Source: Candidatus Bathyarchaeota archaeon (GTDB taxonomy: Archaea; Thermoproteota; Bathyarchaeia; Bathyarchaeales; Bathycorpusculaceae). From it: a DNA stretch of 64,000 nucleotides. Below the pieces are notes generated by a model. It ran no database searches and was not told where the DNA came from. It saw only the letters and a program-made list of their open reading frames with translations. Position 1 is the stretch's first letter, and each line of letters begins with the position of its first letter. Shown here piece after piece: positions 1 through 64,000 of this stretch. Both the position numbers and the translations under genes were made by a program. The stretch spans positions 23,854 through 87,853 of the forward strand of contig JAOZHX010000025.1 of the NCBI GenBank assembly GCA_026014665.1. Reading direction: 5' to 3'.

Positions 1-469
1 TGCCTGGGCGCGGTTTCTCCACAAAAGCATAGGCATAACTGGCTATGGCATGGTTGGATTTTTTGGCGAAAACTTGGTATTCCTCTTCATCACAGACTAG
101 GCCTTCTGATAAGACTTCAAAGATTTCCACTGGGAAGGTTAAACCAAAGTTGAGGGTTTCTTTTGTACAAACTAAGAAATCTCTAAGCCCTTTAGGTGCA
201 TAGATTTGTACTGGTTCTTTGCGGTCCATCAATGCCATCGTCTGCAAAAGTCCAGGCAAACCCAGCACGTGGTCGCCGTGCAAATGTGTAATGAAAACCT
301 TCATTTTTCGGTGGAAACTCACTTTCGCCGCCATCATTTGCCGCTGCACGTTTTCTCCGCAATCAAACATCCATTGATCACGCGGACACTGCACCACAAC
401 GCTGGGTAAACTTCGTTTTAGGGTTGGTACGCTGCCGCTTGTTCCCAAGAACACCACTCGAATACTCAT
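1..469 (-). CDS. rnz: Ribonuclease Z (tRNase Z), 3' part beyond window edge
   Basis: Manual translation from ATG 469: MSIRVVFLGTSGSVPTLKRSLPS...MFDCGE...FITHLHGDHVLGLPG (metallo-beta-lactamase HxHxDH motif); ATGA overlap with the stop of the upstream methyltransferase. Not in the ORF track. Confidence 0.93.
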   Translation of the reverse strand, partial: MSIRVVFLGTSGSVPTLKRSLPSVVVQCPRDQWMFDCGENVQRQMMAAKVSFHRKMKVFITHLHGDHVLGLPGLLQTMALMDRKEPVQIYAPKGLRDFLVCTKETLNFGLTFPVEIFEVLSEGLVCDEEEYQVFAKKSNHAIASYAYAFVEKPRPG

Positions 470-1512
470 GCTGACACCTTTTCGAACACTGCAATCTCTC
501 GCGTTAGCGTCCTATGGACGTAGGCAAAGTGAGATTCCATATGCCTGAAGCCCAACTGCTCGCCAAGCCGCGAGATGTTTAATGTCTTAGGCGCGGCTAT
601 ACAAATCCGTTGCCCCACACCCAACACCCGATGAGACGAAGCCAAAACATCCTTCACAAGCTGCTTAGTCGTGGATTTAAGAGTGCTCGATGAACGCCCA
701 TACGGCGGGTCAGTAACGACCGCGTCAACCTTGAATAGGGGAAGGTTTCGTGCATCTCCCCAAACTAGTCCTTCAGCCCCGATGTTGAAATAGTTCAGGT
801 TACGTTTCGCCCCCAGAACCATTCGTTTCTGAGCGTCTACACCTACCACGCGACACCCTATGAAGATAGCTTCAATAAGTGAGGTGCCCGTGCCGCAGAA
901 CGGATCCAGCACCAACTCCTCGGCCTTCGCACGCGCAAGGTTCACCATGCATCGTGCTAATTTGGACGGCATAGCTGAGGGGTGGAAGAAGGGTTTTTTG
1001 CGGGGGCGCCTTTCGCTGAAGGTTTTGCTGGTTATGTCTGTGAGTTTTAAGCCTAAAATCAGTTTGTTGTTTGTGATTATGCCCAGGATGGTTTTGTCGG
1101 GGTTTTTCAGGTTCACTTTGGTTCCTGGGATGCTGATTAGGATTTGTTTGCCAAGTTTGCCTTCCAGTGTCATGGTGTTTAGGGTTTGTTCAGCGTAAGT
1201 TTTTATGCGGTTGATGCGAACTACGAAGGTCTCGCCGCTTTTAAGCACACTGTTGAAGTCGGTTTTAGAGGCTGCTTGGGCTACGTCATTGTAGTTTGCC
1301 TCTGAAACGAAAAGTTCCTGTGCGCAGACCCTCGTGTAGGCTGAGCGAACTTGAACCGCTCTGGTGGCTTCCAAAGCTGCATCCAGCCGTAAAACTTGGT
1401 CGAATTGTTCAGCATTCGCGTAGCTGAAGCCTTCTGCTTCCAGTATTGCCTTAACTTCGGCGGCTGGCAATGTTTCGTTTTCGCCTGAAAGTAAAAAGAA
1501 AAGTGGCGGCAC
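466..1512 (-). CDS. trmG10: tRNA (guanine-10-N2)-methyltransferase, THUMP plus Rossmann MTase (Trm11/TrmG10 family)
   Basis: N-terminal THUMP-like region, DPFCGTGT SAM-binding motif, TDPPYGR amino-MTase motif. Confidence 0.85.
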   Translation of the reverse strand: MPPLFFLLSGENETLPAAEVKAILEAEGFSYANAEQFDQVLRLDAALEATRAVQVRSAYTRVCAQELFVSEANYNDVAQAASKTDFNSVLKSGETFVVRINRIKTYAEQTLNTMTLEGKLGKQILISIPGTKVNLKNPDKTILGIITNNKLILGLKLTDITSKTFSERRPRKKPFFHPSAMPSKLARCMVNLARAKAEELVLDPFCGTGTSLIEAIFIGCRVVGVDAQKRMVLGAKRNLNYFNIGAEGLVWGDARNLPLFKVDAVVTDPPYGRSSSTLKSTTKQLVKDVLASSHRVLGVGQRICIAAPKTLNISRLGEQLGFRHMESHFAYVHRTLTREIAVFEKVSA

Positions 1513-2393
1513 TAAGGTGCGCCTTTGAGGGTTTGGCTTATCAGCGGCGCCAATGAAACTTTGCTTACCGCTCCTGGAACGCTGTCAGTGCCCACAATTT
1601 CTTCAACTCCCGCGTCTAAAATCCGCTTCTCTGCGTCGCCGATGAGCAAGCCGTGCACGCAACCGCAAAAAACATGTTTGGCGCCTTGCTCGCGGAGGAT
1701 TTTTGCTGCGCCTACGATTGTGCCGCCTGTGCTGATTATATCATCGAGTATTATGACGGTTTGGTCTTGTACGTTTAAGCCCTCTGCAGTCTGCACGGTT
1801 TGCCCAGTGTAGCGGTCACGGGTCTTGCTCAGGTGCCCAACGTCGCCGCCTAAAACTTGCTGCGCTTGCTGTGCGATGTACATGGCTCCTTTGTCTGGGG
1901 AGAGCGCGAACGCTCCCTTGTAGCCTTTCTTTACAAAATAATCCGCGATGAGAGGAATGGCGCTGACGGTTTTGGCTGGGAACGGAAATTTGGCAAGTGC
2001 AGCTTCAGAGTGAATGTTAACCGTTAAGAACTCATCCACCCCAGCCGCCTTCAGCATGCGGGCCACGGTTTCAACGCTTATGCCTTCACCTGAAAGGAAC
2101 ATCTTGTCTTGCCGAGCATAAGCTAGGTAGGGTGTTATTGCGGTGACTTTGGTTGCGCCAGCCCGTTTTGCTGCGTCAGCCATGAACGCTAACTGCATGA
2201 GTCTGCCGTCCTGCATGGGTGGGCAGGTTGTTTGCACTATGGCTACTTCTTCGCCTTGCACGTTGCCTTCTAAGCGAACGTAGGATTCGCCGTCTGGGAA
2301 AATTTTTGCTGAGACGGGCACGTTTTGGAAGCCTGTTAGCTCTGAAACTTTCTCGGCTAGCTCTTTGGATGCTGGACCAGAGATAATCTTCAT
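1512..2393 (-). CDS. prs: Ribose-phosphate pyrophosphokinase
   Basis: FPDGESYVR, PYLAYARQD and DDIISTGGT PRPP-binding motifs. Confidence 0.96.
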   Translation of the reverse strand: MKIISGPASKELAEKVSELTGFQNVPVSAKIFPDGESYVRLEGNVQGEEVAIVQTTCPPMQDGRLMQLAFMADAAKRAGATKVTAITPYLAYARQDKMFLSGEGISVETVARMLKAAGVDEFLTVNIHSEAALAKFPFPAKTVSAIPLIADYFVKKGYKGAFALSPDKGAMYIAQQAQQVLGGDVGHLSKTRDRYTGQTVQTAEGLNVQDQTVIILDDIISTGGTIVGAAKILREQGAKHVFCGCVHGLLIGDAEKRILDAGVEEIVGTDSVPGAVSKVSLAPLISQTLKGAP

Positions 2394-2533
2394 TGTGTTT
2401 CCTCTGCCTTGTTAGGAATGCACGTTTAGGTTTTAAGCCTTACCCAACGACAAAAATCGACGATATGTCAGAAGCGTTCAACGAAGAAACCAGATAAAAA
2501 AATGACACATCTAAAATCAAAAATCCATTTTTG

Positions 2534-2648
2534 CGTTTTCCACTTGTTTTGTCCTTTCATGTTATTCCACATGCTTCTGCGGGGTTTTTCCATTTAGGCC
2601 TTCATGTGGTCGTTTGTAGTTGTGGTGGATTAAGATAGCCCATCCTGA
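2534..2648 (-). mobile_element. Degenerate transposase C-terminal remnant (DDE integrase/IS6-like archaeal type)
   Basis: Minus strand reads IHHNYKRPHEGLNGKT(P)AEACGI(T.)KGQNKWKT across two frameshifts, matching the HNxxRPHxxLxGxTPAEA end of DDE transposases. Confidence 0.65.
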
Positions 2649-2709
2649 GACTTTTTGCCATTAAAGCCTTTTTTCATGGCACTTTAATAGACGCTTGCGT
2701 CATGATTTC

Positions 2710-3321
2710 TTATGGAAATCTTAATTGTCTTCCCCATTGGTTTTGCCAGGGAGTAATCGTTCTAGTGGTCTTATACTGTACTTGCCTAACTCCCAGCGCT
2801 AGCTCAGCGAATTCTTTTATGGTTGTGTACCGGAAATCCCATGTTGGCGTACCATACCGCAACCCGCTGCACATGGTGTCGGCGTAGATGTAGAGTTTGT
2901 TTCCTCTGTAGTCGAAAGCGGCTTGGTTGGGTTCGCCGTATTTCGGCTCAGAGAGCACTTTAAACGGCCAGAGCTTGCATGCTTCAGGCTTCATGTTTTG
3001 CAGTCCACAAAAATAGTTGCGTGAGGTGTTGCAAAGAAAAGCGCAGCTGCCGTCGGTTGCGCGTTTTATGTAGAATCGATCTAAGCCTGCCACGGTGGTT
3101 TCAACGCCGAAGGTTTTGGTGATTTTAAGCCACTCAGGAAAGCTTAAGACTACACTGTAGAGTTTACAGCAGTAACCACAGGCTTTGCAACGCCAATCAG
3201 CCACGTTCTGCCACGCAACAAACTGCACGAATCCATCACAACCCAGAAAGAACTCAGAGTAGAAAATTAATTTTTTCCCCAGAAGGCTAAGAGAGATAGT
3301 CTTTTTTGGCGATTTTAGCAA
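2710..3321 (-). CDS. YkgJ/FliB-like cysteine-cluster protein (true start probably ~90 nt downstream of the called start)
   Basis: WRCKACGYCC, CAFL...C...KPEACKLWPF pattern. Confidence 0.8.
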   Translation of the reverse strand: MLKSPKKTISLSLLGKKLIFYSEFFLGCDGFVQFVAWQNVADWRCKACGYCCKLYSVVLSFPEWLKITKTFGVETTVAGLDRFYIKRATDGSCAFLCNTSRNYFCGLQNMKPEACKLWPFKVLSEPKYGEPNQAAFDYRGNKLYIYADTMCSGLRYGTPTWDFRYTTIKEFAELALGVRQVQYKTTRTITPWQNQWGRQLRFP

Positions 3322-3354
3322 TCACAGCATGTTAAAAACAAGGTGTTTTTGCGT

Positions 3355-3837
3355 TCAGGTTTTTCGGTAGAGGTAGATGGTATGCGAGGGATAACCCAAC
3401 TGTGGGTTCTCACAGAAGTTTTCGACCTTCTCGGGGCGCCAACCGATAATTTCATAGTCGTGCGAGACTACACGTGCACCCTTCTTGAGGTCACTTTCAA
3501 GTTTCGGCCTAATTTTTTCATTAGCGCTCGTAGTCAAGTACAGATAAACGACATCAGCAGACGACAAATTAACACTGAACATATCACCGTTAACAATCGT
3601 CACCCGCCCTTCAAGCCCATTCTCATGGATTGCACTCATTGCCTTCTTCGCCAAATCCTCACGCAACTCAATGCCGACACCACGAGCGCCAAAAGTCTTG
3701 GCTGCCATAATCACGGTTCTGCCGTCACCAGAACCCATGTCAAAGAGAACTTCGCCAGCCTTCAAATCAGCCAACTTAAGCATGTATTCTACGACAACAT
3801 TTGGACTGGGAACAAACGGCGCGATAAACACTAACAT
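3355..3837 (-). CDS. Small class I SAM-dependent methyltransferase (protein-lysine MTase-like)
   Basis: FVPSP...MLKLA...DMGSGDGR...GIEL motifs, VVSHDY post-motif. Confidence 0.85.
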   Translation of the reverse strand: MLVFIAPFVPSPNVVVEYMLKLADLKAGEVLFDMGSGDGRTVIMAAKTFGARGVGIELREDLAKKAMSAIHENGLEGRVTIVNGDMFSVNLSSADVVYLYLTTSANEKIRPKLESDLKKGARVVSHDYEIIGWRPEKVENFCENPQLGYPSHTIYLYRKT

Positions 3838-3860
3838 ATCCTCTCCATTAACACAGCTTG

Positions 3861-4187
3861 TTATGATACATAAGCGTCTTTTTTAGGCATCGGTCGACGC
3901 GCTTCCCCGCATTTAACGCAGCTTTGAGCGCACAAATCAAGGTATTTCTCTTCATCAGCAGAGCCTACGGCATTAGCTGCTTTCAAGCAGAGTTCGCTGG
4001 GTTCATTACAGCCTTCCTCTCGACAAAGGTTTGAAATGTATTGGCAGACTTCCTGCACGTCCTTGGGCTCCAAAACCGCCCTGTTCGTACGCACGAGCAA
4101 GCAAAGCTCCCTAGCCATAACGCAGGTCCTGACGTATTTGATGCGTTCAAGAACTTCTTTGCGTAAATTCTTCCTACTTATTTCCAC
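3861..4187 (-). CDS. Cys-rich helical hypothetical protein
   Basis: 108 aa, 9 Cys, co-oriented between lhr and the MTase. Confidence 0.7.
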   Translation of the reverse strand: MEISRKNLRKEVLERIKYVRTCVMARELCLLVRTNRAVLEPKDVQEVCQYISNLCREEGCNEPSELCLKAANAVGSADEEKYLDLCAQSCVKCGEARRPMPKKDAYVS

Positions 4188-4289
4188 GCTCTACTTCTCC
4201 ATTGACACAACAAGCGGATAAGCAAATTAAGCTGCTCTATACTTAAAAAGTTGCTGTTATTTCACATAACTGAATACAACAATTAAATC

Positions 4290-7166
4290 CTACTTGAAAC
4301 GTTTACTCAACGCCTTACGTTCAGCTTCCAAAACCAACTCGTAAAACTTATCGGACAACCCGGACTCCTTCTCCAAAACCCCAGCAGCATCCGCAGCAGA
4401 AACCCGCCGTGCACTCAACGCCACCGCTGCAGTTTTTCCGTACTTTTCAATCAATTCAGCCGTTTGCTTAGCGTGAACCCGCATTTTTTCTTCATCCTTC
4501 GCCAAGTGCTCGCCGTGTTTCTCCAGCAGCGGCAAAGCTTTTTCTTCCTCAACTTTGAGTAAGCCAATGGCTAAAGAGCCGCATCTGGGGCATTTGGGCT
4601 TGTCTGGGAGGTCTTTGATGCGTATCATCTCGACGTAGTCCCAGCAATGGGTACAAACGAAGGTTAGGGTTTCGTTGAGTAACCGTGCCTTGGCGGATTC
4701 AACTAGGACGGCGCGCATCTGCTCGGGCGGAATCAAATCTGTCTTCATGCTGACCCGTTCAATGCCGACTCGAGCCACGGGCGTCGCGTTGCCGCGTGTC
4801 AAAACTACCTGCAGCCTCACGTCGCCGTCTCGCAGGCGACCAAGCACCATGACCAAGCCGTCAGCGTCGAGGTCTTTAGTGAACACTTCCTTAAGTCCTT
4901 CCTCGTAGATGGGCGTGCCCTCGAAGCTTGAAATCAGCTTCTGCAAGCTAACGTTGCTGAAATCAGCCCATTTCTTGAGGGCGCCAAAGCGGCGTGCCAC
5001 TTGGATGACTCGGCGTTTGAACAAGCCTGTCTTCACCGTGGATTGCGTGAGCGTGGCTCGTATGGCTTGCTCATTCATGTCTTTTACCTCTTTTAGGACT
5101 TCAACCAGCCGCTCCGCGTTCATGGCGCCCATGGTCTGCACGAAGATGCGGTAGGGGTCATGCTGCACGACTATGCCGCGTCCCAGTTTGTCAGAGAGCA
5201 CCTGTCCCAGAAACTGAGCCAACGCTCTGTTGATTAGCGAGCCAAAATTCGAGTGCACAATAACAAACTCGCCCCAGTCCTCAACCACGATGCGATGGGG
5301 AGTGGGAACTGGAAAGCCGCTTTGCACCTGCTCCACCGTCTCCGCCAACGCATGCATGATGGTTTCGGCGTCGGATGGGTAGCGTTCAGAAAGCATCTGG
5401 CTGATTTGCTGGGGTGAAGCGCCTCTTTGGGCTTGCTCTTCAACGAAGCCGCGGATTTCAGCGACTTCCTGTGTTACCTCGTAGGGAACTGGGATTTCCT
5501 CGCCTATCCAGCTGGGAATCGAACCGCTCGGGTCCTCCACTGGGCGCACGTAAACCTTGTCTTCGGTCACGTGGATTATTTGCCATGGGCTGCCTCGGAT
5601 GATGAATTTTGTGCCTGGCTTGCCGTACTCCGCCATGAAGGCTTCGTCCAACACGCCTATGGATGAATCCGCGGATTGGTCGATGACCAAGAACTGTTTT
5701 TCTTCTGGAATCATGGATAGGTTGTCAAAGTAGTATTCAAAGAGCGCCTTGGTCCGCTGCGGCTTGAGAACGACTTTGTCTTCGAAGGATGCCCAAGCCA
5801 ACCGTGGAAACCGTTGATGCATGTACCGTATGACTTTTTCTACGTCGTCAAGCGTTAGGTTCTCAAACGGCGCAGCGTTGCGTGCCAAATCCAAGATTTC
5901 CTCAAAAGCTAGGCGTCTGTTCTTGAGCAGCAGCCCCGCAACTTGGTGGGTCAACACGTCGTAGGGTTTATCTGGAATCGAAACCGCTTCAAGTTTTTCA
6001 GTTAAGGCTCTTCTTGCGATAACCAACGCTTCCAACGTGTCGTCGGAGTCCATGCCGATGATTACGCCTTCCGAAACGTGCCCGTACGTGTGTCCTGCCC
6101 TGCCGACGCGTTGGACAAGCCGGGAAACCTGCCTTGGGCTCATGTATTGGATGACAAGGTCGATGTGCCCAACGTCGATGCCGAGTTCTAAGCTGCTGGT
6201 GGCGATTAAGCCTTTGAGTGCGCCGCGTTTGAGTCCTGTTTCCGCCGCTATGCGTGAGGGCTTAGCTAGGGAGCCGTGGTGGATTGAAACTGGGAAGTCT
6301 ACGTCCCAGACTTTGAAGCGTGAAGCTAAAACTTCCGAGATTGAGCGGGTGTTGGTGAAGAGGAGGACGGATTTGCGTTTGCTCATGTAGTCGCGGATAA
6401 TACGCAGTCTCGCCGCAACTTCTGGGTGAGTGTAGATTTTCGAGGCGAAACTTACGTCTTCTTCGGTCGGTTTTGGATAAATGACTTGCAGCTTAATTAT
6501 TTTGGCGACTGGAACCCTGATGATTTCCACCGCACGCTTATCGCCGACTAGGAACTGTGCGACTTTCTCTGGGCTGCCGACCGTCGCGGATAAACCAACC
6601 ATCTGGAAATCCTTGCCGATTAACCCGCGGACACGCTCCAGTGCCAGCGATAGTTGGCTGCCCCGCTTGCTGTCTGCCAACTCATGCACTTCATCGATTA
6701 TGACCCAGCGTAGGCTCTGTAGGTGCTGACGCAAAAGCCAACCTGACAATATAGCCTGCAGGGTTTCAGGCGTCGTTATCAGGATGTCTGGGGGGCTTTG
6801 GGATTGGCGGGTTCGCTCTTTCTGTTCGGTGTCGCCGTGCCTAACCGCCAGCTTAATGTCCAAGTTGTTGCACCACCACTGAAGTCGCTCAAGCAAGTCA
6901 CGGTTAAGCGCCCGAAGCGGCGTTATGTAGAGAACTTTTATGCCTGGGGTTTTGGGCTGCTGAAGGAGCATGCTGAGGATTGGCAGAAAAGCAGCTTCCG
7001 TCTTGCCTGTTGCAGTCGGCGAAATCAACAGGATGTTTTTGCCTTCGATTACCTTGGGAATTGTTTTCTCTTGAGGTTCCGTCGGCTTAGAGAATCCTCT
7101 CTGTTCAACGAGCCTTCGTACTGGCTTGACGAGGAAATTAAAAGCGGAGTCAGAATCTGCCGTCAG
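4290..7166 (-). CDS. lhr: Lhr-family SF2 DEAD/DEAH helicase with C-terminal Zn ribbon; probable CTG start at 7166
   Basis: PTATGKT, DEVHE, LSAT, HHGSL, ATSSLELGID, QRVGRAGH, C-terminal CTHC/CPRC. The frame stays open upstream of the called TTG (7028) and encodes the Q-motif region (AFNFL...GFSKPTEPQ). Confidence 0.93.
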   Translation of the reverse strand: MTADSDSAFNFLVKPVRRLVEQRGFSKPTEPQEKTIPKVIEGKNILLISPTATGKTEAAFLPILSMLLQQPKTPGIKVLYITPLRALNRDLLERLQWWCNNLDIKLAVRHGDTEQKERTRQSQSPPDILITTPETLQAILSGWLLRQHLQSLRWVIIDEVHELADSKRGSQLSLALERVRGLIGKDFQMVGLSATVGSPEKVAQFLVGDKRAVEIIRVPVAKIIKLQVIYPKPTEEDVSFASKIYTHPEVAARLRIIRDYMSKRKSVLLFTNTRSISEVLASRFKVWDVDFPVSIHHGSLAKPSRIAAETGLKRGALKGLIATSSLELGIDVGHIDLVIQYMSPRQVSRLVQRVGRAGHTYGHVSEGVIIGMDSDDTLEALVIARRALTEKLEAVSIPDKPYDVLTHQVAGLLLKNRRLAFEEILDLARNAAPFENLTLDDVEKVIRYMHQRFPRLAWASFEDKVVLKPQRTKALFEYYFDNLSMIPEEKQFLVIDQSADSSIGVLDEAFMAEYGKPGTKFIIRGSPWQIIHVTEDKVYVRPVEDPSGSIPSWIGEEIPVPYEVTQEVAEIRGFVEEQAQRGASPQQISQMLSERYPSDAETIMHALAETVEQVQSGFPVPTPHRIVVEDWGEFVIVHSNFGSLINRALAQFLGQVLSDKLGRGIVVQHDPYRIFVQTMGAMNAERLVEVLKEVKDMNEQAIRATLTQSTVKTGLFKRRVIQVARRFGALKKWADFSNVSLQKLISSFEGTPIYEEGLKEVFTKDLDADGLVMVLGRLRDGDVRLQVVLTRGNATPVARVGIERVSMKTDLIPPEQMRAVLVESAKARLLNETLTFVCTHCWDYVEMIRIKDLPDKPKCPRCGSLAIGLLKVEEEKALPLLEKHGEHLAKDEEKMRVHAKQTAELIEKYGKTAAVALSARRVSAADAAGVLEKESGLSDKFYELVLEAERKALSKRFK

Positions 7167-7325
7167 GAGGAACCAACCTTTAAGATTACAAGATAAGCAA
7201 CGATTGCGGTATAAAAAATGTTAGGCGACAACAATGTAGATTGTAGGAGCTTAGATGGAATTGCGTTGCATATCTTTGACCAGAGTTTTGGGATGATTGG
7301 ATAGTTTTAAATCTTTAATCCCACC

Positions 7326-7598
7326 ATGTATTGTGGGATGAAAATGGAAATGACTGAGCCCCTTGTAGTAAAAGTAGATTCAAAAGGTAGAATCTGCATT
7401 CCAGCCCGAATCCGCGATAAAATCGGGGAAATCGCGGTCATCAAAATCACTCCGCAAGGCATACTTATCATCCCAGGCAAAAAAGAGGACTTCATAGAGG
7501 CATTCAACAAAACGATAACTTCTGAACCAAAACGCAAAGGCAAGCCCAAACTCGCCACACCCAAAGAAATGAAGTCTACGTGGAGAACCGTCAAGTGA
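7326..7598 (+). CDS. AbrB/MazE/SpoVT-family antitoxin (VapB-like)
   Basis: VKVDSKGRICIPARIR swapped-hairpin signature; GTGA overlap with a PIN-like ORF. Confidence 0.8.
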   Translation: MYCGMKMEMTEPLVVKVDSKGRICIPARIRDKIGEIAVIKITPQGILIIPGKKEDFIEAFNKTITSEPKRKGKPKLATPKEMKSTWRTVK

Positions 7599-7711
7599 TA
7601 ATCGGCTTAGATACCAACATACTCTGCTACGCATTAGACAAAGCTTACCCTGAAAACGAAAAAGCCAAAGGCTTACTCACCAATCTGTCGCCAGAAAATC
7701 GCATAGAGTAA
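7595..7711 (+). pseudogene. Truncated PIN-domain (VapC-like) toxin, 38 aa
   Basis: GTG-start VIIGLDTNILCYALDKAYPENEKAKGLL... has the PIN beta1 DTN motif and stops at TAA 7709-7711. Confidence 0.75.
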
Positions 7712-7825
7712 GAAAACTTTTTTTTATAACTTCAACTGAGAAACTTCTTAGCCATCCAATAGTTTTTCCGGCTTTTATGCTCAAGCAAAGTCAATGAGGA
7801 CTCACAGCTTGTTACTTATACTATT

Positions 7826-8473
7826 TCAATTTACGACTTTTTGCCACCAATGCTTTTTCTTAGGAACTTCCGATTTCTTTCTCTTGCCGTACTTCTTGTA
7901 ATACTCATCCACTATAACTTTCACACTTTTCATGGTTTGAGCATGATTAAGATACTCAGCATATTCCGCATTTGAATAAACATCAAGCGGAACAACAAAC
8001 ATATGATCATATCTGTTGCTAATCGTTAATGTTTTCCCTTTTTCATGTAGCTTCTCTATTTCCGCTTCTTCCGCCTTTTCTTTTGCTTCTCTTTCTTTCG
8101 CTTCTCTCGCTCTTTTTTCATATCTTCTTTGCTTATCTGCTTCTACCATTTTGTCGATTGCTTGCGCAATCAATTTGTTCCTTATCTTTTCTTCGAGTTC
8201 TAATGCTTCGATTGTCTTTCGCAAATAAGCAAAATCTGGATGCCCGCCCTCACGTTTGTACTCCGTATAAAATGATGCCTTGATTCTTGGGTCTCCTTGC
8301 ACATCAAAAACTGTGTCCCAATCTACAAAATAAGGAAACTTAGGTTCACTATGTTTTTCGCAAAACCATTTTTCGCACAGGTTGCAATAGTAAACAGGTT
8401 GTTGATAAGAATCCGCATCTTTTATATTACATTCATAACAAATACCCAATTGCGGTTTTTCTTCAGATTCCAA
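7826..8473 (-). CDS. Hypothetical protein with N-terminal AN1-like zinc finger and charged coiled region
   Basis: CYEC...YCNLCEKWFCEKH pattern; AT-rich composition. Confidence 0.7.
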   Translation of the reverse strand: MESEEKPQLGICYECNIKDADSYQQPVYYCNLCEKWFCEKHSEPKFPYFVDWDTVFDVQGDPRIKASFYTEYKREGGHPDFAYLRKTIEALELEEKIRNKLIAQAIDKMVEADKQRRYEKRAREAKEREAKEKAEEAEIEKLHEKGKTLTISNRYDHMFVVPLDVYSNAEYAEYLNHAQTMKSVKVIVDEYYKKYGKRKKSEVPKKKHWWQKVVN

Positions 8474-8740
8474 GCCAATCCCTTACTCAAGAATGGCAGA
8501 TATTAGGAATTTAATTTTTGCTATTCAGCATGTTCACCAAACAAGCCTTTAAAACGGTCTTAGTGATTTCTCGGGTTAAGTTAGCTGTGTTCGGAATGGG
8601 TGGGGCTTTTTTTGGTTGGGGGAGGTTCAGTTGCCGTTTGGGCGTTGGGCTGGTTGTTGTTTGTTTTGGGTATGCATTGTTTGCTGTGGAGATGTTGATT
8701 TTTGGATGTTATTCCTTGGAATGATGATTCCGTTTGTTTG

Positions 8741-8757
8741 TTTAAATAGGGGGAGGG
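8741..8757 (-). promoter_or_regulatory. Recurrent CCCTCCCCCT-(A/T)-TTAAA motif, copy 1
   Basis: Plus strand TTTAAATAGGGGGAGGG; near-identical motifs at 11772-11790 and 39161-39178. Confidence 0.4.
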
Positions 8758-8907
8758 AGAGGTCGTGGCAGAGCAAAAGGTTTTGGCGGAGGGTGTGCGC
8801 ATACGTTTCCATATACGGCTTAATAAAAGGGGGCTATAGATTTTTCCAACCATCAATTTCTCCAACAAGCAGCATTAAACTATTAAGATGGAGCACAGAA
8901 TTCATGC

Positions 8908-9903
8908 TTGATTCGCATGCCTCTTACACCGCAAGACATCTGGAACCTAAACGAAACCGACCTCTTAACGATGCTCAACTCAAACACCCCCAAACCCAAA
9001 AAAAACACCATCCACTTCTACGCACCAACCTTCACCTACTACAAAAACCGACACTACTACCCAACAGCAAACGCCTTCCCAACCATCTCCCTCACAGGAA
9101 CCACCTGCGCACTAAACTGCAAACACTGCAGCGGCAAAGTCCTCCAAACCATGCACCCAGCACACACCCCTCAACAACTCATCGCAGTAGCCACCAAACT
9201 TAAAGAAAAGGGAGCAGTTGGCTGCCTCATCAGCGGAGGATGCACAACCGACGGCACAGTGCCACTCGATAAATTCATCCCAGCAATCACCCACATAAAA
9301 CATGAACTCAAACTAACAGTGTTCGTTCACACAGGCATAATTAAACCGACCACAGCAAACGCACTAAAACAAGCAGACGTTGACGCAGCACTCATCGACA
9401 TCATCGGCTCACAACAAACCATACACACAACATACAACCTAAACATATCCACCGAAGACTACGAACAATCCCTCCAAACACTCAACCAAGCCAAACTCCC
9501 CTTCGCACCACACGTCATCGTCGGATTAAACCAAGGCAAACTCGACGGCGAACAAAAAGCCCTCCAAATGATAAGACAAGTGGAACCAGCCGCTTTGGTC
9601 ATCATAGCATTCATGCCCATACACGGAACACCCATGGAAAACACACCCCCACCCAAACCCACCGACATCGCCAAAGTCATAGCACTAGCAAGACAAATGT
9701 TCCCAATCACACCATTAATCTTAGGATGCATGCGCCCAAAGGGCAAAAACCGCAGCGAAACCGACGTTTTAGCCCTTAAAGCAGGAGTAGACGCCATAGC
9801 TTTTCCAAGCGACACAGCCATAGAATACGTAAAAAACCACGGCTACAACACAGTTTTCTCCTCTTACTGCTGTGCCCAAATGTACCTTGATGCTCTCCAT
9901 TAG
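8908..9903 (+). CDS. lipS2: Radical SAM protein, archaeal-type lipoyl synthase subunit LipS2-like (COG1856)
   Basis: CALNCKHC (CxxxCxxC), LISGG, plus GCMR and C-terminal CC motifs characteristic of LipS2. Confidence 0.72.
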   Translation: MIRMPLTPQDIWNLNETDLLTMLNSNTPKPKKNTIHFYAPTFTYYKNRHYYPTANAFPTISLTGTTCALNCKHCSGKVLQTMHPAHTPQQLIAVATKLKEKGAVGCLISGGCTTDGTVPLDKFIPAITHIKHELKLTVFVHTGIIKPTTANALKQADVDAALIDIIGSQQTIHTTYNLNISTEDYEQSLQTLNQAKLPFAPHVIVGLNQGKLDGEQKALQMIRQVEPAALVIIAFMPIHGTPMENTPPPKPTDIAKVIALARQMFPITPLILGCMRPKGKNRSETDVLALKAGVDAIAFPSDTAIEYVKNHGYNTVFSSYCCAQMYLDALH

Positions 9904-10499
9904 AGTTTAAGCATTCGCCTACCAACCGCAACAGCCCAAATCGAAACAGCAAACCCAGACGCAAACTCAGGAATAGCCACGTTGGGAACATAACTAATGG
10001 TTAACTGCAAAACCCAAACAGACGCCGAAAAAAACCCGACCGCCAAAGAAAGAACCGCCAAAGCCCGTTTACCTGCATAGAAGAAGCCAGCAGTCAAGAC
10101 CAATAAAGCCATAGTTGCCAAAGCGAAGAACGCCACAGACACCAAGTAATGTATAGGTTTAAAATCTTCATTAAAAACACCGATAGCCATCAAAGCAACA
10201 GAAGCACACGCAAACATCAAAGCTCCAACACGCCCAACCAAATTCTTAGAAAAATAATTCCACAACCCAAACACCGAGAAAATAAAGGCTAACAACCCAC
10301 CGACAAATAACCCAAAATTAAACAAGTAACCTGTCAAACCCGAAACAACCCCTAAATCACTTAAAGCATTATGAACCCAACTAAACGCTGGATAAGACGC
10401 AATAGCAATTAAAATGCAAATGAAAGCCGCAACAGGCGCCACCACGCCAGCCACTCCCCCAACCTTCAACCAAACCTCACCCTTAAACAACATACACAA
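9900..10499 (-). CDS. DUF998 family membrane protein
   Basis: FSWVHNALSDLG motif, GVFNED...H, multiple TM helices. Confidence 0.85.
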   Translation of the reverse strand: MCMLFKGEVWLKVGGVAGVVAPVAAFICILIAIASYPAFSWVHNALSDLGVVSGLTGYLFNFGLFVGGLLAFIFSVFGLWNYFSKNLVGRVGALMFACASVALMAIGVFNEDFKPIHYLVSVAFFALATMALLVLTAGFFYAGKRALAVLSLAVGFFSASVWVLQLTISYVPNVAIPEFASGFAVSIWAVAVGRRMLKL

Positions 10500-10546
10500 A
10501 CCCTAAAGCAAATTTAGCAACCGCTGGCTTTAAAAATTTCCATCAA

Positions 10547-11662
10547 TCAACCGATAAACCGCCTCAAATTCCCCAGCAAACGCAACTTATCCCTCTCACC
10601 CACTTTCGCCGCCTCAACAGACTTCCTGAGAATCTCCACAGATTCATCCATAGCTTTCCGATCCACCGGAAAAGGCACCCCATCCTTACCTCCATAAGCA
10701 AAACTAAATCTAACAGGATCCTCCCAGCTTGGAGCTTCACCATAGATGAGTTCGGCAACCAAGGCAAGTCCCCGCACGGTTGCTGGACCAACGCCTTTTA
10801 GGCTGAGAAGCTCTTCATAGTTGTTTGGTTGAAATTCATACATGCGGCTGAGTGTGTCCCAGTTGATGTTTCTGGGCATGTCAAGGGTCACTTGGGGTTG
10901 ACGTTGCAACCTGCTTGGTTGAGGAAAATATTCTTGGAGCGAAGTTTGATTTTTAGGTTTCGCCAAGGATTGGATGAGGTTGTTAAGTTTTTTGGGTGGT
11001 TCTTTGGAAAGGTCAACGGAAACTTTTCGAGCATTCTCGCTTGCGACAGCTGTCATGTTTAAAGCCTTTTGGCGCTTTATCCCAACAATGCCGTTATGCG
11101 GTTCCACAATGAAGTTATGAACGTTTTCAGAGAACCAATGGTAACGTCTTGCTGTTCGGTCTTCTTCATTCATACCTTGCTGTATAACTGCCCATTTACC
11201 GTCTTGCGTGAGCAAAAAAGCATGATGATAAAGCTGATATCCTGCTTGAAGGGCATTGTTATCAACTTTAGCGACTATACGGCTAGCATAAATAAGTTGA
11301 TCGATGGTTTGCTTAGAAAACTGGAAGGTCTCAGCAGCCGCCTGGATGTCCGCTGGAGTCTTTTTGCTGGTTTTGCCCTTGCCACCACAAACCACAATAC
11401 CGTGCTCTTGGGAAGTCAAAGCGGTTTTGAGGATACCTGTGACAACGGTGGTTACACCACTGCTATGCCAATCATACCCCAAGACACAGCCGAACGCCTG
11501 AAACCAAAAGGGATCGCTAAGACGTTCAATAAACGCTGTAGTGCCATATTCTTCAATCATGACGTTAGCGATTTCGCGAGCAAGGTTACGCATTCTCACA
11601 GTTAACCAGGATGGTGCTTTGCCGCCATGCAGCGGCAGATTCGCAGTGCCTGTTCGAAACAT
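10547..11662 (-). CDS. DUF763 family protein
   Basis: GTANLPLHGGKAPSWL, DWHSSGVTT, FAYGGKDGVPFPVD family motifs; HhH-like GVGPAT. Confidence 0.9.
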   Translation of the reverse strand: MFRTGTANLPLHGGKAPSWLTVRMRNLAREIANVMIEEYGTTAFIERLSDPFWFQAFGCVLGYDWHSSGVTTVVTGILKTALTSQEHGIVVCGGKGKTSKKTPADIQAAAETFQFSKQTIDQLIYASRIVAKVDNNALQAGYQLYHHAFLLTQDGKWAVIQQGMNEEDRTARRYHWFSENVHNFIVEPHNGIVGIKRQKALNMTAVASENARKVSVDLSKEPPKKLNNLIQSLAKPKNQTSLQEYFPQPSRLQRQPQVTLDMPRNINWDTLSRMYEFQPNNYEELLSLKGVGPATVRGLALVAELIYGEAPSWEDPVRFSFAYGGKDGVPFPVDRKAMDESVEILRKSVEAAKVGERDKLRLLGNLRRFIG

Positions 11663-11771
11663 TAACCCTCAAGATTGGAAGCCATTAGTCTGGATATATG
11701 GATTATTGCAACAAACCCCTCAAACTTCAATGCCAAGCGGCATCTCGGGTGCTCAGTTGCTTTGCAGTCGA

Positions 11772-11790
11772 CCCCTCCCCCTATCTTAAA
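11772..11790 (+). promoter_or_regulatory. Recurrent CCCTCCCCCT-(A/T)-TTAAA motif, copy 2
   Basis: CCCCTCCCCCTATCTTAAA in the DUF763/tRNA divergent gap. Confidence 0.4.
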
Positions 11791-11874
11791 CGTTTCAAAG
11801 TTTACTGATTTTTTGATGTCACAGAGACCAAACTACTAAAACCCCAAAATGACACAAAAAAGACTCAGCTTTTA

Positions 11875-11888
11875 AGAAAGGCTTATAG
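11875..11888 (+). promoter_or_regulatory. Probable BRE/TATA box for tRNA-Ala
   Basis: AGAAAG-G-CTTATA ending ~37 nt upstream of the mature tRNA 5' end. Confidence 0.45.
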
Positions 11889-11923
11889 GCTAATCTGCGG
11901 GTAATTTAGGAGCCGCACATTTT

Positions 11924-12001
11924 GGGCGGGTAGATCAGCCTGGTACGATCGCCACGTTGGCATCGTGGAGGCCGCGGGTTCAAATCCCGCCCCGTCCACC
12001 A
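11924..12001 (+). tRNA. tRNA-Ala(GGC), intronless, CCA encoded
   Basis: Acceptor GGGCGGG/CCCGTCC with the G3:U70 alanine determinant; anticodon arm CCACG-TTGGCAT-CGTGG; T-loop GGTTCAAATCC; ACCA end. Confidence 0.96.
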
Positions 12002-12079
12002 AAAACCACAACCTGCTGATTTTTCGCTTAATTTAATTTCGCATTTTACCGATAATTTTGGAGATAGTTATGGGTTTTT

Positions 12080-12361
12080 TTATCGGTAGGCTATGCCCAT
12101 GCGTTCCATGAAATCCAGGACTGTCCTGTATTCAGCCAGGTATTGTTTGCCTTTTTCGGTGAGGGCAAATGAGATTTGGTCTTCTATGAGCCCAAGCTCT
12201 TCTAGGTCAGATAGGTATCTTTTCAAACGATCAAAGGGAACGTTAAGTTTTGTTTGAATGCGAACTAAAACTATTTTCTCAGTTAAGCTAGTTTCAGCCT
12301 TAAGGATAGACAAGAGATCACCGTAGATCTTCATTTTGTCTCTTCTGGCTATTTTTTTCAT
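12080..12361 (-). CDS. Small winged-helix DNA-binding protein (HTH_45-like)
   Basis: RRDKMKIYGDLL...LNVPFDRLKRYLSDLEELGLI...LTEKGKQYL pattern. Confidence 0.8.
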   Translation of the reverse strand: MKKIARRDKMKIYGDLLSILKAETSLTEKIVLVRIQTKLNVPFDRLKRYLSDLEELGLIEDQISFALTEKGKQYLAEYRTVLDFMERMGIAYR

Positions 12362-13048
12362 TCAGAGCTCCTTTTTGGGTATTCCGTAAAACGTTCGATA
12401 GGCGATTATGAGAAAAAGAATTAGTCCTGCCCAGCGAAGTACTAAGCCTCCATAGAAAGGGAATTTTGTGCTGCCGTCTACAAGCCAAACCAGCAGTGAG
12501 TATTGGCTTATGCCCAGAAGGATGTATCCGAGTGGGGTCGTTATTGTTTTGGAATCTTGAGTTTTCAAGTGGCTTCTGAGCGTATGTATAGAGATGTAGA
12601 GTAGGCAGGCTATGTTAAACCCCCTGATGTACATGGATAAAAACCGATAGTTGCCAAAAGCCGAGTTTGGAGCTACAAAAACCAGAATAATCAGGGATGT
12701 CACCGCGACAAGAAGTGCGCTTAATATTACATTCCAGATGAGGTGAGTGTTTTTTGAGGGTTTCTTGGAAAAATAATATGTGAACGTGAGAAATGCGAAT
12801 GCAAACGGTCTTGCGATAAGTTGAAGCCAGGTTAAGTCGTTAACAGAGAAATCGGGATCCATGAAAATAGGATAAGAATGTGCAAAAGCCGCAAGTGCGT
12901 AGGTGGCACCGAGAATACCAAAGCCAAGGGGAAGGCCTAAGTATCGGCCTTCTCTGGTGACGAGGTATGGCTTTATCAAGAACCAAACGAGAATGAAGCA
13001 AACGACTGCTGAAAAAGTCTCCTCTGCAACTAGAAAAATCTGTTCCAT
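12362..13048 (-). CDS. Seven-TM membrane protein (sensor-like), abutting the wHTH gene
   Basis: About 7 hydrophobic helices; its stop is directly adjacent to the wHTH start. Confidence 0.75.
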   Translation of the reverse strand: MEQIFLVAEETFSAVVCFILVWFLIKPYLVTREGRYLGLPLGFGILGATYALAAFAHSYPIFMDPDFSVNDLTWLQLIARPFAFAFLTFTYYFSKKPSKNTHLIWNVILSALLVAVTSLIILVFVAPNSAFGNYRFLSMYIRGFNIACLLYISIHTLRSHLKTQDSKTITTPLGYILLGISQYSLLVWLVDGSTKFPFYGGLVLRWAGLILFLIIAYRTFYGIPKKEL

Positions 13049-13136
13049 TGGCCCTATGATCTATGGTGCCTCCTGTATAACGCTCTATTGCCGCTTTCTG
13101 AGTATATTACAATTCCTCTCTTATAGTGAGTGTCCG

Positions 13137-14387
13137 TCATGAAGCCTTAAGCATGTTGCCAGCTGTATTCATCTCGTCTAACCAGTTTCTGGATTTAACC
13201 ACTGTCTTGCCTGCGAAAGTCAATTTCAACGCGTTATTGTAAGGGCAAACTTCTATGCATCTTGCACATAGCATGCATTTTGATTCGGTGACGTCGCCGC
13301 CTTTCTTCTCATACATGGCGGTGGCTTGGGTTGGGCAGGCACGTTTACAGATCCCGCATTTCGTACATTTATGCTCATCTTTTTTGAGTTTTGTAAAGGC
13401 AATTTGCTTAAAGGGCGTGAAAGTGCTGAAAAGTGCAGTCAAGCCGCCTAACGGACAAATTCGGCACCAAAAGCGTCGATATGCTAGCGCCAAAATGGTG
13501 ACGGCGATGAAGATGGTGAGGTTTATTGAGGTTATGTACATTCCGCGTTCGTAGAATGATCCGTACACTATTTGAGAAATATAACGCCAGTTAATGGAGC
13601 CTAGGCCACTTTGAACGAATAGGCATAAAGGGCGCATGGGGCATACAAGACAGAAAGGCTCATTAATCCAGCTTGTTATTCCAGCTTCGGTTCCAAAAGG
13701 TCCGCCGGGAATGGTGCCCGGAATAAGTTCGGTCCCGAATATGGTATATGAAGCAAATAAAACGCTTGATATCAAAAAAACTGCGATAATTAAATATCGG
13801 ACTTGCCCAAGCCTAGCACTTGTCTTATCTGAAAAGCTTAGATGCCGCAACCTAATGAACTTGCGTGCTTTAGTCAAAAGGTCTTGGTATAATCCGAATG
13901 GGCAGAGCCAACCGCAGAAAAACCTTCCCAAAAGCAAAGATGCTGCGGCTACCATGCCTATAACAACCGCCAGTTTCTCTATCCCTGATGTGGAATAAAC
14001 CACTGCATAGCCTCGCTGAAAGCTCCAAAAAGGGTAAATGTAAGCTTGAAGTTGCCATATGGGACAGGTAACAGTTCTACCGTTACCATAATAACATGCC
14101 AAAACAGGGATAGATAAGCCATCGGGAAACTGATTGCCTAATACATCAGTGCCGATTAACCGGTCGCGAGGAGAAGAACCTAACGGCACAAACGCGGGCA
14201 CTGCATTAAATGGGCCTATGATAAGACCCATAAAAACCGCCATCACGGCAACCACCTGAATAAAAAGCCTAAGTGTGCTAATTTTTCTAGTTTTGTCCTT
14301 GGAGAACTTGAGAATAGCGATAATGCCGATTGCCACAACCAACGCGTATATCATGAGCGCTGTGGGAGTTAAAATATCCGTAGGCAA
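13137..14387 (-). CDS. Membrane polyferredoxin, NapH/FixG-like 4Fe-4S binding protein
   Basis: GRFFCGWLCPFG, FCLVCP, RRFWCRICPLG and two CxxCxxCxxxCP ferredoxin motifs. Confidence 0.88.
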   Translation of the reverse strand: MPTDILTPTALMIYALVVAIGIIAILKFSKDKTRKISTLRLFIQVVAVMAVFMGLIIGPFNAVPAFVPLGSSPRDRLIGTDVLGNQFPDGLSIPVLACYYGNGRTVTCPIWQLQAYIYPFWSFQRGYAVVYSTSGIEKLAVVIGMVAAASLLLGRFFCGWLCPFGLYQDLLTKARKFIRLRHLSFSDKTSARLGQVRYLIIAVFLISSVLFASYTIFGTELIPGTIPGGPFGTEAGITSWINEPFCLVCPMRPLCLFVQSGLGSINWRYISQIVYGSFYERGMYITSINLTIFIAVTILALAYRRFWCRICPLGGLTALFSTFTPFKQIAFTKLKKDEHKCTKCGICKRACPTQATAMYEKKGGDVTESKCMLCARCIEVCPYNNALKLTFAGKTVVKSRNWLDEMNTAGNMLKAS

Positions 14388-14389
14388 GT

Positions 14390-15037
14390 TTAACCTCTCA
14401 CCTTGAATTTTACGCTTAACCCAACAATCACAATGACAAGAAGCACTGTTGCCGTGTATATAGCGACTGAATGATCCAAAAAGATGTCGCCTGAAGATGG
14501 CGGAATGACATAGTTACTGTAACGCGTGATAGTTACGTTACCTGTTAATCCGTTAACAACCACTACGTTGTTGGGCAAAAGCTGCCAGCCACTCCCTGCT
14601 GCTACAGCGTACCCTTTATTGGTAACTAACCACTCATCTGTATGGGTTTGCCGAGAAGAGTTCACGTCAAGGTCAAAGGTCTGCTTGCCCTCACCAACAG
14701 CGTAATACCTGATGCTCTCTCCTCGCCCCAAAACGTTACTTGTTCTATATGTAAAAACCGTTATGTTGGAATTTTCAGCGGATACCTTTAGAGTCCCAAT
14801 CACCCGCGTGTTGTTGAGGCATAAGTTCGCAAAAGTCCATGTGCCATTTTCTAGAGTTGCAGAAGAATAGGATCCGTTAACGTTAAAGCATATGGATCCA
14901 TGTAATTCAGGAATGTTAAACGTGTCAACGGGCGTGAAACTTCCACCCGTTTGTGCATGAATGGCCGGAGTGAACAGCAAGACTAAAACGACTATGGCTA
15001 CAAGTCCAGACACGGCTGTGCGGTTGGCTACAATCAA
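14390..15037 (-). CDS. Secreted beta-rich protein with C-terminal membrane anchor
   Basis: Signal peptide ending AIHAQ, beta-rich body, C-terminal TM plus basic tail. Confidence 0.75.
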   Translation of the reverse strand: MIVANRTAVSGLVAIVVLVLLFTPAIHAQTGGSFTPVDTFNIPELHGSICFNVNGSYSSATLENGTWTFANLCLNNTRVIGTLKVSAENSNITVFTYRTSNVLGRGESIRYYAVGEGKQTFDLDVNSSRQTHTDEWLVTNKGYAVAAGSGWQLLPNNVVVVNGLTGNVTITRYSNYVIPPSSGDIFLDHSVAIYTATVLLVIVIVGLSVKFKVRG

Positions 15038-15136
15038 AGTCTCACGGTAATATACCTATACCATGTTAAGCTTTAGCTATAAGCCTTTTTTTAAAAATCA
15101 GGAAAAGAAAAAAGTTTAGGAGGCTAAAGGCAACCC

Positions 15137-15883
15137 TTAGCTCTCATTGTCTTCTTTGGGCGGTTGTTCCCACACTGGAATTGGGGTTGAAGCGGGTTCT
15201 TGAGAAGTTGCTTGAGGAGCGGACTCTGGAGTAGCAGGGGGCGTCTCTGCAGGGCTTGTCGTTTCTGCCGCAGTTGGAACAGCAGCTCGTCTTCGTCTTT
15301 GCTTGAATATGAGTAGCATCATAACGATAACCACAGCTACTACGGCTATTACTGTTCCAATGATTAACCAGGTTAGAGGACTGCTTGTTTGTGTTCCCCC
15401 GCCGCCGCCATTGCTTGGCTTGACAGTGGGTTTAATCGTAGCAGAGGAGCCGCCGACCGCTATAGTTCCTGTTGGCGAATCCCAAGAGAAAGGCGTCTGA
15501 GAAGCTCCTTCGACGCCATCAACACCAAGGTAGAATGTATGTGCTCCTACAGCGGCAGTTGTGGGAATCTTCACGGAAAGCGGAGGAGTAGTGTAAGTGC
15601 CGTGTGGTTCGATTGAAATGGGAGTACTTGAATAGTTGAAACCAATGAATCCTTCAGCTTCCATCCAGTCGAAGTGAAAACCTATGTATTGCAGTTGAAG
15701 CTGCTCATCGGTGTTACTTTCAAACATTACTCTGACGTATATGGAGTCACCTGGATTTGGTGTGTCGTTTGAAAAACGGGTGGTGCTTAAAAGCTCGTTT
15801 GACTCTAAAGCGTAAACTACGCTACATGATAAACAAATTAGCGAAACTAAACTCACGATAAGAGCGATTTTTAGTATTTTCAC
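15137..15883 (-). CDS. Type I membrane protein: signal peptide, Ig-like domain, TM, Pro/Thr/Ala-rich cytoplasmic tail
   Basis: N-terminal hydrophobic leader, PGDSIYVRVMF beta-sandwich, GGGGG linker, TM, RRRR stop-transfer. Confidence 0.8.
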   Translation of the reverse strand: MKILKIALIVSLVSLICLSCSVVYALESNELLSTTRFSNDTPNPGDSIYVRVMFESNTDEQLQLQYIGFHFDWMEAEGFIGFNYSSTPISIEPHGTYTTPPLSVKIPTTAAVGAHTFYLGVDGVEGASQTPFSWDSPTGTIAVGGSSATIKPTVKPSNGGGGGTQTSSPLTWLIIGTVIAVVAVVIVMMLLIFKQRRRRAAVPTAAETTSPAETPPATPESAPQATSQEPASTPIPVWEQPPKEDNES

Positions 15884-16053
15884 CTTTGCCCCTCCAATCT
15901 ATGCCGTACCCATTAGATTACTTACATATATGACTTTACCATATTTACGCCAAGTTTAAAAAATTAACGTTTTGGCAACCAAAAAAGCGGGGGTAAAAAA
16001 AATACTTAGGCTATTTTTCTTCTATATTGCGGTCGTAGCTATGCTAGGCGTTC

Positions 16054-16173
16054 TTAGTCAACCAGGTGAGCGGTTCCATCTGGACAGTAGACTTTCTCGC
16101 CCTGGTTTACTTTGCGGTAGCGTTTTAGGCATGGTTGCTGCTGTCCGCATCCATCGCAATCTCGCGAAATCAC
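16054..16173 (-). CDS. 39-aa Cys/His microprotein (putative zinc finger), not in ORF track
   Basis: GTG start after SD-like GAGGGGTGA; MISRDCDGCGQQQPCLKRYRKVNQGEKVYCPDGTAHLVD; T-tracts downstream. Confidence 0.7.
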   Translation of the reverse strand: MISRDCDGCGQQQPCLKRYRKVNQGEKVYCPDGTAHLVD

Positions 16174-16310
16174 TTTCCTTTCACCCCTCTTCCTTGCGGA
16201 TTGCATAGGTACCGTGATGACGAGATTTAAGGTAATTTACATGCTAGAGCTTGCATTGGCGATAATCTTATGTTAAGGTAGGTTGTTGTTGGTTTAGGAA
16301 AAAGGTCAAC

Positions 16311-16616
16311 ATGGATACTTTAGGCTTAGCAAACTTGATTTTAGATGTTGGAGGAATCCTTAACTTTATCGCATTATTGTTGATGTTGAGAGCTGTTATT
16401 AAAAACAGGAATTATCTTAGGGGTTTTAGCGTAATCGGTTCTTTTTTAACGTTTATTTCCATAGTTGGATTTGAATTTGCTTATTACTTGATAGGCAATG
16501 TCATCGGGTTTGCGTTAGGTTGGGCAACAGTAGCCTTTTGGTTTATAGCTTTTGTTTATAGCCTCAAACAGAAAATTAGAGGCATCAGAAACCAAAGGAA
16601 AGTGGTTGAGCCTTAA
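16311..16616 (+). CDS. Small 3-TM membrane protein
   Basis: Three hydrophobic segments, GGT SD-like element upstream, basic C-tail. Confidence 0.7.
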   Translation: MDTLGLANLILDVGGILNFIALLLMLRAVIKNRNYLRGFSVIGSFLTFISIVGFEFAYYLIGNVIGFALGWATVAFWFIAFVYSLKQKIRGIRNQRKVVEP

Positions 16617-18264
16617 CTTCTGGGTATGCGAATTGTGAATTCTGCTCCTTTGCCTTCGGTGCTCTCAAAGCTTATGGTGCCGCCGTGTGCTTCGATGACG
16701 CGTTTGCAGACGGCTAATCCGAAGCCTTGACCACGCGGTTTTGTTGTGAAAAGGGGATTGAAAATTTGTTTTTTAATGGATTCAGGTATGCCAACGCCTG
16801 TATCTTTAACGGTTAGAGAAACTTGTTTTTCGTTGGTTATACCGGCTGATATGAGCAGTTTGCCGCCGTTGGGCATGGCTTGAAGGGCGTTGGTTACTAA
16901 ATTGATGAGGACTCTTTTGAGGAGTTGAGGATCAGCTTGAACCATTGGATAAGCATCATCAATCTCAATTCGTTCTTCGATATTATTTGGTATGTCGGTG
17001 GTTGCTAAAACGCTTTCTATGAATTCCTTCAGGTTGATTGATTTTTTATCAACCCTGATTGGTTGCACGAACGCTTGCAAGTCCGACACAATCTTGTCCA
17101 TGTACGCTGCTTGCTCCTCTATAACACGGATGCTCTCTTCCAAGTTGGCTTTGGCGTCGCCCACAGGAAGGGCACCAACTTCGGTTTTGGCTAGATACAA
17201 TTCGCCGATTATTGTTTGCAGAGGATTACGCAAATCATGACCAACCATGCCTGCGGTCTGCCCAATAGCGGCTAAACGTTCGCTATCCTTCAGTTGCTTG
17301 GTTCTCTCATCGATTAGTTTCTCCAAGATTCCTTTCTGTGCTTGAAGTCTGTACTCCTGCTGCTTTTGCTCGCTGATGTCTCGAACAATAGACCACACCC
17401 CGATTACCTTGCCTTTTCCATCAGTGAGCCGCCAGCTTCTGACGGAGGCTGGAAAGATAGTGCCGTCCTTGCGTATGTATTCTCGCTCAAAAACCATCGA
17501 GCAACCGGTGCGTAGGATTTTGTTGATAATTTTTTCTCTTTGTTCGCGCCATCTTTCTGGAAGCAGCTGCTCAACTGGGATGTTGCGCAGTTCTTTTTTT
17601 GTGTAACCTAACATTTTTGCGTAGGCTCGGTTGCAGGCAATCATTTTGCCGTGTTTATCTCGTGCCATGATTCCATCTTGGGTTGTCTCATAGAGTCTGC
17701 GGTATCTTTTCTCTGCTAAAATAAGAGCTCGTGCAGCTTTTTCTCGCTCTTCGTCTTTCTTTTCACCGCTCTGTTTTAGCGTTGTGATGTCTAAGAATGC
17801 AACTATGGCATAACCCTTCTTTGGGCTATATGCATAAATCTTATACCACTTGTAATGGTTTTTACAGTATGCATCAAATTTCTGATGAACACCAGTGGTG
17901 GCGACCTCGGCGAAATCCAATCAACGGGTATGTTTTTTATTCTTTTCTTAACTGGAATCTCTCTTAACCAAAAGCATGTTTTATTAAAAGGATTAATCTC
18001 GTCATAAACTGGGTTGCTTGCAATTTGAACAAAGTTAGGGGGAAGCCCTAGCTCGTTGCAAACAATTTTATACAACGCTATGCCTTGAGGTAGAGTATCG
18101 CACAAGATGTGAAATTGCTGAGGGCTTATGCCTAACTCTTCAAGCAAACGCTCGTTATTGGTTATCGGTTCTTCCCTTGAAGGGGTAACTGGGGGCATCT
18201 GCATATTGCCATTCATTCGGGTTGCATCGATAGATTCCACTATCTCGTCCCCTTGATTATTCAT
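16613..18264 (-). pseudogene. PAS-PAS histidine kinase split by a frameshift near 17920 (ORFs 17803-18276 and 16613-17920)
   Basis: First PAS domain continues across frames (...PVDW / FAEVATTG...DITT); C-terminal part has H-box HDLRNPL, N-box NLVTNA, G1 DTGVGI and G2 GQGFGL. Confidence 0.8.
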
Positions 18265-18301
18265 GCATATCGCCATAAAAGACTTTCCAATATATTATAT
18301 A

Positions 18302-19285
18302 TCAATAGATAGTTTGGTTACCAGTCAACAATTCGGTTGCCAAGGAGACGGCAACCGCCTGCGTTCGTTTGTTTCTCGACCTTTTCTCAGCGCTATTAGG
18401 ACTGAGTGTTAATTTGGGTTTAGCTTTTAAGCCAATCCAGTAATCGAAGGTGCCGTTTTGGGGTTTAAGCATGTAGCTTAAGCCTGCCCATGAAAAACGG
18501 TTTTTTGTGCTCTCCCAACCCCGAAAAAGCAATGCACCCCCGCGATTTTGTAGGCTAAAGGAGACGTGCCCTGTTTGGCTTAAAAGCCATGCTTGAGGGG
18601 CGGCAACTTGGTCCCAGGCGCCAATCCTGTTGCCCTCAAGGTTTAACCCGCTAATATCTATGTATTTTTTGAAAGTGCTCGATCCCTGTTCGTTTAACAG
18701 CAAAACCTCGCTGCATCCTCCTAAGGCTAAATTTGAAAGGTCGGCTTTAACGTAGATATTTGATGATTGGATGCGATAGGTCACTGTTATGCTTCCTCGT
18801 GGTTTCGTTCTGACAAATTCTGTTTTGATTCTTGCAAGTTGCCTCAGCTCCATGACCTTGTTGAGGAAGGGTGAGAAATTTTTTCTGTTCAGATAGAATT
18901 TGGAGAAAAATTTTCTGATGAAGCTGTAGAATCCGTCGTCTATGTAGCTACCGTTTGAGAGTTTTTTTCTGGAAATGGCATCTATAATGAAGGTTTTCTG
19001 TACCTCTGGCGTAGAGGCTGAGGTGTTTTTGGATAGCGTTGCGGTGGTGGAGAAGTAGGTTTTGTCTGTGTATTTGACGACAGGGACTCCGAAACCCATG
19101 CCTTCCTCGATCAGTTCTTGTCCATCCAACACTAAAATTAGACCCTTTTGTAGTTGTGCGGTTTCAAGGCATCGTGGACGGCAGTCGCTATAGACTCTGA
19201 TGGATAAGTGGTCGGATAGGCGCCGCGTAACTGTATCTACGGAAGTTTCGCGTGTGTTTGCTTGGATTTGATTCGAGTTGAGCAC
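18302..19285 (-). CDS. Conserved hypothetical beta-rich protein
   Basis: 327-aa ORF with normal composition (IEEGMGFGVPVVKY, RIGAWD, SWAGLSY); no family recognised. Confidence 0.7.
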   Translation of the reverse strand: MLNSNQIQANTRETSVDTVTRRLSDHLSIRVYSDCRPRCLETAQLQKGLILVLDGQELIEEGMGFGVPVVKYTDKTYFSTTATLSKNTSASTPEVQKTFIIDAISRKKLSNGSYIDDGFYSFIRKFFSKFYLNRKNFSPFLNKVMELRQLARIKTEFVRTKPRGSITVTYRIQSSNIYVKADLSNLALGGCSEVLLLNEQGSSTFKKYIDISGLNLEGNRIGAWDQVAAPQAWLLSQTGHVSFSLQNRGGALLFRGWESTKNRFSWAGLSYMLKPQNGTFDYWIGLKAKPKLTLSPNSAEKRSRNKRTQAVAVSLATELLTGNQTIY

Positions 19286-19395
19286 TTCCTTATCTAAAAC
19301 TTAGCTTTTAAACTACGGTGGATTGGTCAATATTTAATAGACAATAATTACTTACATTGAAGTGCTAGATAAACCATTACTTACTGGCAACATTT

Positions 19396-20595
19396 TTGGT
19401 AGGACGAGGAGTAAAACAGGTGATACTTCTAAATTACATTTGGGTTCTCTGGCTTTTGGGCATGCCGATTTACTTTACGCTGGCGTATGAAATACTAAAA
19501 TATAGGACCACGTTAATCAAGAAGACCTTTGTACCAATCAATCCCAAAAAGATGATTTTTCAGATAACTACGATTGGAAACATGAGTATTGTGCAGGAAT
19601 CAGTCAACAACATTAATCGAATATGCAGAGAAGTTGGATATAGCAACTATGAAGTGCTTGTGGTTTCAGAAGTTAAAGAAGCCTTTGATGGTGCAAAGAC
19701 TATAACTGTACCCAAAGAGTATAGCACGCCACATAAGGCCAAATACAAAACAAGGGCACTGCATTATGCTGTGGAATATAGAGAAAACTCGAGAGAAAAC
19801 ACCAAGGATGTGTGGATATATCACCTCGATGACGAATCAATGGTTACCAAGCAAGGTCTGCTCTCGGTTTTGGATCACATTGATAATAATCGAGAACCAA
19901 TAGCTGAGGGATTAATCACTTACCCAAATAAACTCGAGGTTGGGAGCAAGTTAGTAAAATACTTGGATGCTGTCAGACCTACATTTTGCTATTCTTGCTG
20001 TGCTATGTTAAAATCGAAGGGAAAACCCGACTGGCTGCATGGTTCAAACCTACTCGTAAGAGCAGACATAGAGAAGAGTATTGGCTGGGATTTCGCCAAC
20101 AGTTGCGCAGAAGACAGCCTGTTTGGTTACATCGCGCATAAGAGGTATGGAGGAATTTTTGGTTGGCATGGCGGGATTCTTGAAGAGCAATCGCCATTTA
20201 CATTTTCTGACTTTGTAAAGCAGCGTCAAAGATGGATTAGGGGAAATATTGAAAATTTGAGTAGATTGGGGGTATGGGAGAAGTTTAAAGGAGCATACAG
20301 GATGACTAGTTGGTTTTTAGGCGCGTTAAGTTCTTTTACATTAATACCAGCTTTGCTAATAAGGCAGTCGTATCCTTGGTTTCTCACGCCATTTTTTGTT
20401 TTTAACACAATTATTCTGTTCGGCATCTATCAAATAGGGTTAGGGATGAACTTTTCTAAAGTTAGTAAGAAACAAAGGATTGTTGAACATATCAAACTAT
20501 TTTTCGTATCGCCTCTACTTTGGTTTCTGGAAGGGGTTCCTATGGTGCTGTATTTTTTTAAGAGGGCATCAGAGTTTTACGTCATAAAGAAATGA
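19396..20595 (+). CDS. GT2 membrane glycosyltransferase, egghead/BRE-3-like
   Basis: KYKTRALHY, HLDDES (DxD), EDS, QRQRW motifs; N- and C-terminal TMs; AT-rich. Confidence 0.85.
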   Translation: MVGRGVKQVILLNYIWVLWLLGMPIYFTLAYEILKYRTTLIKKTFVPINPKKMIFQITTIGNMSIVQESVNNINRICREVGYSNYEVLVVSEVKEAFDGAKTITVPKEYSTPHKAKYKTRALHYAVEYRENSRENTKDVWIYHLDDESMVTKQGLLSVLDHIDNNREPIAEGLITYPNKLEVGSKLVKYLDAVRPTFCYSCCAMLKSKGKPDWLHGSNLLVRADIEKSIGWDFANSCAEDSLFGYIAHKRYGGIFGWHGGILEEQSPFTFSDFVKQRQRWIRGNIENLSRLGVWEKFKGAYRMTSWFLGALSSFTLIPALLIRQSYPWFLTPFFVFNTIILFGIYQIGLGMNFSKVSKKQRIVEHIKLFFVSPLLWFLEGVPMVLYFFKRASEFYVIKK

Positions 20596-20675
20596 TTTGA
20601 AAGATAACGATTGCCCAAAGCGTTTCAAGGTACGTAGTTAGGGTGCTTTTTTAAGCTTGAGTATCAATATGGCTG

Positions 20676-21659
20676 TTGATGATTAGAACGGCAGCCAACC
20701 GCAAAAATCTGTCCATCGTGTTAACGGCTATCTTAATTACAGCGGTAACAGTACCCTCGGTTTTCACAAGCGGCATGATTCGATCAGAATTGACCATAAA
20801 CACGTATGCAATCAAAAATTTAGCACCACACCCATCATCGCTTCCAACAAACGTTGCGGCAAACGGAAATACAGAAAACCCTAATGAAACTATCAAATAC
20901 GACCCCGCTACCGAATCCCTAATTGAAGCACCCTCTCCAACAGGCACCTCAACCCCACAATCCGCTACATACAACCCGCTTATGCAAAATTTCTACGGTA
21001 TGTTCCTCTCTGGAAAAGACAGCCATGATGCAACCGCAACACAGTTGGATTTTAGTGGTTTTAAATCGGTTCCGTTAGATACTCCAAAATTTATGACGTA
21101 CACATACGGCGGCTACCCCGTTGAGCAAAGCAGTTTGACCCAGTTTTTCTTTTCTTTTCCCAACTTCACCAACCAAGGTCAATTAGCTGGTTCAGACGCT
21201 GTAACCTTTGAAATGTACCCGATCAAAAAAATGGATTTTGATGCCATCTTCTTAACACCCAACTTTGGCGCTCTGGGATTTGACGAGATGGCAATTTTTG
21301 CTGCCTCAGACACAATGACCTATAAGGGAACAGAATTTGGCATAAGAATGGACCTTAAAAACAGCTTTATCTACGGCTACATCCAAGAGCCAGAAGGCAG
21401 CGTCGGCGAAGTAAATTTTCAGATGCAGAAGCTTATCCTAAACGATGGATTGATGCATCATTACACCTTGATTACGATGGGCCATTATGTTTTATTCTTA
21501 ATTGATGGCATAGGTTATGGTCGTTTAAGCTATCCCAGCGGCACAGGTTATTCTAATCTTAACTATTCGGTTTGCCTGGTTGTTCACCGATTCAGCGACG
21601 ACTGGGATTCTTCTAGCGATAACATGATAGTGGACAATTTCGTCCTCAACCAACACTAA
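20676..21659 (+). CDS. Secreted or membrane-tethered hypothetical protein, beta-sandwich (lectin-like?) C-terminus
   Basis: N-terminal hydrophobic helix, P/T/S linker, beta-rich domain. Confidence 0.7.
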   Translation: MMIRTAANRKNLSIVLTAILITAVTVPSVFTSGMIRSELTINTYAIKNLAPHPSSLPTNVAANGNTENPNETIKYDPATESLIEAPSPTGTSTPQSATYNPLMQNFYGMFLSGKDSHDATATQLDFSGFKSVPLDTPKFMTYTYGGYPVEQSSLTQFFFSFPNFTNQGQLAGSDAVTFEMYPIKKMDFDAIFLTPNFGALGFDEMAIFAASDTMTYKGTEFGIRMDLKNSFIYGYIQEPEGSVGEVNFQMQKLILNDGLMHHYTLITMGHYVLFLIDGIGYGRLSYPSGTGYSNLNYSVCLVVHRFSDDWDSSSDNMIVDNFVLNQH

Positions 21660-22176
21660 AAGCCGCAAAATCTGTTCAAAGATTGCAATTTTTTCTGTTT
21701 TTGAAATTCCTGCCCATACCGGAACTCTTAACATGCCTGCAAGCTGAAGCGTGAAAGGAATCAAAAACGAAACAAAAGATCTTTTGGAAGAATCAACAGT
21801 TAGAAAGTTGCTGGAATAACACGATGAAGAGCACAACTGTTGATGGGCGGGTTAGTCTTCTGGGGATTCCCGTGTTTCATAGAGGTTAGTTTTCGGCATT
21901 CTCCGCAAGATTTTTTCTTGATCAACCTGAGTGATGTCGTCAGTTTCAGCTTCTTTTCTGTCCCTCTCACTCATCTTTATTTTCGCTGTTTTCGATTTAG
22001 GTTCACACAACTGTTTCACCTCCAAAATAGAAAGCGCCTTGTCAAATCATAGGCAAGCACAAATCATAAGCATATGTGATTGCGGCTTTACAATCACAGT
22101 CTCAACCGCTAGAAACCTAGAAATTGCGAATAGTTTTTGTTTGCCTAAATCCCATACTACATTTAAGTGAAGCATC

Positions 22177-23061
22177 GTGCCGTTGATTTCCCGCTTTGAC
22201 CCTTGGCGTTCAGGCCTTTGCACGTGTCCACCCAAACTCACGTTTAACCCTTACACAGGATGTGATCATCAATGCATCTACTGCTATGCCACGAGCTATA
22301 TCCAGAATTTTGGCGATTGCCGCCCAAAAAAAGAGGCGCTTGCAACTCTTAGACGGGAAGCGATAAAACTCAGTGGCGAAACAGTCTCAATCTCAAACTC
22401 ATCTGACCCCTACCCCCATGTAGAAGCGTCAGTTGGTTTGACTCGCAGATGTCTTGAAATCTTGGCGGAAAACAACTGCAGAATCCAAATAATCACAAAA
22501 AGCAACCTTGTAACCCGCGACTACGACTTACTGAGCAAAATTCCCTCAACTGTAGCGTTAACCATAACGACCATCGACGACAACCTCGCCAAGGTTCTCG
22601 AGCCATATGCGCCACCCCCGTCCCAGCGCGTAAGAGCAGCCCAAGACTTAACTAAAGCAGGCATACCCGTCTCGGTGCGGATAGACCCAATAATTCCAAC
22701 GATCAACGATCAACCGCATAAACTCATAGCAGAATTGGCAAGCGTGGGAGTCAAACACATCACCGCTTCAACTTACAAGGCTAAAGTCGACAACTGGATG
22801 CGTCTTACCAAAGCATTGCCCCAAGTAGCAGAGAGGCTCAAACCGTTGTATTTCCAGCAGGGTGAACGGATAGGCGGCAGCATCTTATTACCTAAGGAGT
22901 TCCGCTATAAACTGCTCAAGAGCGTACGGGACTTGGCTCTATCAAGCGGCATGCGGTTTGGCGTTTGCCGCGAAGGCTTATCAGGACTGAATACAGCGCC
23001 CTGTGACGGGTCATGGCTTATGCCCAAAGCAAAGGAGGCCAAGCAATGCCAAATCGCGTAG
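22177..23061 (+). CDS. SplB-like radical SAM protein (COG1533, DNA-repair associated)
   Basis: NPYTGCDHQCIYCYA, SNSSDPYP, IITKS, RIDPIIP motifs. Confidence 0.85.
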   Translation: MPLISRFDPWRSGLCTCPPKLTFNPYTGCDHQCIYCYATSYIQNFGDCRPKKEALATLRREAIKLSGETVSISNSSDPYPHVEASVGLTRRCLEILAENNCRIQIITKSNLVTRDYDLLSKIPSTVALTITTIDDNLAKVLEPYAPPPSQRVRAAQDLTKAGIPVSVRIDPIIPTINDQPHKLIAELASVGVKHITASTYKAKVDNWMRLTKALPQVAERLKPLYFQQGERIGGSILLPKEFRYKLLKSVRDLALSSGMRFGVCREGLSGLNTAPCDGSWLMPKAKEAKQCQIA

Positions 23062-24155
23062 TCATGCTGGCTGATTTCGACTACTTCTTTGCTCAATGCG
23101 AAGAGCTTCGCCATCCCGAAATCAAAGATAAGCCTGTAGTAGTAGGAGTTTACTCAGGACGCACTGAGGAAAGCGGAGCAGTGAGCACAAGCAACTACGT
23201 TGCGCGCAAGTTCGGAGTCAAATCAGGCATGCCCCTGTTTCTGGCTAAACGTAAGCTGGAAGGAACAGACGCAATCTTCTTCCGTGTCGACCACCAATAC
23301 TACGACCAAGTCAGCAACCGCATAATGCAGATTTTTCGCACCTACGCTTCAAGCCTTGAACAGATAAGCGTGGATGAGGCTTATTTGGATGTAACCGAGC
23401 AGGTGGAGGGCAGCTTCGAGAAAGCGCGCGGGTACGCTCAGAAAATCAAGGCTGACGTGAGGGCGCAGGTTGGCATTTCCTTCTCAGTGGGAGTAGGACC
23501 AAACAAGCTGATTGCCAAAATTGCATGTGATAGCCAAAAACCCGATGGTCTAACAATCGTTAAGCCTGAGGAGGCTAAGGCGTTTCTCGCACCGCTTCCC
23601 GTAGACCGCCTCTTGGGCGTGGGCAAAAAAACCAGTGTTCGAATGGAGCAGATGGGCATAAAAACCATAGGTGACTTAGCCAAGTTTGACTGCCAAAGGC
23701 TCGTGGCGGTTTTCGGCAAAGCTTTAGGAGTATATTTTCATTATGCAGCCAACGCAGTCGATAACAGCCCAGTGCAGGAGCAAGGTGAAGCAGAATCCAT
23801 AAGCCGAATAGGCACGTTAAAACAGGACACACACGACTTAGAATTCATATTACAAAAAACAGACGAACTAACCGAAGGCGTCTACAGAGACCTTGTCCAA
23901 AGAGGCGTAAGTTTCAAGCAGGTTTCCATCTACGTCGTCAACGTTGACTTAAGCAGCAAAAGCCGTTCGGTGACGCTTGAGCAGCCTGCAAAAGATAAAG
24001 AAACCATTTCAAGAAACGTCAAAGCGCTCCTTGAGAAGTTTCTGTCGGAATCACCCTTGGAAATCCGCCGAGTCGGCGTGAAAATTTCGGGCTTTAGCAA
24101 AGAAGAGCCCAACCAAAAGCTGCTTACAAGCTTCTTTCAAAGTGGGCACTGTTAA
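23046..24155 (+). CDS. dinB: Y-family DNA polymerase IV
   Basis: ATG 23046 MPNRVVMLADFDYFFAQCE, SNYVARKFGVKSGMP, SVDEAYLD, little-finger RRVGV. Confidence 0.95.
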   Translation: MPNRVVMLADFDYFFAQCEELRHPEIKDKPVVVGVYSGRTEESGAVSTSNYVARKFGVKSGMPLFLAKRKLEGTDAIFFRVDHQYYDQVSNRIMQIFRTYASSLEQISVDEAYLDVTEQVEGSFEKARGYAQKIKADVRAQVGISFSVGVGPNKLIAKIACDSQKPDGLTIVKPEEAKAFLAPLPVDRLLGVGKKTSVRMEQMGIKTIGDLAKFDCQRLVAVFGKALGVYFHYAANAVDNSPVQEQGEAESISRIGTLKQDTHDLEFILQKTDELTEGVYRDLVQRGVSFKQVSIYVVNVDLSSKSRSVTLEQPAKDKETISRNVKALLEKFLSESPLEIRRVGVKISGFSKEEPNQKLLTSFFQSGHC

Positions 24156-24795
24156 GCAATCTTTTTCTTTCAGGATAAACAAGATTTTAGGTAGTGGTAT
24201 TTTGTCGTTTAAACCAGAAACAAGAAAGTTGCCGCCTGACCAAACAGTCATCGACCGCATTCTAAGCTGGGGCATTGATCATCCTGGGATAACCTCAACT
24301 AACCCACAACTAAAACTGGAAACCTATAAGTTAACCATCGGTGGCGAGGTTGAAAACCCAACGGTGTTAGGCTGGAACGACTTCATGAAGTTGCCGCGCA
24401 CTGTATCGGTCAGCGATTTTCACTGTGTGGAGGGCTGGAGCGTTTTAGACTGTAAATGGGAAGGAGTCCGTATAAGAGAAATCGAGAAGCTCGTAAAGCC
24501 TAAAGATGTGGCACGTGCCGTCACTTTTGAATCGGCTGATAACTATGTTACTTCGCTCTACCGTGAAGAACTTGCAGGCGACGACGTGCTTTTAGCCTAC
24601 AAACTAAACGATAAACCCTTAGAGGAAGGACTTGGCTACCCCATGCGCCTTGTAGTGCCCAACAAATACGCGTATAAGAGTGCATTGTGGGTGGTGCGTT
24701 TGCGTTTCACCCGAAACAAGGAGTTAGGGTTTTGGGAGCGATGTGGATACAGCGACAGCGCGGATGTTTGGCATAACGACCGTTTCAACCGTTAG
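24142..24795 (+). CDS. Molybdopterin-dependent oxidoreductase (sulfite oxidase/MsrP-like)
   Basis: DFHCVEGWS, GYPMRLVVPNKYAYKSALW, GFWERCGY motifs. Confidence 0.9.
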   Translation: MGTVKQSFSFRINKILGSGILSFKPETRKLPPDQTVIDRILSWGIDHPGITSTNPQLKLETYKLTIGGEVENPTVLGWNDFMKLPRTVSVSDFHCVEGWSVLDCKWEGVRIREIEKLVKPKDVARAVTFESADNYVTSLYREELAGDDVLLAYKLNDKPLEEGLGYPMRLVVPNKYAYKSALWVVRLRFTRNKELGFWERCGYSDSADVWHNDRFNR

Positions 24796-25114
24796 TGTGG
24801 AGAATAGTAAGGTTACTTGTTGCTGCTTGCACAATCAGAGCGCAACCCAAACCCAATCGTGAAGGAAAAGAGCAACGTTTTCTGCAATCGATTGGTTGGT
24901 GTTGTGCATGAAGGGGAAGTCGACAACAACATCTTTAGAAAAAATAAATAACCTGAAAAGAAGAGAGAGTTTTAACTCTTTTAGAATAAATAAATGGGTT
25001 ATACCTATTTTTTGTTTGTTTAATAATACAGAATGTAAACGTTTGTTCTGCAAGTGGGATAACGTTTATAAGCTTAAGGCAGTATTTGTGGGGCTCTTTA
25101 AGAGGTTAAAAAAT

Positions 25115-25246
25115 ATGTCTCAAAATAAAATAAAGCATCTTACAAACGCGGCAATCATAAGTGCTACTTTGGAAGCGGACAGCAAGATGCTAAAGCAAAA
25201 AAGAAAACAAGACGCCGAACCAGCACTCTACATAGACAGGATATAA
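25115..25246 (+). CDS. 43-aa hypothetical protein (short form of track ORF 24896-25246)
   Basis: TTTATA box at ~25065 and GAGGT SD upstream of ATG 25115. Confidence 0.4.
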   Translation: MSQNKIKHLTNAAIISATLEADSKMLKQKRKQDAEPALYIDRI

Positions 25247-25330
25247 ACACTCCAATTTGCGTTAAACAATCTCTTTCTGTGGTTGAATTCTTTTATACCC
25301 GAACTCTACGATTTTAACAATTAAGAGGGC

Positions 25331-25783
25331 ATGAATTTGAATTACACCGAAGCGCAACTCGGCAGAACCTTCATCCTCAGACTTCACCACAACGAACGCC
25401 TACACGAAACAATAGAAAAATTCGCAAACGAAAAACAAATCAAGAGTGCACTCTGCTTTTTCCTAGGCGGCGCCCAGGACAAAAGCAAAGTCGTCGTTGG
25501 ACCCAAAGACGGCAACACAATGCCACCCGAACCCATGGTGACGCTTCTAAAGGGCGTACATGAAGCTTGTGGAGTGGGCACAATCTTCACTGACGAAGCT
25601 GGAACACCCAAATTGCATATGCACTCAAGTTTTGGCAGAAACGACAACACCGTCACAGGCTGTGTACGGATGGGCGTTGACGTTTGGCAAATAGGCGAAA
25701 TCGTTATACTAGAATTGGCTAACTGTTCAGCTAAACGGACAAAAAACAAAGAAACAGGGTTTGAATTTCTAGAAACAAGTTAG
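25331..25783 (+). CDS. PPC/DUF296 domain protein
   Basis: GRTFILRL, FFLGG, EACGVGTI, PKLHMHSSFG motifs. Confidence 0.88.
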   Translation: MNLNYTEAQLGRTFILRLHHNERLHETIEKFANEKQIKSALCFFLGGAQDKSKVVVGPKDGNTMPPEPMVTLLKGVHEACGVGTIFTDEAGTPKLHMHSSFGRNDNTVTGCVRMGVDVWQIGEIVILELANCSAKRTKNKETGFEFLETS

Positions 25784-25786
25784 CCT

Positions 25787-27388
25787 TTAACCCAAGAAGC
25801 GCACCAGAAAGAGCCTGTAGCCCTTGTTGTTGGCGAAGGGACCAAAAAAGGGACGTTCATTTGGGTCATCGAATCTGCCTGTCGCGTAAATCTGTGTTTG
25901 GACCTCTAGGTAGTCTAAGGTTGTATTGTAGAATTTTTCGTGGGGTCCCCAATCGAAGAGAATAATATATTTCACATTACGCTCAACACATAGGTTGACG
26001 AATTCGTTAACGTCAAAATTTGGTGTGAAAGCGTCTACCGCTAAGGCTGGATACTGCCAGATTTGTTCTCTTGACATGTTAGCGGGCAAGTAGAAACGGA
26101 ACATATCCTGGTCTACGAGGTTAAAGGCACAAACCAAAACCGCTGATTGGTTTTCGTCAAGGTGCCCTGCTAAGTAATTAGTTGTTTCTTTGATGGGGAT
26201 GTGTATTTGATCTCGCGCCGTCATTTGGTATGCGTCGTAGCTGCTGTAAGCAATGGTTGACGCAATCAGAATTATGAAAAGGGCCGATGCAGCTTTCTTT
26301 AAGTTAGCAGCTTTAAACTCCAACTGCTGGGGCTTCCAACGCCTAACTTTACCGTAAAGAAACATGATAAAACATGCAGCTGAAACAGCTAAAATTGGAA
26401 ACAGCGGCGTAACGTAACGCCATTGTCTATTCGGAATTAAAGTAAAAAAAACGTAGACTGCAAGAAACCATGTTAAGAAGAACATGTCTTGTTTTTTTCT
26501 TCGGTAAGCAAATAACCCCAGTCCGCCTAACCCTAAGATAAAAATCGGCAGCGAAATTGGGTGAACGGCTATGTCGTTGAATGGCCAAGTCATCTCCACC
26601 AAATAGAACACGGGGATAGGTTGGAAACGGTTGCTGTAGGCCGGCCGATCCTGTCCGCCTTCGCTCATGACGTACTGGATAGTTTCGAACTTTTTGAGCC
26701 CATTGTAATGGTAAATCATCAAAAACCAAGGTGTGATGACCAAAACAACAATCAAAATTATGAGTAAGAACTTTTTTAATGGGATTTTTAGACGGCTCCT
26801 AAAGATAAATAAGATGCTTAGCAGCATGGCTAAGGCTGCAACGATAATCTGGTACTTTGAAAGGATACCTATCCCTAACGCTAATCCTGAAAAAACCAGT
26901 GTTTTGTTTGTGTCCTTGGTTATCCATAAGTAAAATGTAAACATCGACAACGTGAAGAAGAAGATAAGCATAGTTTCAAGCATCGTGACTCTGGAAAGCC
27001 AAAAAAAGCCTGGCATGGAAGCCAGCAAGATGCTTGCGATTAAGGCGTTTTTTTGTCCGTATGCTTTCTTGGTGATTTCAAACAGCAACCAAATAGCCAA
27101 AAGTGCAAAGGTAACGGCTACCATGCGTCCAGCAAATTCGTTTGTCCCAAAAATCTGGAAGTAAGCCGTGGTTACTAAATCAAAGATGGGCGGATAATAA
27201 CCGTAAGTTGTCATGTAGTCCCATGTTTGCATTCTGCTCAAAAGCAAGCCGCCGTAGAGATGGGGCATTTCATCCCATTGAACCGACATATAACCCAAGT
27301 TAAAGACCACTGCAGTGCCGAACCCAACAAGAATCGCAAGCAAAGCCACCCTTGGATGCTTCTCAATTAACGCCACAGCCGCCGTCAT
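25787..27388 (-). CDS. ArnT/PMT-family (GT-C) membrane glycosyltransferase
   Basis: QWDEMPH loop, YYPPIF, RVTMLETM, LSKYQ, RYVTPLFP and many TMs. Confidence 0.88.
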   Translation of the reverse strand: MTAAVALIEKHPRVALLAILVGFGTAVVFNLGYMSVQWDEMPHLYGGLLLSRMQTWDYMTTYGYYPPIFDLVTTAYFQIFGTNEFAGRMVAVTFALLAIWLLFEITKKAYGQKNALIASILLASMPGFFWLSRVTMLETMLIFFFTLSMFTFYLWITKDTNKTLVFSGLALGIGILSKYQIIVAALAMLLSILFIFRSRLKIPLKKFLLIILIVVLVITPWFLMIYHYNGLKKFETIQYVMSEGGQDRPAYSNRFQPIPVFYLVEMTWPFNDIAVHPISLPIFILGLGGLGLFAYRRKKQDMFFLTWFLAVYVFFTLIPNRQWRYVTPLFPILAVSAACFIMFLYGKVRRWKPQQLEFKAANLKKAASALFIILIASTIAYSSYDAYQMTARDQIHIPIKETTNYLAGHLDENQSAVLVCAFNLVDQDMFRFYLPANMSREQIWQYPALAVDAFTPNFDVNEFVNLCVERNVKYIILFDWGPHEKFYNTTLDYLEVQTQIYATGRFDDPNERPFFGPFANNKGYRLFLVRFLG

Positions 27389-27618
27389 GGCGTTTTCGAG
27401 CCGATGGGCTGTCTGATAAATACTGTATGGATGTTTTTCTTTGCTGTTAGGCGTTTTTTGTATAGGTAATGCCTCTCTTGGATGAGAATTAATGTTTGCA
27501 TCTAAAAAGCGTTTGCGATAGCTCGGAAAAAGCCAGCGTCAAAATGTTAATGGAGATGCACAAGTGATTTATGGTTTGGAAGCATTTGTTTGAGCGTTTG
27601 GAAAAGGTCGAAGAATAG

Positions 27619-28356
27619 TTGAAAAACTCCAAAGTCGCCAAGGAAATTTCAATTGTCTTGCCTGCCTACAATGAGGCATCTCAGATTGAACGGTGCTTGC
27701 TGGCAGTGGAAGAAGCTGTTAAATCCTTTTCCAGTTCATATGAAATCATCGTTTCCGAAGATGGAAGCACAGACGGCACGGATGCGCTTGTCTATGAAAT
27801 GGTAAAATCTAACTCAAACCTCGTTCTCTTGCATTCACCATCTCGGTTAGGGAAGGGCAAAGCAATCAAAAATGCGCTAGCTATCTCTAAAGGTGAACTC
27901 ATCACGTTCATGGATGTAGATTTGGCAACAGACCTCGCCTGTTTACCGAAGCTATTACAAGCTGCTAAAGAGAACGGGGGCATGGCGGTTGGCTCTAGGC
28001 ATGTAAAGGGCAGTCAGGTCCAACGTAGCCTTTTGCGAACCCTGTTTAGTTTAACTTACAACCTCTTCGTCAGGGTGCTGTTTATGGACGGCATACACGA
28101 CCACCAATGTGGCTTTAAAACCATGACCCGAAATGTTGCGTTGACAGTGTTAGATTGTTTGAAATCCGACGGCTACTTTTTTGATACGGAAATGATTGTT
28201 CGCTGCAAAAAGCTCGGTTTTCCAGTCGCCGAAGTAGCGGTCACATGGATCGAGCGAAACAAAGGTGGCTCAAAAGTAAACCCTGCTCGTGACGCTAAAA
28301 AAATATGTTTAGAGCTGCTGGCTTTTAGGCTTAATCTTACGAATGATTGCCCTTAA
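27619..28356 (+). CDS. Polyprenyl-phosphate glycosyltransferase (GT2, Alg5/DPM-like)
   Basis: VLPAYNE, EDGSTDGT, GKGKAI, MDVDL, DHQCGFK motifs. Confidence 0.9.
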   Translation: MKNSKVAKEISIVLPAYNEASQIERCLLAVEEAVKSFSSSYEIIVSEDGSTDGTDALVYEMVKSNSNLVLLHSPSRLGKGKAIKNALAISKGELITFMDVDLATDLACLPKLLQAAKENGGMAVGSRHVKGSQVQRSLLRTLFSLTYNLFVRVLFMDGIHDHQCGFKTMTRNVALTVLDCLKSDGYFFDTEMIVRCKKLGFPVAEVAVTWIERNKGGSKVNPARDAKKICLELLAFRLNLTNDCP

Positions 28357-28359
28357 AAG

Positions 28360-29025
28360 TTACCCTCGATGGCTAAATTTCATTATCATCCTTTTAACTC
28401 GTAAAAATTGCTGTTGTATGTTCAAGAGGACAGGAACTTGCTGTCCAAAAGCCTCACAATGCCCCTCTACGATGGCTTTGGCTATGGCGTCCACGGTTGG
28501 TTCAGCAACCTCTATGGTCGTATAGCCATATCCGATTTGTGGTCCATAATGTGCATCAGTACCGCCAACCCTTGAAAGCTTAAGATTCATTGCCGCTTCC
28601 TTTGCTTTTTGCATGCTTTTTTTGAAGGGGAAAGCACGGGCATTAACAACTTCGATGGCATCAAAAGTCGCACATACTTTCTCTTTTAAGCATCCTTTAA
28701 AGTAAACGTAGGGGTGGCATGCAACCGCAACTCCGCCCGCTTGATGAATGCGCTCCACCGTTTCTACGGCACTGAGCCCCCTTGGGATAAGCTCGTTAAT
28801 GTTTAGGGCGACGATGTGTCCGTCGGCACTGGAGACTTCCATGCCTGGTATGATTAAGAAGTCGGTTTCTTTAGCGATTTTCCATGCGCCATCAAGGCGG
28901 TTATGGTCGGTTACGGCAACGGCGTTTAGTCCACGTTTTTTTGAGTAGTAAACGAGGTCTTTTGGGGTTATTAGTGAATCTTTGGAGTAGGTTGTGTGGA
29001 CATGGAGGTCAGCGTTTATCTTCAT
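28360..29025 (-). CDS. PHP-domain metallophosphoesterase
   Basis: DLHVHT, TDHN, GMEVS, GHIVAL, CHPY, GGTDAH. Confidence 0.9.
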   Translation of the reverse strand: MKINADLHVHTTYSKDSLITPKDLVYYSKKRGLNAVAVTDHNRLDGAWKIAKETDFLIIPGMEVSSADGHIVALNINELIPRGLSAVETVERIHQAGGVAVACHPYVYFKGCLKEKVCATFDAIEVVNARAFPFKKSMQKAKEAAMNLKLSRVGGTDAHYGPQIGYGYTTIEVAEPTVDAIAKAIVEGHCEAFGQQVPVLLNIQQQFLRVKRMIMKFSHRG

Positions 29026-29034
29026 TTGCCAGCC

Positions 29035-30729
29035 TCATTTGGCGGCTGCCTTCGCACGAATCTGAGCCAATGTCTCATCAAGTTTTGTTTCGTCAGTTTC
29101 GACTTTATGGAAGAGAGGTGTTGGCTTAGCAATGTGGTGTCCGCCCTCAAGCGGCTTTAATGCCTCCTGCCAGTTTGTTTCATGCACGTTTCCTTCAAGT
29201 TGCAATGTGCCCCACAGTTGCTGCGCTGTCTGCGGCATAAATGGCTCTGAAACAACGGCGATAGCTTTCACAACTTGCGCTGCCACATAGAAGATTGTTC
29301 CTGCTTTCTCTTTGTCAGTTTTCATGAGGTTCCAAGGTTCTTTGGTGTTTAGATATTGGTTGCCGATGCGACTTATCGAGATGAGTGTGTTTGCGGCGGA
29401 TTGCAGCCATGAGCCTTCGATTTCTTTGGCGGCTTGCGCCACTCTTTCTTTAACTGCTTCCAAGATGGCTTCATCATCTCTATCGAGTTTAGTTGGAGCT
29501 GGGATTTGACCTCCAAATTTGCTTGTTATGAAAGATAATGTACGATGGATGAAGTTGCCAAAGGTGTCGTTTAAATCGGCGTTGATTTTTTCGCTGAACG
29601 CTGTCCAAGTGAAGTTTGTATCTTTGCTTTCGGGGCGTGTGGCGATTAGGAAGAAGCGCCAGTAATCCACCGGAAACATTTCGAGAGCTTCGTCTATCCA
29701 GATGCCGACCCGTTGGCTTTTGGAAGCTTTTTGCCCGCCGAACTGCAGAAATTCTGTAGCTGAAACGTTCCATGGCAGGTTGTAGTCTTCGCCGGAAGCC
29801 AACAGGAGCGCGGGCAGCATTATAGTGTGGAATGGGATGTTGTCTTTGCCGACGAAGTAGAGTGTCTTGGCTTGCTTATTAAACCAGAATTCACGCCATT
29901 TCTCCGGTTGACCGATGTGTTGGCATTGCTCAATGGTTGCAGAAACATATCCTAACACGGCGTCTACCCAAACATAGATGGTTTTGCCTTCAGCACCCTC
30001 AAATGGTGCAGGAATCCCCCACTCAACATCGCGGGTGACGGCTCTCGGTTTTAAGCCTTCCTTTATCCAGTTTAAGCTGAAATTCTTCACGTTGGCAGGC
30101 AATTGTTCGTTGTTTTTGAGGTACTGTGTTATTGGATCTGCGAGTTTGGAGAGGTCAAAGTACCAGTGGCGAGTCGTTTTGACCGTGGGTTTAGTTTTGC
30201 AGATAGTGCAGTAAGGTTCTACCAGTAAAGTTGGCTCCAGCAACCTGCCACAAATGTCGCATTGGTCGCCCCGCGCTTTCTCACAGCCGCAATAGGGGCA
30301 TTTGCCCTCTACGAAACGGTCTGGCAAGAAGCGTTGATCATGCTCACAATAGAGCATCTGGGTGTCTTGAGCGAAGATGTACCCGTTTTTCTGAATTTCT
30401 AAAAGCGTTTTCTGCACGAATTCTTTATGAATCGGACTCTCAGTGCTTGTATAATTATCAAAGGAAGATTCCCATTTGCGGAACAGCTCCGCCACACGGG
30501 CATGGTTGCGATCAGTGAGCTCTTTAGGTGTGATGCCTTGTTTTATGGCTTCTACCTCGATGGGCGTGCCATGTGTGTCGGAGCCGCTGACCAATAGAGT
30601 TTCGTCCCCTTTGAGGCGGTAGTATCGGGCGGTCACGTCAGCAGATAAGACAGAGCCTACTAGGTTCCCAAGGTGGGGCGTCACGTTGATGTAGGGCCAA
30701 GCGGAGGTTACTAGAATTTTTTCAGGCAA
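29035..30729 (-). CDS. metG: Methionyl-tRNA synthetase (without C-terminal Trbp domain)
   Basis: PHLGN (HIGH), SGSDTHG, Zn knuckle CPYC/CDIC, YVWVDA, GKDNIPFH, KASKS. Confidence 0.96.
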   Translation of the reverse strand: MPEKILVTSAWPYINVTPHLGNLVGSVLSADVTARYYRLKGDETLLVSGSDTHGTPIEVEAIKQGITPKELTDRNHARVAELFRKWESSFDNYTSTESPIHKEFVQKTLLEIQKNGYIFAQDTQMLYCEHDQRFLPDRFVEGKCPYCGCEKARGDQCDICGRLLEPTLLVEPYCTICKTKPTVKTTRHWYFDLSKLADPITQYLKNNEQLPANVKNFSLNWIKEGLKPRAVTRDVEWGIPAPFEGAEGKTIYVWVDAVLGYVSATIEQCQHIGQPEKWREFWFNKQAKTLYFVGKDNIPFHTIMLPALLLASGEDYNLPWNVSATEFLQFGGQKASKSQRVGIWIDEALEMFPVDYWRFFLIATRPESKDTNFTWTAFSEKINADLNDTFGNFIHRTLSFITSKFGGQIPAPTKLDRDDEAILEAVKERVAQAAKEIEGSWLQSAANTLISISRIGNQYLNTKEPWNLMKTDKEKAGTIFYVAAQVVKAIAVVSEPFMPQTAQQLWGTLQLEGNVHETNWQEALKPLEGGHHIAKPTPLFHKVETDETKLDETLAQIRAKAAAK

Positions 30730-30874
30730 ACTGTATCATCAACAAATCGTTTGGTGTCGCCCTTATTAAAATTGCTTTCACTAAACTCCTTAGAAGATAT
30801 TAGCCTCAAACATCCGAAGGTCTCGGCAATCCTTAAATTTTGTGATTACATACGCCTTCTTGAGGTCATCCAAA

Positions 30875-31180
30875 ATGCCTTACTGTCGCAGATGCGGAAC
30901 GATGCTTGAAGAGGGTGCGTATTTCTGCCATAAATGCGGAACTCCTGTCGTATTTTACACGCCTCCGCCTGTGGCTGTTTCTAAAGAATGGAAGATGGAT
31001 CCTTTCTTCATAGCAATAATCGCTATTGCCGCCATCATAATCTCAACGATAATCATCATAACCTTTGTATTAGTCCCAATTTTAGGGGTCAATCCTAACT
31101 GGCCCTTCCCGAGCAACGATGGCAATTTCAACCATCTAAATTATCATAGCGTCGCTATGTGGCTAACTCTCAGAATTTAA
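30875..31180 (+). CDS. Zinc-ribbon membrane protein
   Basis: MPYCRRCG...FCHKCG followed by a TM helix. Confidence 0.8.
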   Translation: MPYCRRCGTMLEEGAYFCHKCGTPVVFYTPPPVAVSKEWKMDPFFIAIIAIAAIIISTIIIITFVLVPILGVNPNWPFPSNDGNFNHLNYHSVAMWLTLRI

Positions 31181-31315
31181 AACCTGCGATCAATTTGATT
31201 ATAGCACAATTTTTCGTTAGGGCTTAAGCGCTGGAACTGTGTAAACTATGAAGTGCAAGCCTGAAACATTTAAAGGCATCTTTCAACCACTAACACTATG
31301 CAAAGGTGGTTTTTA

Positions 31316-31554
31316 TGGCAGACCAGAAAAAGGTAACTCGGCAAGAACTGCAAGAAAACAACGGTAAAAACGGGAAACCCGCCTACATAGCCTATAAAGG
31401 CAAAGTCTACGATGTCTCGGATAGCAGCTTTTGGATGGAAGGTGACCACATGGGTATGCATGAAGCGGGCAAAGACCTCACTGACGAGTTAGAGATGGCT
31501 CCGCATCGAGAAGAGAATTTTCAGCGCGTCAAGTTAGTGGGCGACCTTGTTTAG
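31316..31554 (+). CDS. Cytochrome b5-like heme/steroid-binding domain protein
   Basis: YIAYKGKVYDVS, HMGMHEAGKDLT, APH heme-ligand pattern. Confidence 0.9.
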
Positions 31555-32785
31555 AAGATAAATTGCAATACACTGTCTATTTGGCGTAAGCCACTCAAAA
31601 GATTTTTTACGTCTTCAGCGCCAAGGGTGCGACGCATTTCATGAAGATTAATTATTGTTTTCTGTACACTATCAAAGGCATTCTTGAGGTCTAAATCATC
31701 ATCCATGTAACGTTCAAAGTCGGCGGTAATTTTTCTGGTGAGAGCACGGTGGTTTTGCGACTTGTCGGGTGCTTCCATGTTTTGCAGGTCTGCAACCATG
31801 CTCTTGATTTCATCCAGTTTACGGCAGGTTTGAGCAAATTTGTCGAAGGTGAAGTTTAGTTTTTTCCTGTAATGCCTATAACTGAGGAAAAACCTGAGTT
31901 GTTCACCGCTAAAGCCTCTCGATAAAACATCGTTAACATAATATACATTACCGAGACTTTTGGACATCTTCTTGCCACCTACCAGCAGATGTGCGCCATG
32001 CAGCCAAAACCATGAAAACTGCTGTCCTGAAACTGCTTCCGCTATAGCAAGGGTGTAATCATGGTGCCTAACTAGGTTGTCCACACCACCACAACTGACA
32101 TCGATTGTAAACCCAAATTGTTTAGTTACGATTGCAGCGTCCTGTATGTTCCAAGCTGGTCGTCCAGTGCCAATCGCTGTTTCATAGCATACATCATCGG
32201 GTTGGCATCCATGCCAAAGCACAAAATCGCCCTTGTTCCATGGTGTGCCGGGGTAGGTATCTTTGTGGAAACGGCGCTTTTTTTGGGCCATTTGCTCATG
32301 TCGAGGTGAGCAAGTTTTCCAAAGCCTTGGAATTTTAACGGGTCAAAATAGATGTTTTTGGCGCCTTTATAGTCATACCTATATGCATATTCAGTCTCGA
32401 TAAGCTTGGAAATGAGGCTTGCAGCTTGATCCACAGCGTTTGAAGCTCTAATGGGGTAATCAGGCTTTTTTATTCTTAATGTTTCAAGGTCTTTGAAGAA
32501 AACTGCTTCATTTTTGCGTGTAAGTTCTTCGAGTGGAATTTTCTCTTTTTTGGCTTGTGCAACGGCTTTGTCTTCCACATCGGTTAGCGTCATTACCCGC
32601 CTGACCTGGTAGCCTTTGTATTCTAGGTAGCGTTGGAGAATGTCTTCGAAGAGGAAAGTGCGGTAGTTGCCTATGTGCGCTGGCTGGTACGTGGAGGGAC
32701 CGCATGTGTACATCTTAACTTGCATGTCGTTGTTGGGTTGAAAAGGCTGAGTTTTACTTGTTAACGTGTTGTAAAGTTTTAACAT
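31551..32785 (-). pseudogene. Cysteinyl-tRNA-synthetase-like paralog (~411 aa when joined), frameshifted at the A7 run (plus-strand T 32278-32284)
   Basis: MLKLYNTL, YTCGPS, HIGN, TDVEDK, DFVLW, GRPAW, KMSKS and a DALR-like region; one extra A joins ORFs 32126-32860 and 31551-32291 as WPKKKRRF. Confidence 0.85.
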
Positions 32786-32798
32786 GTGTGCTTCCTCG

Positions 32799-33278
32799 TC
32801 AAGGTGAGGTTTGCTGTTCTTCCTGCTGAAGCTGCTTGAGCACTTTTTTTGCCTCTTCAACGTGTCTTTGAGCTTGAGTTTGCGAGCTAAATATGTATCT
32901 AACTATAGCTTTCTTGTCGATGATGTAAGTTACTCTGCCTGGTATTATTCCCATGGTTGAAGGCACCCCATAGAGGCTTCGAACTTTGTTTTCTTGGTCG
33001 CTTAGGAGGATAAAGGGCAAACCGTAGTGGGTGGCAAAGGATTTATGCGATGCTACACTTTGTCCGCTAATGCCTATGACTTCGGCATCCAAATCTGTCA
33101 GTTCTTGGTAGCTGTCCCGGAAGGCGCACGCTTCCTTGGTGCAGCCAGGTGATTCGTCTTTGGGATAGAAGTAGAGGACTATGTTTTTTTTGCCGAAGTA
33201 TTCGGAAAGCGTTACGTTGTCGCCCATTTGTGAGGGAAGCGTAAAATCTGGTGCTAAATCGCCCACGCCGACAGCCAA
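32799..33278 (-). CDS. bcp: Peroxiredoxin, BCP/PrxQ family
   Basis: APDFTL, YFYPKDESPGCTKEACAFRD (PxxxTxxC-like, CxxxxC). Confidence 0.93.
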   Translation of the reverse strand: MAVGVGDLAPDFTLPSQMGDNVTLSEYFGKKNIVLYFYPKDESPGCTKEACAFRDSYQELTDLDAEVIGISGQSVASHKSFATHYGLPFILLSDQENKVRSLYGVPSTMGIIPGRVTYIIDKKAIVRYIFSSQTQAQRHVEEAKKVLKQLQQEEQQTSP

Positions 33279-33340
33279 AAACTCACCAAACAGTAGTGGC
33301 TGAAAAAGTATTAATTGTTTCTGTATTTTGTTGAACTGCT

Positions 33341-33588
33341 TCTTTATTGTTCATTTGGTTGTTTTTATTAACGGGTTTCCATCCTCCTTTTTTGAAGAAC
33401 AGTTTTGGCGTACTCAACATCCTGCTACACTCACACCGCGTAATCTTTAACATGAAGCGATGTACTGCGTGTGGAAGAAAATGTGCATCCACACTAAAAC
33501 AGAAAATAAAAACCGTTGCGAACCTAAAAAGCAACCGCCCCCATCAACCACCATGGGGTACACTAAAAACCGCCATACCCACATAAAA
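33341..33588 (+). repeat. Dispersed ~250-bp intergenic element, copy A (most diverged)
   Basis: Colinear with 51748-51977 and rc(56845-57093); shares the exact 20-mer CGCCCCCATCAACCACCATG with copy B. Confidence 0.8.
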
Positions 33589-33663
33589 ACAAAAAATAGA
33601 TACCGTCTTGCTCTGTTAATTCTTATTAGCCGCTTTGTGCATAACTGACATAGTGAGTGAAAC

Positions 33664-34263
33664 TTGGAGAGAATGTTTACTTCTTCGAGTCACAAATGCC
33701 AACTCCTCTACTATACTGCACCCGGAGTTCCCATCGTTTTCCTCCATGGCTTGTCCTACAATATCGATATTTGGGAACGTATCGGCGTCACGGAACTCTT
33801 GATGCAGAAACGTATACCTTTCTTGGCGTTGGACATGCCTTATGGTTTAAAGAGCCACTGTCAACCTAAAACCCGCGACCCAGAAAAAAACATCCTGTTA
33901 ATCAATGAAGCAACCAAAAATGTGTTTGGGTCAGCGGTGCCGGTGTTGGTTGGTGCCAGCATAGGCGGAAACATGGCATTGCGGTATGCGACGCGTTTTC
34001 CAGTGAAAGGCTTGCTTCTTATTGCGCCTGCACGTTCGCTGGAGCCTGAGCTTGCTGCATCATACGGTCAATTTAGGTTTCCAATTTCTATTGTTTGGGG
34101 AACAGAAGACAACATTATCGCTAGCGAAAACATGAGGACCTTAGCCTCAAAATTGCCGAACGCAAAGCTTATCATATATGACGGATCCAGCCATTCGGCT
34201 TACAAGGATGAGCCTGAACGGTTTGGGCGAGACCTGCTTGAATTGTATGCACATATAACGTAA
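33664..34263 (+). CDS. Alpha/beta hydrolase (ABHD14-like)
   Basis: FLHGLS, LDMPYG, GASIGG nucleophile elbow, WGTED, HSAY. Confidence 0.88.
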   Translation: MERMFTSSSHKCQLLYYTAPGVPIVFLHGLSYNIDIWERIGVTELLMQKRIPFLALDMPYGLKSHCQPKTRDPEKNILLINEATKNVFGSAVPVLVGASIGGNMALRYATRFPVKGLLLIAPARSLEPELAASYGQFRFPISIVWGTEDNIIASENMRTLASKLPNAKLIIYDGSSHSAYKDEPERFGRDLLELYAHIT

Positions 34264-34279
34264 GAGGAACCAAAAGGGG

Positions 34280-34837
34280 CTAAACAGGTTTGGCGATTAC
34301 AACATAGTGGTAGGGTCCAGCAGCATTCACTGATTTAACCCTAAACCCTGCAGAGTTGATGAGTTCCGAGGCTTTTTTTCCACTGAACCGAATGGCTTCT
34401 GGCGGTCCAAAGGGCATCTGCTTTTTTTCCCAATCCAAATCCACCAGTTCTCCATCCGCCTTAACCATCAAGCGGGCGTTTGCCAGAACCTTCCCGGCGT
34501 CGTTGAAATCATGCAGATTCATGCTGTAAAAAACCAAATCAACACAACCCCTACAGAAAACGGTGTCTTCTGCCTTGCCCACGACTGCGTTGATGTTGTT
34601 TAAGCCTTGTTTGGCGGCTTGTGCTTGGAGTTTCCTGACGGCTGATGGGTCGATGTCAACAGCATAAACTTTTCCGCTGGCACCTACTTTTTTTGCTGCT
34701 AAAATGCTAAAGAAGCCGTCGCCGCAACCGATATCCGCAAACACCATGCCCGCATGTAGGTCACTTAAGATGGCTTCTGGATTGTACCATGAGCGTCTGG
34801 TTGTTTCGTCAAGGCTGAATCCGCCGTGGCACCTCAT
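34280..34837 (-). CDS. Class I SAM-dependent methyltransferase
   Basis: ADIGCGDGFF, VYAVDID, LHDF motifs. Confidence 0.88.
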   Translation of the reverse strand: MRCHGGFSLDETTRRSWYNPEAILSDLHAGMVFADIGCGDGFFSILAAKKVGASGKVYAVDIDPSAVRKLQAQAAKQGLNNINAVVGKAEDTVFCRGCVDLVFYSMNLHDFNDAGKVLANARLMVKADGELVDLDWEKKQMPFGPPEAIRFSGKKASELINSAGFRVKSVNAAGPYHYVVIAKPV

Positions 34838-34839
34838 CG

Positions 34840-35151
34840 TTACATACCTAACTCGTTAGGTTGAAGCAACTCTCTTATTTGTTTCTCATGGGTTTGGCGG
34901 GTAGTAAGCGGATAGATTTCTCGGTCGCAATCGAAGAAGAGGGGGTCTTGCCCGATTATTTTGGAGAGTTTTTCATCTGAGTCTGTGTTGACTATAAGCA
35001 TGCTGCCTTGTTGTCCGATGAGGTGGTAGTAGACTTCAAGGGTTTTGTCTTTCTCGAGGCTTTCGAAGTACCTGAACTGGAGGGGCAGAAGTTTTGCCCA
35101 TTTCTCGATAGGAACCTCACGTTTGATTTTTTGGATGACTAAAAACTTCAT
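34840..35151 (-). CDS. Muconolactone delta-isomerase-like small protein
   Basis: MKFLVI...YHLIGQQGSMLIVNTDSDEKL...DPLF ferredoxin-like pattern. Confidence 0.6.
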   Translation of the reverse strand: MKFLVIQKIKREVPIEKWAKLLPLQFRYFESLEKDKTLEVYYHLIGQQGSMLIVNTDSDEKLSKIIGQDPLFFDCDREIYPLTTRQTHEKQIRELLQPNELGM

Positions 35152-35295
35152 GTGTATTCCTAATTTGTGATTGGAGTTTTTGCTAATAAAGTGTTTTCTT
35201 GCTTCACTCAATTGTTTAAAATGCTATCGATAAATAGTTGGTTATAGAATAAGCCTTTATTAGAAGTTCTGTTTGTCGATACGAGTGTCGAGTCG

Positions 35296-35547
35296 ATGAG
35301 AAACATGCCAGTTGTCGCAAGAAAAAGACGCGAAAAGAAAGAGCCATATCCAAGTATTAGCTGTCTCTGTGGCGCTGAAATCTTGCTGGTTCCCGATGTA
35401 AAGCTGATGAGCAAAGCAGTTGAAGCTCATGCTCTGACTCATAAGAAGAAAATGCAGGATTCAAAGAGAGCGGAAGAGGAAGCTGAACGCATACGAAACC
35501 ACCTTATTGCTGAGGTGCTCCGTATAGCCAGCGAAGAAAAAAGTTAA
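35296..35547 (+). CDS. Small C2H2-type zinc-binding hypothetical protein
   Basis: CLCG...HALTH motif followed by a charged helix. Confidence 0.7.
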   Translation: MRNMPVVARKRREKKEPYPSISCLCGAEILLVPDVKLMSKAVEAHALTHKKKMQDSKRAEEEAERIRNHLIAEVLRIASEEKS

Positions 35548-35566
35548 AACTTAAAATTTTATTACG

Positions 35567-35707
35567 CTAATCTTTACTTTCGCTGCCGCCCCGTTTCATC
35601 ATTTTGCTGGAAACCGTAGCTGCGACATCCTTCATAACGTTCATAAGTGCCTCGTTAACTTCAAGATCTATTGTCAATTTCATGTGACCCTTTTTTTCGT
35701 TCGCCAT
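35567..35707 (-). CDS. 46-aa hypothetical protein, not in ORF track
   Basis: ATG immediately after the stop of 35709-36026: MANEKKGHMKLTIDLEVNEALMNVMKDVAATVSSKMMKRGGSESKD. Confidence 0.55.
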   Translation of the reverse strand: MANEKKGHMKLTIDLEVNEALMNVMKDVAATVSSKMMKRGGSESKD

Positions 35708-35708
35708 T

Positions 35709-36026
35709 TCAGTCATGGAACCACCTCCGGTATCTGCTTAGCTGTTTGGGAAATAAGTTACCTAGAAGATGAAGCGCCTGCATACCCGTCAAATCCAAAT
35801 CCATTTCGATGCTGTAATGGTATTTGCCGAGACGTTTCGTGTGAGTTATAGATTTGCTAACGATGTTTTGTTCCTTGTAGCGATTTAACTGCCGATTTAT
35901 AAATAATGTTATGGCGATTGGCGCTAAAGGCTCAAACCTAAAGATTACTCTTAACAAAACGTTAACTGTGCTGCTAATGAGTGCTCCCAAAACTGATTCT
36001 TCCTGAGCCAAAGTCTTAATCACCAT
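35709..36026 (-). CDS. Hypothetical protein
   Basis: 105-aa ORF with protein-like composition, coupled to the 46-aa ORF. Confidence 0.6.
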   Translation of the reverse strand: MVIKTLAQEESVLGALISSTVNVLLRVIFRFEPLAPIAITLFINRQLNRYKEQNIVSKSITHTKRLGKYHYSIEMDLDLTGMQALHLLGNLFPKQLSRYRRWFHD

Positions 36027-36102
36027 TAAAAAACTGGTTGCGTCTGCGGTTTGGTAGACAAGAACTTGATTATAATAAGGGACGGGAATTTTTTAAGGTT
36101 GT

Positions 36103-36630
36103 GTGATTGTAATTACTCAACAACAAAGTGACCGCCTCATGTCATCTATGGATGAATTGAATTTTGCAATCTACGGCTGCAAAAAATGCCGGCTCTGGCA
36201 GGATGCCAAACATGGCGTGCCCGGAGAGGGACCTATAAACGCCAAGATTATGTTTGTTGGGCAAAATCCTGGCGTGGAAGAGGATGAGGTGGGTAGGCCA
36301 TTTGTTGGGAAAACGGGAAAATACCTCACTAAAGTGCTCGCTGAAAATGGGCTTAGTCGGGAAGACCTATTCATAACCAATATTGTCAAGCATAAGACAC
36401 CTAAAAACCGCAAGCCCTTCGCTGATGAGGTCGCTGCATGTTTGCCTTACTTGCTTGAGCAGATACGTATTATTAAGCCTGAAAAGGTTGTGTTGATGGG
36501 CAAAACGGCTTGGTTAACTCCGCGGTTTAATGGCATAAAATACTATGAGGTGGTTCATCCACAAGCAGCGTCACGTTTTCCGAAGATGGGCAAAAAGTTT
36601 CAGGAGCAAATTAAAGCAATAATGCGATGA
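36103..36630 (+). CDS. udg: Uracil-DNA glycosylase superfamily, family-4-like variant
   Basis: GCKKC, VPGEGP, GQNPG, GRPFVG, ITNIVK, ACLPYL, HPQ motifs. Confidence 0.88.
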   Translation: MIVITQQQSDRLMSSMDELNFAIYGCKKCRLWQDAKHGVPGEGPINAKIMFVGQNPGVEEDEVGRPFVGKTGKYLTKVLAENGLSREDLFITNIVKHKTPKNRKPFADEVAACLPYLLEQIRIIKPEKVVLMGKTAWLTPRFNGIKYYEVVHPQAASRFPKMGKKFQEQIKAIMR

Positions 36631-36698
36631 TTTTGCCTGAATTATGGCGCGCTTGTACGTCAAAATATTATTAAAACTGCATTTGTCCTTTTTGTTAT

Positions 36699-37196
36699 AT
36701 GATTAGCAAAAAGCAAGATTCTTCTCAGTATGACAGAATCAAAGAATTTCAAGGGAAAAAATACACGGGCGTTGTAGTTGGTCATGGGCACAAGTGGCAG
36801 TATAAAGCTGGCGAATGGAAGGAAAAAAAGATTCGCCCTGACCGCTGGAGCTTCACCTATAAGGTTGGGAAGCGAAGATCCGGCAATGCACCTGAAGGTT
36901 CAGGGGCACCTGTGGGTACAGAGTACCATTGGTATATTATCGCTGACCAAATTGTGAAAAAGCTAGACGCTAACAACTATTCAACCGAAATGACTGGTTC
37001 TAAGTATAAGATTGCACATAAACGTGCAGGCAAAGACACATGGAGCGCACCAGATGCCAAGCAAAGAAAAGAAATGGTAAAAGCGCTCAAGGAAATCATC
37101 TCGGAACTCGAAACTACTCCAGAAACACAAGCAACGCAGAATCGTGCTATTGAGAAAAAGAGCCGCCAAACCCAATTGGTTTTTCCCAACCAATAA
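36699..37196 (+). CDS. Conserved basic, aromatic-rich hypothetical protein
   Basis: HKWQY..GEWKE, APEGSGAPVGTEYHWYI, KYKIAHKRA; long two-stranded beta pattern. Confidence 0.8.
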   Translation: MISKKQDSSQYDRIKEFQGKKYTGVVVGHGHKWQYKAGEWKEKKIRPDRWSFTYKVGKRRSGNAPEGSGAPVGTEYHWYIIADQIVKKLDANNYSTEMTGSKYKIAHKRAGKDTWSAPDAKQRKEMVKALKEIISELETTPETQATQNRAIEKKSRQTQLVFPNQ

Positions 37197-37261
37197 AGAA
37201 GCAATTTAGTTTGCTCAAACATCAAATTCGTACATTTGGAAAAGAGCACTTTTCACTCATT

Positions 37262-37900
37262 CTAAACTGAGAAGGAAGGGTTGTTTTTCTTCATAGGCTG
37301 TCGGAGAATAGTTTTGAGTTTATTTGGTGCTGTTCTGCTTGGGTCGTTTAGGTAGATTTCGTGGTGTTTGCCGCTTAGGGTGTAACCGCTGTTTTTGATG
37401 TAGTCGTGGATCTTCTGTATGGTTGGTCCTTCCTCTGAGAAAGGCCCAATATACAATATTTGTGCAGCAAGTCCTTCTGCAAAGCTTTCGAACCGCAATT
37501 TGGGAAGCGCAGGCAGCTTCTTCTTTTTCTTTACCTGTTCGACTGCTGTTTTTACGTTTTCAGCGGTTATTTGTGGAGGTTGCATTATCATGGCTGTCCA
37601 TTTCCATTCATCCTTGTGGTCAGCGCTGAATTTGGTCATGTCATCCATCCACCACAAACCTTCCAGCGGCATAACCGCGTAATCGATGCCTTGACCTTTT
37701 TTAATCATGAATTTTAGCGAGTAAGAAACGCCAAACAACGCTTCGATGGCTTCTCGGTATTGCGGTGCCACTGGGCTTCCTTCGCCATCGATTAAAAGGA
37801 AGTTCATCGCTGGAATCTCTACAGCCACAACTTCCTTGGCTGAGGGGTTGTAGAGGTCTTTCATTTCCTTCTTTAAGTCAATTTTATTAATGTGCTTCAC
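37262..37900 (-). CDS. GyrI-like small-molecule-binding domain protein
   Basis: PLEGLWW, WTAMIMQP, GPFSEEGPTI, HHEIYLNDP, KTILRQP. Confidence 0.9.
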   Translation of the reverse strand: MKHINKIDLKKEMKDLYNPSAKEVVAVEIPAMNFLLIDGEGSPVAPQYREAIEALFGVSYSLKFMIKKGQGIDYAVMPLEGLWWMDDMTKFSADHKDEWKWTAMIMQPPQITAENVKTAVEQVKKKKKLPALPKLRFESFAEGLAAQILYIGPFSEEGPTIQKIHDYIKNSGYTLSGKHHEIYLNDPSRTAPNKLKTILRQPMKKNNPSFSV

Positions 37901-37915
37901 ACCTCCTTTGGTATG

Positions 37916-38350
37916 TTACCATTTTTCGGCATAGCGCCAGCTGCCTTCGAAGGTTTCCATCATGCATTTTACGCATTTTCCATACTCCATCGCTGAAATT
38001 GAGAGGATCCTGTCGCCTGTCCAGATGATACTGAAGCTGCGGCTTGGGAAACTAACTGATCCGCTGTTGGCTTCTTGTCCCATGTAATCTACGTAGATTT
38101 TTGCTTTTGTCGTGGCAATTGGAGCTAAGGCTTTGAGTTCTTCGGTGGGTATTTCGTTGAGTGGCAGAATAACCATAAGGTCTTTTTCTGTTAGAAGCGG
38201 CTTTAGTTCTTCGAGCAGCGATATGGGGATGCTGTTAATTCGGATTCGCCGTGATTTCTGGATCATTCGTTTGATTTCATCGATTCCCTCTTGAGGCGAT
38301 GCGTAGATGGTTGATATTTTGGCTTCGTATTTTCCATCAACAATCGGCAC
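37916..38350 (-). CDS. Stand-alone paralog of the TrmB effector domain
   Basis: Aligns with the C-terminal half of the upstream TrmB (GIDEIKRMIQK..IN; MEYGKCVKC). Confidence 0.75.
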   Translation of the reverse strand: MPIVDGKYEAKISTIYASPQEGIDEIKRMIQKSRRIRINSIPISLLEELKPLLTEKDLMVILPLNEIPTEELKALAPIATTKAKIYVDYMGQEANSGSVSFPSRSFSIIWTGDRILSISAMEYGKCVKCMMETFEGSWRYAEKW

Positions 38351-38362
38351 GTCCTTTGCCTC

Positions 38363-39109
38363 CTATGGGTTGCTTGCGTTCCAACCCATGCTGCTCCAGC
38401 CTGCAAAGCAACGTTGACATTCATCATAGAGCATTTCGTCGATGATGAAGTTATGGTCGACTGGGTCTTGGAAAGCAGTGAAGGTGCGTTCCTCATCAAG
38501 TGTAATGGACATAGAAGGGACTTCTTTGTTGCGGATTATGGTCACGATGGCGATTTCTGCCTGCTTAAATGTTGCTTTTGGAATTAAGGGTTTAGTTTCA
38601 CCTGGAAACATGAGTACTCTGACGACGGCGTCAGGGGCGAATGAGTCGCTTACTTTCTTTAAAAAGACTGAGGTAGCGTTATTTATTTCAACCGTCTTAG
38701 CTTTGCTGATTTCCTCTTTTAATCTATCCAACCCGATGTTGAATTTTTTAATAACAAACTTCTCCATCATGGTAGATGCCTCCTTTTGTAGCCTCGACTG
38801 AACTGATCCCAAGAAGAGGGCGTAGTCTTCTTTGACCCTATCGAACACTGCGGTCGGTTGGATTGCCTTAATGAGCAGTGGCACGCCCGAATACACTTTC
38901 ACCCAACCCTTACCGCGAAGCGCTTCGAGCACCGAATAGATTCTGGTGCGGGGCACCCCTGACTTTTCAGACGCCCAAGTCGCAGTGGACACGTGAGTGT
39001 TAAGTAGGGCAAGGTAGGCTTTGGCTTCATACTCGGTTAAGCCCAATTTCTGGAGCAGTTCAATGACGCTATTATTCATCTCTCCATCAAGAACTCCTAA
39101 AGGATTCAT
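38363..39109 (-). CDS. TrmB-family transcriptional regulator
   Basis: LGLTEYEAKAYLALL, SGVPRTRIYSVLEAL..KGWV HTH signature. Confidence 0.92.
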   Translation of the reverse strand: MNPLGVLDGEMNNSVIELLQKLGLTEYEAKAYLALLNTHVSTATWASEKSGVPRTRIYSVLEALRGKGWVKVYSGVPLLIKAIQPTAVFDRVKEDYALFLGSVQSRLQKEASTMMEKFVIKKFNIGLDRLKEEISKAKTVEINNATSVFLKKVSDSFAPDAVVRVLMFPGETKPLIPKATFKQAEIAIVTIIRNKEVPSMSITLDEERTFTAFQDPVDHNFIIDEMLYDECQRCFAGWSSMGWNASNP

Positions 39110-39160
39110 AAAAATAAAAAACTACTGTAACCCAGAAGAGTGACATCGCCCTTGCTTCTT

Positions 39161-39178
39161 TTTAAAAGGGGGAGGGGG
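39161..39178 (-). promoter_or_regulatory. Recurrent CCCTCCCCCT-TTTAAA motif, copy 3; probable TATA of the trmB operon
   Basis: Plus strand TTTAAAAGGGGGAGGGGG, ~50 nt upstream of the trmB start. Confidence 0.45.
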
Positions 39179-39198
39179 ATATTGGTGGAGCAATATGG

Positions 39199-41265
39199 TT
39201 ATGATGCTTTAGGGTTTATTGAGCCTTTAGTGTAAGGTATGAACTCACGTACCTGCTCAACGCTTATTTTACCAATTTTTTCTCGTTGCTCCTTACTCAA
39301 CTTACTTGTGAGCGTTCGCAACACCATCTGCAGCAGCTCTTTACCCTGATAATCGCCAGGCTGAATAACCACATAATTATTGGTTTTCGCTTTCACCGAA
39401 TCGATGGGTCCGCCAACAAAGCATGCCTTCTCGCCCACGACTATACCGACTGCAATGCGGAGCGGCGTGTTGCGGTACCAGTTACGTTTGCCGAGCACGA
39501 AGAAGGCGCCGTGGGGGACAGATTCTCCGCTGGGTCCACTTTTGCTAAGCTGATCTACCTTAACCCAATAAACATCCGCAGTCGCTGCATTCTCACGCCA
39601 AGCACGGCTGTATGATGCCGCCGCTTCTGCTGCTTCGTTAAGGGTTGCTTCGCTTGGCTCCTTTCCTTCAGTTTTTATAACCACGAAAGGAGAACCCGTG
39701 ATTTCAGCGTGAAACACAACATCTTCCTGATTGGTGTATTTTTTAATTAAAACTTCATTGCTAACTGTATCCTTACCTGCAACCACCAAGAAGCCGCCCG
39801 ATGAAATGAAATGACGAAATTTCTCAAACCATTCTTTGTTTTCCATTTCAGCTCTGCGTTTAGAAAGCGTCTCCATAATTTGGGCTGGCTTGAGTGTTTT
39901 AAGCTCCTCCGCTTGCTGTAGCTCCCGCTCAACTTTTGCAAGCTGCTTCTTGGAATCCTCAAGTGCCCTCATCGCACCTGCAACTTTCTGTTTTGCCCGT
40001 TTACCACGTTCATAATATTCGTTAGCGTTGTCGAAGAGGGAGCGCCGAAGATTTATACTGAAATGACAACTATCTAGGGCTAAGTTTAAAGCAAGGTTTT
40101 TGCTGTCGAAGGATTCCACATATATCGCAGGAACTTTCCCTGCTTTCTTGGCCGTCATGACCGTTTGAGCGATTGTGTTCCAGTCGTTGCCTGCAATGTT
40201 GGCTTTTAACAGTTGCTCTTGGAAAGTTTGAAGTTCGTTAAAGTGAGCGTATATGGTGTCACCGATATGTTTGTCTCGCTCAGATTTCTTTTCATCGGCA
40301 GCAATGGATTTTTCTTGTTCAGCGATGACGCGTTTAAGCCTTTGCGCTTCCTGCTTTAACCTATCGTTTTCAAAGCTTGTTAACGCACGTTCAGATGCGG
40401 TAACACGAAAGTAGAATTCGTCTAACGCCTCATTATACGACGCATAAGTTTGTGTCTTATAGTGCTCATAACGCTTAAGTTTGAAGGGTACAACATCTAC
40501 GAATTCCCCGTCTGAGCCCAGAATGATGTATGGCTCAAACTTGCCTTCCCTGACTGCTTCAAGGAGGCTTTGAAGCGCCCTAAAAATCCCCTCTGCCTCT
40601 CCTTCGGTTAACGTATTCGAGGGTTTGTTTTTCTCTACGTTGGCTCTCTGCAGAATTTCTTCGGCGTAAACGCCACCGACGCCTAAAAACCGTGCCAACG
40701 TCCTCACCGTCTCAGCGTCACCGGCGTCCTGTAAGCCTAGCTCAAGTTCAGGTAAGGTGACGCCGAAGGGGTTTTTGCCGCTTGGCGGCGGAAAAGCTAG
40801 AACTTCATTGCGCAATATGTTGCGGTCGCGCATGCGCTTAAATTCCAGTGCTTGGAGGATGATGTTTTCTTCGTTCGTTAGGATAATGTTTCCGTCGCCG
40901 AAAAGCTCCACAACCAGCTTAAGCGTGCCCGTTTTGGTTTTGAAATGGATGGTTACGATCCTTTCAAAGTCCACCTGTTCTATGCTTGTAAGCCAAGAAT
41001 CACGCAGGTATCTCCTGAGGATCATGCAGAACGGTGGGGGTTCAGCTGGGCTTTCCTCAGTGTAAGCAGTTAAATGGAGACGTCTGCCAGCTTCAATGGT
41101 GAAGCGGATGGAGGGTTTGTCGGTTTTGTGTAGTTTGAAAGTGAAGGTTTTCTCTGCGAATTGGTAGATGTTGTTCACTCTGGAGTCTGCGATTTGTCTT
41201 TTAAGTTCACTTATTGTTGCTGCGATGTCGAAGCTGGTGAATTCTTTTTTTGGCAAGGTTTTCAC
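39199..41265 (-). CDS. rqc2: Ribosome quality-control protein Rqc2/NEMF (NFACT family)
   Basis: FTSFDI, ELFGDGNIIL, NANEYYE..K, WFEKFR, GKD..SNE.L, FHA...GSP, GAF NFACT motifs. Confidence 0.93.
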   Translation of the reverse strand: MKTLPKKEFTSFDIAATISELKRQIADSRVNNIYQFAEKTFTFKLHKTDKPSIRFTIEAGRRLHLTAYTEESPAEPPPFCMILRRYLRDSWLTSIEQVDFERIVTIHFKTKTGTLKLVVELFGDGNIILTNEENIILQALEFKRMRDRNILRNEVLAFPPPSGKNPFGVTLPELELGLQDAGDAETVRTLARFLGVGGVYAEEILQRANVEKNKPSNTLTEGEAEGIFRALQSLLEAVREGKFEPYIILGSDGEFVDVVPFKLKRYEHYKTQTYASYNEALDEFYFRVTASERALTSFENDRLKQEAQRLKRVIAEQEKSIAADEKKSERDKHIGDTIYAHFNELQTFQEQLLKANIAGNDWNTIAQTVMTAKKAGKVPAIYVESFDSKNLALNLALDSCHFSINLRRSLFDNANEYYERGKRAKQKVAGAMRALEDSKKQLAKVERELQQAEELKTLKPAQIMETLSKRRAEMENKEWFEKFRHFISSGGFLVVAGKDTVSNEVLIKKYTNQEDVVFHAEITGSPFVVIKTEGKEPSEATLNEAAEAAASYSRAWRENAATADVYWVKVDQLSKSGPSGESVPHGAFFVLGKRNWYRNTPLRIAVGIVVGEKACFVGGPIDSVKAKTNNYVVIQPGDYQGKELLQMVLRTLTSKLSKEQREKIGKISVEQVREFIPYTKGSINPKAS

Positions 41266-41402
41266 TTGATACTGAGATGGTATTGTTGATAACTACAAGA
41301 TAACGTTTTCATTGGATATAGAAAATTAGGTTGGGAAACGGTAATATTTAGGCATGTTTTTTAAGAAGAACAAAATATTACTTCGCCAAGGACGAGATTT
41401 GG

Positions 41403-41702
41403 TTGACACCGATAGTTCAGCTCTACTGGATACGCGTTTCCTTAGGTATTGTAGCCGCAGTCATAACAGCGCTGTACGCTGCTTATTTAGGCAGCGCCAC
41501 CGAATTAACCACTCTTCTAAACTGCATAAGCATCGCTATAATCATATATTTCATCAGCTATTACGTGCTTAAGCCCTTTTACAAAACCAAGATAGAGAAA
41601 CAATCTAAAATCTTAAGCACAGGCATAGGCATGTACTTCTTCGCCTGGTTCGCCTTCCTAGTCCTGTTTTACACAATTATCAGGACGTCTATGCCTCTTT
41701 AG
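41403..41702 (+). CDS. Three-TM protein resembling EMC6/Rab5ip
   Basis: LYWIRVSLGIVAA...GIGMYFFAWFAFLVLFYT; size and motif spacing resemble EMC6. Confidence 0.65.
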   Translation: MTPIVQLYWIRVSLGIVAAVITALYAAYLGSATELTTLLNCISIAIIIYFISYYVLKPFYKTKIEKQSKILSTGIGMYFFAWFAFLVLFYTIIRTSMPL

Positions 41703-42169
41703 GTTGACTGTTTACTTTCAGGCTCGCCTTTCTTCAAAAAATTCGCTATAGTTGCTTGACTTTTATCGCTTTTCAGAGTCTCGATTTTTTGTTCCCCAAC
41801 TGCTTTACCGTTCTGTGAACCAGGGATGTCCATGCGGGAGATGATACGCATGCAATCTGCCCAAGCGGAAAAGTATCCTCGGTCGAAGTCGCCGTGTAAG
41901 CCGTTGCCCATATGCGTAAGGAATTCTTTTCTGTAGTTGTTGAGGGCTACTTTGTCGCTTAAGTCGATTTTTGAGAGGAAAGCGTAATCGTCGGTTGCGC
42001 TGTTTTTACGGGAGAGGTACATGCCATAGAGTGCACGGAAGTAACCTCGGTTCCACTCCGTCTTCTGCATTTTCTGTTTAACCCGCTCTAATTCACGTTC
42101 TGCTTCGGTGAATTGGCGGTTAATGATGAGTTGAAAGTAGCGTGTGACTAGGGCTTGCGAGATGGGCAT
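41699..42169 (-). CDS. Helical hypothetical protein coupled to radA, with duplicated RGYF motif
   Basis: Starts immediately after the radA stop; WNRGYFRAL and FDRGYFSAW repeats. Confidence 0.75.
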   Translation of the reverse strand: MPISQALVTRYFQLIINRQFTEAERELERVKQKMQKTEWNRGYFRALYGMYLSRKNSATDDYAFLSKIDLSDKVALNNYRKEFLTHMGNGLHGDFDRGYFSAWADCMRIISRMDIPGSQNGKAVGEQKIETLKSDKSQATIANFLKKGEPESKQST

Positions 42170-43216
42170 TTATCTTCTACTCTTGGTTGCTTTCTCCTCT
42201 TCGGAGACATCTTCTATTCCGTTCTCGGTAACTTTAAGGATTTCCTCTCCCTCAGGCAAATACGGACTTGAAACCAACCTTGCAATGCGTATTGGTCCAT
42301 GCGAAGCGCGACGGAGGTAGACACGGGTGTGGCTGGTGTGCCCCACAATGTTGCCGCCGATGGGGTGGATGGCGTCACCGAAGAACTGGTCTGGTTTAGC
42401 CATTACTTGGTTGGTCACGACTGCGACGGCGTTGAATGCGCGTGCTAACGCTACGAGTTTATGCATGTGTTTGTTTAGCTTCTGTTGTCTAGATGCAAGC
42501 ATCTCTCTGCCGATGTATTCGCTTCGAAAGTGCGCGGTGAGTGAGTCAATGATGATTAATTTGATGTTATTGCCCTTAATGATTTCATCTGCGTTCTCAA
42601 GCAGAAACATTTGATGATCTGAAGTGTAGGCTTCGGCATAAATAATGTTCTTTACGGCTTGCTCAGGGTCTAAGCCTACAAATTTAGCCATCTGCACAAT
42701 ACGTTCCAAACGGAAAGTGTTCTCCGTGTCTATGTAGAGTGCAGAGCCGTTGAGTCCACCGCGTTCCGGCGGTAGCTGGACGTTGACGCAAAGTTGGTGG
42801 CAGACTTGGCTTTTGCCACTACCATATTCACCATAGAACTCGGTTATGGTCTGGGTTTCTAATCCGCCGTCGAGGATTTTGTCCAGCGCTTTGCTGCCGC
42901 TCGTGAGGCGCAGAACAGTTTTGCGCATCTTGAAAAGCTCATCTGCGCGGATGAATGAGATGCCGATTGAAGAGCGCGCAGCTTCAATGATTTGGAAGGC
43001 TTTTTTCTCGCTGACGCCGACAGGTTCCAGTTCACGGCTGGTTGCCATGGCTAAAGACTCCACAGTGTGGTAGCCAAGTTCTCGGAGTTTTGCTGCGGTT
43101 GCAGGCCCGACGCCTGGCAGGTCTTCTATGAACTGGTATTTCTTTTTATTTTCTTCGATTTCAGCTTCTTTTTCGCTTTTTTCTTCTATCGGTAACTCGT
43201 CAGTGGGTTCAGACAT
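42170..43216 (-). CDS. radA: DNA recombinase RadA
   Basis: HhH LPGVGPATA, Walker A GEYGSGKS, Walker B IIIDS, RQQKL, GGNIVGH. Confidence 0.97.
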   Translation of the reverse strand: MSEPTDELPIEEKSEKEAEIEENKKKYQFIEDLPGVGPATAAKLRELGYHTVESLAMATSRELEPVGVSEKKAFQIIEAARSSIGISFIRADELFKMRKTVLRLTSGSKALDKILDGGLETQTITEFYGEYGSGKSQVCHQLCVNVQLPPERGGLNGSALYIDTENTFRLERIVQMAKFVGLDPEQAVKNIIYAEAYTSDHQMFLLENADEIIKGNNIKLIIIDSLTAHFRSEYIGREMLASRQQKLNKHMHKLVALARAFNAVAVVTNQVMAKPDQFFGDAIHPIGGNIVGHTSHTRVYLRRASHGPIRIARLVSSPYLPEGEEILKVTENGIEDVSEEEKATKSRR

Positions 43217-43507
43217 GAATGTTCACGTTTAGTGTTGATGTGTATTGTGGGCTATTTAAAACAAGCGAATAATGTGCCCCTGCAGTCAGTAGAGAGGTGG
43301 GTGAAAGTGAATTTTACTACGACCATACGTATGATCGTGGCAACTATGCTTAGGGTGGGAGAAAACCCATTCATTAAACGAGAGAAAGCGATTATAAACT
43401 AACCCCTTTCTTGTTAACTATGCAACATGCCAATGATGTATATATCGGCATGTTAGCAACAATTAAAAGCCCACACCGCCTATCGCTTCATAACGAGGAT
43501 ATTAACC

Positions 43508-44158
43508 ATGTCAGAACGATTCGCGAAAAAATGGGAGCAAAAAAGAGAAGAACAAACCACGATAAACGCCATCCGAGACACCATCCAACCTCCACCCCCT
43601 CTCAAACCCCGCCTCGAATTAGCCACAAGAAAACTCGACATGCAAATCAACAAACTCGACCAAGCCAACGAACGCTTCACACAAAAAGACCGCGCCCTCT
43701 TCAACAAGCTCGTCAACGCCTACACTCAACATGACCAAGCTCACGCAAACATATACGCCACTGAACTTGCCGAAATCAGAAAAATGAGCAAGCTCATAAT
43801 GAACGCACGTCTAGCACTTGACCAAGTCTCCCTGCGCATAAAGACGGTCAGCGAACTAGGCGACGTCGTCGCCACTCTAGGACCCTGCATAGGCGTACTT
43901 CGCAGTGTCAGCAACGGGCTAGGCGGAGTGTTGCCTGAAGCCGAAGGTGAATTGGGTGACATAGGCAATCTGCTTAGCGGATTGATGTTTGAAGCAGGTG
44001 CATCCAGCGGTATGTCGCTAAACTTTGAAAACGTTAACGAAGATGCTGCAAAAATTCTAGCTGAAGCAGCTACAGTTGCAGAACAAAGAGTAAGCGCAAA
44101 CTTCCCAGACCTGCCTCCTGGAATGCCGACCAATGCGACCAACAAAGCGCAAACCTGA
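43508..44158 (+). CDS. ESCRT-III/Snf7-family protein (CdvB-like)
   Basis: Snf7 core (ELAEIRKM...LALDQVSLRIKT), C-terminal A..IL.EA and FPDLP Vps4-interaction-like motif. Confidence 0.88.
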   Translation: MSERFAKKWEQKREEQTTINAIRDTIQPPPPLKPRLELATRKLDMQINKLDQANERFTQKDRALFNKLVNAYTQHDQAHANIYATELAEIRKMSKLIMNARLALDQVSLRIKTVSELGDVVATLGPCIGVLRSVSNGLGGVLPEAEGELGDIGNLLSGLMFEAGASSGMSLNFENVNEDAAKILAEAATVAEQRVSANFPDLPPGMPTNATNKAQT

Positions 44159-44299
44159 ATGAACAGCTAATTCTGCGCTAACACTCTCCTTTTTTATTTA
44201 TTTACTATTATGTTGTAAAAGAAATGCGATTGTTTCTTTGCACGTTACCTCAAAATACCTGTTCTAACGATTGGACTTATATTCACCCTGTACCCCTAA

Positions 44300-44767
44300 T
44301 TGTCCAAAGAGGTCGACTGGTTGAACGGATGCGAAGAAACAGAATTAGAATATGCCCTTCGAGGCAAAGCCTGGAAAGTCTACTGGTTTCTTCTCAAAAC
44401 CGGTTGCCCAGTGGGTGTTCGTGAAGTTCAACGCGCCCTGCATTTTAGCAGTCCCAGCATTGCTTTTCACCATCTTGAGCAACTTCGTGAACTGGGATTG
44501 GTTGAGAAGCAGGATGTCGGCGGCCATTACACGTTGGTCGGCGAAGTGAAGATTGGTGTTTTGCGGCATTATGTAAAATTAGGGAAGCTTTTGTTTCCAA
44601 GATTTTTCTTCTACGCCCTTTTTTCAACAATCTTTTATGTTGCGTATTTAGCGCTTATGGTACACAGTTTCACACGGGACAACCTCTTCATAATCTCTTT
44701 TGGAGCAATCGTTTGCGTAATATTTTGGTATGAGGCTTATCGCATATGGGGAATGCGGCCATTCTAA
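44300..44767 (+). CDS. Membrane-anchored winged-helix regulator (HTH plus 2 TM)
   Basis: GVREVQRALHFSSPSIAFHHLEQL..LGLV HTH followed by two TM helices. Confidence 0.82.
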   Translation: MSKEVDWLNGCEETELEYALRGKAWKVYWFLLKTGCPVGVREVQRALHFSSPSIAFHHLEQLRELGLVEKQDVGGHYTLVGEVKIGVLRHYVKLGKLLFPRFFFYALFSTIFYVAYLALMVHSFTRDNLFIISFGAIVCVIFWYEAYRIWGMRPF

Positions 44768-44844
44768 CTATTAGAACAGCATGTTCGCATGCTTAGCATA
44801 AAATAAAATCATCCAATAGTCTAATATGTAGGAGAAAAAAGAGC

Positions 44845-46842
44845 ATGGTACAAAAAGAAGTAAAGAAAAAAACAAGCATTTACGCGATAATTGCAATCTT
44901 CTCAGCGATACTTTTGGTTTCAATGGTTTATACGTTAGGTTCATCGCCAAACCTACAGGATTCATCCACATTAACGTCCTCGCCGCTCCCCAGTTCAACC
45001 AACCCACCAGAGGGCTGGGGAATGAGACCATTCTCCTCGATCGATGAACTAAAAACTTACCTTATCAACAACACCCAACAAAGCTATTGGTTAACCGCTG
45101 GAGGAACCTACGCTGCCAATTCAGCCCTCGCACCAGAGGCGCAAAGAGCAGGTGGTGAGGATTATTCAACCACTAACATTCAAGTCGCTGGCGTGGATGA
45201 AGCTGATACCGTAAAAACAGACGGAAAGTACATTTACACCATATCCAGTATTCAAAACATCGGCTACTACTATTCCAACAGCTACTATCCACAAACCAGC
45301 AACAATGTTTACATAATAAACGCTGACCCTCAAAACGCAAGAGTTATAGCCAAAATAACCCTCGACAATGACACAACACCAGTTGGGCTATTCCTCAGCC
45401 AAGACAGCAACAGACTCATCGTCATTGCGAGTAGATACCAGTACTCCACCACCGTTGATCCGAGAGCTTCTCTAACGATTATGCCCTATTGGAGCTATCA
45501 ATCCACGGCCATATACGGCTATGACATTTCAAACAAAGCTGCCCCTGTCTTGGCAAGAAACCTCACCGTCACTGGAAGCTACTTTAACTCACGCATGATA
45601 GGCAACTACCTCTATGCTGTAGTCAGCCAAGATGCATACGTCTACAACGATATCGTTCCTCTTCCAGCAATCTATGAAGACGGAAGAATGCAGGGGTCCC
45701 AAGCGACTAGTATCTATTACGCCGATATGAATCAGTCAACATATTTCTCCTTCACGAGTTTCTACGGCATAAACGTCCTTGATGACCAGCAATCACCAAC
45801 AAACATGACTGTGCTGATGAGTGGAGCAAGTACAATGTATGTTTCTCTCGGCAACATCTACGTGGCTTATCCGAACTGGGCGAATGGAAACTCCTTTACC
45901 TCAATCTATAGGGTGAAGATAGATGGTTTAAACCTGAGGTTTGAGGCGCAAGGCAGCGTTCCAGGCTACACCATAAATCAGTATGCCATGGATGAATACG
46001 ATGGCAACCTAAGAATAGCAACTAACCTATATCAATATACAGACAAGTCTTTTGCCACCGCAACCCAGACTAACAATGTTTATGTCCTAAACCAAAACCT
46101 AACAATCATAGGCAAACTAGAGGGTCTGGCAAAAGGAGAAAACCTCCATGCCGCCAGATTTATGGGTAATAGGGGTTATTTAGTTACATTCAAAAAAACT
46201 GACCCCTTATTCGCCATAGACCTAAGCCAACCAACAAACCCCAAAGTGCTGGGCGAGCTTAAAATCCCCGGCTACTCCGATTACCTCCATCCATACGATG
46301 AAACCCATTTGATTGGTCTTGGAAAAGAAGCGGTGGAAGCTCAGGAGGGCGATTTTGCGTGGTACCAAGGGTTGAAGTTGGCACTCTTCGATGTCAGCGA
46401 CGTTAACAAACCCACACACATCTCAAGCGTCACCATTGGCGACAGAGGCACAGATTCGACCGCATTGTATGAGCCGAAGGCTTTCCTCTTCGATAAATCC
46501 AAGAACCTGCTTGTAATTCCGGTAACCCTTGCTGTTGTGCCTGAATCTCAGAAGCAACAAGGCGCATCGGCCTACGGTGAAATGGTTTGGCAGGGTGCCT
46601 GTATTTTCAGCGTCACAGACACTGGACTTTCATTGAGGGGAAATGTGACCCATCTTGACACATCGGCAATATCGAGCAGCAGCGCTTTCTTTAACCAGCA
46701 GTCATTAATTTGGGATCAACAGAAAAACTTCATAGTTCGCTCGCTCTACATCGGCAACACATTATACACCATATCCAACGCACAAGTGAAACTAAACAAC
46801 TTAGCTGACCTCTCGGAAATCGCAACCGTAAAGCTAAACTAA
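44845..46842 (+). CDS. Membrane-anchored secreted beta-propeller protein (COG4880/Beta_propel-like)
   Basis: YSTTNIQVAGVDEADTVKTDG, NQYAMDEYDG.LRIAT, DPLFAIDLS.P..P, LKIPGYSDYLHP. Confidence 0.92.
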   Translation: MVQKEVKKKTSIYAIIAIFSAILLVSMVYTLGSSPNLQDSSTLTSSPLPSSTNPPEGWGMRPFSSIDELKTYLINNTQQSYWLTAGGTYAANSALAPEAQRAGGEDYSTTNIQVAGVDEADTVKTDGKYIYTISSIQNIGYYYSNSYYPQTSNNVYIINADPQNARVIAKITLDNDTTPVGLFLSQDSNRLIVIASRYQYSTTVDPRASLTIMPYWSYQSTAIYGYDISNKAAPVLARNLTVTGSYFNSRMIGNYLYAVVSQDAYVYNDIVPLPAIYEDGRMQGSQATSIYYADMNQSTYFSFTSFYGINVLDDQQSPTNMTVLMSGASTMYVSLGNIYVAYPNWANGNSFTSIYRVKIDGLNLRFEAQGSVPGYTINQYAMDEYDGNLRIATNLYQYTDKSFATATQTNNVYVLNQNLTIIGKLEGLAKGENLHAARFMGNRGYLVTFKKTDPLFAIDLSQPTNPKVLGELKIPGYSDYLHPYDETHLIGLGKEAVEAQEGDFAWYQGLKLALFDVSDVNKPTHISSVTIGDRGTDSTALYEPKAFLFDKSKNLLVIPVTLAVVPESQKQQGASAYGEMVWQGACIFSVTDTGLSLRGNVTHLDTSAISSSSAFFNQQSLIWDQQKNFIVRSLYIGNTLYTISNAQVKLNNLADLSEIATVKLN

Positions 46843-46847
46843 CAATC

Positions 46848-46855
46848 TTTTTTTT
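46848..46855 (+). terminator. Oligo-T terminator after the beta-propeller gene
   Basis: T8 tract 5 nt after the stop codon. Confidence 0.5.
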
Positions 46856-46962
46856 GTTTCAAAGCCTTTTTTCATTTGATGCAACTTATGGCTTTTCTAA
46901 GGCTTAGGTATCTTGAAGCCCGACAATTCGCGTTGTTAAGGAGATTATGAAGCTTTCATCGT

Positions 46963-47424
46963 TTAATGTAATGCATGTTCAATTGGCTTTCGACCGGTTG
47001 CTTTACGGGTGAACAATAGGTATCCAATAGCTGTTGCCGCTGCTAGTAGGATTCCAACTGTGATGGGAAAGTTTCCATTGCACTCTTAGATTGGGATTCG
47101 AGTGGTCTTGTTCTTGGGTTGGTCGAGGGTTGGTTGATCTGTAGATGTTGGCTCAGCTGGAGGCATTGTTGGCTGAGGGTCTGTTGGAGGTGTGGATGAG
47201 GATGTTGGTGGCTCAGGTTAGTTCTGCGGAATTATCGTTTTTGGCATAGCAATGATGTCATTTACGGACAAGGTGACCTAATTGGTCGGTGAAACCTCTA
47301 TTCGTAGGATCCAACCTGCCGGGCTTGCGCTGAGGTCTGTTGCTTGGGCTAAAACTTGGTTTAAGGAGTTGGATGATATTAGTATGCTTGCGATTAGCAA
47401 GAAGAGAATAATTTTCTCTTTCAA
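46963..47424 (-). pseudogene. Decayed surface-anchored molybdopterin-oxidoreductase-like gene (signal peptide, Moco-domain fragment, P/T linker, TM anchor)
   Basis: One frame from TTG 47424: LKEKIILFLLIASILIS...WILRIEVSPTN*VTLSVNDIIAMPKT...*PEPPTSSSTPP...*...ITVGILLAAATAIGYLLFTRK; stops at 47278, 47218 and 47086. Confidence 0.7.
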
Positions 47425-47586
47425 AGTATTCACGTAAATATATGACATTGTCATATTCTAAATCTTGGCACATCACTCCCTTCAAAAGAGACCACACAAC
47501 AAATAGATGTTGCCAACTTTTTTGAAGTACATGCATGTGATGCTTTGCAGCCAAGTTTCAGCCCCAAAGAGGCATAACAGCAATCA

Positions 47587-48669
47587 TCAATCACAGTGGG
47601 GTTTTCTAGGCGTCCCTTTAACAACATTACAAACATAATTCGCGCAGTTGGCGAAAACCACACAATGAAACGCCAAATAAGAAATGCCCGTCTTAAGCCA
47701 GAAAACCACGACTCCGCCAAGCAACGCTACAGATGCCGCAACAGCAGGCAAAACACCTAACGCTGTGTATAGAGCGGTTGTAATTATTTGTGCGTACCCA
47801 GCGAATGCGTATCCTTGTGCTTCAACATTTCCCGCTATCGAACGGACAATAATAACCTTATCTGCTCCCACAAAAAATCCCAATGAAACAAACACTAAAT
47901 ACAGCGTCAAAACCTCAAAGCCCCAAGCAAAAAAAGATAAAATCATCGGGCGAATCAACATCCTTGGGTTCTCAATTAAAATCTTCATGCCCTCATGATA
48001 ATCATCCAAAAGTTTGTTTGCTTCAGGTTCGTACTTCGACAAATTCAGTCGGTTTCGTGTTAGCCGTTTGGTACCAGCGATAAATTTGTGTATAAGCTTC
48101 TTTGCACCTGAAGGGCGAAAACTAACAATTAGCAGAATGATTAAAGGCACAGTTAAAAGGAACATAATCAGGCCGATTCCGATAAAAATTGCTCCTGCCA
48201 AGCTATAGTTAAGCAAAAGCAAAATCAGCCCTACAACCATGTTTGCTAGATTAAAAATTGCCTCATACATGTTCTTAGCAACCACTGAAGCAACCGCCCG
48301 TCCACCGTCGATTCCTGGTTCCCGACCGAGTAAATAAGCCTTAAATAAATCACCTGACCAGCCGCCTGGAATCAAGTTATCCACAAAAATTCCCAGCCAG
48401 TAGAAGACAAAAGTGCGGCGAAAACTCAACTTGATGTTAACCCTGCCTAAAAGGTTAAACCAAACTAGCGAGTGAAAGGTAATTGAAGCAATCACCGCAC
48501 CGATGGCTAATAAGTAAACGCTCAAATTTACGTTTCTTATGGCTTCCGCCAAGTTTGAGAGACCTACGAAGAACAATAAATAAAGAAAGAGCGCGGTGTA
48601 ACCTATTACCGCAGTTATGGCAATCCACCTTTTAGCGGTAACTGTCACGGGTGCTTGCGCTCTAGACAT
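47587..48669 (-). CDS. Lysylphosphatidylglycerol-synthase-TM / flippase-like membrane protein (UPF0104)
   Basis: FVDNLIPGGWSGDLFKAYLL, ASVVA motif, 8-9 TMs. Confidence 0.85.
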   Translation of the reverse strand: MSRAQAPVTVTAKRWIAITAVIGYTALFLYLLFFVGLSNLAEAIRNVNLSVYLLAIGAVIASITFHSLVWFNLLGRVNIKLSFRRTFVFYWLGIFVDNLIPGGWSGDLFKAYLLGREPGIDGGRAVASVVAKNMYEAIFNLANMVVGLILLLLNYSLAGAIFIGIGLIMFLLTVPLIILLIVSFRPSGAKKLIHKFIAGTKRLTRNRLNLSKYEPEANKLLDDYHEGMKILIENPRMLIRPMILSFFAWGFEVLTLYLVFVSLGFFVGADKVIIVRSIAGNVEAQGYAFAGYAQIITTALYTALGVLPAVAASVALLGGVVVFWLKTGISYLAFHCVVFANCANYVCNVVKGTPRKPHCD

Positions 48670-48767
48670 GGAAGAACCTGCATGTTATAAGAAAAAGATG
48701 ATATTTCAGTATTGCTTAGCCCAAGCAACCTCTTTTGCCAGTGAAGATCGACATAGCTAGACATAGC

Positions 48768-49739
48768 TCAGGAAAGCATGAGAGTCCCTGCAACCCTCAG
48801 CTTTGCCCCCTCAAGATACATCAACACCGCCCTATCGTCTGGACGGTAAACCAAAGGCTTATCTAGCGTCAGCGTTAGGAAAGGTTGCCTCCAGTCTCCC
48901 TTATCTGTAACAGCTTCAACTTTAGCCGTCACAAATTGGGTCCAATGCCCAACATGCATAACCATCCCTGCATTGAGGGGTAACTGCCAATACTTAACCA
49001 ACGAAGCCTGCACCTGAAGCTTGGAGGAACTTTTGACAGCCAGATCATTCGTTAAGACTGTGCCCCGCTCAACATCTTCCACTTCGACGTTCTTTAATGC
49101 CAACCCAACCCTATCGCCTTCCCAGGCACAATCAAACTCGTCATCATGCTTCTGAATGGAGCGAATTTGAGTGTTCTTTCCACTAGGCAAGACATTCATG
49201 AGCGTATGCTTCTGAACAGAGCCATAAACCACGATGCCAAGCACTACCACGCCTACGCCTTTAACGTTAAACGCATGATCCACCGGTACTGTCCCCACCG
49301 TTCCTAAAACCGCGGCGTTTTTCTGCTGTGCAGCCTTCGCCAAGAGTTTTTCCCTCAGCAGGTTGCTATCATCTTCGATAAACTCAAAAGCCTCAAGGCT
49401 GGTCCCTTTGATGAGCGGTACGATTTTTTCTTTGGGTATATAGCTACGCAAAAGGAAGTAGCCGCTCGTGATTCCAGTGCATTGCAACATGACAAGTTGT
49501 TCGCCAAGGTTTGCGTTGACTTCGTCGACTACGACTATGGCTTTCTCGGCTAAGGAGCAAGCAAAAAATAACGGTGCCAGACGTTCAGGGTATCGAGTAG
49601 GTTCAACAAAGGTAACTGTATTTTCATCGCGCTTGAGGTTATAGAGCGTGATATCTGTGGAAGTGCCTTTTTTTGCAAGGCTATTTCCGTATCCTTGGGC
49701 GCCAAGAATGGCTACTGTGATGTTTCCCATTAGCATCAT
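48768..49739 (-). CDS. SelB/EF-Tu-like protein with degenerate G-domain (aSelBL-like)
   Basis: Domain II VDHAFNVKGVGVVVLG, IRSIQKHD, GDRVGLALK; no GxxxxGK(S/T) P-loop or NKxD. Confidence 0.8.
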   Translation of the reverse strand: MMLMGNITVAILGAQGYGNSLAKKGTSTDITLYNLKRDENTVTFVEPTRYPERLAPLFFACSLAEKAIVVVDEVNANLGEQLVMLQCTGITSGYFLLRSYIPKEKIVPLIKGTSLEAFEFIEDDSNLLREKLLAKAAQQKNAAVLGTVGTVPVDHAFNVKGVGVVVLGIVVYGSVQKHTLMNVLPSGKNTQIRSIQKHDDEFDCAWEGDRVGLALKNVEVEDVERGTVLTNDLAVKSSSKLQVQASLVKYWQLPLNAGMVMHVGHWTQFVTAKVEAVTDKGDWRQPFLTLTLDKPLVYRPDDRAVLMYLEGAKLRVAGTLMLS

Positions 49740-49943
49740 AACCTGTGAGTTACCTCGCCATAGTGAGCAGGCTTCAAGATAAGGTTTCTGAAGAAGTTGC
49801 TACTTTTTTCTGATGATAAGAACATTTTCGCAAATCACTCTTCTTTCTAATCACAAATCTATCAGAATACCAATCGATACAAATCAATATTCAGCAATAA
49901 TCTTAAATATTAATCGATATTCATCGACATATAGGCAATACCC

Positions 49944-50405
49944 ATGAAAGTCAACCTAACGGTAAAAGCCGACGAGCTCAAACTCGCCCAGCTGCTCTCA
50001 AAATTCGCGGAAAAATATCGTATGACCTATAAGCTCAACAGGCGCGCTGATGGTTACCTCCTTGAGGTAGAGCTAAACAGCGATGACTTCGGAGAGCTCA
50101 TAAGGCGATTAAACCATCTAAAAGATGCCACCTACAACATTGAAGAAATTCGTGGAGGTGGAGCTCTGGACAGATTCAACGTGAGCCTGCTCCGCACAAA
50201 CGTTGATGCCTTAGTCGGCAAGGAGGCAATCGCTAAGACTGATATAGACCTAATCGACGGCGGCATCGTAAAAATCGGTGGTGAACTATGGTTGGCAAAA
50301 CCTGATTACTGCGAAGTCATAAAGGAAGGCTCTAAAGTTAGGGTAATCAGAGTGGAAGGGGTTAGCCTTATAGTGGAAGGAGAAAATGGAAAATGTACGA
50401 ATTAG
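49944..50405 (+). CDS. NfeD-like C-terminal OB domain protein with N-terminal ACT-like domain
   Basis: LVGKEA...GIVKIGGELWLA...IKEGSKVRVIRVEGVSLIVE; upstream of an SPFH gene. Confidence 0.85.
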   Translation: MKVNLTVKADELKLAQLLSKFAEKYRMTYKLNRRADGYLLEVELNSDDFGELIRRLNHLKDATYNIEEIRGGGALDRFNVSLLRTNVDALVGKEAIAKTDIDLIDGGIVKIGGELWLAKPDYCEVIKEGSKVRVIRVEGVSLIVEGENGKCTN

Positions 50406-51308
50406 AAATAACCTTAGTAGGAGTCACAATAACAATAATAATTCTCGTCCTCCTCTCGCGCTCGATCAAAAAAGTCAATCAATACGAAAAGGGCATAGTG
50501 GAACGATTCAACGCCTACAAGGAAACCGTTGAGCCTGGCTACGCATGATAACGCCGTTTGTGGAGCGTATGCTTCGAGTAAACATGAGAGAACAGGTAAT
50601 TGACGTTCCACCACAAGAAATCATTACCGAAGATAACGTCGTCACCATAGATGCCGTCATCTACTACCAAGTCGTCGATGCAAGACGCGCACTGTATGAA
50701 ATAGAAGATTTTGAACTCGCCATAGTCAAACTAGCACAAACTACCCTTAGAAACATAGTTGGAGAGATGAGCCTCGACATCGCACTTACCTCAAGAGAAA
50801 AAATCAACGTCGACCTCAGGAGTGTCCTCGACCAAGCTACCGATAAATGGGGCACAAAAGTCAACCGCATTGAACTTCAAAGAATCGATCCACAGCAAGA
50901 TATCCAAACAGCCATGCACAAACAAAAAACCGCCGAACAAGAAAGACGCCAACTCCGCTTACTCGCGACAGGCCGCAAAGAAGCTGCTGAACAAGAAAAA
51001 CAAGCCGCCATACTCAAGGCGCAAGGCGAAAACAAGCTGCAATCCTTAGTGCAGAAGGACAAGCACGTTCGGTTGAGCTTGTCGCAGAAGCTCAAGCAAA
51101 AGCGGTAAAACTAGTTTCTGAAGCGGCAAATTCTTACTTTAAGGAGAACGCTCAGCTAAACAAGAAACTCGATGTCATACGAGACACGTTCTCGCAGCAA
51201 ACCAAAGTCATTGTTCCAGCTTCCGCAGATGTCTTAAACGTCATAGGACTCGAAGGCGCAACGGTGCTTCCGGTGAAAGCCGAGCAAAAACAAGCGACCA
51301 GTAGATAG
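50393..51308 (+). pseudogene. SPFH/stomatin-family gene with two single-base-deletion frameshifts
   Basis: MYELEITLVG...YEKGIVERF...VEPG / MITPFVERM...VDLRSVLDQATDKWG...AQGE / KQAAILSAEG...; breaks at ~50540 and the A4 run 51029-51032. Confidence 0.85.
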
Positions 51309-51324
51309 AGGGGTTGATAAACGG

Positions 51325-51642
51325 ATGGCTACAACTATCAACCTATCACTTACCCCATTATTCATCTTTGGCTTAGTAGTGATAATAGCTGTAGCAGTCA
51401 TAATTGCAAATCAAAGAAAAAGCACTCCGCCAAAATCCCGGTATCATTCTTATGGCGCCAGCAAGTATGTGCCAAGACAGTTCAGCGAACAAATGGAATT
51501 GGACATGCGATTGCCATACAGACGATTCAAGCAACTCTACCCCTACAGCACATAGACCTACGAGGAATATAAGAAAATGCAGATGAGAAATGCATTCAGG
51601 TGCTCAACTAGTTCTCAACAAAACAAACGCATGGTACGCTGA
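51325..51642 (+). pseudogene. Single-TM small protein interrupted by in-frame TAG at 51553-51555
   Basis: The frame continues after ...RFKQLYPYST* as TYEEYKKMQMRNAFRCSTSSQQNKRMVR*. Confidence 0.55.
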
Positions 51643-51747
51643 CTAAGAGCTTCTTTCCGAGACACTTAACCTTTAAACTCGCTCGTAAACCTTGTATAAG
51701 TAAGCGCATTAATTCAGGCAAAAATGTTTGCATTCGCAAGCTCTGTC

Positions 51748-51977
51748 TCTTTGTTCATTCTCAACTGCGTTTCCTTCCCTCTTCAACGTGTAAAGGCTTC
51801 CCCAACATGCTTCCACACCCACACCGCAGCATTTTCAACATGCACTCATGTTGCGCGTGTGGTGTGGCTTGCTTATGCCACACCATAACGGACGTTGGAA
51901 AAAGTTGCAAACCCAAAAAGCAAACGCCCCCATCAACCACCATGTGGCACCACAAAAATCGTCTCAATCACATAAAC
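51748..51977 (+). repeat. Dispersed ~250-bp intergenic element, copy B
   Basis: 31-nt perfect match (51804-51834) to rc 56987-57017; hairpins CAACATG-cact-CATGTTG and GGTGTGGC...GCCACACC. Confidence 0.85.
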
Positions 51978-52253
51978 AAAAAAGAGAAAACTGCTTTAAA
52001 TTACTAAACCATTGCTTACAATCGTCTTTATTATCGGTAGCCAGTATGGAAACTTGGCGCTGGTGATTAGCATATTCTCATTTGAGTGTTCGGATGCGAT
52101 GTTAATCTCACGTCTTCATCCGTAAAACAGGTATGAAAGAAAAACAGAAATAACTGTAACGTTAGCCAGCTGACTTCGCAACAAGACGAGCTTAAATACA
52201 TCAATCTTTATCTTATCAAAGCTTCAAAATACCATACGCTTGAGGCAAACAAG

Positions 52254-53855
52254 ATGAACAAACCAGATGAGCACGACGGACTTAAAATTCCGTGCATTCC
52301 TTGCACAATGTCTACTCAACACCCTGACAATGCCAACGTTCCAGAGTGGAGCGAAGGTGAAGTAATCAACGGAAACACCGAAGTCTATGAAGCCTACTAC
52401 TCATACAAAACTCTGGGTTGCCAAGAAGTCATGTGGGACTCAGAAGGCAAAGACGTGGACACCCGAGTGGTCAGAAAGCTTTTGCAGAAGCACTGGGACT
52501 TCTTTGCAGAGAATGTCCTCGGAGAAGACGTCCGATTAACTTATCGCATTCCTAACCCAAGAATTGAAGGGGCAGAAAAAAAATACCTTGTCGAAACTCT
52601 CCAAAACATCCCAGTTGCGTACGATGTTGCTACGCTCGCATATAAGCGGGAAGTCACACCTATTTTTGAAGTTATTTTGCCTTTTTCCACTGAAGCCAAA
52701 GAGCTTATTATGCTTCTCAATTACTACAAAAAAGCCATTGTAGAGGATGAAAATGAACTATTATATGAATCCACAAAAACAAAAGATTGGATAGGAGATT
52801 TCAAACCTAAAAACATCTCCATTATCCCTCTGGTCGAAGACTTCGAAAGCATAATGCACGTTGACAAAATAGTAACACCCTACATACAAGCTGTTAAGCC
52901 TGATCATCTACGAGTTTTCATAGCAAGGTCTGACCCCGCATTAAACTACGGTTTAATTTCAGCGGTTCTCCTCTCAAAAATAGCGCTTAGCAAACTCAAA
53001 ACAGTTGAAAAAGAACAACAAACAAACATTTACCCCATTCTGGGAGTCGGCTCAAAACCTTTTCGAGGTCACCTCTCGCCTGAAAACATCGACGGTTTCC
53101 TCCAGGAATACAGGGGTGTCTCAACAGTAACAGTCCAATCAGCCTTCAGATATGACTACCCAACCCCAAAAGTCCAAGAAAGTATACAAACCCTCAACCA
53201 AAGGCTTCCAAATGGGCGACCCCAAGACATTTCTGTTGAAGAAGAAAAGATTCTGCTAAACATTCTCAAAAAATGCAGAATAGATTATGAAAAACAAATC
53301 GAAAACATGGCCCCGTTCATAAACAGCGTCGCATCATACGTTCCCCAAAGAAGAGCACGTAAACTCCACATTGGACTCTTCGGGTATAGCCGATGCGTTG
53401 TTGGAGTATGCTTGCCAAGGGCAATTGCCTTCTCAGCTGCCCTCTACAGCGTTGGAATGCCTCCGGAATTTTTAGGCATGCAATCCCTTGCTAAACTAAG
53501 CAGTGAAGAATGGTCTCAGCTTGAGAAGTATTACGTAAAATTAAAAGAGGACCTATCCTTAGCTGGCGAATACGTTTCTTGGCAAAACATAGAAATGCTA
53601 AAAGAAATGAGTCACGCCACTTCAAAACGCGTTGGAATGAGCGAAGGAAAACTCGGCGATTCTCTCTCTAACTTGCAGGAAGATTTGCGAGCAGTAGAAA
53701 GTTGCCTAAACATAAAATTGGGGGCAAAAGGAATTTCTCAACGAAGACATGAAAACTTCACCAATAACTTCTTGCTATCCTTCATTCAAAACGAGGATGC
53801 TGAAGCCAAGAAAGCCTTGATTGAATCAGCAAAACTAAGAAAATGCTTGGGTTAA
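52254..53855 (+). CDS. ppcA: Archaeal-type phosphoenolpyruvate carboxylase
   Basis: MSTQHPDNA, MWDSEGK, RSDPALNYG, GSKPFRG, TVQSAFRYD, LPRAIAF. Confidence 0.95.
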   Translation: MNKPDEHDGLKIPCIPCTMSTQHPDNANVPEWSEGEVINGNTEVYEAYYSYKTLGCQEVMWDSEGKDVDTRVVRKLLQKHWDFFAENVLGEDVRLTYRIPNPRIEGAEKKYLVETLQNIPVAYDVATLAYKREVTPIFEVILPFSTEAKELIMLLNYYKKAIVEDENELLYESTKTKDWIGDFKPKNISIIPLVEDFESIMHVDKIVTPYIQAVKPDHLRVFIARSDPALNYGLISAVLLSKIALSKLKTVEKEQQTNIYPILGVGSKPFRGHLSPENIDGFLQEYRGVSTVTVQSAFRYDYPTPKVQESIQTLNQRLPNGRPQDISVEEEKILLNILKKCRIDYEKQIENMAPFINSVASYVPQRRARKLHIGLFGYSRCVVGVCLPRAIAFSAALYSVGMPPEFLGMQSLAKLSSEEWSQLEKYYVKLKEDLSLAGEYVSWQNIEMLKEMSHATSKRVGMSEGKLGDSLSNLQEDLRAVESCLNIKLGAKGISQRRHENFTNNFLLSFIQNEDAEAKKALIESAKLRKCLG

Positions 53856-53927
53856 TTCTAATCTCGCCTGCAAAAAAGGCTGCCACTTCTTTAAGTCAAA
53901 ATAGAGAAATGAAAAAACAAATGGGAT

Positions 53928-54794
53928 TTAAGCTACTTTCGATGCAGCTTTCTCCAATGCACCACTCAAGCTACTCATTTCTGCGTTTGCTTTGCGGATG
54001 AGGTCTGCAATGGTTTCTTTAGTGGGTATGGCTGCGCTGACCGAGAGGGCGACCGCTTTTTGGTGGGCTTGCTGCAGAAGCGGCTTGATGGTTTCTTTGG
54101 TTGCATAACCAATGCTGAGGGCTAATGCGAAGGCTTCTTGGTTGCTGGCTTCAACGTCTTTTTTGGTTGCGGCGATGTCGATTTTGAGTTGATCGCCAGT
54201 AATCATTAAGCCGTTATCGAAGACTGCACGCATGGAAATACCCAACTCGACTGCTTTTATGCCAAGTTTGGAGAGGACGCCTGCTAAGCGTTCATTTATG
54301 ACTTCGCCTTTGCGAACCACCAAGGTGTCCTTGCTGATCCAGACGCTACCTGATTCAATGCGTGTTGGCAAACCGACGGCGTTTAGTTGGCTGATCACTG
54401 GACCTGGGGGTTGACCTGTGTTGCTGGCGGGGATGACGACGTCTTCAGCTGCTATGTCGCCTGCTTTGGCGGTGGTTTTGACTTTGCCGCGTTCCAGCAT
54501 CAAGGCAAGTTTGAAGGGGTTTAGGTCTGTGAATAGAAAAACGTTTGATCCTTCTAAGTATGCCTCGAGTTTCTTGAGTTCAGCTTGATTGAGTTCTTCG
54601 ATTGCGATTTTTATGAGTGTGTTTTTGAGAACTCGTAAGTAGACTTTGCCCTTCATAGTTTTTTTGAGTTCTTGAAGTTGGGAAGCTCGAACCTTTTGCA
54701 GGCTTGCGATGCCGACGGATTTGTATTCTTTCAATATGTCTTTGATTGCTTTTACTTCGCTTGATTTTTCTTCTAACACTTGTTGGGACGGCAT
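53928..54794 (-). CDS. rplP0: 50S ribosomal protein L10/P0
   Basis: KNTLIKIA, FLFTDLNPF, NTGQPPGP, AGVLSKLGI; ATG 54794. Confidence 0.96.
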   Translation of the reverse strand: MPSQQVLEEKSSEVKAIKDILKEYKSVGIASLQKVRASQLQELKKTMKGKVYLRVLKNTLIKIAIEELNQAELKKLEAYLEGSNVFLFTDLNPFKLALMLERGKVKTTAKAGDIAAEDVVIPASNTGQPPGPVISQLNAVGLPTRIESGSVWISKDTLVVRKGEVINERLAGVLSKLGIKAVELGISMRAVFDNGLMITGDQLKIDIAATKKDVEASNQEAFALALSIGYATKETIKPLLQQAHQKAVALSVSAAIPTKETIADLIRKANAEMSSLSGALEKAASKVA

Positions 54795-54807
54795 GTACTT
54801 CAAACTC

Positions 54808-55458
54808 TTAAGGTTTAATTTTAACGGGTTCGCCCATAGACGTCTTGATAAAAGCATACTTTACGTTTTTTAGCCCACGCTTTAGTTTGCCATCAAGAAC
54901 ACGCAAGACCGCCATGGTGTTGTCTACGAGTTCTTCATCCTTCATCTGTTGAGAACCGACTGGAACCTGGATGATGGGTTGGTTACGCATGCGGACAACT
55001 ACGGTTTTGCGGTGTTTAGAGATTAGGGCGTTAATATCTGCGGTTGGTGGAACGGGAATAGGCATTTTTCCCCTAGGACCTAAAACTGGACCCAGAATTC
55101 TACCGACCAGCGGCATCAGTGGCGCCTCGGAAATGAATATATCGTAGTCGGTGGCGAGTTTCCGCAGGTCTTTCTTTTTGCCGTTTAACGCATCTAGGTC
55201 TGTGCGTTCGATGACTCGATCTGCTTGAGCGTTTTTTGCTTTCAGGGCAAATTCTCCTGAAGCAATAACGCAGATGCGGTTAGGCTTACCGGTTGCGTGC
55301 GGAAGTTCAACTACCTCTTGAATTTTACCTTCAGGTGCTTTCATGTCGATTTCTGTAATGTCTAGTATGAGGTCGACAGTCTGGTTGAATTTTTTCTCAC
55401 CAGCTTTTTCCTTTGCCTGTTTTATCGCTTCAGATATGGTTTTGTTGTCTAGGGGCAT
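54808..55458 (-). CDS. rpl1: 50S ribosomal protein L1
   Basis: KFNQTVDL, LGPVLGPRGKMP, KTSMGEP. Confidence 0.97.
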   Translation of the reverse strand: MPLDNKTISEAIKQAKEKAGEKKFNQTVDLILDITEIDMKAPEGKIQEVVELPHATGKPNRICVIASGEFALKAKNAQADRVIERTDLDALNGKKKDLRKLATDYDIFISEAPLMPLVGRILGPVLGPRGKMPIPVPPTADINALISKHRKTVVVRMRNQPIIQVPVGSQQMKDEELVDNTMAVLRVLDGKLKRGLKNVKYAFIKTSMGEPVKIKP

Positions 55459-55516
55459 TTTTAAGCCTCGTGCCAATAGGGATTTAGAAACCCATTATAA
55501 AAATATTCGCCCATCA

Positions 55517-56005
55517 TTAGTCGCTACCAAATAGGCTATCATAGTTACCAGCGTCTATTTCTGTTTGGACTTGGCGGGGGTCTTTGCCTTCAACGGTGAC
55601 GCCGAGGCTAACGCAGGTGCCGAGCAACTCTTTTGTTGCCTTCTTTATGGTGGGTGATAAGAGCTGGGGAGCTTTAATTTTTGCTATGCGGATAATTTGA
55701 TCCATGGATAAGTTGCCGACTTTAACAGAGTTTGGCGTTCCTGAACCTTTCTCCACTTTTAGTTCAGCAACGATTAATGCAGAAGCTGTTGGGGTGCCTA
55801 CAGTTACTTCGAAGGTTTTATCTTCTTGGTCAACGCTGATTTTGACTGGAACTTTCATTCCAGCGTATTCTTTTGTGACTTCGTTGATTTTGTTGACAAT
55901 AGCCATTATGTTGACGCCTAATGGACCCAAAGCTGGACCCAAAGGTGGACCTGCATTGGCTTGTCCGCCGCTGACTATTAATTCTACAACTTTCTTTTCG
56001 GGCAT
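55517..56005 (-). CDS. rpl11: 50S ribosomal protein L11
   Basis: GGQANAGPPLGPALGPLG, GTCVSLGV. Confidence 0.97.
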   Translation of the reverse strand: MPEKKVVELIVSGGQANAGPPLGPALGPLGVNIMAIVNKINEVTKEYAGMKVPVKISVDQEDKTFEVTVGTPTASALIVAELKVEKGSGTPNSVKVGNLSMDQIIRIAKIKAPQLLSPTIKKATKELLGTCVSLGVTVEGKDPRQVQTEIDAGNYDSLFGSD

Positions 56006-56021
56006 TTTATGGTTTTCTCCT

Positions 56022-56507
56022 TTATGCTTTTGCTTTTTCAACTAGTTTTACATAGTCTGAATGTACTGTGATGGGCAAAGTAAATGTTGCTTCAAGCAAT
56101 TCTAAGGTAACTTCGCCTTTTGATTTGTCGAGTCTGGTGATTTTTGCACGCATACCCTTGAAAGGCCCGCCGGTAATTTCAACCACGTCGTCCTCGTTGA
56201 GGTCTTCCATGACGGGTTTGCGCACGATGTAGCGTTCGATTTCGCTGAAGTTTATAAGTCCAGGAATACGAGAGCGCACATGCCTGACTCCAGCGATGGC
56301 TTCTTCCACGAGGTGTGGGCCGTCGGCTTCTATGAAAACATAGCCTTTGAGAGTGTCGGGGACGAGAAGAGCTTTTATGGGAATATGGGCCATTTCGACT
56401 TTGGATGCGATTAGCCGTGCTACGTTGCGTTCTTGCCCCGTAGTTGTTTTAACTGCAAAAATCTTCACTTCGGAAAGCTCTTCTTTTTTATCCATAACCT
56501 GTTTCAC
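56022..56507 (-). CDS. spt5: Transcription elongation factor Spt5/NusG
   Basis: TTTGQERNVA, KGYVFIEA, KOW motif ITGGPFKG. Confidence 0.96.
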   Translation of the reverse strand: MKQVMDKKEELSEVKIFAVKTTTGQERNVARLIASKVEMAHIPIKALLVPDTLKGYVFIEADGPHLVEEAIAGVRHVRSRIPGLINFSEIERYIVRKPVMEDLNEDDVVEITGGPFKGMRAKITRLDKSKGEVTLELLEATFTLPITVHSDYVKLVEKAKA

Positions 56508-56509
56508 TT

Positions 56510-56698
56510 CTAACCTGTGGTTCCGGTGGTTGCGCCACCGATGGCGAATGATAGGAGCTTGATAACGAAGCCAATTAAGCCGACTGCGCCTATTCCCAAG
56601 AGGCTGATTTTAATCGAGAGCCAAAGCTCTTCTCTGTCGGGTTTTGAGGCTAGCTTTAAAGTTCTTGCCGCCTGCGTTAACCAAGATTTTATTCCCAT
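56510..56698 (-). CDS. secE: Protein translocase SecE/Sec61-gamma
   Basis: LKLASKPDREE...GLIGFVIK with a single TM. Confidence 0.93.
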   Translation of the reverse strand: MGIKSWLTQAARTLKLASKPDREELWLSIKISLLGIGAVGLIGFVIKLLSFAIGGATTGTTG

Positions 56699-56844
56699 AT
56701 TGACCGCACACTCAAGATTTCACTATTCTATAATAAACGTTACTGTAACTTTTAGGTTTAAAACAACTCTACGCCAATGCTTTTAAACGTTCTCCTAACT
56801 TCAATTTTCCTTGGTTGCGCTTCAATGGATGCTTGCACCTTAAG

Positions 56845-57093
56845 CTTTATGTGGGTGTAGCAGTTCTTAGGCTGCCACAAGATGGTTTGCGGGTTTGGTT
56901 GCTTTTTGGGTTCGGGCTGTTTTTCTTTGCCTTTTCCGGTGTGGCACAAGAAACCACACCACACGCCCAACATGGCTCCATGTTGGAAATGCTGCGGTGT
57001 GGGTGTGGAAGCATGTTAAAGAAGCCTAAGATTGATACATCGTAAAGGGATGGAAACGGTGTTAAAAACAACCCAATGAATGGACAATAAAGA
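56845..57093 (-). repeat. Dispersed ~250-bp intergenic element, copy C
   Basis: Reverse-complement colinear with copies A and B; hairpin CCAACATG-4nt-CATGTTGG at 56967-56986. Confidence 0.85.
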
Positions 57094-57234
57094 GATAGGA
57101 CACCTATGTGGCAACCGCTAGGAAATTATTGACTTTTGAAGTGGCTGTGATGTTGGTTGTAGATGAAAGAGGTTTTGGCTTTTGCTGTTGCTTGGCTAAT
57201 GCTTTTTCAACATATCGTTAGTTTATGGTTAAGT

Positions 57235-58521
57235 TTAGGGGTAAAACCTTCTTGTAGTTCTGGGGAATGGGATAGCGTCTATGATGTTGTCTAAGTCCAG
57301 CATCCAAACCAAGAGCCTCTCCAAACCCATGCCGAAGCCAACGTGTGGGACCGTGCCATAGCGGCGAAGGTCCAGATACCATTCGTAATCTTCGGGTTTT
57401 AAGCCCTGTTCCCTCATACGTTGAATTAAAATGTCTTTGTTTTCTTCTCTTGCACCGCCAGTGCTGATTTCGCCTATGCGGGGCACCATCATATCCACGG
57501 ACATGGCGATTTCTGGGTGTTCCCTGTAGGTTTTGCAGTAGAACGCTTTAATGGCAGTGGGGTAATCGTAGACGAAGAAGGGTTTGCCGAATTTATCAGC
57601 TAAAACTTTCTCGTCTTCATAGCCTAAGTCTGAACCCCAAGTTAATGCTGGGTTCGCAGGTTTGAGCTGCTCGATGGCTTCTTGGTAAGTTATCCGTGGA
57701 AATGGTGTTTGGACAGCTTTGAGTTTTTCGATGTCAGCTCCTAATTCCTTGAACTCTTTTTGGCAGGTGTTGGCGATAGTTTGGCAAACATGTGTCATTA
57801 ATCCTTCTTCAAATTTCATAAGATCATCCATGTCAGCGAAAGGCCACTCACCTTCAATATGCCAGTACTCTGTGAGGTGGCGGATGGTACGGCTCTTTTC
57901 CGCACGGAAAGAAGGCGCGATGCAATAAACGTTTTCCAAAGAGTAGATTAGAATTTCAAGATAGAGCTGGCTGCTTTGAGTCAAATAGAGATCTTGGTCA
58001 AAATACTTTAAGCCGAACAGTGTTGACCCGCCCTCTACTGCAGCTGAGATGAACATGGGCGGAGATACCTCGGTATAATTTTGCTGCTTGAAATATTTGC
58101 GGGTTGCCTCTAAAACTTCGGCACGAACCTTCATGACTAAATTCATTTTACGGCTTCTCAACCAGAGATGTCGCATATCACGGATGAATTCTTCACTTTT
58201 GTCCTTAGCGATGGGGAAAGTTTCTGCTAAACCAATGATGTTAACTAATTCAGAGTTGATTTCATAGCCGCCTGGGGCACGTTTATCTTCTTTGACTGTG
58301 CCTTCTAAGGAAAGGGAGGATTCTATGGTTAGTTTTTGGGCTTCGTTCCATGCAGGGCTAGTTTTTTTGACCGTGCATTGGATTACGCCGGTTGAATCGC
58401 GGATAAGCAGGAAAATGAGTTCTTTGCTTTCACGTTTGCGGTAAACCCATCCGCGCACGGCGATTTTTTGGTCTGTACATTTGCCATCTAAGATTTGGCT
58501 TATCTTTGTTATAGGAGCCAT
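57235..58521 (-). CDS. asnS: Asparaginyl-tRNA synthetase
   Basis: OB domain GWVYRKR, YLTQSSQLYLE, FRAEKS...HLTEYWHIE, GTVPHVGFGMGLERL. Confidence 0.92.
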   Translation of the reverse strand: MAPITKISQILDGKCTDQKIAVRGWVYRKRESKELIFLLIRDSTGVIQCTVKKTSPAWNEAQKLTIESSLSLEGTVKEDKRAPGGYEINSELVNIIGLAETFPIAKDKSEEFIRDMRHLWLRSRKMNLVMKVRAEVLEATRKYFKQQNYTEVSPPMFISAAVEGGSTLFGLKYFDQDLYLTQSSQLYLEILIYSLENVYCIAPSFRAEKSRTIRHLTEYWHIEGEWPFADMDDLMKFEEGLMTHVCQTIANTCQKEFKELGADIEKLKAVQTPFPRITYQEAIEQLKPANPALTWGSDLGYEDEKVLADKFGKPFFVYDYPTAIKAFYCKTYREHPEIAMSVDMMVPRIGEISTGGAREENKDILIQRMREQGLKPEDYEWYLDLRRYGTVPHVGFGMGLERLLVWMLDLDNIIDAIPFPRTTRRFYP

Positions 58522-58582
58522 CGTGCATCAACTGTTTGCAGTAATACTTATCTTGTAACCTAAATGCCTATCGATTCAAGTT

Positions 58583-59827
58583 TTAGGCTTCTTTAATGCT
58601 TGGCTCGTGAACCTTCCACAATACGAATACAAAAAGTGGAATAGCAGATGCAGCCAGCAACAGGAATGGCACCTGAGGAGAAACAAATGCATAAATCGCG
58701 CCAACTATTATTTGAAATGCTGCTTGCATAATAAACATGAAGAATTGTAAGCAGCCGGTAACTGTGCCCCTTAGGTTTCTGGGCACTAAATCACCCATCA
58801 AAACTTGATAACTGTTAAGTTGTAGGAGGTTGCCTAAACCGAAGAGAAAGAAAGCCGCCAGCATCATGTAGAAATCTGCGAACACAAAAAGTAGCATACC
58901 TGGCGCGTAAAGCAAATAGCCCAAGATTAAGAAGCGTTTTCTGCCAAAAACATCCATGCTGAACCCTGCAATGATGGCTGGAATTGCTATGGTTAAGTAC
59001 CTGAAAGCTAGCACTAAAGCCCACTCTGCTTTGGTCAAGCCAAGAATTTCTGTGGCGTAAACCACAAAGTAAACTTGACAGCTAACCACCAACCCATTTG
59101 CAACTATTATGGTTAAAAACAGGTTGAAGGCTGACTTTGGAACTTTTCGCCAGACAGTGATGCCTTCCTTTACGTATTGGGGGTAAGATTTAAGCGCTCT
59201 TATGATGCCTGGTTTTTCCTGTGTATCTTCAGGAGGTAACGTTTCTTTGAGTTTAAGCCTTAGGATCGCAATTCCAAAATACGTTAACGCCACCACGGTG
59301 TAGGCTATGCGCATGCCTAAATCAAAGTTAAAGGTGGCAACCAAATACTGGGCAATGAGAGGTGCAGGCAAGAGAACTAGGGTTGAAATCACGGATTGAA
59401 AGCTAAAACCAGCCCCCCTGTTCTCTGGCGGCAGACTGTCAAATACCATAGCCATCAAGGCTGGACCGTAAATCGAACACAAGTTTTGTATAAGCAAACC
59501 TATCAAAAGGATTGGCCAAGACGGCGCAAGAATGAAAAACAAGGTTCCTATGCCTAACCCGAAAGTCATTGAAACTATCAACCAGCGTCTGCCATGCTTA
59601 TCTGCCAAGTAGCCCCCTGGAAACTGCACAAGTGCAACTGCAATGGATCCAACAAAGCCTAGAACGGAGATGAGGAAGACGTCGGCGCCTAAATGTAAAT
59701 AGTACAGGCTTGCGTACGTATCAGGGATAGGCTGTGCAAAAAACATGATAATCCAGCTTATCGTTATAAGCAGGAAGTTGCCTCTTAAAACGGCTGAATT
59801 TCCGCGGAAAAGCGCTGTGAACCTCAT
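58583..59827 (-). CDS. MFS transporter
   Basis: GYLADKHGRR and MDVFGRKR loop motifs, 12 TMs. Confidence 0.92.
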   Translation of the reverse strand: MRFTALFRGNSAVLRGNFLLITISWIIMFFAQPIPDTYASLYYLHLGADVFLISVLGFVGSIAVALVQFPGGYLADKHGRRWLIVSMTFGLGIGTLFFILAPSWPILLIGLLIQNLCSIYGPALMAMVFDSLPPENRGAGFSFQSVISTLVLLPAPLIAQYLVATFNFDLGMRIAYTVVALTYFGIAILRLKLKETLPPEDTQEKPGIIRALKSYPQYVKEGITVWRKVPKSAFNLFLTIIVANGLVVSCQVYFVVYATEILGLTKAEWALVLAFRYLTIAIPAIIAGFSMDVFGRKRFLILGYLLYAPGMLLFVFADFYMMLAAFFLFGLGNLLQLNSYQVLMGDLVPRNLRGTVTGCLQFFMFIMQAAFQIIVGAIYAFVSPQVPFLLLAASAIPLFVFVLWKVHEPSIKEA

Positions 59828-59961
59828 TGCCTAACAAAATCTACAGATTGATTATTTAAATTAAGAGATATGCCGGCACATATTTAGCCACATGAATAAT
59901 AATGCAATGTAGCCCACAATTCTTAAATCGCCCTTATCACGAGCTTAAATAGACTATTACA

Positions 59962-61326
59962 ATGCAAGGCTCTGAGGGAAAATACAAACTTGCTGCGCTC
60001 AAAACTTCAGCTGTGGCAATCCTTAGCGTTGTAATAGTTGAGGTCTCGATCGGTTTATTGGTGAACAGTTTAGCCATTATAAGCGACGGTTTACACGCGC
60101 TCTTAGATACTGTATCAACCATTATGCTGTTTTTTGCCGTTCGAGCCGCAATGAAGCCTCCTGATGAAGAACACACATATGGTCACGAAAAATTCGAAAC
60201 AATCGGCGGACTCATCGGCGGCATCGTCTTAATCGGGGTTGCCCTTTTAGTCTTCTATGAAGCAGCCCTCAGAATAATAGGGGGTACGCAGATTTCTCAG
60301 GGCGCTGAAACGGCTGGATTTGTCGCTATAGGTTATGCACTCTTTATTGCTTCGCTTAGGGTAACGGTTTTCAGAAAAAGCCAGCACATTCAAAGTCCCT
60401 CTATGAAGGCAGGTCTCTACGATGCCATCTCAGATTTGGGCTCAACTCTCATTGCCCTCTTAGGCTTTGGCTTAGCCACTTTAGGCTTTGGCACCGGAGA
60501 TGCCTTTGCCTCAATCTTTCTCGGTGCAATGCTTAGTTATTTGAGCGTTAAGTTGGTTAGAACCAGTATATTTGAACTCAGTGACACAGCCTCAATAGAG
60601 CTAGTTCAGCGAACAAAGAAGCTGATTGCTTCATGCGAGGGCGTCGTAAGGGTTGAGAACCTGAAAGTGCGTAAAGTGAGCTCCAAAATCTTTGTCGAAG
60701 CATCTGTGCAGGTTCCAAACCTGATGAGTCTTGAGGAAGCTCATACTTTAGCCTCAAAAATTGAAGGTTGTTTAAAGGACAATTTAGGTAACGTTGATGC
60801 CACCATCCACATTGAGCCCTCGGATAAAGAGAGAAAAATGGACCTTTTGGTAGAGAAATTAGCCACTGTTGACGGAGTGAAGGAAGTGCATGAAATACAA
60901 ACCAACTACGTTGGGGGTAAACTCTACATTACACTACATGCATACGTTAATCCGGAGCTTTCAGTGGAAGAAGCACATAAAATCGCCGAAGCCATAGAAA
61001 GCCGAATGCATGCTGAAATCAAGCCTCTTGAAAACGTAACCGTGCATTTGGAGCCTTCCGGAGTTGCGGTGCCCGCAACACAAATCAACGAACCCCAACT
61101 TGTAAAGCTCGTCAATGACATTGCAAGGGGCATTAGGGGTAACCTGAGGATTAAGCGGGTGGTGACTTACGTTGCTCAGGGCAAACGCTACATAAACATA
61201 GATTGTTGCTTCACCAAGCAAGTTCAAGTTAGTGAAGCCCATAGAATAGCCTCGCTCATCGAGAAAGAAACGAAAGAACATTTTGCAAACGCCATCGTTA
61301 CGGTTCACATAGAACCTGAATGTTAA
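59962..61326 (+). CDS. Cation diffusion facilitator with three tandem C-terminal metal-binding domains
   Basis: SDGLHALLD, HTYGHEKFE, DAISD; three EAH...HIEP/HLEP repeats. Confidence 0.92.
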   Translation: MQGSEGKYKLAALKTSAVAILSVVIVEVSIGLLVNSLAIISDGLHALLDTVSTIMLFFAVRAAMKPPDEEHTYGHEKFETIGGLIGGIVLIGVALLVFYEAALRIIGGTQISQGAETAGFVAIGYALFIASLRVTVFRKSQHIQSPSMKAGLYDAISDLGSTLIALLGFGLATLGFGTGDAFASIFLGAMLSYLSVKLVRTSIFELSDTASIELVQRTKKLIASCEGVVRVENLKVRKVSSKIFVEASVQVPNLMSLEEAHTLASKIEGCLKDNLGNVDATIHIEPSDKERKMDLLVEKLATVDGVKEVHEIQTNYVGGKLYITLHAYVNPELSVEEAHKIAEAIESRMHAEIKPLENVTVHLEPSGVAVPATQINEPQLVKLVNDIARGIRGNLRIKRVVTYVAQGKRYINIDCCFTKQVQVSEAHRIASLIEKETKEHFANAIVTVHIEPEC

Positions 61327-61476
61327 ATTATCGATGCATAGCTATTCAGGCAACCAAACATTTCAGATTTAAAACAGCTCGCTAATCACTCTATTCTTAA
61401 GCGCTTTTATTCACACAAACTTTAATGCTCACCTCTGAATATTAACGGTAGTGTATATTTGCAAGAGTGAAAGAAG

Positions 61477-63696
61477 ATGCTATCCCGCTCAGCCATCGTT
61501 AAATTGAAAGCGATTCTTGTTATCGACCTCATCATCGTAGGTTCAGCCGCAGGACTTTACCTGTATTTCCAAGACCAAGGTCTTGTGACCGGTGGAGGTT
61601 CTAAACCTGCAAAGTTTATCCTTACCGACTTAGTAATCAGCCCTAATGAGGCTTATGCGGGAGAAGCCGTTGCAATATCGGTAAACGTGACAAACATCGG
61701 CGAATTAGAGGGCAACCTCACAGTGAACCTGCAAATCAACGATGCCATAAAAGACACCGCTAACCTGACGCTAGCGGGTAATTCCAGTGAAATCGTTGAA
61801 TTCAGCGACATTGAAATGCTGGAGGGAACTTACAACGTTACGATCGGCGACTTAACTGGTTTTTTCATAATCAATACCCCGCCTCCTGAATCAAGCAAAA
61901 TAATCCTGTCAAGCCTAAAAGTTGACCCGTATGAGGTCTGGGTCGACGAACCAGTGACGCTGACGGTTACGGCAGAGAACCCCACCTCAGAAGCAGATAA
62001 AATCCTTATTCGAATCATGGTAGATGACATTATGGTTAAGTCACAGGTAATAGAGTTAGAAGCCAAAGAAACACAAACCGTGAGTTTCAACGTTAGTGCG
62101 AGCACCGAGGGCAAGCACACAATTAAAGTTAACACCTTAAGCGGTTCCTTCACAATCGTAAAAACGGGCTATCACACCCTCACCATCAACAGGTCGGGCG
62201 GAGGCTCCAAATCCTTGCCCTTTAAACTAAACGGAGTGGAACACGGAACTCCTTACACGGAACTTCTGCCAGTCGGCGAATACTACATTGAATTACCCAA
62301 CCCCTTTGATGTTGGCACAGGTGTCTTGGCATTTTCATCTTGGAATGACGGCGTAAATACGCCTAATAGAGCATTCAACCTGGACAGAAAACTAATCCTA
62401 GTTGTAACTTACCAGTTGATTAGCGGATACGCATCCTGCCCGTCTCTTTACATTTGGAACGGCAACGGCTACTCGTACGTAACAGACGTCTCAAACCCCG
62501 GTTGGCTAGGGTACATAAGCTACATCACCTCCGACGGCACAATCGTATTCGGAGGCGGAAACCCCTGGGATTACGTCAAGCTTGACAAAAACGTGCTTGC
62601 ACTCAATAACGGCTATTTTGACATGACTCTCACGCAGCAGTGGGATGAACTCTTCTATCTAGACGCAGCATACATGTTAGTTGTTGATCACCCAATCGGC
62701 ACCGACGTCTACACCTCTATGACTAACTACCTCAACAAAGGCGAAACTGGACAAATCTACACAGTAACCAACGGCACCTTGTTAACTCCAGTTAGCGCCA
62801 CCAACGAGAAAGGGCAAGACGTGTTAGCACAAATATTATACAAAGATGGCGTTTTCACTCCCGGCATCAACGGAATCGAGAGTCCGTCGTGGGATAACAT
62901 AATACAGAACCAGCTGACCCTAGATCTGGGCAATCTTTCAGGCGCATCAAGCGTGAAACTTGTAATTACAGGTATGGTTGACTGGGGCTCTGCAGATACT
63001 TACTATGCCTACTTAGACCTATTCAAGACTGCTGCCGCCCAAGGACTGGTGCCTAACGGAACGCAAGTCATGCCCGCACCCTACATGGAAGTTATGGACG
63101 CAAACGGAAACTGGATACGTGCCCCGCAGGACAAACAAATACCGCTGCCATCAGACTACAACGCTCGAACCTTCATCGTAGACTTAACCGGCTTGTTCCC
63201 CGAAGGCGTCACCGACTACAAAGTAAGGTTCACTAACTTCTGGAACGTAACCTACGACTACATCGGCATCGACATAACACCCAAGCAACCAATACCAATA
63301 CAAAAAATCACACCCACCACAGCAACGCTAAGTCAACTCTGGGATACACAGTCAAAATCTTCAGGCGCATTCACCAGATACGGCGACGTTACCGAACTAA
63401 TGCAAGCTGCAGACGACATGTACGTGATTGGCAGACAAGGCGACCAAGTTAACATGCAATTCTCCACAGCAAACCTTGAACCCGTTAAAGAAGGTATGGA
63501 ACGCGACTACTTCTTTGTTGTCGCCTGCTGGTTCAAAGACCCTCCGGGAGAATGGGGTTACGGGTTTGATTTTACTGTAAACCCCTTGCCATTCATCGCC
63601 ATGAGCGGATTCCCCTATTCCACAGCAGAAAGCTATCCATACGACGCAGCACATTTAGCGTACATACAACAATACAACACACGGATCATCCCATAA
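61477..63696 (+). CDS. Large membrane-anchored surface protein: CARDB/Ig-like repeats plus C-terminal SCPxLY domain
   Basis: N-terminal TM, two VTNIG/AENP Ig-like units, SCPSLYIWNG...TDV, FTRYGDVTEL...DDMYVI..QGD. Confidence 0.85.
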   Translation: MLSRSAIVKLKAILVIDLIIVGSAAGLYLYFQDQGLVTGGGSKPAKFILTDLVISPNEAYAGEAVAISVNVTNIGELEGNLTVNLQINDAIKDTANLTLAGNSSEIVEFSDIEMLEGTYNVTIGDLTGFFIINTPPPESSKIILSSLKVDPYEVWVDEPVTLTVTAENPTSEADKILIRIMVDDIMVKSQVIELEAKETQTVSFNVSASTEGKHTIKVNTLSGSFTIVKTGYHTLTINRSGGGSKSLPFKLNGVEHGTPYTELLPVGEYYIELPNPFDVGTGVLAFSSWNDGVNTPNRAFNLDRKLILVVTYQLISGYASCPSLYIWNGNGYSYVTDVSNPGWLGYISYITSDGTIVFGGGNPWDYVKLDKNVLALNNGYFDMTLTQQWDELFYLDAAYMLVVDHPIGTDVYTSMTNYLNKGETGQIYTVTNGTLLTPVSATNEKGQDVLAQILYKDGVFTPGINGIESPSWDNIIQNQLTLDLGNLSGASSVKLVITGMVDWGSADTYYAYLDLFKTAAAQGLVPNGTQVMPAPYMEVMDANGNWIRAPQDKQIPLPSDYNARTFIVDLTGLFPEGVTDYKVRFTNFWNVTYDYIGIDITPKQPIPIQKITPTTATLSQLWDTQSKSSGAFTRYGDVTELMQAADDMYVIGRQGDQVNMQFSTANLEPVKEGMERDYFFVVACWFKDPPGEWGYGFDFTVNPLPFIAMSGFPYSTAESYPYDAAHLAYIQQYNTRIIP

Positions 63697-63830
63697 ACAA
63701 CCCATTTTTACCTTCTTTGCTTATTAGAATTGTTAATCAGTTTATTGAACAATAAAGTGCAAAATATATGTAAGATTTAAATTGCTTCCCCCTCATTTAT
63801 TGGGTTATTAAAAATTAAAGGAAGCCCCCT

Positions 63831-64000
63831 ATGTCCTTAACGCCAGAAATCTCCAATCCATATTTGGGGTCATTTACCATCGGATTACTTTATGGATTAG
63901 GGGTTTGCACTGCCGCCTGTCTGCCCTATGTAGCAGGATACATCGCAGGCACCGGCGCCGACTTCCGCAAAGGCGTCAAAGCAACGTTGCTTTTTAGCTC
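63831..64000 (+). CDS. DsbD_2/CcdA/TauE-like membrane protein, truncated by window edge
   Basis: MSLTPEISNPYLGSFTIGLLYGLGVCTAACLPYVAGYIAG (CxxxCxP); not in the ORF track. Confidence 0.75.
   Translation, partial: MSLTPEISNPYLGSFTIGLLYGLGVCTAACLPYVAGYIAGTGADFRKGVKATLLFS

Follow-up and report, generated by a model that had tools for sequence, protein, structure and literature searches.

The gene at 31551..32785 on the minus strand of the window (the whole 64,000-nucleotide stretch of a Candidatus Bathyarchaeota archaeon contig analysed here) encodes a member of a conserved and so far undescribed offshoot of cysteinyl-tRNA synthetase (CysRS), which, judging from sequence comparison, is a clade distinct from canonical CysRS. 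The altered metal/cysteine pocket of its members is, on the same comparison, a conserved and selected state and not the product of decay. More probably the family represents a paralogue with a separate function than the housekeeping CysRS. An aminoacyl transfer similar to that carried out by MshC, the L-cysteine:GlcN-Ins ligase of mycothiol synthesis (structures 3c8z and 8hfm), is the reading that we tentatively prefer for this CysRS-derived enzyme. No description of the family was found in the searchable literature, where the nearest entries were MshC and CysRS*.

The gene starts with an ATG at 32785 and ends with a stop codon at 31551-31553, both on the minus strand. As written it is divided between two open reading frames (32126..32860 and 31551..32291) by a -1 frame change in a run of seven A residues at 32278..32284 (T7 on the plus strand), where the family sequence PKKKRR requires A8. 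Since 19 intact 411-aa homologues have WPKKKRRFHKDTYPGTPWN across this site, one A of an A8 run (CCC AAA AAA AAG CGC) is missing from the window, and its restoration gives a protein of 411 aa. Intact relatives read WPKKKRRFHK at this point, most of them encoding it with interrupted AAG/AAA runs, while locus L011 has an intact A8. The N-terminal part (residues 1-169, 32279..32785, minus strand) holds the Rossmann fold's first half, together with the beginning of the CP domain, and includes the C28 codon (32702-32704), the HIGN motif (32666-32677) and T68. The C-terminal part (residues 170-411 and the stop codon, 31551..32278, minus strand) holds the remainder of the CP loop, the second half of the Rossmann fold, the KMSKS motif (31956-31970), the stem-contact fold and a four-helix bundle, and lacks an alpha/beta anticodon domain. 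The frameshift itself lies inside a basic CP-domain loop that is specific to the family, PKKKRRFHKDTYPGTPWN (residues 167-184, 32235..32287, minus strand).

Old decay is a less likely source of the missing A than an assembly error in the homopolymer or a mutation of very recent date. Of the positions in an independent family alignment, the window copy retains all 53 invariant ones and 52 of the 53 near-invariant ones, in both halves, and it carries no further lesion. Decay as the sole explanation of the unusual motifs was rejected, as these motifs are invariant in intact homologues and every invariant position is kept in the window copy. That the gene is a real, recently inactivated pseudogene in the source genome, with at most low expression by slippage on the A run, is rather unlikely. 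The frameshift is present in the sequence as given, no other frameshifted gene was found in the window despite 34 other 7-nt and 7 8-nt A/T runs, and slippage of tRNA-Lys by -1 within the A run would, as read from the sequence, give back exactly PKKKRR. However, the zero-frame context C AAA AAA A does not match the canonical X XXY YYZ slippery heptamer, and relatives do not conserve the A run. Frameshifts at different positions of the gene moreover occur in no fewer than three further MAG assemblies, L043, L065 and L084 (in L084 within a T8 run), with possible extra frameshifts near the 3' ends in L044 and L067; lesions at differing sites in this way form a pattern typical of assembly errors.

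The joined protein has the features of a class I synthetase, with HIGN at residues 37-40, KMSKS at 273-277 and the CysRS catalytic core (PF01406, E = 4.7e-77). Together with a GG-D ribose motif, HIGN and KMSKS make up an intact set of adenylate-forming motifs. CysRS (PF01406, TIGR00435; structures 1li5/1u0b and 8qhp) is the best match in both sequence and fold, at 30% identity and TM values of 0.84-0.89. An AF2 model has a pLDDT of 92.9, falling to 77-87 in the basic CP loop, and ends in four helices; it superimposes with a TM of 0.89 on the archaeal CysRS 8qhp, 0.84-0.86 on E. coli CysRS and 0.83-0.84 on MshC. The protein nevertheless falls short of both curated cutoffs, with 316 bits against a cutoff of 340 for TIGR00435 (cysS), of which profile positions 1-399 of 466 are covered, and 184.4 bits against 485.1 for TIGR03447 (MshC).

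It is at the metal site that the protein departs from CysRS. In a residue alignment with E. coli CysRS (1li5) C28, W205 (W212 here) and H234 (H241) are kept, whereas H206 becomes N213, E208 becomes Q215, C209 becomes D216, E236 becomes D243, N237 becomes Y244 and E238 becomes T245. The stretch GRPAWNIQDA thereby replaces GRPGWHIECS, and VRHHDYT replaces FPHHENE. The core of the first, WNIQD (residues 212-216, 32139..32153, minus strand), brings D216 to the place of the Zn ligand C209, and that of the second, RHHDYT (residues 240-245, 32052..32069, minus strand), retains the ligand histidine as H241. Two of the four Zn ligands of CysRS are therefore kept, C28 and H234, the other two being replaced by Asp and Thr, and the second shell formed by WHIEC and PHHENE is altered as well. 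The initial annotation had read both these motifs and the ligand changes correctly, together with HIGN and KMSKS. H235 is also common to CysRS and the family, and G29, T68 and W205 are kept throughout the family. These last three residues presumably hold the cysteine backbone and beta-carbon in CysRS and MshC, following the E. coli structure papers.

At the C-terminus the alignment covers residues 1-391 of the 461-aa E. coli CysRS and leaves the last ~66 residues, which form the alpha/beta anticodon-binding domain, unmatched. The tails of family members measure 0-13 residues, mostly 0-8, compared with 51-99 in most tail-bearing canonical representatives. An earlier suggestion that the protein has no anticodon domain is thus right for the C-terminal alpha/beta domain only: the tRNA-binding part of CysRS also includes the stem-contact fold and the helical bundle, and both of these are retained. 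Nor does the missing domain prove independence of tRNA, as had been supposed, since tail-less CysRS with canonical ligands, annotated as cysS, occur in Micrarchaeia, and a tRNA is the proposed substrate of CysRS*, which lacks the domain as well (PMC5389517).

The altered pocket recurs with great constancy. More than 120 intact proteins of ~411 aa, at 67-76% identity to the window protein, have all motifs invariant, and members as divergent as ~40% identity retain WN[IV]QD, RHHDY and KDTYPG..WN. WN[IVLA]QD is present in all ~94 full-length loci and in 113/116 database relatives (the variants being WNVED, twice, and WSIQD, once), and [RM]HHDY without exception in both sets. The conservation of NIQD and HHDY, whose lack would have spoken against the initial annotation, therefore holds in intact homologues from archaea and bacteria alike. 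C209 is always Asp, H206N, E208Q, E236D, N237Y and Y152F are fixed, P233R occurs at a position occupied by [RM], and T245, at the E238 position, is variable. R240, D243 and Y244 are family-specific, and the switched positions gather around the Zn/Cys site. Among 122 canonical representatives the frequency of Asn at H206 and of Gln at E208 is 0.00, and that of Asp at C209 is 0.03; in all, the family has changed at seven pocket positions whose invariance in canonical CysRS across the domains of life is 79-98%. The CP domain adds an invariant Lys/Arg-rich basic loop with a YPG insertion that sets the family further apart from CysRS.

In a neighbour-joining tree, 12 family representatives form one long branch against 124 canonical CysRS. 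A scan of contigs matched 599 stretches, of which 578 encode a relative of the query, a figure that is not a count of family members because one of the two patterns used may also match canonical CysRS. The family occurs in very many Bathyarchaeia, in some Asgard MAGs and in anaerobic bacteria, including the isolate Desulfoferrobacter suflitae and MAGs of Nitrospirota, Desulforhabdus and Spirochaetales; genes for PBP, RecO, GrpE or flagella mark the contigs of some members as clearly bacterial. Complete genomes carrying the gene include CP170178.1, OY969560.1, OY970286.1, CP070683.1 and CP070649.1, and it is also present on the 2.06-Mb JGI contig Ga0374055_0000003 and in D. suflitae GCA_022603395.1 (protein P0470). 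The idea of an archaeal pathway, as first envisaged, is weakened, the family not being restricted to archaea. Presence in bacteria that should have their own cysS makes a repurposed paralogue, as originally proposed, the most likely reading. For the same genome pairs the ligase is 62-76% identical and the neighbouring MetRS 74-93%, that is, the ligase diverges faster. PGAP labels members 'class I tRNA ligase family protein' and JGI labels them cysteinyl-tRNA synthetase.

Of the known relatives, MshC is nearest in architecture, being likewise CysRS-derived, ~410 aa long and devoid of an anticodon domain (411 aa and no tail here). The likeness extends to the metal site, where M. smegmatis MshC and the window protein both have Tyr at N237 and Ser or Thr at E238; HHEYS in the former corresponds to HHDYT in the window and HHDY[T/N/S..] in the family, which gives the resemblance noted initially a more specific basis. 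On the other hand M. smegmatis MshC still reads WHVECS, Zn-ligand Cys included, with FP preceding HH; C209D, H206N, E208Q and P233R are peculiar to the family. The MshC Zn site consists of two Cys and one His; in the family the second Cys is Asp, and the half of the site represented by HH[ED]Y[ST] is common to both. Identity between the two is only 22-25%. MshC is actinobacterial, the family being found in Bathyarchaeia, Asgard MAGs and anaerobic bacteria, and no mycothiol-pathway genes were observed near its members. The replacement of E238 by Thr, which had been counted against cysteine as substrate, is no such evidence, because MshC activates cysteine with Ser there; the position is in any case variable in the family.

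Two other class I paralogues show how such a protein might act on tRNA. The CysRS* of Desulfobacterales is a second CysRS without an anticodon-binding domain, encoded downstream of selC*/selB* and proposed to charge a tRNA (PMC5389517). As far as can be judged from its description, it shares with the family the missing domain, an altered CP1 stretch beginning with Pro (PKKK here) and occurrence as a second copy in deltaproteobacteria, but it is coupled to the selC* tRNA and selB*, which the family is not. GluQRS (YadB), a truncated GluRS paralogue, has likewise lost the anticodon-binding domain; its amino-acid specificity is unchanged, and its target is the queuosine of tRNA-Asp (PMC9437257). 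It resembles the family as a class I paralogue that lost this domain and, in the family presumably, gained a new acceptor, although the parent synthetase differs and nothing ties the family to a modified base. The CP1 stretch is linked to recognition of the first acceptor-stem base pair (PMC5389517), and the basic CP loop of the family lies, on a tentative alignment, at or near this stretch. The PKKKRRFHKDTYPG loop would form the putative acceptor pocket.

In the window a bcp-type peroxiredoxin gene (AhpC/TSA, 7.8e-38; 32799-33278, minus strand) ends 13 nt upstream of the ligase ATG, and the two are probably co-transcribed. A small cytochrome b5-like protein (6.2e-11) is encoded convergently at 31306-31554 on the plus strand, with a 4-nt overlap with the 3' end of the ligase gene. 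Both arrangements are as first described, but their conservation is restricted to a Bathy-6-type clade, where the collinear block reads orf123 / methyltransferase / abhydrolase / bcp / gene / cyt b5 / ... / MetRS. Adjacency to bcp is conserved only within this clade, and bcp is missing from several of its genomes. A general functional coupling to bcp and cytochrome b5 was rejected, the block being absent from all divergent members. Elsewhere, D. suflitae and locus L153 have an abhydrolase-OsmC fusion ~43 nt upstream of the ligase gene, in L117 an Fe/Mn SOD gene overlaps the ligase start by 4 nt, and in L141 a rubrerythrin-like gene lies downstream. With bcp included, antioxidant-gene neighbours thus occur in independent lineages, a pattern that is anecdotal.

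No universal partner gene adjoins the ligase, and no conserved biosynthetic partner (glycosyltransferase, deacetylase or acetyltransferase; mshA/mshB/mshD-like) was found beside it. The gene stands alone in varied contexts, as do housekeeping aminoacyl-tRNA synthetase genes. No tRNA recurs within 4 kb of the ligase loci, ~170 loci show no linkage of the gene to a tRNA gene, a selB-like gene or any other translation factor, and the 25 commonest neighbour Pfam families listed include none of the EF-Tu/SelB family. No riboswitch or leader was detected at Rfam gathering thresholds upstream of bacterial members or in the window. SepRS has been reported to be common in Bathyarchaeota (PMC5424206), in which case a CysRS relative would be free to change. 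No second CysRS or SepRS lies within +/-10 kb of ~170 loci, which is the expected outcome, and the best 120 SepRS matches (at least 57% identity; marine-lineage query, Bathyarchaeota B63, PMC5424206 Data Set S1) include no family-carrying contig. The first ~750 genes in the table of a complete Bathy-6 genome (PMC11697101, Table S3) include no entry for CysRS or SepRS. One SepRS relative, P0310, was seen on subsurface contigs in the usual Translin-SepRS-EndoV context.

The function that we provisionally favour may be outlined as follows. A metal would still be bound at the Cys-Asp-His site, which would select cysteine or a close analogue; an aminoacyl-AMP would be formed and the aminoacyl group passed to an acceptor chosen without an anticodon. 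This acceptor may be a small-molecule amine or hydroxyl, in an MshC-like transfer possibly belonging to thiol or oxidative-stress metabolism, with a tRNA recognised at its acceptor stem alone as a close second. Against the small-molecule view, the stem-contact fold, the helical bundle and the basic loop near the acceptor-stem site would suit a tRNA. As Zn and a thiolate could still be accommodated by a Cys-Asp-His site, the enzyme could also simply be a divergent but genuine CysRS that charges tRNA-Cys without anticodon reading by a C-terminal domain, and may be the only direct CysRS in Bathyarchaeia; we regard this as rather unlikely. The site would then reflect how strict anaerobes adapted to conditions such as oxidants or the scarcity of zinc in sulfidic habitats, and, as would suit a stress isoform, the gene may be co-expressed with those for peroxidase or SOD. 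All the cysteine-backbone contacts and two Zn ligands are kept, Asp can ligate Zn, and the tail-bearing CysRS-like proteins P0188, P0241, P0265 and P0268 have the same change of C209 to Asp (WHIEDT). MshC shows that cysteine activation can do without E238, and tail-less CysRS with canonical ligands occur in Micrarchaeia. Consistent with a CysRS are also the retained tRNA-binding folds, the basic loop in or close to the acceptor-stem contact region (PMC5389517), the very wide distribution of the gene in Bathyarchaeia, its solitary, synthetase-like occurrence and the JGI label. It is harder to reconcile with this reading that the gene is found in bacteria which should already have cysS, that all seven pocket positions are changed, that the score lies under the curated cysS cutoff and that the gene diverges faster than the neighbouring MetRS. 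HHDY, moreover, resembles MshC, whereas tail-less CysRS of the tRNA type keep HHENE.

A specialised paralogue acting on tRNA, which would either attach its amino acid to a modified base in the manner of GluQRS or charge one unusual tRNA through its acceptor stem in the manner of CysRS*, seems improbable. Both models are class I paralogues without an anticodon-binding domain that act, or are proposed to act, on tRNA (PMC9437257, PMC5389517), and the family has an invariant Lys/Arg-rich loop at about the CP1 position, with Pro where D. biacutus CysRS* has 'PTVS' (a tentative equivalence; PMC5389517); the frequency of Pro in that column is 0.00 among the 122 canonical representatives. However, the ~170 loci are without a linked tRNA, selB-like gene or other translation factor, and CysRS* is described with changes in CP1 only and none in the Zn ligands (PMC5389517). 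Slightly more doubtful still is the use of a different amino acid altogether, such as Ser, Thr, Asp or O-phosphoserine, for whose oxygen-bearing or acidic side chain a harder Cys-Asp-His site with the new Arg240, Tyr244, Asn213 and Gln215 would select. The exchange of a thiolate ligand for a carboxylate, the loss of two acidic residues (E208Q and E238T/N..) and the gain of Arg beside the ligand His would agree with such a switch, but the small cysteine pocket is still shaped by the same W205, G29 and T68, MshC uses cysteine with Tyr and Ser at 237 and 238, and no direct evidence points to any alternative substrate. MshC-like transfer of cysteine or a close analogue remains the reading tentatively preferred here. 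Taken more broadly, a new class I aminoacyl ligase activity, either an enzyme switched in amino acid or metal and acting on tRNA or one that adds cysteine in the synthesis of an undiscovered low-molecular-weight thiol common to Bathyarchaeia and anaerobic bacteria, is conceivable from the sequences, if not probable.

Bathyarchaeia are among the most abundant archaea of anoxic sediments and soils (PMC11697101, PMC10989822). If the gene does encode the genuine CysRS, a large part of the archaea could dispense with both the anticodon domain and the four-ligand Zn site known from textbooks; if it does not, cysteine coding uses another route and metabolic reconstructions that count the gene as cysS would be wrong. 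A switched enzyme acting on tRNA would, if true, add a new synthetase-type specificity to an archaeal group that ranks among the most abundant in sediments. The presence of the family in the cultured bacterium D. suflitae opens the question to experiment. The redox buffers of strict anaerobes are poorly known, and an MshC-like ligase would point to a new thiol or other aminoacylated metabolite in these organisms.

The CysRS-like gene lies on the minus strand, with its ATG at 32785 and its stop codon at 31551–31553 by ORF listing and six-frame translation, and is divided between two overlapping frames (32126..32860 and 31551..32291) that jointly encode one protein. The joined protein matches the CysRS catalytic core in Pfam (E = 4.7e-77). 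Aligned with E. coli CysRS it retains C28 (C28), HIGH (as HIGN), W205 (W212), H234 (H241), H235 (H242) and KMSKS, and is changed at H206 (N213), E208 (Q215), C209 (D216), E236 (D243), N237 (Y244) and E238 (T245). The alignment confirms the reading of the initial annotation, in which HIGN, KMSKS, C28 and H234 were kept, C209 was Asp and E238 was Thr. It ends at residue 391 of the 461 of E. coli CysRS. The C-terminal tail is absent in the relatives that share this altered pocket (hereafter the family), and most tail-bearing canonical representatives have 51–99 extra residues. The closest intact relative, modelled with AlphaFold2 (pLDDT 92.9, pTM 0.92), ends C-terminally in four helices. Only the small α/β anticodon-binding domain (ABD) is missing; the protein had been described as having no anticodon domain, which holds for this α/β domain but not for the stem-contact fold and the helical bundle, both of which are retained.

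Compared column by column, the family and canonical CysRS have in common C28, G29, H37, G39, N40, T68, D69, W205, G226, G227, D229, H234, H235 and KMSKS. Of these, G29, T68 and W205 presumably provide the backbone and β-carbon contacts for a cysteine-sized amino acid. Eleven positions are fixed in the family while 70–99% of canonical enzymes have another residue there: T31S, T115S, Y152F, H206N, E208Q, C209D, P233R, E236D, N237Y, T276Y and G392Q. The family also contains an invariant inserted loop in the CP domain, comprising P167, Lys/Arg, D176-x-Y178-P-G180 and W183-N184. The switched positions are grouped about the metal and side-chain pocket, which is how a functional change maintained by selection would look in the alignment.

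This signature is strongly conserved. In the protein collection, more than 120 intact proteins some 411 residues long were matched at 67–76% identity, and the 50%-identity representatives include a set of full-length clusters at 39–56% identity with the same signature. A profile built from the most divergent members added another 116 proteins, all with W[NS].[QE]D and RHHDY. Across some 94 full-length loci, drawn from GTDB genomes and JGI metagenomes, WN[IVLA]QD and [RM]HHDY occur without exception; the E238 position is variable (T, N, V, I, S or A). Simple decay of a CysRS gene, under which these motifs would not be conserved, is thereby ruled out by the 94 or so loci, the signature being held across the more than 120 close and 116 divergent relatives. 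A neighbour-joining tree separates the family, on a single long branch, from 124 canonical CysRS representatives. No earlier description of it was found in the searchable literature and NCBIfam has no dedicated model; the family is probably a further case of the synthetase-derived paralogue, a known kind of protein.

The window copy itself carries a single lesion. The frame switches within an A7 run (T7 on the plus strand, 32278–32284; ...TGG CCC AAA AAA AGC GCC...), and all 19 intact 411-residue homologues read WPKKKRRFHKDTYPGTPWN across the site. The window is therefore short of one A from an A8 run (CCC AAA AAA AAG CGC CGT), which is interrupted by AAG codons in most relatives and intact in one (locus L011). 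Beyond this one-base deletion, the joined protein retains all 53 invariant positions and 52 of the 53 near-invariant ones, in both halves, judged against a family alignment excluding the window copy. No further frameshifted genes were found in the 64-kb window. The same family gene (at about 10001–11240 of each locus) has its frame broken, at other positions, in three or more further MAG assemblies, namely the ‘MFD’ assemblies L043 and L065 and the ‘binchicken’ co-assembly L084, where the break falls in a T8 run; six-frame translations of two ‘MFD’ loci, L044 and L067, suggest additional breaks near the 3′ ends. A search for public reads found none. The breaks seen in these sequences are better explained by homopolymer or assembly errors than by repeated pseudogenisation, and the deletion in the window is more likely to have arisen in assembly or by very recent mutation than to mark a settled pseudogene.

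A scan of GTDB species representatives matched at least 599 stretches, and 578 among the matches listed encode a relative of the query, a figure that is not a clean family count because canonical CysRS may also be hit by one of the two patterns used. The best 80 of these at least 599 loci are nearly all from Bathyarchaeia, with one Hodarchaeota MAG and one Promethearchaeota MAG, and include the complete genomes CP170178.1 (subgroup Bathy-6), OY969560.1, OY970286.1, CP070683.1 and CP070649.1. Published work reports SepRS as a common gene of Bathyarchaeota (PMC5424206, PMC8762117), without specifically covering the Bathy-6 soil and peat lineages. Three loci filed under Candidatus Acidoferrum (L051), Methanocella sp. 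(L054) and Candidatus Sulfotelmatobacter (L073) show Bathyarchaeia gene order, with MetRS or bcp 75–90% identical to the window, and are probably mis-binned contigs. The family extends beyond archaea. The gene for P0126 shares its contig with penicillin-binding protein, RecO, GrpE and ExbBD genes, that for P0408 lies on a 1.63-Mb contig carrying flagellar genes, and that for P0399 lies on a 1.99-Mb JGI contig with a complete bacterial 16S rRNA gene (L180:1195–2731, minus strand) about 5 kb upstream, by which that host could be recognised. At NCBI, members labelled ‘class I tRNA ligase family protein’ are found in the isolate Desulfoferrobacter suflitae, Desulforhabdus, Nitrospirota and Spirochaetales. 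Bacteria of these kinds are expected to carry an ordinary cysS, so a paralogue with its own role is the most economical reading.

The window gene starts 13 nt after bcp (AhpC/TSA; E 7.8e-38), and its stop overlaps a convergent Cyt-b5 gene (E 6.2e-11) by 4 nt. This context is real and belongs to a collinear block (orf123, methyltransferase, α/β hydrolase, bcp, CysRS-like gene, cyt b5, zinc-ribbon protein, MetRS, PHP protein) retained in relatives down to about 55% identity, several of which lack bcp. It is narrow, however: none of the block genes was found beside more divergent members, and a second Bathyarchaeia-type clade has a DinB polymerase immediately downstream instead. Among 150 immediate neighbours (45 sequence clusters), the four commonest families, Cyt-b5 (10), zinc ribbon (9), AhpC/TSA (7) and α/β hydrolases (5), all derive from this single block, and every other family occurs at most three times. 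Neither tRNA gene linkage to the family gene nor a riboswitch was found. At individual loci of independent lineages, the adjoining and probably co-transcribed gene encodes an antioxidant enzyme whose family changes from lineage to lineage: for the Bathy-6 clade it is bcp; elsewhere, an Fe/Mn superoxide dismutase (L117:5917–6516, plus strand) overlapping the family gene start by 4 nt; α/β-hydrolase–OsmC fusions in D. suflitae and on the related metagenome contig L153 (L153:5731–6951 and L097:6735–7958, plus strand, gap about 43 nt); and a rubrerythrin/EncFtn-like protein (L141:7166–7552, plus strand). A ferritin and a nitroreductase lie nearby in another clade. The proposed redox-buffer role is a lead, not a finding.

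The window otherwise includes ordinary archaeal housekeeping genes. On the minus strand these are MetRS (29035–30729, two genes downstream of the CysRS-like gene), a Spt5/NusG–L11–L1–L10 operon (53928–56507) and a class II Asp/Asn/Lys-type synthetase (57235–58521), and on the plus strand the only tRNA, tRNA-Ala(GGC) (11924–12001). The window also carries an Lhr-type helicase (4290–7028, minus strand), whose ORF begins within the DEAD domain, at profile position 20, and on the plus strand a Snf7/ESCRT-III-like protein (43508–44158; weak match, below the Pfam cutoff) and an archaeal-type PEP carboxylase (52254–53855; PF14010, 1e-186).

Other CysRS homologues vary at the same regions. Seven proteins of 408–417 residues (P0129, P0138, P0149, P0156, P0163, P0189, P0246) are without the C-terminal anticodon domain; most keep canonical WHIECS/HHENE, P0189 and P0246 being without Trp-His. 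As the ligands are mostly canonical and P0129, from a Micrarchaeia MAG, is annotated as cysteine--tRNA ligase, an ABD-less CysRS may be the working enzyme in some DPANN archaea. P0188, P0241, P0265 and P0268 (455–462 residues, anticodon domain present) read WHIEDT, with Asp at C209 and with H206, E208 and E238 kept, which suggests that a tRNA-type CysRS may accept Asp as a replacement for this ligand. Two tail-less proteins have intermediate pockets, P0169 (405 residues; WNVQCA/NHHENT; Micrarchaeota, ‘class I tRNA ligase family protein’) and P0247 (407 residues; WHIQDT/HHSAQI), and, from their motifs, this site may have been remodelled independently in them. P0130 (768 residues), P0136 (858) and P0207 (783) are canonical-type CysRS with N-terminal extensions of 300–400 residues.

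The curated models for CysRS (316 bits, cutoff 340) and MshC, the mycothiol cysteine ligase (184 bits, cutoff 485), are both missed. CysRS is the best fold match (TM 0.89 to 8qhp, 0.84–0.86 to E. coli CysRS), with MshC close behind at 0.83–0.84, and the MshC-like architecture first proposed is upheld by this value and by the absent anticodon domain common to both. In alignments M. smegmatis MshC reads WHVECS and FPHHEYS, and so shares two features with the family, namely Tyr where CysRS has N237 and a small hydroxyl residue in place of E238. C209D, H206N, E208Q and P233R are unique to the family in this comparison. A switched amino acid holds a smaller share of the probability; the change at E238 is no evidence against cysteine because MshC, with Ser there, activates it. 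A genuine though divergent CysRS, whose changes may be an adaptation to scarce zinc or to oxidants, is somewhat less likely than the reading favoured below. Tail-less CysRS with canonical ligands (e.g. of Micrarchaeia) keep HHENE, unlike the family.

We tentatively favour a paralogue ligase with a non-canonical acceptor, a small molecule slightly ahead of a tRNA. The adenylate-forming class I core is intact, and an invariant Cys-Asp-His triad stands where CysRS and MshC bind zinc. A still-bound metal would select the side chain, an aminoacyl-AMP would be formed, and the acyl group would pass to an acceptor entering beneath the family-specific CP loop without anticodon selection. A specialised tRNA enzyme is given a smaller share. 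Two known ABD-less class I paralogues are tied to tRNA: GluQRS acts on tRNA-Asp (PMC9437257), and a tRNA of its own has been proposed as the substrate of CysRS*, although no activity of the native enzyme was seen in E. coli (PMC5389517). Moreover, the family's invariant Lys/Arg loop lies at about the CP1 stretch of CysRS, which has been linked to the first acceptor-stem base pair (PMC5389517). Against this, the family resembles MshC in both traits that separate it from tRNA-charging CysRS, the absent ABD and HH-acid-Tyr-Ser/Thr, and by this analogy the balance tilts slightly towards a non-tRNA acceptor. The initial interpretation, a candidate tRNA-independent ligase, is partly supported. The family occurs very widely in an abundant class of archaea and also in a cultured bacterium, which opens it to experimental testing.

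What the first reader, a model, noticed from the sequence alone, without database searches (positions are those of the whole stretch)
51748..51977. Dispersed ~250-bp structured intergenic element, three colinear copies, no transposase
Seen: 33341-33588 (+), 51748-51977 (+) and 56845-57093 (-) align from TCTTT(AT)TGT.CATT to CACATAA. B and C share a 31-nt exact match; A and B share a 20-nt exact match. B has CAACATG-cact-CATGTTG and C has CCAACATG-gagc-CATGTTGG, so the stem is kept while the loop changes. That hairpin sits inside a longer CCACACCCACACC...GTGTGGTGTGG stem, and the same GTGTGG can instead pair with downstream CCACAC, giving two mutually exclusive folds. No clear terminal inverted repeats, target duplications or enzyme gene were seen. 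Inference: an undescribed non-autonomous mobile element (MITE/PATE/REP-like or an IS200/IS605 end-derived RNA) or a multicopy structured ncRNA. ppcA and secE each have their own TATA between the element and the gene, which argues against a simple 5' leader.
Basis: partly seen in the sequence, partly recalled or inferred. Interest (0 to 1): 0.72.

Follow-up and report, generated by a model that had tools for sequence, protein, structure and literature searches.

The report
New dispersed repeat family in Bathyarchaeia
The three look-alike intergenic stretches are real copies of an undescribed, multi-copy, roughly 180-base repeat found in several uncultured Bathyarchaeia; its transcript could fold in two alternative ways, it lies next to genome rearrangement breakpoints, and what spreads it and what it does are still unknown.

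Summary
Copies A (33341-33588 +), B (51748-51977 +) and C (56845-57093 -) are homologous. The claimed exact matches, hairpins and alternative pairings are all present. A 22-base core pattern occurs 3 times in the window and 0 times in shuffles.

The family is wider than the window. I found 13 copies in about 750 kb of related DNA. They come from two complete Bathyarchaeia chromosomes and four metagenome contigs, and many more contigs in hot-spring and soil metagenomes match.

The broadly shared unit is a core of about 177-181 nt, running from AACATGC to CACATAAAG. Its length is constant and its ends are sharp.

It is not protein-coding, matches no Rfam family, and is absent from the plasmid, phage and viral collections. 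It has no terminal inverted repeats, target duplications or nearby transposase. Neighbouring genes lie in every orientation, so it is not a leader.

Wobble pairs and a few compensatory changes favour folding as RNA on the C/A-rich strand, in two exclusive conformations, but covariation is thin.

B and C lie 215 and 52 nt from the breakpoints bounding the ppcA-ribosomal-protein block, which has other neighbours in every sampled relative.

Best reading: a non-autonomous dispersed repeat kept for an RNA-level fold. A new member of a known kind. No RNA data were available.

The parts
33341..33588 (+). Copy A, whole window-type unit (5' extension 33341-33413 plus core 33414-33588). It lies between a peroxiredoxin gene (-) and an alpha/beta hydrolase gene (+).
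51748..51977 (+). Copy B, whole window-type unit (5' extension 51748-51801 plus core 51802-51977). It lies 277 nt upstream of ppcA.
56845..57093 (-). Copy C, whole window-type unit (core 56845-57019 plus 5' extension 57020-57093). It lies between asnS (-) and secE (-).
51804..51810 (+). W1 (AACATGC), the first copy of the AACATG word and the 5' edge of the core. It can pair with W' (CATGTT).
   Evidence: Column pair 10-52 forms 5 standard pair types and is paired in 12/12 copies.
51813..51827 (+). X0-X1, CCACACCCACACCGC, the C-rich arm that pairs with Y.
51836..51853 (+). Inner hairpin W2-loop-W' (CAACATG cact CATGTTG).
51855..51867 (+). Y, GCGTGTGGTGTGG, the G-rich arm that pairs either with X1 (upstream) or with X2 (downstream).
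51877..51885 (+). X2, GCCACACCA, the alternative partner of Y.
51910..51923 (+). Conserved unpaired C/A-rich motif AACCCAAAAAGCAA.
51942..51977 (+). 3' module: Z (ATGTGGCA), a loop, and the 3' terminus ...CACATAA. In other copies this reads TCTTGTGG...CCACACCCACATAAAG; in B it is degenerate.
56959..57017 (-). Copy C switch module (W1 57011-57017, X1 56994-57001, hairpin about 56967-56986, Y 56959-56966).
33416..33496 (+). Copy A switch module (W1 AACATCC 33416-33422, X1 33432-33439, W2 33449-33455, W' 33460-33465, Y 33467-33474, X2 33489-33496).
51978..56844 (.). The block flanked by B (+) and C (-), which face inward: ppcA (52254-53855 +) and L10-L1-L11-Spt5-SecE (53928-56698 -). The same block exists in relatives without the element and with other neighbours.

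Best explanation
It is a family of small, non-autonomous dispersed repeats of Bathyarchaeia, present in multiple copies per genome. The unit is a core of about 180 nt with sharp ends (AACATGC...CACATAAAG). Each lineage has joined it to its own 5' extension of 75-150 nt.

Copies are old (48-91% identical) yet keep a constant length, so they appear to be under selection.

The most likely selected feature is an RNA-level fold of the C/A-rich strand.
- In the 5' half, a G-rich arm (Y, GCGTGTGG) and the adjacent CATGTTG arm (W') each have two possible partners. This gives two exclusive conformations.
- Conformation A is X1-Y enclosing the W2-W' hairpin.
- Conformation B is W1-W' next to a Y-X2 hairpin.
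- The 3' half is a G-poor, largely unpaired C/A-rich tail.

I infer that the element is transcribed with, or next to, its neighbours and acts locally, for example on transcript processing, stability or read-through.

As repeated DNA it is also a substrate for homologous recombination. This shows as gene conversion between nearby inverted copies and as rearrangements at copies.

Shown here: homology, copy number, ends, non-coding nature, conserved pairing potential, and the link to breakpoints.
Inferred: transcription, which strand is used, the cis function, and how copies spread.
For: Real, multi-copy and widespread:
- 3 copies in the window.
- 3 copies each in the sampled parts of two complete chromosomes, OY970286.1 and OY969706.1.
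- 4 metagenome contigs carry a copy, one of which ends inside the element.
- In hot-spring and soil metagenomes the summed contig depth over the L016 core is 85-404, against about 4 on the flanks. At least 11 distinct contigs cover one position.
- Similarity stops sharply at the two core ends.

Constrained:
- Core length is 190-192 nt including a fixed 36 nt of flank, in 8 full copies, at 48-91% identity.

RNA-level pairing on the C/A-rich strand:
- Conformation A has 89.5% of cells paired and conformation B 83.2%. Slid controls give 19-61%.
- Conformation B has a covariation score of 0.216 against 0.160 in shuffles (4/500).
- Column pair 10-52 shows G-U, G-C, A-U, C-G and U-G, and is paired in 12/12 copies.
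- The hairpin closing pair is G-U in 6 copies and G-C in 4. These would be A-C mismatches on the other strand.
- In L007b, a G-to-A change in Y is matched by C-to-T in both X1 and X2 (read from the sequences).

Not a leader and not coding:
- Neighbours lie in all orientations, convergent ones included.
- Reading frames shift between copies.

Recombination:
- L009a and L009b are near-identical at both ends but differ in the middle. Their middles resemble winC and winB respectively.
- B and C lie 215 and 52 nt from the edges of homology of the ppcA-L10...SecE block. In L054 that block has the same structure but sits between MGS and tRNA-deacylase, with 119- and 110-nt spacers and no element.
- None of the relatives' neighbouring genes is in the window.
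- Synteny downstream of asnS ends at its stop codon.
Against: - No transcript data could be found, so transcription and strand are inferred.
- Most paired columns never vary. Conformation A shows no covariation above shuffles.
- The RNAalifold consensus is weak, at -7.9 kcal/mol.
- Single-copy folding z-scores range from only -0.5 to -3.8.
- The same direct and inverted words could instead be protein-binding sites on DNA.
- No clean filled-versus-empty orthologous site, TSD or trans-acting enzyme was found, so mobility is not demonstrated.
- There is no oligo-T terminator after the 3' end.
- Candidate TATA-like boxes upstream are inconsistent.
- The depth ratio in metagenomes may include related, more abundant genomes, so copies per genome is uncertain.
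- About 400 kb from other relatives holds no copy.
Confidence: 0.5

Rival explanations
1. A family of independently transcribed, trans-acting small RNA genes ('sibling' sRNAs of about 180-300 nt). Each would have its own promoter. The C/A-rich tail would pair with G/U-rich targets or titrate an RNA-binding protein, and the bistable 5' module would control access to it.
For: - Length and sequence blocks are conserved across genomes whose PpcA is only 71-72% identical.
- Wobble and compensatory pairs fall on one strand.
- Composition is strongly strand-asymmetric. The 3' half is A 37%, C 33%, G 14%.
- Copies sit between convergent genes, where only an own promoter could drive them.
- A/T-rich boxes lie about 20-30 nt upstream of the core in L016 (ATATAAAT), L021 (TTATATCA) and winA. 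BRE/TATA-like boxes lie further upstream in the L015 subfamily.
Against: - No promoter is conserved across the family. The sequence just upstream of the core differs between subfamilies and is unrelated in most metagenome copies.
- There is no oligo-T terminator.
- The number of distinct copies (at least 11 contigs at one position in one metagenome) and the depth ratio are far above known sRNA paralogue families.
- Positions are not conserved between relatives.
- Degenerate and internally deleted copies exist.
- No expression data.
Confidence: 0.2
2. A true transposon derivative, mobilised in trans by a transposase or recombinase encoded elsewhere in the genome. Candidates are a MITE, an IS200/IS605-type PATE, or the non-coding end of an IS110-type element with its guide RNA. 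The internal arms W'-Y would recognise the element's own ends.
For: - Both ends are sharp, there are many copies, and there are no TIRs or TSDs, as in IS200/IS605 and IS110 families.
- Assemblies break at the element (L017; Logan contigs end at the core edges).
- Copies lie at synteny breakpoints, and inverted pairs flank 3.4-4.9 kb blocks in three genomes.
- The reverse complement of W'-Y (CCACACGCTCAACATG) resembles a head-to-tail junction of the element's 3' CCACAC and 5' CTCAACATG (read from the sequence).
Against: - No transposase of any matching kind lies next to a copy, and no OrfB_IS605, Y1 or IS110 domain appears in any Pfam-annotated locus.
- No window gene that I scanned is mobile.
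- Copies within a genome are only 48-82% identical, so there has been no recent burst.
- The hairpins near the two ends are not alike.
- No tandem or circular junction appears in contigs.
- No filled-versus-empty pair was seen.
- The weak CTTTAT(T)GT / ACATAAAG symmetry exists only in the window subfamily.
Confidence: 0.17
3. A DNA-level element: clustered direct and inverted words (CCACAC four to five times, GTGTGG twice, CAACATG/CATGTTG) that bind an architectural or regulatory protein. It would mark domain boundaries or recombination sites, with no role for RNA.
For: - Short words are repeated in both orientations at fixed spacing, and the length is constant.
- Inward-facing inverted pairs flank blocks in 3 of 3 multi-copy loci.
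- The RNA is not strongly stable thermodynamically.
Against: - Changes in one word are matched in its partners (L007b triple change; winA ACATC/GATGT). That is expected for base pairing, not for independent binding sites.
- G-U wobbles are tolerated on one strand only.
- The orientation pattern is not statistically significant: 5 adjacent pairs, of which 2 direct, 3 inward and 0 outward.
Confidence: 0.08
4. A family of small protein genes on either strand. The sense ORFs carry a CxxCG motif; the antisense ORFs start MWVW...
For: ORFs of 45-126 aa overlap most copies on both strands.
Against: - Frames differ between copies because of 1-2 nt indels.
- There are stops: winB has ATG-TGA, L021 stops after 13 codons, and L009a stops in the sense frame.
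- Differences between close copies come in clusters, not at third codon positions.
- Skewed composition (G/T-poor on the sense strand, A-poor on the antisense strand) makes stop codons rare on both strands by chance.
Confidence: 0.02

Closest known systems
ERIC/IRU, BOX and similar small dispersed intergenic repeats of bacteria
   Same: It is 100-300 nt, intergenic, and occurs in any orientation in many diverged copies of constant length. Positions differ between related genomes. It has no enzyme gene of its own, a modular build with conserved ends and a variable middle, and the potential to fold when transcribed. It is a substrate for recombination. (Comparison from my own knowledge of these families.)
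   Different: It is archaeal. It is not an overall imperfect palindrome like ERIC. It is strongly strand-asymmetric (C/A-rich), with a bistable hairpin module and an unpaired tail. There is no sequence similarity.
MITEs (including the archaeal Sulfolobus SM/SMN1 types)
   Same: Small, non-coding, multi-copy and intergenic, found at rearrangement points, and it breaks assemblies.
   Different: No terminal inverted repeats, no target-site duplications, no parent IS, and copies that are far from identical.
IS200/IS605-derived PATEs and TnpB omega-RNA regions
   Same: No TIR or TSD, a sharp and highly conserved 3' end, hairpins near the ends, and a structured 3' region of about 150-200 nt.
   Different: No TnpA/TnpB was seen anywhere in the annotated loci. 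The two end hairpins are unlike each other. No conserved 5' target word could be defined.
IS110-family bridge (guide) RNA ends
   Same: A non-coding structured segment of about 180 nt, with internal arms complementary to the element's own two termini. No TIR or TSD.
   Different: There is no DEDD/IS110 recombinase gene beside any copy, and no two-loop bridge architecture was demonstrated. This is a lead from reading the sequence and from the title of bioRxiv 10.1101/2024.06.21.599552. It was not tested.
Sibling small RNAs and bistable riboregulators
   Same: Several paralogous copies per genome, alternative exclusive helices, and a single-stranded effector-like tail.
   Different: The copy number is too high. 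No promoter or terminator is conserved, and there is no association with a gene class.

Membership tests
MITE | Terminal inverted repeats | tested here: not met
   The core termini AACATGC... and ...CACATAAAG are not inverted copies of each other. A weak CTTTAT(T)GT / ACATAAAG symmetry appears only in the window subfamily.
MITE | Target-site duplications flanking each copy | tested here: not met
   The longest direct repeat between the flanks is no better than shuffles in 9 of 11 copies. The best cases are winC with 9 nt (16/300 shuffles) and L015 with 8 nt (38/300).
MITE | A parent IS with the same ends and a transposase | tested here: inconclusive
   None was found in about 750 kb of held DNA, nor in plasmids, phages or viral contigs. 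Whole genomes could not be scanned.
MITE | Many near-identical copies and insertion polymorphism | tested here: inconclusive
   There are many copies, but identity is 48-91%. Orthologous sites in relatives lack the element, but the neighbouring genes differ too.
IS200/IS605 PATE / omega-RNA | TnpA (Y1) or TnpB encoded in or near related copies | tested here: not met
   No such Pfam domain was found in any annotated locus (L026-L055) or in the window genes I scanned.
IS200/IS605 PATE / omega-RNA | Similar subterminal hairpins at both ends; a conserved target word 5' of the left end | tested here: inconclusive
   The 5' hairpin (CCACAC..GTGTGG) and the 3' hairpin (GGTGTG..CACACC) differ. The left end beyond the core is lineage-specific, so no target word can be read.
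REP/BIME | 20-40 nt G+C-rich palindromes with a RAYT transposase | tested here: not met
   The unit is about 180 nt and is not a simple palindrome. No RAYT was seen.
Any Rfam family (riboswitches, ribozymes, SRP RNA, RNase P, C/D and H/ACA sRNAs, HEARO and others) | A covariance-model match | tested here: not met
   At gathering threshold the only hit was tRNA-Ala at 11924. In permissive mode on copy B and on L016 nothing scored better than E=1.8.
Riboswitch / 5' leader | Lies upstream of, and co-oriented with, functionally related genes | tested here: not met
   5 of 12 copies face a convergent gene. The neighbours are unrelated: ppcA, secE, a hydrolase, SUI1, argS, a MiaB-like gene, CDC48 and a surface protein.
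Trans-acting sRNA gene | Its own promoter and terminator; a discrete transcript | not testable with these tools
   No RNA runs hold these sequences. TATA-like boxes are inconsistent, and no oligo-T follows the 3' end.
Structured RNA in general | Significant covariation | tested here: inconclusive
   With 12 sequences, conformation B scores 0.216 against 0.160 (4/500 shuffles). Conformation A is not above shuffles. Most pairs are invariant.
Protein-coding gene | A conserved reading frame | tested here: not met
   Frameshifts and stops occur between copies on both strands.

The most novel reading that the evidence does not exclude
The element is a self-recognising mobile RNA/DNA module. Its internal W'-Y strand (CAUGUUGAG-CGUGUGG) is complementary to both of its own termini: the 5' CUCAACAUG and the 3' CCACAC. 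It would act as a built-in guide or splint that brings the two ends together for an RNA-guided recombinase (bridge-RNA or omega-RNA style), or for a circular or retro-transposed intermediate. The A-rich 3' flank and the excess of 3' ends over 5' ends in metagenome depth would fit the retro-transposed reading. Inverted pairs of copies could then move whole gene blocks such as ppcA plus the L10-SecE operon. That would be a new kind of archaeal mobile element.
Probability: 0.1. Interest if true: 0.85.

Novelty: new member of a known kind. Interest (0 to 1): 0.5.

Why it matters
Bathyarchaeia are abundant, uncultured archaea, and almost nothing is known about their non-coding DNA.
- A conserved multi-copy element gives a handle on how their genomes rearrange. 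Here it sits beside both edges of a relocated block that holds a core ribosomal-protein operon.
- It explains why their assemblies break at these points.
- It provides a candidate RNA switch module that could be probed directly.
- If a trans-acting enzyme or an RNA-guided step lies behind its spread, it would add a new archaeal mobile system.
- If not, it is an archaeal counterpart of the long-unexplained ERIC/BOX class of repeats.

Tried and rejected
- Rfam, at gathering threshold and in permissive mode: nothing.
- Protein coding on either strand: rejected because of frame shifts and stops.
- Viral contigs, plasmids and phages: no match.
- RNA-seq evidence: no runs available.
- Target-site duplications: none above chance. 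The 9-nt AAAAGCATT repeat around copy C is probably chance, and its downstream copy is part of the native secE promoter.
- A long-range helix between the 5' extension and the variable middle. It looked good in winA, winB, winC and L009a. However, cognate duplex energies are not better than non-cognate ones (-17.0 against -15.3 kcal/mol, with mixed ranks), so I rejected it as an A-run/T-run artefact.
- H/ACA, C/D box, a bulge-helix-bulge (BHB) splicing motif and a TnpB zinc-finger remnant (CxxCG in the sense frame): considered from the sequence and rejected, because the defining motifs or geometry are absent.
- A covariance model of the switch module found no copy beyond those found by nhmmer.
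- Simple inversion between B and C as the cause of the new neighbourhood: rejected, because none of the relatives' flanking genes is anywhere in the window.
- Two contig look-ups with window ORFs failed, because the called start codons differ.
Full report
**1. The observation**

- They align over their whole length with 74% mean column identity.
- The longest exact matches are 31 nt for B and C and 20 nt for A and B, as stated.
- The pattern CACACCGC-N(20-40)-GCGTGTGG occurs three times in the window and never in 100 shuffles.
- A profile built from the family scores the three copies at E = 1e-42 to 1e-51. It finds no fourth copy in the window, even at maximum sensitivity or with a covariance model.
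- The hairpins CAACATG-cact-CATGTTG (B) and CCAACATG-gagc-CATGTTGG (C) are present. So are the enclosing CCACAC(C)GC / GCGTGTGG stem and the alternative partner CCACAC downstream.
- In copy A the inner hairpin is reduced to ACAT/ATGT.
- The B-versus-C difference lies only in the loop, so it says nothing about compensation.

**2. Organism and setting**

The closest relatives of the window's AsnRS, Spt5 and PEP carboxylase are named Candidatus Bathyarchaeota or Bathyarchaeia by their sources.
- Copy A lies between a peroxiredoxin gene (-) and an alpha/beta hydrolase gene (+).
- Copy B lies 277 nt upstream of ppcA (Pfam PEPcase_2, E = 1e-186).
- Copy C lies between asnS and the secE-spt5-L11-L1-L10 operon.
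- The other window genes I scanned are housekeeping genes: MetRS, CysRS, UDG, RadA, NFACT and others. No transposase, integrase or reverse transcriptase was seen.

**3. More copies elsewhere**

One scan of species-representative genomes and one of JGI metagenomes were made with a 22-base core pattern. Besides the expected roughly ten chance hits, they returned true homologues.
- Two complete Bathyarchaeia chromosomes: OY970286.1 (locus L007) and OY969706.1 (locus L009).
- Four metagenome contigs: L015, L016, L017 and L021.

Profile searches of all held DNA then found second and third copies inside L007 and L009, and a degenerate copy in L043, which is from the L007 genome and has lost about 45 nt (X1 to W2). 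That makes 13 copies in about 750 kb.
- No copy was found in about 400 kb from other relatives. These are the asnS loci L026-L030, the ribosomal-protein operon loci L031-L040 and L044-L053, and the ppcA loci L041, L054 and L055.
- L042, the ppcA locus of the L009 genome, also holds no copy.
- The window's own genome is not in the genome collection, because none of its three matches was returned.

**4. The unit and its ends**

All full copies share a core that starts at (C)TCAACATGC and ends at CCACACCCACATAAAG.
- Measured with fixed flanks, its length is 190-192 nt in 8 full copies.
- Pairwise identity is 48-91% overall and 67-74% within the window.
- Upstream of the core the sequence is subfamily-specific. 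The window's three copies share about 75 nt (TCTTTATTGT...CATCC). L015, L016, L017, L021 and L009b share a different domain of 110-150 nt.

Contigs of two hot-spring metagenomes and one soil metagenome were laid on L016 and on copy C.
- Summed depth is 85-404 over the core, against about 4 on the L016 flanks.
- At least 11 distinct contigs cover one position.
- Similarity ends at the two core edges: L016 1204 and 1382-1386, window 57017-57021 and 56845.
- Depth is zero over the window-type 5' extension.
- Logan contigs of the L016 locus end at the core edges, and contig L017 ends inside the element. Both are the behaviour of a repeat.
- A short form lacking about 76 nt (from after W' to Z) also exists in the soil sample.
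- Some of the depth may come from related, more abundant genomes, so the number of copies per genome remains uncertain.

**5. What it is not**

- *Not a known RNA family.* The gathering-threshold scan found only tRNA-Ala. Permissive scans of copy B and L016 found nothing better than E = 1.8.
- *Not coding.* ORFs overlap the copies on both strands, but their frames change between copies through 1-2 nt indels, and several copies have early stops. The skewed composition (sense strand A 31%, C 31%, G 18%, T 19%) makes stop codons rare by chance.
- *Not a leader or riboswitch.* Five of twelve copies face a convergent gene, three have a divergent gene upstream, and the neighbours are functionally unrelated.
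- *Not in* viral contigs, plasmids or phages.
- *No terminal inverted repeats and no target-site duplications* above chance.
- *No transposase next to any copy*, and no TnpA, TnpB or IS110 domain in any Pfam-annotated locus.

**6. Structure**

The 5' half of the core carries, in order:
- W1 (CAACATG)
- X0-X1 (CCACACCCACACCGC)
- W2 (CAACATG)
- W' (CATGTTG)
- Y (GCGTGTGG)
- X2 (CCACACC)

W' can pair with W2 or with W1, and Y can pair with X1 or with X2. This gives conformation A (X1-Y enclosing W2-W') and conformation B (W1-W' beside Y-X2).

On an alignment of 12 copies:
- Conformation A has 89.5% of cells paired and conformation B 83.2%. With partners slid by 1-3 columns the figure is 19-61%.
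- Most pairs never vary.
- Conformation B has a covariation score of 0.216 against 0.160 in shuffles (4 of 500 reach it). The tool warns that this number is not a probability.
- Column pair 10-52 (W1-W') shows five standard pair types and is paired in all 12 copies. The rival pair 47-52 is broken in two copies.

Read directly from the sequences:
- In L007b, Y reads CCATGTGG. The G-to-A change is matched by C-to-T in both X1 (ACATGG) and X2 (CCACAT).
- winA has ACATC/GATGT where the other copies have ACATG/(C/T)ATGT.
- L009c pairs Y with X2 only through G-U wobbles.

Wobble pairs at these places, including the hairpin closing pair (G-U in 6 copies, G-C in 4), would be A-C mismatches on the other strand or in a DNA cruciform. 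The evidence therefore points to RNA of the C/A-rich strand.

The case is not strong.
- The RNAalifold consensus is only -7.9 kcal/mol.
- Single-copy z-scores run from -0.5 to -3.8, and the minimum-energy folds differ between copies. That fits either bistability or a weak structure.
- The 3' half (A 37%, C 33%, G 14%) is largely unpaired. It holds the conserved motif GAACCCAAAAAGCAAC and a small, register-variable hairpin before the 3' end.
- A long-range helix between the 5' extension and the middle looked attractive in four copies but failed a cognate-versus-non-cognate test.

**7. Promoter and terminator**

- In the L015 subfamily a GAAA(A/T)T...CTTATAGG box lies about 150 nt upstream.
- In L016, L021 and winA, A/T-rich boxes lie 20-30 nt upstream of the core edge.
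- Other copies have nothing convincing.
- No oligo-T follows the 3' end. An A-rich run follows it in 8 of 12 copies.
- No RNA data set holds any of these loci. Transcription is therefore an inference.

**8. Recombination and rearrangement**

*Clustering and orientation.* In all three multi-copy loci, neighbouring inverted copies face inward and flank 3.4-4.9 kb. These are B(+)/C(-) in the window, L007b(+)/L007a(-), and L009a(+)/L009b(-), the last with L009c(+) lying between them. With five adjacent pairs (2 direct, 3 inward, 0 outward), the orientation pattern is not significant. The local clustering is clear.

*Gene conversion.* Members of a pair are each other's closest relatives at their ends.
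- L009a and L009b are nearly identical over the first and last 60 nt or so, but differ in the middle.
- The middle of L009b resembles winB and that of L009a resembles winC.
- This mosaic is what gene conversion between nearby inverted repeats would produce.

*The relocated block.* The block between B and C consists of ppcA convergent with L10-L1-L11-Spt5-SecE.
- The same block exists with the same structure in L054 (GCA_026014725.1), and in part in L041.
- In L054 it lies between MGS and tRNA-deacylase/OTCase, with 119- and 110-nt spacers and no element.
- In 20 further ribosomal-protein operon loci, secE is likewise preceded by the tRNA-deacylase gene.
- None of those neighbouring genes is anywhere in the window.
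- Homology with relatives ends about 95 nt upstream of secE, 52 nt from the 3' end of C. It ends about 57 nt upstream of ppcA, 215 nt from the 3' end of B.
- On the other side of C, synteny with the relatives' asnS loci (cation-efflux, MFS, asnS) ends at the asnS stop codon.

B and C therefore sit beside both edges of a relocated block. This is what one expects of dispersed repeats that serve as recombination substrates, or of a composite-transposon-like move. The data do not distinguish the two.

**9. Interpretation**

The number of distinct copies, the sharp ends with unrelated flanks, the non-conserved positions, the decayed and shortened copies and the link to breakpoints fit a non-autonomous dispersed repeat better than a small family of sRNA genes. 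The constant length, the conserved blocks across deep divergence and the compensatory and wobble changes show that copies are not simply decaying. An RNA-level fold of the sense strand is the most economical constraint.

My estimates:
- About 0.5 for a dispersed repeat kept for a cis-acting RNA fold, which also drives recombination.
- About 0.2 for trans-acting sibling sRNA genes.
- About 0.17 for a true transposase-mobilised derivative (MITE, PATE or IS110-like).
- About 0.08 for a DNA-level protein-binding element.
- About 0.02 for coding.

How copies spread, whether they are transcribed and what they do are not shown.

**10. Comparison and novelty**

In behaviour, the closest known things are the bacterial ERIC/IRU and BOX classes of small dispersed repeats, and after them the TIR-less IS200/IS605 and IS110 end-derived elements (comparison from my own knowledge). 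It fails the membership tests for MITE (no TIR, no TSD), REP, every Rfam family and riboswitch/leader. The tests for PATE and IS110 origin could not be completed without whole genomes. Two literature searches on Bathyarchaeia repeats and non-coding RNA found nothing describing it. I rate it a new member of a known kind, namely small dispersed intergenic repeats, and of moderate interest.

One less ordinary reading is not excluded. The internal W'-Y strand is complementary to both termini of the element, which suggests self-recognition of the ends. I give that reading about 0.1.

Noticed in passing
window 31551-32291 (-) and 32126-32860 (-): Two overlapping ORFs. The first matches only the C-terminal half of the class-I CysRS catalytic domain, so cysS appears to be split by a frameshift or a sequencing error.
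   Followed up: partly
window 56699-56790: The roughly 95 nt upstream of secE is conserved with relatives (84-87% identity). It holds two AACGTTTA(A/T) boxes, probably the operon's promoter region.
   Followed up: partly
window 57094-57234: The 140 nt between the asnS stop codon and copy C is C/A-rich and has no counterpart downstream of asnS in relatives. It may be a decayed further copy.
   Followed up: no
L016 1255->1333 and window 56882->56959 (soil metagenome X3): Some contigs carry a short form of the element that skips about 76-77 nt, joining W' directly to the Z/3' module.
   Followed up: no
L043 16070-16215: A degenerate copy in the L007 genome. It has lost about 45 nt (X1 through W2) and its 3' end has changed to CACCCGCAGAAAG.
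   Followed up: yes
L042 11859-20600: Next to ppcA in the L009 genome lies an island with two integrase genes, a DUF3987 gene and an RHH protein. It looks like an integrated element and holds no copy of the repeat.
   Followed up: no
L038 15906-16937: A DDE_Tnp_1 transposase gene lies in one relative's ribosomal-protein operon neighbourhood. It is not associated with the repeat.
   Followed up: no
window 11924-12001: tRNA-Ala (GGC), the only Rfam or ARAGORN hit in the window.
   Followed up: yes
flanks of all copies (for example window 33589-33603 and 51978-51995; L009 309-335): An A-rich run follows the 3' end in 8 of 12 copies. A T-run (T4-T8) lies 5-25 nt upstream of the core in several. 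In some copies these double as oligo-T terminators of convergent neighbouring genes.
   Followed up: partly
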